DNA of 20,000 bases from an uncultured virus (IMG/VR IMGVR_UViG_2061766007_000922) (Duplodnaviria; Heunggongvirae; Uroviricota; Caudoviricetes): IMG/VR virus record IMGVR_UViG_2061766007_000922; one strand, written 5' to 3'. The stretch's first letter is position 1, and each line of letters begins with the position of its first letter. The translations under genes were made by a program, and so were the position numbers. Shown here piece by piece: positions 1 to 20,000 of the stretch. The notes beneath the pieces were generated by a model. The model was not told where the DNA came from, did not search any database, and was given only the letters and a program-made list of their open reading frames with translations.

Positions 1-262
1 ATATCGGACGAAGAATTAGAAAAAGCACGTAAGAGTTACGAAGATTCAAAAAGACAGTATCAAGAAAATGTAGCTCTTTATAAGGCTGCTAGGGGTATAG
101 ATTGGAGAACATACAAGAATAAACTAGGCAAAAGCGACAAAAGAAGCACGTTCGAACAAATTACAGGAAATGTTAGCATTGGCGGAGATTCCGACTTGGC
201 AAAACAAATCGTCGAAATGACGAAGGCGCTAAACGAAAGTTCTAAATCGACGAAAAAGAACA
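1..262 (+). CDS. Partial ORF, charged and probably helical; unknown phage protein (possibly the N-terminal part of the baseplate hub gene)
   Basis: Frame 1 is open from base 1 to the N gap (ISDEELEKARKSYEDSKRQYQENVALYKAARG...KALNESSKSTKKN). No recognisable motif. Confidence 0.45.
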
Positions 263-509
263 NNNNNNNNNNNNNNNNNNNNNNNNNNNNNNNNNNNNNN
301 NNNNNNNNNNNNNNNNNNNNNNNNNNNNNNNNNNNNNNNNNNNNNNNNNNNNNNNNNNNNNNNNNNNNNNNNNNNNNNNNNNNNNNNNNNNNNNNNNNNN
401 NNNNNNNNNNNNNNNNNNNNNNNNNNNNNNNNNNNNNNNNNNNNNNNNNNNNNNNNNNNNNNNNNNNNNNNNNNNNNNNNNNNNNNNNNNNNNNNNNNNN
501 NNNNNNNNN

Positions 510-1592
510 CAACGGAACGGACACGGTGACTACTATTCGTTCCATAGCTATGCGCTCTCTCAAGCGTCCGTTCACTTGCACTCCAGTATGTCTTGGATTC
601 AAGCCCGGTGCAACCGCTGCCGATGTAATCGACTCCATTTGCGCAATATTGGGGCTTGTGCCGTATGGCAAGGAAATGGCTACAGAAGTTTCTTTCCCGT
701 CCGGGTGGACTTTTGTAGGAAACGTGATAAACGCCATGAAGAAGCTCGCGCAGGATTTGGAAACAAAGGGAATTGGCATATATGTAGACCTTGCCGAAAT
801 GGTCGTTTTCCGTCACAGGACNNNNNNNNNNATTTGTAGGCAACGTGATGAACGCCATGAAGAAGCTTGCGCAGGATTTGGAAACAAAGGGCATGGGCAT
901 ATATGTAGACCTTGCCGAAATGGTCGTTTTCCGTCACAGGACGGACAGTTCCTATTCCATTGCGTACCTTACGCCAGACAGTGGCCTTCTTAACCTCGAA
1001 AACACCACAGACTATGTAGGATTCGCGAGGACAAGCATTGAAGACATGGCGAGCAAGGTAGGCGAGAAACCGAAGAGTGGCGAAGTAGTCTTGAAGCCAG
1101 AAGATGTAGACGATGTTTACGCGCAGCTNNNNNNNNNNCGAAGATGTAGACGATGTTTACTCGCAGCTGGACAAGATTTTCACGAACATGAAAAAGACCT
1201 ATTCCGCGAAAACGATGGTCATACCGAAATTGCGACCTAACGCTCTTGTGCGTATAAACGACGAACGGCGCGGTGTGCATGACGGCCTGTTCGTAGTTGA
1301 CAAGATGGAGGTAAGCGTGGGCAACGGCCCCAATTCTGCCTTCTCGATGGACCTTAACCTGATTGAGGCNNNNNNNNNNTCGCAACTGGACAAGATTTTT
1401 ACGAACATGAAAAAGACCTATTCCGCGAAAACGATGGTCATCCCGAAATTGCGCCCTAACGCTCTTGTGCGTATAAACGACGAACGGCGCGGGGTGCATG
1501 ACGGCCTGTTCGTAGTTGACAAAATGGAGGTAAGCGTTGGCAACGGCCCAAATTCTGCCTTCTCGATGGACCTTAACCTGATTGAGGCGTAG
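510..1592 (+). CDS. Putative phage baseplate hub protein, broken by gaps with duplicated overlaps
   Basis: Pieces join into ...GATAADVIDSICAILG...GWTFVGNV...YLTPDSGLL...IPKLRPNALVRI...DGLFVVDKMEVSVGN...FSMDLNLIEA*. This resembles myovirus hub proteins and lies directly upstream of the spike gene. Confidence 0.65.
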
Positions 1593-1594
1593 CT

Positions 1595-2392
1595 ATGAGT
1601 TTGCCATCAATGCTAGACGCTTATTTAGCGAACGCCTTGAGCGGAGTCCACACATCGCTTGTGGCGACCGTCACGGCATACGACGAGAAAACGCATAGGG
1701 CCACTGTAAAGCCTTCCGTGCGAATGCTGATGGATAACGGAATACAGATTGAATTNNNNNNNNNNCATGCTGATGGATAACGGAATACAGATTGAATTGC
1801 CGGAGCTTGTCGATGTACCGGTGGTGTTCCCTAGTTCTAAGGCTTTTGACATGGAGTTTCCTTTGGACAAGGGCGACGGGGTGCTTCTCGTATTCCAGGA
1901 GCAGGATATTTCCGCGTGGAAGAACGGAGACAANNNNNNNNNNATTCCCTAGTTCAAAGGCGTTTGACATGGAATTTCCTTTGGACAAGGGCGACGGTGT
2001 ACTTCTCGTATTCCAGGAGCAGGATATTTCCGCATGGAAAAACGGAGACAGGAACGCGGCTCCTTCCGTATCTTCTAGATTCGGCCTTGATTCCGCCATT
2101 GCCATTCCTGGATGTTTCCCGAAGCCGACGAAGGGAAAGGCGCGCATTGTGGTGGACTCGGACGGTGTGATTACCTGGGAAGCGAAGAAGATGGTATTTA
2201 ACGAGCAAGTCGTTTTCAACGATGATGTAATCGCCCGTACTGATGTGTACGTAGGCGCTGGGGTCGGCCCCGGCGTATCGCTAAAGCAGCACACNNNNNN
2301 NNNNTGTATCGCTCAAGCAGCACACGCACATAACGCCTGCGGGACCGTCTAACGCACCGTCACCACTTACACCCATACCGCCGGAGAAATAG
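1595..2392 (+). CDS. Gp138-like central baseplate spike (membrane-piercing) protein, split by three gaps
   Basis: N-terminal OB-fold-like segment VHTSLVATVTAYD...VKP...ELPELVDVPVVFP...FPLDKGDGVLLVFQEQDISAW...RFGLDSAIAIPG. C-terminus VSLKQHTH has the HxH metal-binding motif of spike tips. Stop TAG at 2390-2392. Confidence 0.8.
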
Positions 2393-2395
2393 AAC

Positions 2396-2671
2396 ATGGC
2401 ATTGAACTTGACACAATTCAAGAAAGACCTAAAGGCGTCAATGAAAGCCGCCGCAGAGTCCAACAAGGAGCTTTCTCCGAACGACCCGGCAGCGGCTCTC
2501 GACAAGGCGATGGAAAACATTGCGAACGCCATAGCGGAAAAGGTGGACGCCTACATAAAGACAATGACGATAACGATTCCAATCGGTGGCGTTGTTGTTA
2601 CGCAGACAACTACTTCGCCATCGCCACAGTCAAACGTCGATCCTATAGTCGTTACAGACTGCGTATCATGA
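2396..2671 (+). CDS. Small phage baseplate-region protein, function unknown
   Basis: Intact 91-aa ORF 3 nt after the spike stop. A homologous fragment (IKTMTIT...) occurs at 19947-20000 on the - strand in the same gene order. Confidence 0.7.
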   Translation: MALNLTQFKKDLKASMKAAAESNKELSPNDPAAALDKAMENIANAIAEKVDAYIKTMTITIPIGGVVVTQTTTSPSPQSNVDPIVVTDCVS

Positions 2672-2679
2672 CGGATTAA

Positions 2680-2739
2680 GTCCGGGCAGGGTGAGCGCCA
2701 GCCCGGATTCGGGAGGCCATCTTGTCCGGGCGCCTTTTT
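2680..2739 (+). terminator. Possible intrinsic terminator or alternative hairpins
   Basis: GCCCGGA (2701-2707) is complementary to TCCGGGC at both 2681-2687 and 2725-2731. The latter is followed by GCCTTTTT. Intergenic position. Confidence 0.4.
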
Positions 2740-2800
2740 AGGTAAAAAATTTTGTCATATATAGGAACGAAATAAGTTATATTTAAAAACGGATAAGACT

Positions 2801-3163
2801 ATGGAACTATCACTCGACAAAGACACATGGGACTTGCATCTTGACGCAACGGGCAATATCGCCACCGTTGGCGAAGCCGATTTTCCGTCGTTGCTTTCGC
2901 AGCGCATTACGCACAGATTGCAGACTTTCAAGGGCGAGTGTTTCCTTGACCGTGAAATAGGGGTTCCCTATTATGAGGAAATCCTAAAGAAAAACCCGGA
3001 CCTTGGACGCATACGATCGCTTCTATCTTCCGTAATTTCGGGTGTTGACGGAGTGGACAAGATACTATCGCTTGATTTGTCGTTTGACAGAAAAACAAGA
3101 CTGCTGTCTGTCACATTCCGAGTACTGGATCAAGACGGATCAATCGCTACAGGAGAAGTTTAG
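2801..3163 (+). CDS. Baseplate wedge / sheath initiator protein (gp25/W-like)
   Basis: 120 aa with QRITHRLQTFKGECFLDREIGVPYYEEIL...VDGVDKI, typical of the small wedge protein preceding baseplate J. Confidence 0.75.
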   Translation: MELSLDKDTWDLHLDATGNIATVGEADFPSLLSQRITHRLQTFKGECFLDREIGVPYYEEILKKNPDLGRIRSLLSSVISGVDGVDKILSLDLSFDRKTRLLSVTFRVLDQDGSIATGEV

Positions 3164-3166
3164 ATT

Positions 3167-4612
3167 ATGGGAACTTATGTAACCGAAAGCGGTCTCAAGA
3201 GAAAGACCTTGCAGGAGTTGCGCGTCGAGTTTGAAAACAAGTTCAAGCAAGTTTTCGGCGTAACCTTCGAAACCGCCGTGGACAGCCCTAACGGGCTCCT
3301 CGTTTCGCAGCTCGCCCTGTCCTATAACGACCTTTGGGAACTCGCACAGGAGATTTACTCCAGCCTCGACCCGAACCAGGCCGTAGGCGCGGAGCTCGAC
3401 GCACGTGCTGCCTTCAACGGCGTTTCGCGTAAACCGGCGCTGCCCTGCACAGTCGATGCCGTCCTCTATACTAGCGGTGACAGCGCGACGATCCCGGCCG
3501 GATCACTCGCAAAGCGGCAACGCGGCAACCTGAATTTCTCGCTTGACGAGACCGTGACAATTTCCCGCGCCTCTTGCGACGAACTCATGATTGTGGATAA
3601 CAGCTCCGCGAAAAACACGGAATACGTTTTCCATTTCACGTTTGGCGATGTGACGCTGAACAACTCAACCTCGGCGTCCAACATTTCCGTTCTCGCGTCC
3701 GCAATCGCATCAGCGGGCGGCACAGCGACCGAAACGGCACGCGGGCTTCGGGTCTATGACGAAGACTGCACGCCCGTGGGAATCACCGGGACCATGCCAG
3801 ACGATTTCATCATATTGTCCGGCAAAAATGGCGACTTTACTGCAGTCGATCTGGGCTACCAGACTTGCGAAATTGGCGAGCTTGATACCATTGCCGTCGG
3901 CGTAAGCGGCTGGAACTCCGTCTACAACTACGTGGCCGGTGACCCTGGCGAGGACTTGGAATCCGACGAATCTTTGAGGGTTCGCCGTGCAGCCGCTGCA
4001 AGGATGAGAAAGAGCCGCGCGACAGACCCGGCAATAGAAGCCGCCCTGCTCGATGTTCGAGGCGTTTCTTCTGCCCTTGTCAAGTCCAACCGTGGTTTTG
4101 ATACCGATTCGGACGGCATACCGGGCAAGGCGTTCACTTCGCTTGTCATTGGCGGCAACGACAACGAAATAGCGCAGTGCATTTACGAGAACCAGCCCGC
4201 GGGCATCCAGTCATACGGCAATACTTCGGTAAACATCACCGACAGCCACGGGATCGAGCAGCAAATCAGCTTTAGCCGCCCGACGGCGGTATATCTTTGG
4301 GTAAAGGTCACGTATTCGCTTTACGACGAAGAAGCCTTCACGGGACAGGACGCGGTAAAGGCGGCACTTGTCGAATGGGCAGAACGTGAATATACGCTCG
4401 GCAAGGATGTGATTTCGACACGAATAAACCAGGGCCTTTACGATGTCCCTGGAATCGGCGTCGCAACGTGCGCCGTGGCGGTGACGGAAAACCCCGACAC
4501 GCCACCGAGTTCGTCTAGCTACGAGACGGACAAACGGATTCCCGTTTCGTTCTTCAGCTACGCGGCCCTCGAAGATGATAGAATTTCCTTTGATGTATTG
4601 CAGAATAGTTAG
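3167..4612 (+). CDS. Baseplate J-like (gp47-like) wedge protein
   Basis: Intact 481 aa: DSPNGLLVSQLA, LDPNQAVGAELD, GEDLESDESLRVRR, GGNDNEIAQCIYENQPAGIQSYG, ISFSRPT. Confidence 0.9.
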   Translation: MGTYVTESGLKRKTLQELRVEFENKFKQVFGVTFETAVDSPNGLLVSQLALSYNDLWELAQEIYSSLDPNQAVGAELDARAAFNGVSRKPALPCTVDAVLYTSGDSATIPAGSLAKRQRGNLNFSLDETVTISRASCDELMIVDNSSAKNTEYVFHFTFGDVTLNNSTSASNISVLASAIASAGGTATETARGLRVYDEDCTPVGITGTMPDDFIILSGKNGDFTAVDLGYQTCEIGELDTIAVGVSGWNSVYNYVAGDPGEDLESDESLRVRRAAAARMRKSRATDPAIEAALLDVRGVSSALVKSNRGFDTDSDGIPGKAFTSLVIGGNDNEIAQCIYENQPAGIQSYGNTSVNITDSHGIEQQISFSRPTAVYLWVKVTYSLYDEEAFTGQDAVKAALVEWAEREYTLGKDVISTRINQGLYDVPGIGVATCAVAVTENPDTPPSSSSYETDKRIPVSFFSYAALEDDRISFDVLQNS

Positions 4613-4627
4613 TATTGGTAGTATTTT

Positions 4628-5282
4628 ATGAGCGAGCTGATAACAGATTATTCTTCGGAACAGAGAAAGTACGTTCCCGAACAATACAAGCGGAGTACGA
4701 AGCTACTCGGCGTTATCGACGCAACCCTTGGATTCTCGGACGAACTGGAAAAGGCGTTGCGCGAGATTTCCGACAACTTCAACATTGAAGATGCCGTCGG
4801 CCCGATGCTCGACTACTACGGCCTATATTTCGGAATCGTCCGAAAAATTGGCGAGACCGACGAACAGTTGAGAATGAGAATCCGCATAGGCAGCGGAACC
4901 GAAGACCTGCCGACACCAGAGGCCATCTATAACTATTTCAAGATTGCGTTCGGCATTTCGGACATGATTCTTTGTCCCGTATGGCCCGCGGGTCTTTATT
5001 TCGTTCTCGACCAGGGAATGCCCGAACCGGATGTAGACGAAGTAACAACCATAGCGGCGGCTTCCGGCGTTGATATTGGTCAAGGCACTTTCCTTTGTTG
5101 TGAAGAAGGGGAACCCTGGGGACTCATAGTNNNNNNNNNNNNNNNNNNNNNNNNNNNNNNNNNNNNNNNNNNNNNNNNNNNNTATGGTAGACGATGAAGG
5201 ATACTTGATTGTGGACGATGCGGACAACGTAGTGGTCGGAATTGACTATTTAACAACAAACGAAAGTTTTGAAACAAACTAA
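4628..5282 (+). CDS. DUF2612-like baseplate wedge protein with acidic C-terminal tail (gap at 5131-5182)
   Basis: PEQYKRSTKL...IEDAVGPMLDYYGLYFGIVR...ETDEQLRMRI. After the gap, MVDDEGYLIVDDADNVVVGIDYLTTNESFETN* ends at 5282. Confidence 0.7.
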
Positions 5283-5296
5283 ACAGGAGACGTAAA

Positions 5297-6127
5297 ATGT
5301 ATATGTTATTTAAAAGAATTAAGGATTGGGCGGTTAGCATTACATCCTTTAGAAATGGCGATGTGATACCAGTTGACGGACCAAACGGAACGGCGAAAAT
5401 GGGCTATTCCGATTTAGCAAAAGAAGTTATTAAGGATTCCGCCAACAATACGGCGGCAACAGAATCCGACCTCGTTTCGGGTTCCAAAATTCCTATAATG
5501 ACCGCCAACGGCCCAAAATCGTTGCCAGGAAACACCATTGCCAAAGCAAGCGAACAAGCCGCGCTTACCGCCTACGCGCAGAACGTGGCGCATAGTATCG
5601 CGCCGGAGTTTGACCCGACCCGTACCAGCGAGAACCCGTACAAGGCTGGCGAAAGCGTCACGTACACTGACGGCAAGGTCTATACTTTCAAGGTTGACCA
5701 CTATGGGGCGTGGACTAGTGCAGATGTTGACTATAGAAATGAAGCGGAAATCCTAAAAGATTTTTTTGAAAATCCGCATAATTCCGAACTTATTGGGGAA
5801 TTGGATGAAGAATTACTTGGAAAATCTGTATTATCGGTAAAATGTATCCTTAACGCGAGAATACCTTATGAAACCCCGACCATCATTACATCAAGTCCGG
5901 GCAATAGAGTCGCTGTTTTTGATGTGTCTGGTCAAGAAAAAATATACCTCAAAAGAAAAGACAATAACTTTCAATTCCTTATTTACGGGTTTTCGCAATC
6001 CACTTCAGTCGGGGCAGCTGTACCCAAAGCAAATCGCATCATTTCGCAAAATGTAGTTTATGTGAACGACAAGACCATAGAAATTTCTGTGCCGTCCGGG
6101 TACAGCTATTTTGTTCTGTGGTACTAC
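5297..6127 (+). CDS. Tail appendage / fibre-like protein, allele A (3' end lost in gap)
   Basis: RBS AGGAG upstream. Contains IMTANGPKSLPGNTIAKAS (shared with 6139) and QNVAHSIAPEFDPTR...YKAGESVTY...YTF...GAW (shared with the 9970 gene). Position follows the baseplate genes. Confidence 0.6.
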
Positions 6128-6138
6128 NNNNNNNNNNA

Positions 6139-8196
6139 ATAATGACCGCCAACGGTCCGAAATCGTTGCCCGGAAACACCATTGCAAAAGCAAGTGACGT
6201 TCAAAATGTCGAAAAAAAATTTGATGTGGTTCCTAGCATATCGTTTAGGACTGTTGTCGATAATTTACAGGGACTGACAACGTCCGAATACAATAATTCG
6301 GACGGACAGATTGAAGTCTTGTCCAAACGGTACATTGCAAGTGACGGCTCTTTGGTTGAGGAAAACGACACTACAGTCTCGGATTATATACCAATTTCCG
6401 GAGGAATAAGCAGCATCGAGTTCTGTAATAGAGACATTGATGGAAGATTAGGTGTTGCTTTCTACGATACGAATAAACAATTTATATCGGGTGTAAGCGC
6501 CGGAGCGACTGGTACGCTGATTGCGTATAGTTGGTACTATTCAAACGTGGTCCCGCAAATTCCGGAAGGGGCTGTCTATATGCGCGTTGCAGGAAATGTA
6601 CCGCTAGGACATTCCATAAAATTTACGTGCGAAGAAAAAATAGTACCTCCGCCCGGTGTAGATTACTTGACTGCGGAAGAAATAAGCAGAAACACGTTGA
6701 TGTCTGTGGAAGGCATTGTAGATAACGAGGTGGAGTATTCGGCAATAGAATCGACAAACTATGCTATAGGCACAGATGGTTCCTCGGTATCATCTGACAA
6801 CAGCTCAATATCTGACTACATCAAGATTACTGGCCCTATTCGCGAAATAACCTATTGCAACCATACGGGCGATTCTCTCGGTGTTGCTTTCTATGACACG
6901 AATAAACAATTTATATCGGGCGTGGACGCCGGAGCGACTGGTACGCTGATTGCGTATAGCTGGTATTATTCAAATGTAATACCTCAAATTCCGGAAGGGG
7001 CTGTCTATATGCGTATTGCCGGAAATGTCCCACTAGGGCATCCTCTTTACCTCGAAATGGTGAAAACTTCTGTAGAATCCACAAAGGCTATTCGACCGGA
7101 TGTTGGTTACGAATTTTTCACGTATAATGTAGATTGTAGCGTTGACGACACGGACGATTCTTTGCAGACAACTTCCTTGCAGGAAGAACCCGTAATGTCG
7201 GCAGACAACGGACTTATAATGCTCCCCAGCGGTTACTCCGCAAACGGCAAGCCTTGTCAACTTGTCGCTTTCAACCACGGTGCTGGCGGTACTGTTACTG
7301 ATAATAGCGCAAGCGGGTGGACGTCTTCTTCGATTAAACTATTGCTTAAACGTGGTTATGCTGTTCTTTTTGTCAACGGAATACCGCAAGCGTTCCGCAA
7401 TACGAAGTATTGCAACGGTGAGCAGAACGGTGCCGCAGCGCACATGGCAGGAATTATATTCTTGAGGTCGTTCAAAAAGGCATATGATTATGTAGTATGC
7501 AAGTACAACGTCACGAGAGAAATAGTGGCTCTCGGAGAAAGCATGGGTGGACTAGCCGCTTTGAATATAGCCTTGAGCGGAATTGTCCCTGTAAGAGCCG
7601 TCGCATTGGACGCACCAATAATCGACTTGTATCGTGACGCTTATTTTTCGGGCGCATGGTCTTCCGGTACATTGGGTGCAGGTACGTTCGGCATCATTGC
7701 CTGGATGTATCAGTTCCGAGGCTGCGACTTTGTAAACGACACGTACACGATTGACGGAACGACACGCAATATGGCGGACTTGCCGTCATACCCGGAAGAC
7801 TGCGAGGCATTGTGGGAGTTGAACAAGGATAGGGTGGCGGCGTTCAACGCATATTTGACGTCCAACGCACTTGTCAAGAACTTGGACAACGAATACGTCT
7901 ATGACAAAAATTCAGATAATTGCCCGGACTACTACGCCAAGGCACTAAGATGTCCGTGCAAAATTTGGTTCGGCACGGATGACAACGTAAACAAGTTATT
8001 CATCACTAAGAACTTCGTGTCACTTCTCCGTAATGCAGGGACTCCGGTTTGGATCCGCGAGATACCAACATCGACTCATTGCGTATGGAATATGACAACT
8101 ACATCCGGCGGCGTTGATACTTCTATTGTAGAGGATGGCCTCACTTGCGGAGTTTGCGGTGTTGAACTTCGCAATTGGATTGACAGTATAGTATAA
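6139..8196 (+). CDS. Tail appendage protein, allele B (5' end lost in gap): two tandem beta-rich repeats plus a C-terminal alpha/beta hydrolase (esterase-like)
   Basis: HGAGG oxyanion-type motif, GESMGG (GxSxG nucleophile elbow), candidate Asp in FGTDDNV and His in STHCVW. Starts with the 56-nt segment shared with 5495-5550. Confidence 0.75.
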   Translation: MMTANGPKSLPGNTIAKASDVQNVEKKFDVVPSISFRTVVDNLQGLTTSEYNNSDGQIEVLSKRYIASDGSLVEENDTTVSDYIPISGGISSIEFCNRDIDGRLGVAFYDTNKQFISGVSAGATGTLIAYSWYYSNVVPQIPEGAVYMRVAGNVPLGHSIKFTCEEKIVPPPGVDYLTAEEISRNTLMSVEGIVDNEVEYSAIESTNYAIGTDGSSVSSDNSSISDYIKITGPIREITYCNHTGDSLGVAFYDTNKQFISGVDAGATGTLIAYSWYYSNVIPQIPEGAVYMRIAGNVPLGHPLYLEMVKTSVESTKAIRPDVGYEFFTYNVDCSVDDTDDSLQTTSLQEEPVMSADNGLIMLPSGYSANGKPCQLVAFNHGAGGTVTDNSASGWTSSSIKLLLKRGYAVLFVNGIPQAFRNTKYCNGEQNGAAAHMAGIIFLRSFKKAYDYVVCKYNVTREIVALGESMGGLAALNIALSGIVPVRAVALDAPIIDLYRDAYFSGAWSSGTLGAGTFGIIAWMYQFRGCDFVNDTYTIDGTTRNMADLPSYPEDCEALWELNKDRVAAFNAYLTSNALVKNLDNEYVYDKNSDNCPDYYAKALRCPCKIWFGTDDNVNKLFITKNFVSLLRNAGTPVWIREIPTSTHCVWNMTTTSGGVDTSIVEDGLTCGVCGVELRNWIDSIV
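6451..7041 (+). repeat. Intragenic domain duplication, 6451-6612 vs 6880-7041 (429-nt offset)
   Basis: Both copies encode GVAFYDTNKQFISGV(S/D)AGATGTLIAYSWYYSNV(V/I)PQIPEGAVYMR(V/I)AGNVPLGH. Differences are mostly synonymous. Confidence 0.9.
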
Positions 8197-8210
8197 AAAA
8201 GAGGTAAACT

Positions 8211-8468
8211 ATGTACAGTGTATATGCAGTGCTTGATTCGAGCTACACCTTCACGGGTAACGCAAGACAGGCTTCGTTCGGTGTCGAGGCAGATGCGGCG
8301 CTGTCGGTCCTTTCTTTACCGGCGCGACTTCTTCCTCTTACACGATTCCGTCCGATAAGCTTTCCAATGCCGACCTTGCGAAAATCACGGCTGGCGACGC
8401 CGAGGATACACAGGGGCTTGTGGCTTTCCTCGCGGCAGCTACACTCTACGTCCGGCGCAGCACTTTAA
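8211..8468 (+). CDS. Small hypothetical protein, possibly with frameshift errors
   Basis: RBS GAGG and ATG at 8211. The middle reads more protein-like in another frame (SYTIPSDKLSNADLAKITAGDAEDTQGLVAFLAAATL). Shares its 3' end (AAL*) with the 12209 ORF. Confidence 0.45.
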   Translation: MYSVYAVLDSSYTFTGNARQASFGVEADAALSVLSLPARLLPLTRFRPISFPMPTLRKSRLATPRIHRGLWLSSRQLHSTSGAAL

Positions 8469-8506
8469 AACAAATTAACAAAGGAGGAACTCCCCTATGC
8501 CTTACA
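8457..8506 (+). repeat. About 50-nt conserved junction, repeated at 12290-12338
   Basis: GCAGCACTTTAAAACAAATTAACAAAGGAG(G)AACTCCCCTATGCCTTACA spans a stop codon, an RBS and the start of an MPY... gene in both places. Confidence 0.9.
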
Positions 8507-9296
8507 CAGACAAATTCCTGATTCACCCATACCGGGCTCAATGTTGCCGCGAGCCAGTGAACTCACATTGGCTGATTTGCTGCTGCTAATTCAACCCGGT
8601 AATCCAATCGGACAAAGAAACAAAAGTTTGACTTTGGAACAACTTTCAAACTTTTTAAAAAGTGTTTTTGAGGACAAACTGGCAGTTAAAGAATTGGACA
8701 TTCTTGGAAATGAAGATTCCACCGCCCAAATTCCAAAAGTTAGCGGATGGAAACTGGTAACAGATACAGACGTTACTTCACCCACCTATGGACAATTAAT
8801 TGTTACTTGTGAAACAACGCCCGGCGCTTACCCGGTTGACAAACCAAATGTGGTAAACTTTCCGCATATTACTATAGGAAAGTTGCACGCCACAGGTGCA
8901 GCAACATTTGAAAAAGATGTTACAATAGACGCCGATTTGAATGTAGCAAAAACAGTCACATTCAAAGACTTTAAACCACAAATAAGTAATTTATTAAAAA
9001 TTACGGACGTATCACAAACAAATTACACTTACGAACCGACCGAACAAGACACGCAAGAAAAAGCGCTTTCAGTTCCGGCAAAAATTATAGTAAACGCCTC
9101 CGCAATAGAACATCGGTTGCTATTTGCGGGACCGCAAATAAGTCCGGGCGGTTATGTTTCCATGAATGTTGTGTTGCCCGTTGGTTATGCGGTTACACTA
9201 ATTCCAGTTGATGCCCTTCAAGATATAGTTACTGGCACATGGAAAACACTTTTTGCCGTAATTGGCGGAATGGATAAAAATTTATACACACCATAA
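8497..9296 (+). CDS. Tail fibre/appendage-like protein. True start is probably ATG 8497 with a 1-nt frameshift near 8510; intact ORF from 8541
   Basis: AAGGAGG RBS lies 9 nt before ATG 8497 (MPYT...). The frame of 8541 extends back as QIPDSPIPGSMLPRASELT to 8511. Beta-strand repeats (TFEKDVTIDADLNVAKTVTF). Confidence 0.55.
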
Positions 9297-9310
9297 AAGG
9301 GAGGTTTATT

Positions 9311-9682
9311 GTGGATATAACTGGAATTGACATTGCCGCAATCGTGACCGGGTTTGGAAGCCTTGGGGGCTGCATTGCCGCCGGAGTAAAGGCAATCAAA
9401 AGCGGAAACGAGGCACGGGCTGCAAAGGCGCAAACCGAACTAATTCAGGAGCAGCGCAAGGCGCAAACCGAGCTTCGCGACGAACAAGTGCAGGAGCTAA
9501 AAACCGGGCTTGCAGTTGTTCAAGAACAAATTAAAACGCACGCAACCCGCCTAAATGACGGGGACGAAAAATTTGAGGCGTTTGCAAACGAACTAAAAGA
9601 ACAGAACGGGCTCCTCCGTGAAATTTTGGTTGCGCTTAAAATAAAGTTTAATTTGCCCATTGGAAAGGAGCTTGGAAAATGA
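9311..9682 (+). CDS. Holin-like membrane protein (N-terminal hydrophobic helix plus coiled coil)
   Basis: GGAGG RBS and GTG start. IAAIVTGFGSLGGCIAAGV is followed by a heptad-rich region. Located after the tail genes. Confidence 0.5.
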   Translation: MDITGIDIAAIVTGFGSLGGCIAAGVKAIKSGNEARAAKAQTELIQEQRKAQTELRDEQVQELKTGLAVVQEQIKTHATRLNDGDEKFEAFANELKEQNGLLREILVALKIKFNLPIGKELGK

Positions 9683-9809
9683 TTGCTTTGGTACCACATT
9701 GAACTCTTTGTGCGCAATGCAGTTTATTTGCGTTTTACATCAAGTAACGCAATCAGCAACATACAACGAATGGGCGCCGCTAGGAAATGCTACGGTAACC
9801 TGGTCGTAA
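9681..9809 (+). CDS. Orphan 3' fragment of a gene, probably an alternative allele of the 8497 gene
   Basis: Open frame DCFGTTLNSLCAMQFICVLHQVTQSATYNEWAPLGNATVTWS* followed by AGGAG and ATG 9822. Confidence 0.35.
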   Translation, partial: DCFGTTLNSLCAMQFICVLHQVTQSATYNEWAPLGNATVTWS

Positions 9810-9821
9810 AGGAGATAAAAC

Positions 9822-9847
9822 ATGGCAAGTACATTCGGTGAATTTAG
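9822..9847 (+). CDS. Start of an unknown gene (MASTFGEF...), cut by a gap
   Basis: AAGGAG RBS followed by ATG at 9822. Confidence 0.4.
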
Positions 9848-9858
9848 NNNNNNNNNNA

Positions 9859-9945
9859 ATTGTGGACGAGACGGATGAGCAAATTTTAATAAAGGACAGC
9901 GCCACGGAAGAAACGACTGAGCCGTTGCTTGCCCTGGACTATTAA
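9859..9945 (+). CDS. 3' end of a variant DUF2612-like wedge gene
   Basis: IVDETDEQILIKDSATEETTEPLLALDY* resembles the acidic tail at 5184-5282 and likewise precedes an appendage gene. Confidence 0.45.
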   Translation: MVDETDEQILIKDSATEETTEPLLALDY

Positions 9946-9969
9946 TAACCAATAATCGTAGGACTAATT

Positions 9970-12150
9970 ATGGGTAAACGATTTAGACAACTTACACAGA
10001 CGGCAATCGATGCGGATCTTGTCGAGGGTAATTACTTCGGGGTCGATACTCCGAAAGTAACAAAGAAAGTACCGGCGAACTTGATTGCAAAGCAAAGCGC
10101 ACTCGAGACGACGAACGGCAACGTAACGTCGCTCACCACCTACTCGCAGAACGTGGCTGCGAGTATCGCCCCGCCGTTTGACCCGACGAGGAGTTACGTT
10201 GCCGGTGAAAGTTGCACATACGGAGGCACCGCATATACATTCACGTCCAATCATCCGGCTGGCGCATGGAATGGAAACGATGCTATAGCCTTCTCTACGA
10301 ACAGCTTATATGCGTTGAAGTCTAGGGCTACGACTAATCCTCGTTTCTATTGGATTAAAGAACTTTCTCTACCTTCCACAATTCCCGCCAGTTCCGTTAG
10401 CGGTATCCGTGCTTGGTGCTCTTATCCCAATAACGACAATACTGAATGGTGGACTGGCATTCAGGTAATTGCAGGAAACGAGTTCTATAATTTCTATCGT
10501 ATATTCGATAACCAAACGGATGCTTCATCTTTTGCAACATCAATTTTTGACATGGCCAATAATCATGGGCGTTTGCTTGCATTTGTTGATTGGGATGCTA
10601 TTGGAGGGGTTGGTCATAAGTTTGAACTTTCGAGAGCGATGCTTACTCCCGACTGCAACAATGTGGCTTATATGCCAACTCTGAACGAATACGAAATTGA
10701 AAAAAAAATTGAACTTGAAAACACGAATGACAAAGAGGCGATAAAGGTATATCATCTCACCCTAGCTGCTGGTGTTCCTTCTTCAAGTACCAATCGTGCA
10801 TCTAGTGGTTTTATACGCACGTACAAGAACTCTAAAATCGTTTTTCAAAACTTGCATAACATGTATGTAGGTTTTCAGATATACTACTACGATGTGCTTG
10901 GTAGGTACATTAAGAATGACACGACACACTGGACTAACGAAACTATTGACCCGAACAATTCGTTTGTTTTGGATTGCGTTGAAGATGGTTTCGTCCGTTT
11001 CTTGTTCCGTATAAGATATGACAATACTATTACCGATGAAATTATTGGGAAACTTGAAAATGGTATAAAAGCGATTGCAAAGGAAAAGATTTGGCAGAAC
11101 GGGAAGAAAAACTCGTTTGACATTTTTACGGATGTCATTGCGGATTCGTACTATTCGCAGTTTGCAGACAAGGTGAACAATTCTGCAACGACAAAACTTT
11201 TTGCGATGCAGACCGACACGCATTACTCCTATTTTAACGGCTATTCCTCGTACACACAGATTAGGCAGATGCGAAAAGCTTTAAAACTCGCCCTAGTTCC
11301 TACGATTGTTAATTTGGGCGACCTTTGCAATGGATGGTGTCCGAAGCCTTCGCATTGCTCGGATGTTATGCACGCAATTTGGGACTACTCTAAATTCGGA
11401 AATGCGTACATACAACTTGTCGGCAATCACGATGATAATTCTTGGTGGGAACAAAATTATGGTGCGAACAAGCCTGCGGGTGTTATAACTCCAGAAGAAT
11501 GGCACGATATGGCGTACAGCAAGACGAAGGACTACGGAGTGTATATGCCATATGGTAAACGTTACGGCTCTTATGACGATGTGCCAAATAAGGTTCGATA
11601 CATTTTCCTTGACACACTTGATATTGACTACACATTGCTTAATGCAGATGGCACATTGAAATATGAAGGACAATGGAAATCGGCGATTAGACAAGAACAA
11701 CTTGATTTCCTTTGTCAAGCATTGTTGACCCGTAGGGATTTCCGAATTGTCATTCTTTCGCATCACCCTCTACATTCAAATGGAGGCGTTGTCAATAGCG
11801 ACCTTGTCCGTGGAATACTTGAGGCTTACAAGAACAAGACAACATATACTGGAACATCTACCATTACCGACTTTGAGGCTTCCGTTTCTGTAGATTTTAG
11901 TGGAGATGGGACGATGGTGAACGCAAAACTTGTGGGATGCTTCAATGGTCACACACACGCAGATGCTATTGTTCTTGAAAACGGAATCAACTATGTCGGT
12001 ACTACTTGTGCCTTTGTTCCGAGTGATTCCCAAGATAGAAGCTATAGCGATGAAACAATGAATGCCTTTGATGTTGTCGCTATAACGAGTACCACATGCT
12101 ACTTGTATCGCTTCGGATATGGAAGTGACAGGTCTTTCGTTTTTGGGTAG
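9970..12150 (+). CDS. Tail appendage protein, allele C, with a C-terminal calcineurin-like metallophosphoesterase
   Basis: Intact 726 aa with all five motifs: QTDTHY (DxH), LGDLCNG, VGNHDDN, SHHP, NGHTHAD. N-terminal QNVAASIAPPFDPTRSYVAGESCTY...YTF...GAW is shared with the 5297 gene. Confidence 0.8.
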   Translation: MGKRFRQLTQTAIDADLVEGNYFGVDTPKVTKKVPANLIAKQSALETTNGNVTSLTTYSQNVAASIAPPFDPTRSYVAGESCTYGGTAYTFTSNHPAGAWNGNDAIAFSTNSLYALKSRATTNPRFYWIKELSLPSTIPASSVSGIRAWCSYPNNDNTEWWTGIQVIAGNEFYNFYRIFDNQTDASSFATSIFDMANNHGRLLAFVDWDAIGGVGHKFELSRAMLTPDCNNVAYMPTLNEYEIEKKIELENTNDKEAIKVYHLTLAAGVPSSSTNRASSGFIRTYKNSKIVFQNLHNMYVGFQIYYYDVLGRYIKNDTTHWTNETIDPNNSFVLDCVEDGFVRFLFRIRYDNTITDEIIGKLENGIKAIAKEKIWQNGKKNSFDIFTDVIADSYYSQFADKVNNSATTKLFAMQTDTHYSYFNGYSSYTQIRQMRKALKLALVPTIVNLGDLCNGWCPKPSHCSDVMHAIWDYSKFGNAYIQLVGNHDDNSWWEQNYGANKPAGVITPEEWHDMAYSKTKDYGVYMPYGKRYGSYDDVPNKVRYIFLDTLDIDYTLLNADGTLKYEGQWKSAIRQEQLDFLCQALLTRRDFRIVILSHHPLHSNGGVVNSDLVRGILEAYKNKTTYTGTSTITDFEASVSVDFSGDGTMVNAKLVGCFNGHTHADAIVLENGINYVGTTCAFVPSDSQDRSYSDETMNAFDVVAITSTTCYLYRFGYGSDRSFVFG

Positions 12151-12208
12151 CCCAATTGAAGGACGCGACCACTAGCCCTTAGAAATTATAACATCAAGGA
12201 GACAAATT

Positions 12209-12301
12209 ATGTACAGAATAATGGCGAGATTTCCTGCGCCCTTTGGTCGAGGCGGCGGTGACTGCCCTTGCAGTGTACGCAGCCGGTGTGCAGCACTTTA
12301 A
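12209..12301 (+). CDS. Short or internally deleted counterpart of the 8211 ORF
   Basis: AAGGAG RBS, MYRIMA...CAAL*. Same position after an appendage gene and same 3' end as 8211-8468. Confidence 0.35.
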   Translation: MYRIMARFPAPFGRGGGDCPCSVRSRCAAL

Positions 12302-12349
12302 AACAAATTAACAAAGGAGAACTCCCCTATGCCTTACAANNNNNNNNNN

Positions 12350-12439
12350 AATAACACCTATCGCAGTTGGTTAATGTACTATAGGGGCTCTTTCAGCACC
12401 AGCGCCTTCGACGTTAGTTATAGGAGCTGCGCGGTTGCG
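12350..12439 (+). repeat. DGR variable region (VR), visible part
   Basis: Aligns without gaps to 13016-13105 with 18 mismatches, all at TR adenines. Confidence 0.95.
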
Positions 12440-12454
12440 CTCTTGGAATATTGA
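12350..12454 (+). CDS. 3' end of the DGR target gene (C-type-lectin-like C-terminus); the rest is in the gap
   Basis: NNTYRSWLMYYRGSFSTSAFDVSYRSCAVALLEY*, TGA at 12452-12454. The W...G...R-x-x-A-V pattern resembles DGR CLec target C-termini. Confidence 0.85.
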   Translation, partial: NNTYRSWLMYYRGSFSTSAFDVSYRSCAVALLEY

Positions 12455-12468
12455 TTATTAACTTATTT

Positions 12469-12488
12469 GCAATCCCTTACGGGATTGC
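12469..12488. promoter_or_regulatory. DGR target-recognition hairpin/cruciform downstream of the VR/IMH
   Basis: GCAATCCC-TTAC-GGGATTGC: perfect 8-bp stem with a 4-nt loop (GTAA on the - strand), starting 14 nt after the target stop codon. Confidence 0.8.
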
Positions 12489-12498
12489 GGAGCTTAAT

Positions 12499-12969
12499 AT
12501 GAACAAGGACTACAAGGCAAAGCTTCTAGAAAAAGCTGGAATTTATGTAGACTGTTGCCAGCTTCTCAAGTGCGTGTACAAGTTGCTTTTTTCAATGCCG
12601 AAGAAAGACAGGGTTATTATCGGTGACAAGATTATAGAATACAACTTGTCCATGATAGCCCACTTTTCTAAAGGGTTTCAGTTCAAGGAATGTAGGCTTG
12701 CAGAAATTGACTCGTTCCTTTTCGACTTCGCTAGGATGAAGGCTCTTTTACGCATGGCAAGCGAATTAAAGATTTTATTGCCTGCCAAGTATGTCCTATT
12801 GTTTGAATACATAGAGAGAATAGACGAAGGCGTTGCAAAGTGGCGTAATGCTTCAAATGCAACAAAGTCCATGCAGTCGCGGAATCAAACTACGTCCGCG
12901 GCTATGGGTTGTAATAATCAAGAGGTGGCTACGGATTCATTCAATCCAGTTTCGGAAGTGAGCCACTAA
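12499..12969 (+). CDS. avd: DGR accessory variability determinant (Avd-like four-helix bundle protein)
   Basis: GGAG RBS and ATG 12499, 156 aa. IY...LL...Y......MPKKDRVIIGDKI...KALLRMASELKIL...IDEGVAKWRN matches the bAvd/four-helix-bundle pattern. Lies between VR and TR. Confidence 0.85.
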   Translation: MNKDYKAKLLEKAGIYVDCCQLLKCVYKLLFSMPKKDRVIIGDKIIEYNLSMIAHFSKGFQFKECRLAEIDSFLFDFARMKALLRMASELKILLPAKYVLLFEYIERIDEGVAKWRNASNATKSMQSRNQTTSAAMGCNNQEVATDSFNPVSEVSH

Positions 12970-12985
12970 CCTTTCGCGCCGCGCG

Positions 12986-13106
12986 TTGGGTGTGTCGCGC
13001 TGGTGTTGCTCGCGTAATAACAACAATAACAGTTGGTTAATGAACAATAGGGGCAATTTCAACAACAACAACTTCAACAATAGAAATAGGAGCTGCGCGG
13101 TTGCGA
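12986..13106 (+). ncRNA. DGR template repeat (TR). 13016-13105 is alignable to the VR; the 5' boundary is inferred
   Basis: 15 of 30 codons in 13016-13105 are AAC/AAT. Ends in the GC-rich GCTGCGCGGTTGCG shared with the VR. Directly follows avd. Confidence 0.92.
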
Positions 13107-13116
13107 NNNNNNNNNN

Positions 13117-13236
13117 ATTGAACAAAAACGAAGGATGTGGCTATTTGTCGAAAAGGCTTTGTCCGAGTTCAAAAATGTATTATATTGGAATAGTGAGAAA
13201 AATTCTTTTTCGACAAAGGAACCAAAGCACTCATGA
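13117..13236 (+). CDS. 3' end of a gene after the gap; candidate C-terminus of the DGR reverse transcriptase
   Basis: IEQKRRMWLFVEKALSEFKNVLYWNSEKNSFSTKEPKHS*. Called on position (after TR) only; no catalytic motif is seen. Confidence 0.35.
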   Translation: MEQKRRMWLFVEKALSEFKNVLYWNSEKNSFSTKEPKHS

Positions 13237-13282
13237 CATCGAAATTATAACTACCATTATCGCATACATCGGAGAACTTATT

Positions 13283-13567
13283 ATGTCCAATTCCAACGAA
13301 AAAGAAAACGAAAAATGGAGAAAATTCCTCCAGCCAATCATCACCGGCCTTGTAGCCATGATGACCGCTGTTGTGGGCTACTTGCAGTATTTGCAGAAGC
13401 AGGAGAGCGACAGGCGCGATTCCCGCATTGCCGTTCTCGAAGTGCAGGTAGGCGAGCAGTCCAAGCGCAGCGACAAGTTCGATGTCGATATAGACAACTT
13501 CAAGACACTGCTCTCGGACATACGTTCGGACGTGTCATTTATCCGAGGGAAGATGGAGAAGCGCTGA
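13283..13567 (+). CDS. Holin-like protein (one transmembrane helix plus coiled coil)
   Basis: GGAG RBS and ATG 13283. FLQPIITGLVAMMTAVVGYL is followed by RIAVLEVQV...IRSDVSFIRGKME. Upstream of the putative lysin. Confidence 0.55.
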   Translation: MSNSNEKENEKWRKFLQPIITGLVAMMTAVVGYLQYLQKQESDRRDSRIAVLEVQVGEQSKRSDKFDVDIDNFKTLLSDIRSDVSFIRGKMEKR

Positions 13568-13659
13568 TGTGGATTATTACGTTGCTAATGGTGCTAGGTT
13601 CGCTAAACGCGGAGTTTACCGATGATAAAGAAAGCATTGATAACGGCAAACGTGATTAA
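13567..13659 (+). CDS. Small hydrophobic peptide (MWIITLLMVLGSLNAEF...)
   Basis: TGATG coupling with the upstream gene; hydrophobic N-terminus; 30 aa. Confidence 0.4.
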   Translation: MWIITLLMVLGSLNAEFTDDKESIDNGKRD

Positions 13660-13695
13660 CTTGGTCACGTTCGTTTACTTTATCTTGGAGAATTT

Positions 13696-14211
13696 ATGAA
13701 TAGAACAAAATGCACCGTCAAAAGCGTAAAGGCTTCGCCGTTCATTACAACCGCCGGGCGCCCCTTTGTATTTTTGGGCGCCGCCCGCATTTTGCTAGAA
13801 CTTGTTCGAACATATACGGACGGCACAACTGAAAAAGCGTTGCTTACCATTAAAATTCGTCCGGGCTACAAAACGGACGGGGCAAGCACATTTTTCCCGA
13901 TTTCGTTGCTTGTACCGCAATGGGTTCCGGGTGACGACAATTACAACGCCGCCCCGGTTGCTCACGATGTGTTGTACATGCTCGGCGGTATAGTCGATGG
14001 TGTACACGAGCCCGTGAAGTTAAGCCGCGAAGAAGTGGATGACATTTTGCGCGGTGTCTGGCGTTGCTGGGGAATGTCCCGCTTTGTTGCAGCGTGCGCA
14101 GACAAGGGAGTCGAGGTTTTCGCGGGCGGAAAAGATCACTGGGGCAATGATTGCTATAACGTGCGCCAATTTGTTGATGTAAAATGGGAGGTGGCTGCAT
14201 GCTCACGCTAG
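13696..14211 (+). CDS. DUF1353 family protein
   Basis: PGYKTDGAS...YNAAPVAHDVLY...SREEVDDILR. Variant 3' ends recur at 14367-14466 and 15008-15194. Confidence 0.75.
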   Translation: MNRTKCTVKSVKASPFITTAGRPFVFLGAARILLELVRTYTDGTTEKALLTIKIRPGYKTDGASTFFPISLLVPQWVPGDDNYNAAPVAHDVLYMLGGIVDGVHEPVKLSREEVDDILRGVWRCWGMSRFVAACADKGVEVFAGGKDHWGNDCYNVRQFVDVKWEVAACSR

Positions 14212-14356
14212 TACGCTATACTCGAACAGAAACGGCCATTCTAGGCTCTCTTTACCTGAATGGTGCTTTTGTCTGCTACACGCTCGAAAACGAAGCCAAG
14301 GCGATTCCGTGCGGGATGTACACGGTGCAGAACTCGAAAAGTCCGAAGTTCAAGCG
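14199..14356 (+). CDS. DUF5675 family putative lysin, variant 1 (partial)
   Basis: MLTLVRYTRTETAILGSLYLNGAFVCYTLENEAKAIPCGMY...SPKFK, cut by a gap. Confidence 0.7.
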
Positions 14357-14453
14357 NNNNNNNNNNTGAGGTTTTCGCGGGCGGAAAAGATCACTGGAAA
14401 AATGACAGTTATGGCGTGCGCCAATTTGTCGAAGTAAAATGGGAGGCTGCTTC

Positions 14454-14827
14454 ATGCTTACTCTAGTCCGCTACACTCGAACAGAAACGGCTGTTCTAGG
14501 CTCTCTTTACATGAATGGTGCTTTTGTCTGCTACACTCTAGAAAACGCAGACAAGGCGATTCCGTGCGGGATGTACACGGTGCAGAACTCGAAAAGCCCG
14601 AAGTTCAAGCGGGAATTGCCGTTGCTATTTAGCTCGAACGTTCCGCAATCACGCGGTATAAGGATACACCGCGGAAACACGGCTAAGGACTCGCAGGGGT
14701 GCGTCCTTGTTGGCATGGGGCGAAGTACAGAGAAATCCTCGGTGACTGAATCCACAAACGCCGAGGTCATGGTAACGATGCTGTGCCGTAACGAAACGAA
14801 TCTTGTCATTGTCGATAACTACAAGCA
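14454..14827 (+). CDS. DUF5675 family putative lysin (L,D-transpeptidase-like His/Cys motif), variant 2, nearly complete
   Basis: CYTLEN...AIPCGMY...SPKFKRELPLL...VP..RGIRIHRGNTAKDSQGCVLVG. Confidence 0.8.
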
Positions 14828-14837
14828 NNNNNNNNNN

Positions 14838-14997
14838 ACGAGTCCACCACAATGCGCGCCTTGCCCTTCGTCGGCTTCTGGAAACATCCAGGAATGGCAA
14901 TGGCGGCATCAAGGCCGAATCTCGAAGATACGGATGGCGCCGCGTTCTTGTCTCCGTTCTTCCACGCGGAAATATCCTGCTCCTGGAATACGAGAAG
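14838..14997 (-). CDS. Misplaced fragment of a variant Gp138-like spike gene
   Basis: Reverse complement encodes LLVFQEQDISAWKNGDKNAAPSVSSRFGLDAAIAIPGCFQKPTKGKARIVVDS, nearly identical to about 2002-2160. Flanked by N gaps. Confidence 0.8.
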
Positions 14998-15181
14998 NNN
15001 NNNNNNNCCGCGAAGAAGTGGACGACATTTTGCGCGGCATTTGGCGTTGCTGGGGAATGTCCCGCTTTGTTGCAGGGTGCGCAGACAAAGGTGTTGAAAT
15101 TTTTGCTGGTGGAAAGCAGCACTGGAAAAATGACAGTTATGGCGTGCGCCAATTTGTCGAAGCAAAATGGGAGGCGGCTGC

Positions 15182-15425
15182 ATGCTCACGCTAGTCCGCT
15201 ATACTCGAACAGAAGAGGCCATTCNNNNNNNNNNTCCGCCAAGGCGATCCCGTGCGGGATGTACACGGTGCAGAACTCGAAAAGTCCGAAGTTCAAGCGA
15301 GAGCTCCCTCTTCTGCATAACGCACAAGTTCCGGCAAGCCGTGGCATCCGCATTCACGTTGGCAACACCGTGGCGTCGAGCAGCGGCTGCGTCCTCGTTG
15401 GCATGGGCCAAAATGGAGACAGGCT
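15182..15425 (+). CDS. DUF5675 family putative lysin, variant 3 (gapped)
   Basis: MLTLVRYTRTEEAI...KAIPCGMY...RGIRIHVGNTVASSSGCVLVGMG. Confidence 0.7.
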
Positions 15426-15493
15426 NNNNNNNNNNNNNNNNNNNNNNNNNNNNNNNNNNNNNNNNNNNNNNNNNNNNNNNNNNNTACGGATAA

Positions 15494-15759
15494 ATGATAT
15501 TCACGATTCCTTACGACACGCCGAGCAAGAAGAACAGCCGCATAGTAAACAGAAGGACTGGCCGTAGCTTTCCAAGCAAGGCTTACAGCGATTGGCATGT
15601 AAGGGCTTCTCTTTGGATAAGGACGCATTACTCGATCAAGGCTTTGGGCAACGGGCCGTTCTCGGTCAGCATGGCTTTCAATCACGGCACGTTGCGCAGG
15701 TGCGACAGCGACAACAAGGCAAGCTCCATTCTGGACTTGCTTGTCGATTTGGGCGTGAT
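15494..15759 (+). CDS. rusA: RusA-like Holliday junction resolvase (3' end in gap)
   Basis: TPSKKNS...SKAYSDW...RRCDSDNKASSILDLLVDLGV fits the RusA DxDNxxxxxxDxL...G(I/V)xxDD pattern. Confidence 0.7.
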
Positions 15760-15769
15760 NNNNNNNNNN

Positions 15770-16948
15770 CTCGATGGTATTTATGCCGCAATCAGTAAAG
15801 CAGTCCGCATAATCAGAAATGGTGGCAGAAGCTTCCATCTGTTCATACATTTCCACCGCCCCGGATTCTACATTTATACATCCTTTAAACATTCTAGTTA
15901 CATCTACAGCGCTTGATGTATCAAAGAACGGAAGATTCTTCAAAGAACTACAATTACTGAAAAGTCGTTCGAAGTTTTCAACATTTCCCGTGTTTCCGAT
16001 AAATTCTACATTTCTTAAACTTGTACAATCTTCGAGCATTGATTCTATAGATAACGCACTAGACACATCTATTCTTATATACTCTAGATTTTCGCACTGT
16101 TTAAACGCCGAATTGAAATCGGTGCCATTTGAAGTTTCGTAGTCCGGAACTTCCTTCAAAGATTCACAGTTAAAAAATAGGCTGTTAAAATTAGTACACG
16201 ATGAAGTGTCTAAATCAGGAGCCGTTTCCAACGCAACACATTGGCTAAATGTTCCGTTTAAACTTTCTACGTTACCCGTATTTTTTAGAACAACTGTTTT
16301 TAACTTTGAACATCCATAAAACGCTTGGTAGCATGTTGTAACACTTGGAATATCTAGATACACACTTTCAAGGTTTGAGCAATTTCTAAACGTTGTATAT
16401 AAATTTTCTACGTTGGAAATATTACCAATGCGTACATCTTTTAATTGCGTACAATTTGTAAATGCAGCATTTAAAGATGTGCAATTTTCAAGTGAATCAA
16501 TATAAACGCTCTCAAGATTTGAGCAATACCCAGCGAAGTACGAGGTGGTTTCTACATTGTTCGCACCTGTAAGAACAATATTTTTTAGGTTCGAGCAGTC
16601 TTCGAAAAATGATATCGCGGAGCCATAAATTCCCGAGACATTCTGTAAATCGGCATTTATTAGCGAAGAATTATTATAAAATAATTCATACGCATTTAAC
16701 GAACTTTCAAAGACTTTACACCGGACACTTACAAGATTTGCGGAATCGTGAAAAGCGTTCTTAAATTCCCCGGAAGTGCTAACGCCTTCCGTGGTCCAGT
16801 CCCATTCGTTTTGGTTGCTGGACTCTACCTTTGTCCATGTGCCATGCGTTCCAACGCCTGCAACGGTCGGGTCATAATCGGGCAGGCTGAACGTAAAGCG
16901 TAAAACGTTGTCGGGGATGTCCATAATGTCCACGTAATCGACAACGAA
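15770..16948 (-). CDS. BspA/DUF285-like leucine-rich repeat region; apparently the C-terminal part of the gene starting at 17558
   Basis: About 22-23-aa repeats FxxCxxLxxV/DTSSxxxxxxMFxxC. Its N-terminal 83 nt overlap the end of the adjacent contig (16866-16948 vs 16960-17042). Confidence 0.8.
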
Positions 16949-16958
16949 NNNNNNNNNN

Positions 16959-17558
16959 AGTCGGGTCATAATCGGGCTTGCTGAACGTGAAACGTAAAAC
17001 GTTGTCGGGGATGTCCATAATGTCCACGTAATCGACAACGAACGGCATCCCGTTATCGTCATTCACGATGTAGCCGCCTTCGCCCTCTTCGGCGCAAAGG
17101 AACGTCCCACGAACAAGCGAGGCGCCGCTTGTCATGCTGTTCTTCTCAAGGTTCGACAAGTTCGCGTCCGTTCCACCGTCAAGAACGTAGTACATTTCTG
17201 CGGGCCAGTTCGGAAAAAGGCCGACTGAATCTACACCCGTGAGGAACTTTATAACCATGCGCAACGCTTCCGGCCCCGGAAGGTTCAATAGGTTCAAACC
17301 GCTTACGATCCGTTCGCGGTATTGCGTGTCGCTTTCACCCGGATTGCGCTTTACGCCGACGATTGCGCCCAAGTAGTCCAATGCGGGTCCTATGGCGTCG
17401 GCAAGGTTCAAGGCTTGCAGAATTTCAAAAAAGGCCGTCTCAAGGTCGTCAAATTGCGCCATGCAGGAATTGACGAGAGCCAGAAGTTTCTCGCTGTTCT
17501 TGTACTGTTCCGGGATGTACTTCTTGAACTCTTCCTTGTAAGGTACTATCGTTTCCAT
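16959..17558 (-). CDS. DUF2612-like baseplate wedge protein of the second phage variant (N-terminal part)
   Basis: AGGAG RBS, METIVPYKEEFKKYIPEQYKNSEKLL...DAIGPALDYLGAIVGVKR.PGESDTQYRERI...GTFLCAEEGE. Homologous to the 4628 gene. Confidence 0.8.
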
Positions 17559-17592
17559 TGCAATAAACTCCTGTAAGACTATTATCAACGAT

Positions 17593-19265
17593 TTACGTTG
17601 CCGGCGTCAGCGTTATGCGGTCGGTAGAAAGAACGGCGTAATCCGTGCTTGAAACGGGTATAGTGTCTGTCACATAGTTTGGGCTGTCCGTCAGATTTTC
17701 CGTCAATGCGACCTCTATCGAGCATTGGCCAACTCCAGGAACGCCGTAAATGCCTTGATAGATTCGGTCTGGAATTACGTCCTTTCCGATGTTGTACTCG
17801 ATGTCGGCCCACTGCAAGATTGCCGCCTTGAGCGTTTCTATGCCTGGGAACGTCTCTTCGTCATAGAGTCTGTACGTTATGCGCACCCAAAGATATTTTG
17901 CGCGTGGTCTCGAAAACGAGATCATCTGCCTGTCGCCATCTTCGTCAACAATTTCTACGGACGTGTTGCCNNNNNNNNNNATTAGCTCCTGTAAGACTGT
18001 TCTCGACGATTTACGTTGCCGGCGTCAGCGTTATTCGGTCTGTCGAAAGAACGGCGTAATCCGTGCTTGAAACGGGTATAGTTTCCGTCACATAGTTTGG
18101 GCTGTCCGTCAGATTTTCCGTCAATGCAACCTCTATCGAGCATTGGCCAACTCCAGGAACGCCGTAAATGCCTTGATANNNNNNNNNNNNNNNNNNNNNN
18201 NNNNNNNNNNNNNNNNNNNNNNNNNNNNNNNNNNNNNNNNNNNNNNNNNNNNNNNNNNNNNNNNNNNNNNNNNNNNNNNNNNNNNNNNNNNNNNNNNNNN
18301 NNNNNAATCATCTGCCTGTCGCCATCTTCGTCAACAATTTCTACGGACGTGTTGCCGTATGGCTGTATTCCGCTCGGCTGGTTCTTCCAAACGCACATTG
18401 CTACATCGTAATCATCGCCGCCACCTACAAGCGCCTCAAAGCTCTTCGGAGGTCGCCCCTCGTTGTCCGTTGTCATATTGCGGTTGCTCGTTACGGATGC
18501 CGCCGTTACGCCAGGAACATCGTTAAGAAGGTGCGCCTCGATTGACGGGTCTGTGCCGCAGGACTTGATGGATTGCGCATAGATTGCGCGCCTTACGCGA
18601 AGTTCATCGTCAGTTTCCGCATCACGGCCTGGAACGCCAACGACAAAATTATACACCGCGTCAAAACCGGTAACGGAGCCACTAACGGCATCGAGTTCCC
18701 CGATGTCGCAAGTCTGCAAGCCTTCGGTTACAGCGGTAAAAGAGCCTGTATTTCCGGCATAGATGTTGAAATTGTCCGGTAGCTGGCCCGTTATGCCTAC
18801 AGTAGAACCGTCAACCCATACGGCGAGCCGTCCGCCGTAAAATTCGGCCTTGCCTCCTGCTACAATGATAAGCTGGCGTAGCCTGTAAAGGTTGCTCTGT
18901 TCTGTCGAGTTGTTAAGCGTAACATCGCCAAAAGTGAAATGGAAAACGTAGTCCGTGTTCTTCTGGCTTCCGTCATCTTCAATCATGAGCTTTTCGCAAG
19001 CCGAACGGCTTACGGTAACGGAAGAATCAAGAGTAAAGTCAAGGTTGCCGCGTGTCCTTACGGCTGTAGCACCTTGAGGGATAGTAGCCGACGAATCGAG
19101 CGTGAAGGCGACTGCGTTCACTGAGCACGCCCTCGCAGACTGTCTCGTAATGCCGTTAAGGGCCGCCGCGAAGTCAAGCGAGACGCCTACGGCTTGCGCC
19201 GGGTCACGGCTTGAGAATACCTCGAAGGCGAGTTCCCAGGCATTCGAGAATCCGAGAGCGAGTTG
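17593..19265 (-). CDS. Baseplate J-like protein of the second variant (gapped; C-terminus present twice, stops at 17593 and 18011)
   Basis: QLALGFSNAWELAFEVFSSRDPAQAVGVSLD...GRDAETDDELRVRR...NQPSGIQPYGNTSV...ISFSRPR. Collinear homolog of 3167-4612. Confidence 0.85.
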
Positions 19266-19946
19266 NNNNNNNNNNNNNNNNNNNNNNNNNNNNNNNNNNN
19301 NNNNNNNNNNNNNNNNNNNNNNNNNNNNNNNNNNNNNNNNNNNNNNNNNNNNNNNNNNNNNNNNNNNNNNNNNNNNNNNNNNNNNNNNNNNNNNNNNNNN
19401 NNNNNNNNNNNNNNNNNNNNNNNNNNNNNNNNNNNNNNNNNNNNNNNNNNNNNNNNNNNNNNNNNNNNNNNNNNNNNNNNNNNNNNNNNNNNNNNNNNNN
19501 NNNNNNNNNNNNNNNNNNNNNNNNNNNNNNNNNNNNNNNNNNNNNNNNNNNNNNNNNNNNNNNNNNNNNNNNNNNNNNNNNNNNNNNNNNNNNNNNNNNN
19601 NNNNNNNNNNNNNNNNNNNNNNNNNNNNNNNNNNNNNNNNNNNNNNNNNNNNNNNNNNNNNNNNNNNNNNNNNNNNNNNNNNNNNNNNNNNNNNNNNNNN
19701 NNNNNNNNNNNNNNNNNNNNNNNNNNNNNNNNNNNNNNNNNNNNNNNNNNNNNNNNNNNNNNNNNNNNNNNNNNNNNNNNNNNNNNNNNNNNNNNNNNNN
19801 NNNNNNNNNNNNNNNNNNNNNNNNNNNNNNNNNNNNNNNNNNNNNNNNNNNNNNNNNNNNNNNNNNNNNNNNNNNNNNNNNNNNNNNNNNNNNNNNNNNN
19901 NNNNNNNNNNNNNNNNNNNNNNNNNNNNNNNNNNNNNNNNNNNNNN

Positions 19947-20000
19947 GGATCCCTCGACTTGCACGACTCCAATGTCAAGCGTTATCGTCATTGTCTTTAT
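19947..20000 (-). CDS. Fragment of a homolog of the 2396-2671 gene
   Basis: IKTMTITLDIGVVQVEGS vs IKTMTITIPIGGVVVT. Confidence 0.65.

Follow-up and report, generated by a model that had tools for sequence, protein, structure and literature searches.

A small contig of 757 nt, lying between two N10 scaffold gaps in the 20,000-nt stretch of DNA analysed here (the window), contained the end of a variable repeat (VR), an avd gene and a template repeat (TR), and the 3' end of an RT gene was found directly behind the second gap. The features assigned to this region were as follows.

12340-12349, no strand: N10 scaffold gap, directly abutting VR; it would hide the first 41 nt of VR and the body of the target gene
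12350-12439, + strand: VR, visible over 90 of 131 nt, including all of its adenine-bearing part
12350-12454, + strand: 3' end of the target ORF, 34 codons plus stop (ending in SCAVALLEY; stop at 12452-12454)
12426-12439, + strand: putative IMH-like boundary, the G+C-rich 14-nt 3' end common to VR and TR (11 of 14 are G or C)
12469-12488, + strand: hairpin/cruciform-forming inverted repeat, 8-bp stem and 4-nt loop TTAC, 29 nt downstream of VR
12499-12969, + strand: avd (accessory variability determinant), 156 aa, ATG at 12499 and stop at 12967-12969, between VR and TR
12975-13105, + strand: TR, 131 nt, with boundaries transferred from five relatives
13107-13116, no strand: N10 scaffold gap, directly abutting TR; it would hide approximately 1049 nt of the RT gene body
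13117-13236, + strand: 3' end of the RT gene, 39 codons plus stop, 95% identical to the C-terminus of the 387-aa RT of the relative L020

The ungapped 90-nt alignment of 12350-12439 with 13016-13105, on which an earlier note had based the assignment of a diversity-generating retroelement (DGR), was recovered both by a script and by a repeat search. The two segments formed a direct repeat with 80% identity and starts 666 nt apart, and all 18 mismatches were located at adenines of TR (7 A>T, 6 A>G and 5 A>C). The hypergeometric probability that 18 of 18 mismatches would land on the 38 A among the 90 positions was 8.9e-9. The translation of TR was NNNNNSWLMNNRGNFNNNNFNNRNRSCAVA, and that of VR was NNTYRSWLMYYRGSFSTSAFDVSYRSCAVA; 13 of the 15 AAY codons were changed at the C-terminus of the ORF, as had been stated before.

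The pair was thus real at these coordinates, but TR extended over 131 nt (12975-13105) and not the 90 nt given in the earlier note, since the VR/TR repeat measured exactly 131 nt in five relatives. By this homology, the first 41 nt of VR were presumed to be lost in the adjoining N10 gap. The corresponding first 41 nt of TR (12975-13015) contained no adenine, and all 38 A, including those of the 15 AAY codons, were located in 13016-13105. In contigs from the public runs X1 and X2, VR extended upstream into sequence homologous to TR 12986-13014. No further VR was detected on either strand of the window when any change at A and up to eight non-A mismatches were allowed. The ORF list contained an ORF at 12986-13567 that ran through TR and the gap; it was judged spurious and TR non-coding, in line with the earlier suspicion that TR had been mis-called as coding.

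The gene between the repeats had been proposed to be Avd-like, and its predicted fold and its position bore this out, although a bAvd search of 12499-12969 gave HMM scores under the curated cut-offs. The protein scored 27.2 bits against Pfam bAvd PF22296 (E 5.7e-6; cut-off 40) and 22.8 bits against NCBIfam DivGenRetAVD NF033474 (E 8.8e-5; cut-off 80), and these were the only or top matches in the respective libraries. It also matched PHROG 3206, annotated as Avd protein of DGR, at E 8.2e-7. Its sequence identity was 33% with the avd product of G001:C28, where the DGR is complete, and 27% (E 2e-14) with the bAvd annotated in Bacteroides phage F2. A search of genome contigs and viral contigs with the single Avd protein yielded no locus, and the BPP-1 Avd was not retrieved from the PDB with a profile built on nine Avd sequences, the best match being an unrelated protein at E 0.047. 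The AF2 model of the protein (pLDDT 79.4) was superposed by Foldseek on the BPP-1 Avd 4dwl with a TMt of 0.86 and an rmsd of 1.8 A over 107 columns at 13% identity, and TMt values of 0.90 and 0.76 were obtained for 2gsc and 8ub7_B, respectively. The predicted structure was a four-helix bundle of the bAvd type.

The reading frame of VR was open from the gap and continued through LLEY to the stop codon at 12452-12454. The same C-terminus, CAVALLEY, ended the 492-494-aa target proteins of the relatives, whose ORFs of 492-494 codons had VR as their 3' end. No target gene body was detected in the window, as a tblastn search with the 494-aa target of a relative matched TR and VR only. The body in the genome represented by the window is probably hidden by the gap at 12340-12349, which may conceal approximately 2.9 kb if the gene order is the same as in the relative L015.

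As only 34 target residues lie in the window, the fold was examined with the target of L020, which has the C-terminal motif in common. The L020 model (pLDDT 84) was aligned by VIA-align with the bacterial lectin-like tips 4eps (Z 15.0 over 198 residues), 8q4e (Z 11.2) and 8oks (Z 9.7), and with the C-type lectin folds of the DGR targets TvpA (2y3c, Z 7.3) and Mtd (1yu0, Z 6.1). Most of the remaining matches among the best 50 were animal C-type lectin domains, many of them at Z 6-7.5, which is a middling range by the tool's own scale. The lectin signal came from VIA-align only, and Foldseek gave no match at E<=0.001 for the whole 494-residue model. Neither Pfam nor PHROGs provided a family for the target, the 'MPY...' protein or the 143-147-aa protein. 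The model indicated that VR would be displayed on a C-type lectin fold of a tail-module protein of about 493 aa. The earlier note had named a receptor-binding tail protein as the target; phage baseplate and tail-module genes indeed surrounded the element, but the body of the target was not in the window, and because of this the receptor-binding label relies on the contiguous contigs of relatives and on a scaffold order that is partly unreliable.

The body of the RT gene was likewise missing, with no significant match in the 20-kb window when a related DGR RT was used as the query in tblastn. This apparent absence was attributed to the assembly gaps hiding the RT body. The earlier note had held that the lack of any linked RT would reduce the element to a remnant; the last 39 RT codons, however, were present at 13117-13236, recognisable only through alignment to near-identical relatives, and in independent contigs the gap was occupied by RT sequence of about 1.05 kb. 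The DNA of 13117-13274 was 92-93% identical to that of the relatives, and positions 6609-7657 of the relatives (1049 nt) had no counterpart in the window. In metagenome contigs whose Avd was 94-97% identical to that of the window, these 1049 nt belonged to the RT gene. Contigs from three of the four public runs (X1, X2 and X3) joined 13106 to 13120 with 1052 letters between them. The fourth run, X9, gave no contig across the gap on the TR side but only loose ends, which at both gap edges were identical to L012 6609-6638 and L016 7631-7660.

The RT of L020 matched Pfam RVT_1 with 46.7 bits (cut-off 29.6), and its sole PDB sequence match at E<=0.001 was 8ub7_A, the RT of the BPP-1 DGR (E 1.9e-10). 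The best phage matches were the RTs of Bacteroides phages F2, F4 and Bacuni_F1, with 31-34% identity over 88% of the length. The signature of domain 4 in DGR RTs is (I/V/L)GxxxSQ (PMC3521204, PMC7826257). All eight full-length related RTs aligned here carried IGFL[C/V]WQ (IGxxxWQ), in which I, G and Q were kept and S was replaced by W; as the relatives' RTs carry IGFLCWQ, they depart from the strict SQ dipeptide. Variation at the last two signature residues is described for 15 of 155 elements in PMC3521204, and WQ is not among the variants listed there. The relatives' RTs also had FVDD, where the RT of phage F2 has YVDD. As the RT body was seen in other contigs and not in the genome of the window, the intactness of the RT in this genome is a presumption drawn from the relatives.

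Twelve metagenome loci encoded parts of an Avd with 94-98% identity to that of the window, and five of them (L012, L014, L015, L016 and L020) carried the full cassette. On their continuous contigs of up to 56 kb, the order was the target (about 493 aa), avd, TR (131 nt) and RT, with the RT start codon only 7-34 nt after TR. The cassette followed tail-fibre-type genes and preceded genes matching 13117-14356 of the window. The VR/TR mismatches of the five relatives were located at A in 19/19, 15/16, 15/15, 18/18 and 18/18 cases (85/86 in sum; L012 and L014 are identical and should be counted once), the single exception being a T>G mismatch in L020. The element was found in 20 public runs, most of them bovine gut metagenomes, which came from 12 studies. 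No match to an exact 33-nt TR pattern was obtained in viral, genome or metagenome contigs; the TRs of the relatives differed at one base within this stretch. A search with the target alignment found no locus in the genome contigs. In G001, the nearest genome compared, a syntenic prophage (G001:C21, L004) kept the target gene with a diversified-looking C-terminus, and a GDSL-like gene occupied the place of avd, TR and RT, indicating that loss of the cassette occurs in the lineage.

Signs of activity were examined between samples and on contigs only. At non-adenine TR positions that differed between elements, the cognate VR always had the same base, including a window-specific T at TR position 73, and a window-specific A at TR position 116 was also kept in the VR of the window. 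The sharing of these two bases therefore pointed to homing after the TR of the window had diverged from those of the relatives. When the window was compared with the X1/X2 contig, nine of the ten listed VR differences were at TR-A sites, with 12430 as the exception; the X1 contig differed from the window at 18 positions over 640 nt, and none of the four runs was clearly the source of the window. Among 72 distinct in-register C-termini (99 homologues were examined and 26 that were out of register or truncated were dropped), the mean entropy was 3.00 bits at the 15 AAY codons versus 0.78 at the 23 codons whose first two positions were free of A. The sequences thus suggested that diversification in this lineage is concentrated on the TR-adenine codons.

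Several features of the target site were also compared. VR and TR diverged at the base directly after their common 14-nt end, and in the five relatives the VR/TR identity stopped at the same base. The IMH concept is known from BPP-1, and by analogy the common end may act as an IMH-like boundary. The loop sequence of the hairpin downstream of VR is critical for homing in BPP-1. As DNA, the inverted repeat at 12469-12488 folded with -14.8 kcal/mol (z -4.3), and none of 200 shuffled sequences folded as well. Of the 12 metagenome loci scanned, 11 (L012-L022) had the stem and L023 had none, and all 11 carried GTAA as the sense-strand loop. Hairpins of phage DGRs have stems of 7-10 bp and 4-nt loops, lie 4-34 bp after VR and have the loop consensus GRNA (Guo 2011, PMC3240598). 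The loop TTAC of the window is the reverse complement of the relatives' GTAA, and neither fits this consensus.

The scaffold around the element was a mosaic of related prophage pieces, and because of this the linkage to the upstream tail genes, which include baseplate J and baseplate wedge genes, rests on scaffolding and not on continuous sequence. Tail-fibre-type genes flanked the cassette on one side and the lysis and late genes on the other. The relatives aligned only from 12352/12364 of the window onward. One alternative to be weighed is accordingly that the DGR is real but that the scaffolder misplaced it, the 757-nt contig and its flanks coming from different related prophage copies, in which case the element would not belong to the tail module as drawn. 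In favour of such an error, the window contained 22 N runs; at 13696-15425, the DUF1353 and DUF5675 genes were present in three partial copies that interleave, and a tail-fibre 5' region was duplicated in inverted orientation at approximately 16875-18024. Moreover, 9693-9847, which was 97% identical to the stretch of L015 that directly precedes the target region, was parted from VR by a 2.5-kb contig (9858-12339) missing in the aligned relatives. On the other hand, the cassette occupied the same place on continuous contigs of the relatives, and a single contig of the window (13117-14356) carried both the 3' end of the RT gene and the DUF1353 gene downstream of it. Misplacement was thus considered unlikely, and even with a wrong local order the element would still be that of a prophage of this type.

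It is considerably less probable that the cassette is a remnant with a lost or defective RT, whose VR would be a fossil of past diversification or dependent on an RT supplied in trans. The failure to find an RT body in the 20-kb window, the cassette loss seen in G001:C21/L004 and the flipped hairpin loop, which could impair homing, would agree with a remnant. The last 39 RT codons were nevertheless intact and in frame right after the gap, the contig stopped exactly at the end of TR, and three public and five metagenome contigs filled the junction with 1049-1052 nt of RT sequence; the window-specific T and A in VR also spoke for homing after TR divergence. Practically no weight was left to the explanation that the pair is no retroelement product but an assembly duplicate, or an ordinary paralogous repeat that has diverged. 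The contig is indeed very short and bounded by gaps, and repeats commonly break short-read assemblies, but the restriction of all 18 differences to A of one copy and the recurrence of the same asymmetric pattern in independent contigs of other samples effectively refuted this explanation, together with the accompanying Avd and RT genes and the contrast between a non-coding A-rich copy and another that ends an ORF.

The adenine-specific VR/TR pair, the Avd fold, the position of VR at the 3' end of an ORF, the tail-module surroundings and the RT 3' end upheld the DGR interpretation of the earlier note. We consider it very likely that the region is a canonical prophage DGR with the order target, avd, TR and RT, and the DGR in the window is real and probably complete. 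The mechanism proposed for this DGR follows the BPP-1 paradigm. TR (12975-13105) would be transcribed, and RT and Avd would copy the TR RNA into cDNA with misincorporation opposite the 38 template adenines. The cDNA would then take the place of VR in the 3'-terminal part of the target gene; the G+C-rich end common to VR and TR would guide this replacement, and the hairpin downstream of VR may help it. In this way, the 15 AAY codons and seven other A-bearing codons would be recoded in the ligand-binding tip, predicted to have a C-type lectin fold, of the protein of about 493 aa, with a theoretical yield of about 2e21 protein variants. The bodies of the RT and target genes would be missing from the window only because the short-read scaffold broke around the repeats.

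For annotation, the region can be recorded as a DGR consisting of the target 3' end, avd, TR and the RT 3' end. It is an ordinary, canonical DGR that changes nothing known about DGRs, and it adds a well-supported prophage example hypermutating a tail-module protein with a predicted C-type lectin fold, for which public data already show more than 70 distinct VR states. The example agrees with the description of viral DGRs as constantly active and directed mainly at tail proteins (PMC8144416). Specialists may find small leads in the WQ and FVDD variants of the RT motifs and in the flipped hairpin loop. As a speculative and rather doubtful extension, the clade may perform clean adenine-only mutagenesis with an RT deviating in two hallmark motifs (IGxxxWQ instead of IGxxxSQ, and FVDD instead of YxDD), and the inversion of the window loop across the palindromic stem could be a natural switch that turns tail-protein diversification down or off in individual lysogens.

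Among known systems, TvpA of Treponema denticola (2y3c) and the bacterial surface lectin-like tips (4eps, 8q4e and 8oks) resembled the target in fold only and shared no sequence family with it. The Bacteroides uniformis phages F2, F4 and Bacuni_F1, the DGRs of which are described in PMC8143477, had, among phages, the RTs that matched the relatives' RT best. The RT gene of phage F2 is preceded, in this order, by a gene for a hypothetical protein, the annotated bAvd gene and a short ORF; judging from their positions, the hypothetical protein may be the target and the short ORF may cover TR. The RT of F2 keeps the canonical IGNLFSQ and YVDD, whereas the relatives' RTs have IGFLCWQ and FVDD. These phages belong to human gut Bacteroides, whereas the element of the window was mainly found in bovine gut metagenomes, and their targets were not evidently related to the target of the window lineage.

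The DGR of BPP-1 has the gene order mtd-avd-TR-brt. Its target (Mtd) was unrelated to that of the relatives (about 493 aa), which had no Pfam family; the relatives further differed in the RT start codon located 7-34 nt after TR and in the RT motifs IGFLCWQ and FVDD, and their RT matched bRT (8ub7_A) only locally (E 1.9e-10). The Avd folds were alike (4dwl, TMt 0.86) in spite of 13% identity in the structural alignment, and both systems had a hairpin with a 4-nt loop downstream of VR, with TTAC/GTAA here and not GRNA. The window's cassette lineage nonetheless shared with BPP-1 the order target, avd, TR and RT, the adenine-only transfer from TR to VR and, as far as the model indicates, a VR that ends the gene of a tail-associated protein folded like a C-type lectin (Mtd 1yu0, Z 6.1).

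The two repeats lie on a 757-nt contig (12350-13106) flanked on both sides by N10 gaps (12340-12349 and 13107-13116). Re-computation exactly reproduced the adenine-specific repeat pair described in an earlier note made from the sequence alone. The variable repeat (VR, 12350-12439) aligned without gaps over 90 nt with the template repeat (TR, 13016-13105) at 80% identity, and all 18 mismatches (7 A>T, 6 A>G, and 5 A>C) were located at adenines of the downstream copy, which has 38 A in 90 positions (P = 8.9e-9 for all 18 landing on A). The A-rich downstream copy has 15 AAY codons and an N-rich translation. Thirteen of these codons are altered in the upstream copy, which reads on as ...SCAVALLEY to a stop codon at 12452-12454. 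No additional VR-like copy was detected on either strand of the window. The features of the element are as follows.

12469-12488: hairpin, 29 nt 3' of the VR, with an 8-bp stem and a 4-nt loop
12499-12969: avd open reading frame, 156 aa, with a GGAG motif just 5' of the ATG
12975-13105: TR of 131 nt, starting 6 nt past the avd stop, with boundaries transferred from five relatives

In these five relatives, VR/TR identity covers exactly 131 nt, with unrelated sequence on either side. The first 41 nt of the window TR contain no adenine, all 38 being within the 90 nt first recognized. The 41 nt of the VR missing from the window would lie inside the gap, and would be invariant anyway because the matching 41 nt of the TR lack adenine. 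In contigs of the public sequencing runs X1 and X2, the VR extends upstream into sequence matching TR 12986-13014. In theory, the window TR could give rise to 4^38 variants at the DNA level and to about 1.9e21 different stop-free proteins.

The HMM search of 12499-12969 proposed in the earlier note did match the bAvd family, but the curated sequence thresholds were not reached: Pfam bAvd scored 27.2 bits (E 5.7e-6; gathering score 40) and NCBIfam DivGenRetAVD 22.8 bits (cut-off 80). The product also matched PHROG 3206 'Avd protein of DGR' (E 8.2e-7). Its identity was 33% (E 2e-22) with the avd product of a complete diversity-generating retroelement (DGR) in the nearest comparison genome, G001, and 27% (E 2e-14) with the bAvd annotated in Bacteroides phage F2. 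The AlphaFold model, built with nine homologues as input (pLDDT 79.4), superposed on 2gsc (TMt 0.90), on BPP-1 Avd 4dwl (TMt 0.86, rmsd 1.8 A, 107 columns), and on the Avd chains of the DGR ribonucleoprotein 8ub7. On homology and predicted fold, we accept the product as an Avd.

Scanning metagenome contigs with the Avd protein identified 12 loci with Avd segments 94-98% identical. Five of them (L012, L014, L015, L016, and L020) carry the whole cassette on one strand in a common order:

Gene 1: tail-fibre-type gene, about 960-1000 codons
Gene 2: 'MPY...' gene, 338-367 codons
Gene 3: gene of 143-147 codons, found in 4 of the 5 loci
Gene 4: target gene, ending in the VR, 492-494 codons, with the end ...CCAVALLEY*
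Elements 5-7: avd, then TR, then a reverse transcriptase (RT) gene of 374-387 codons
Downstream: late genes matching the window from 13117 onwards

The L020 RT scored 46.7 bits against Pfam RVT_1 (cut-off 29.6), and the BPP-1 DGR RT 8ub7_A (E 1.9e-10) was the sole PDB entry matched by sequence at E<=0.001. Among 50,697 phage records, its best matches were the RTs of Bacteroides phages F2, F4, and Bacuni_F1 (31-34% identity); in phage F2 the RT is encoded just 3' of the annotated bAvd gene. Of 151 genomes in the family of the nearest genome, four carry more distant cassettes of the same order (Avd 34-50% identical), and these four belong to a single genus.

The body of an RT was not found by tblastn in the 20-kb window. 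Taken alone, this absence would make the element a remnant, as the earlier note had allowed; four results argue otherwise. The 39 residues encoded directly past the gap, at 13117-13236 and followed by a stop, match the C-terminal end of the 387-aa L020 RT at 95% identity. When public-run contigs of four runs were compared over window 11900-13700, single contigs of three (X1, X2, and X3) connected 13106 to 13120 via 1052 extra letters. In the fourth run, X9, no contig spanned the TR-side gap and only loose ends at 13106 and 13120 were found; the former is identical letter-for-letter to L012 6609-6638, directly past the TR, and the latter to L016 7631-7660, encoding the RT residues NSYIGYMKNI. 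Metagenome contigs also match the window over 12352/12364-13106 at 92-93% identity and restart at 13117-13274, their positions 6609-7657 (1049 nt) having no counterpart in the window. Because of the RT end, the bridging contigs, the X9 ends, and the 1049-nt insert, the N10 gap at 13107-13116 would stand for about 1.05 kb of RT gene.

Within the relatives, VR/TR mismatches fell on adenines in 19 of 19 cases in L015, 15 of 15 in L016, 18 of 18 in L012 and L014 (which are identical), and 15 of 16 in L020, the exception being one T>G. Between elements, 18 TR positions vary, and the cognate VR matches wherever the TR base is not A. This holds for the window-specific T at TR position 73, and the VR has likewise kept the A that is specific to the window at position 116. 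Such a concerted pattern is what repeated TR-to-VR copying would predict. The X1/X2 VR showed 10 listed differences from the window VR, nine of them at TR adenines. The tenth, at window 12430, falls on a TR cytosine; it could reflect a TR change in that strain, as one difference in the X1 TR contig is unlisted.

Of the 99 target homologues examined, 73 aligned in register with the TR and yielded 72 distinct C-termini; the other 26 were dropped as truncated, carrying indels, or chimeric. In these C-termini, Shannon entropy at the 15 AAY codons averaged 3.00 bits (minimum 2.37). The mean was 1.31 for the 6 codons in which a single A occupies position 1 or 2, and 0.78 (maximum 1.97) for the 23 codons lacking A there (Mann-Whitney P 1.4e-7). 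The set consists of mutually related sequences from other samples, and what it shows is activity of the element within the lineage and not within this strain. Two public predicted proteins, P0026 and P0047, have target C-termini that read like unmutated TR (...SRNNNNNSWLMNNRGNFNNNNFNNR...AVAN); they probably stem from assemblies or gene calls that attached the TR, and not the VR, to the target.

The window contains just 34 target residues, and a tblastn search using the target of a relative detected nothing more of this protein there. The L020 target was modelled from 48 sequences (pLDDT 84.1). Foldseek gave no clear match to this model. The exhaustive VIA-align search returned the Bacteroides protein 4eps (Z 15.0, 198 residues), the C-terminal domains of Legionella Lcl (Z 11.2) and Bdellovibrio Bd2740 (Z 9.7), many C-type lectin domains (Z 6-7.5), and the DGR variable proteins TvpA (Z 7.3) and Mtd (Z 6.1). 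As this list is coherent, despite each Z being middling, we read the VR-bearing domain of the model as a C-type lectin fold. At its N-terminus (about 75 residues), the target is 44-48% identical to the N-termini of two other proteins, its 143-147-aa neighbour and a GDSL-like protein of G001 (compared segments: L020 4472-4711, L020 4036-4275, and L004 11014-11253, the last on a G001 contig), and we infer that this stretch may be a virion-docking module common to interchangeable tail-tip proteins. Upstream in the window are a baseplate J protein (Pfam 46.5 bits; cut-off 21.1), baseplate wedge PHROGs, and a DUF2612-like protein. A receptor-binding role of the target is plausible.

The tail module also includes a 685-aa protein (6139-8193) with an esterase or alpha/beta-hydrolase domain (Pfam Esterase 22.3 bits, cut-off 22; Abhydrolase_6 24.1, under the 26.3 cut-off) and a weak 'neck protein' PHROG match, which may be a virion-borne deacetylase or depolymerase. 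In G001, a prophage syntenic with the window (L004 9511-12489, contig C21) carries an orphan target of 494 aa with a diversified-looking ...CAVALLEY* end, followed by a 491-aa gene, GDSL-like by eye, and not by avd, TR, or RT. The different, complete DGR of G001 is on contig C28, and its TR does not match the VR of this orphan.

As a scaffold, the window contains 22 N runs. Three interleaved partial DUF1353/DUF5675 gene copies with N10 gaps between them occupy 13696-15425, and a tail-fibre or DUF2612-like 5' region recurs in inverted orientation at 16875-18024; several related prophages, tangled by the assembler, are probably present in the source genome. Window 9693-9847 matches (97%) the sequence just 5' of the L015 target region, yet between it and the VR lies a 2.5-kb contig that has no counterpart in the aligned relatives. 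Given this contig and the mosaic, the order of the pieces upstream of the VR is locally uncertain. The RBS region and first codons (MPY...) at 12290-12339 resemble, by eye, those at about 8480-8550, the start of the gene at 8541. In the relatives, an 'MPYPPRQIPD...' gene sits two genes upstream of the target. The 10-nt 'MPY' ORF start at 12330 therefore probably opens a tail-fibre-type gene and not the target.

The final 14 nt are common to VR and TR (11 of 14 G or C), and the two diverge at the next base. Folded as DNA, the hairpin had -14.8 kcal/mol (z -4.3). Phage DGRs are reported to have 7-10-bp stems with 4-nt GRNA loops, 4-34 bp past the VR, and the loop sequence was found to be critical in BPP-1 (Guo et al. 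2011, PMC3240598). The window loop (12477-12480) is TTAC, and the relatives, which have the hairpin in 11 of the 12 metagenome loci scanned (L012-L022), all have GTAA on the sense strand; the GRNA consensus is matched by neither of the two. As GTAA is the exact reverse complement of TTAC, the window loop suggests an inversion across the palindromic stem.

The related RTs deviate as well. The DGR RT signature is (I/V/L)GxxxSQ (PMC3521204, PMC7826257), and variants of its last two residues occur in 15 of 155 elements, WQ not being among those listed (PMC3521204). All eight aligned full-length related RTs (L020 6614-7777 and seven others) have IGFL[C/V]WQ and FVDD, replacing both this motif and the canonical YxDD, whereas the phage F2 RT has IGNLFSQ and YVDD. 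As the VR changes are cleanly A-only, these WQ/FVDD enzymes evidently still mutagenise adenines.

Viral DGRs targeting tail proteins of C-type lectin fold, rumen biomes included, have been catalogued at scale (PMC8144416), and a prophage DGR is mentioned as a possibility in a study of the rumen virome (PMC11080232). The present finding is correct and of use to annotators, but unsurprising. The DGR reading is supported: the element works like the family typified by BPP-1 and belongs to it by most defining features, and its closest known systems are the DGRs of Bacteroides phages.
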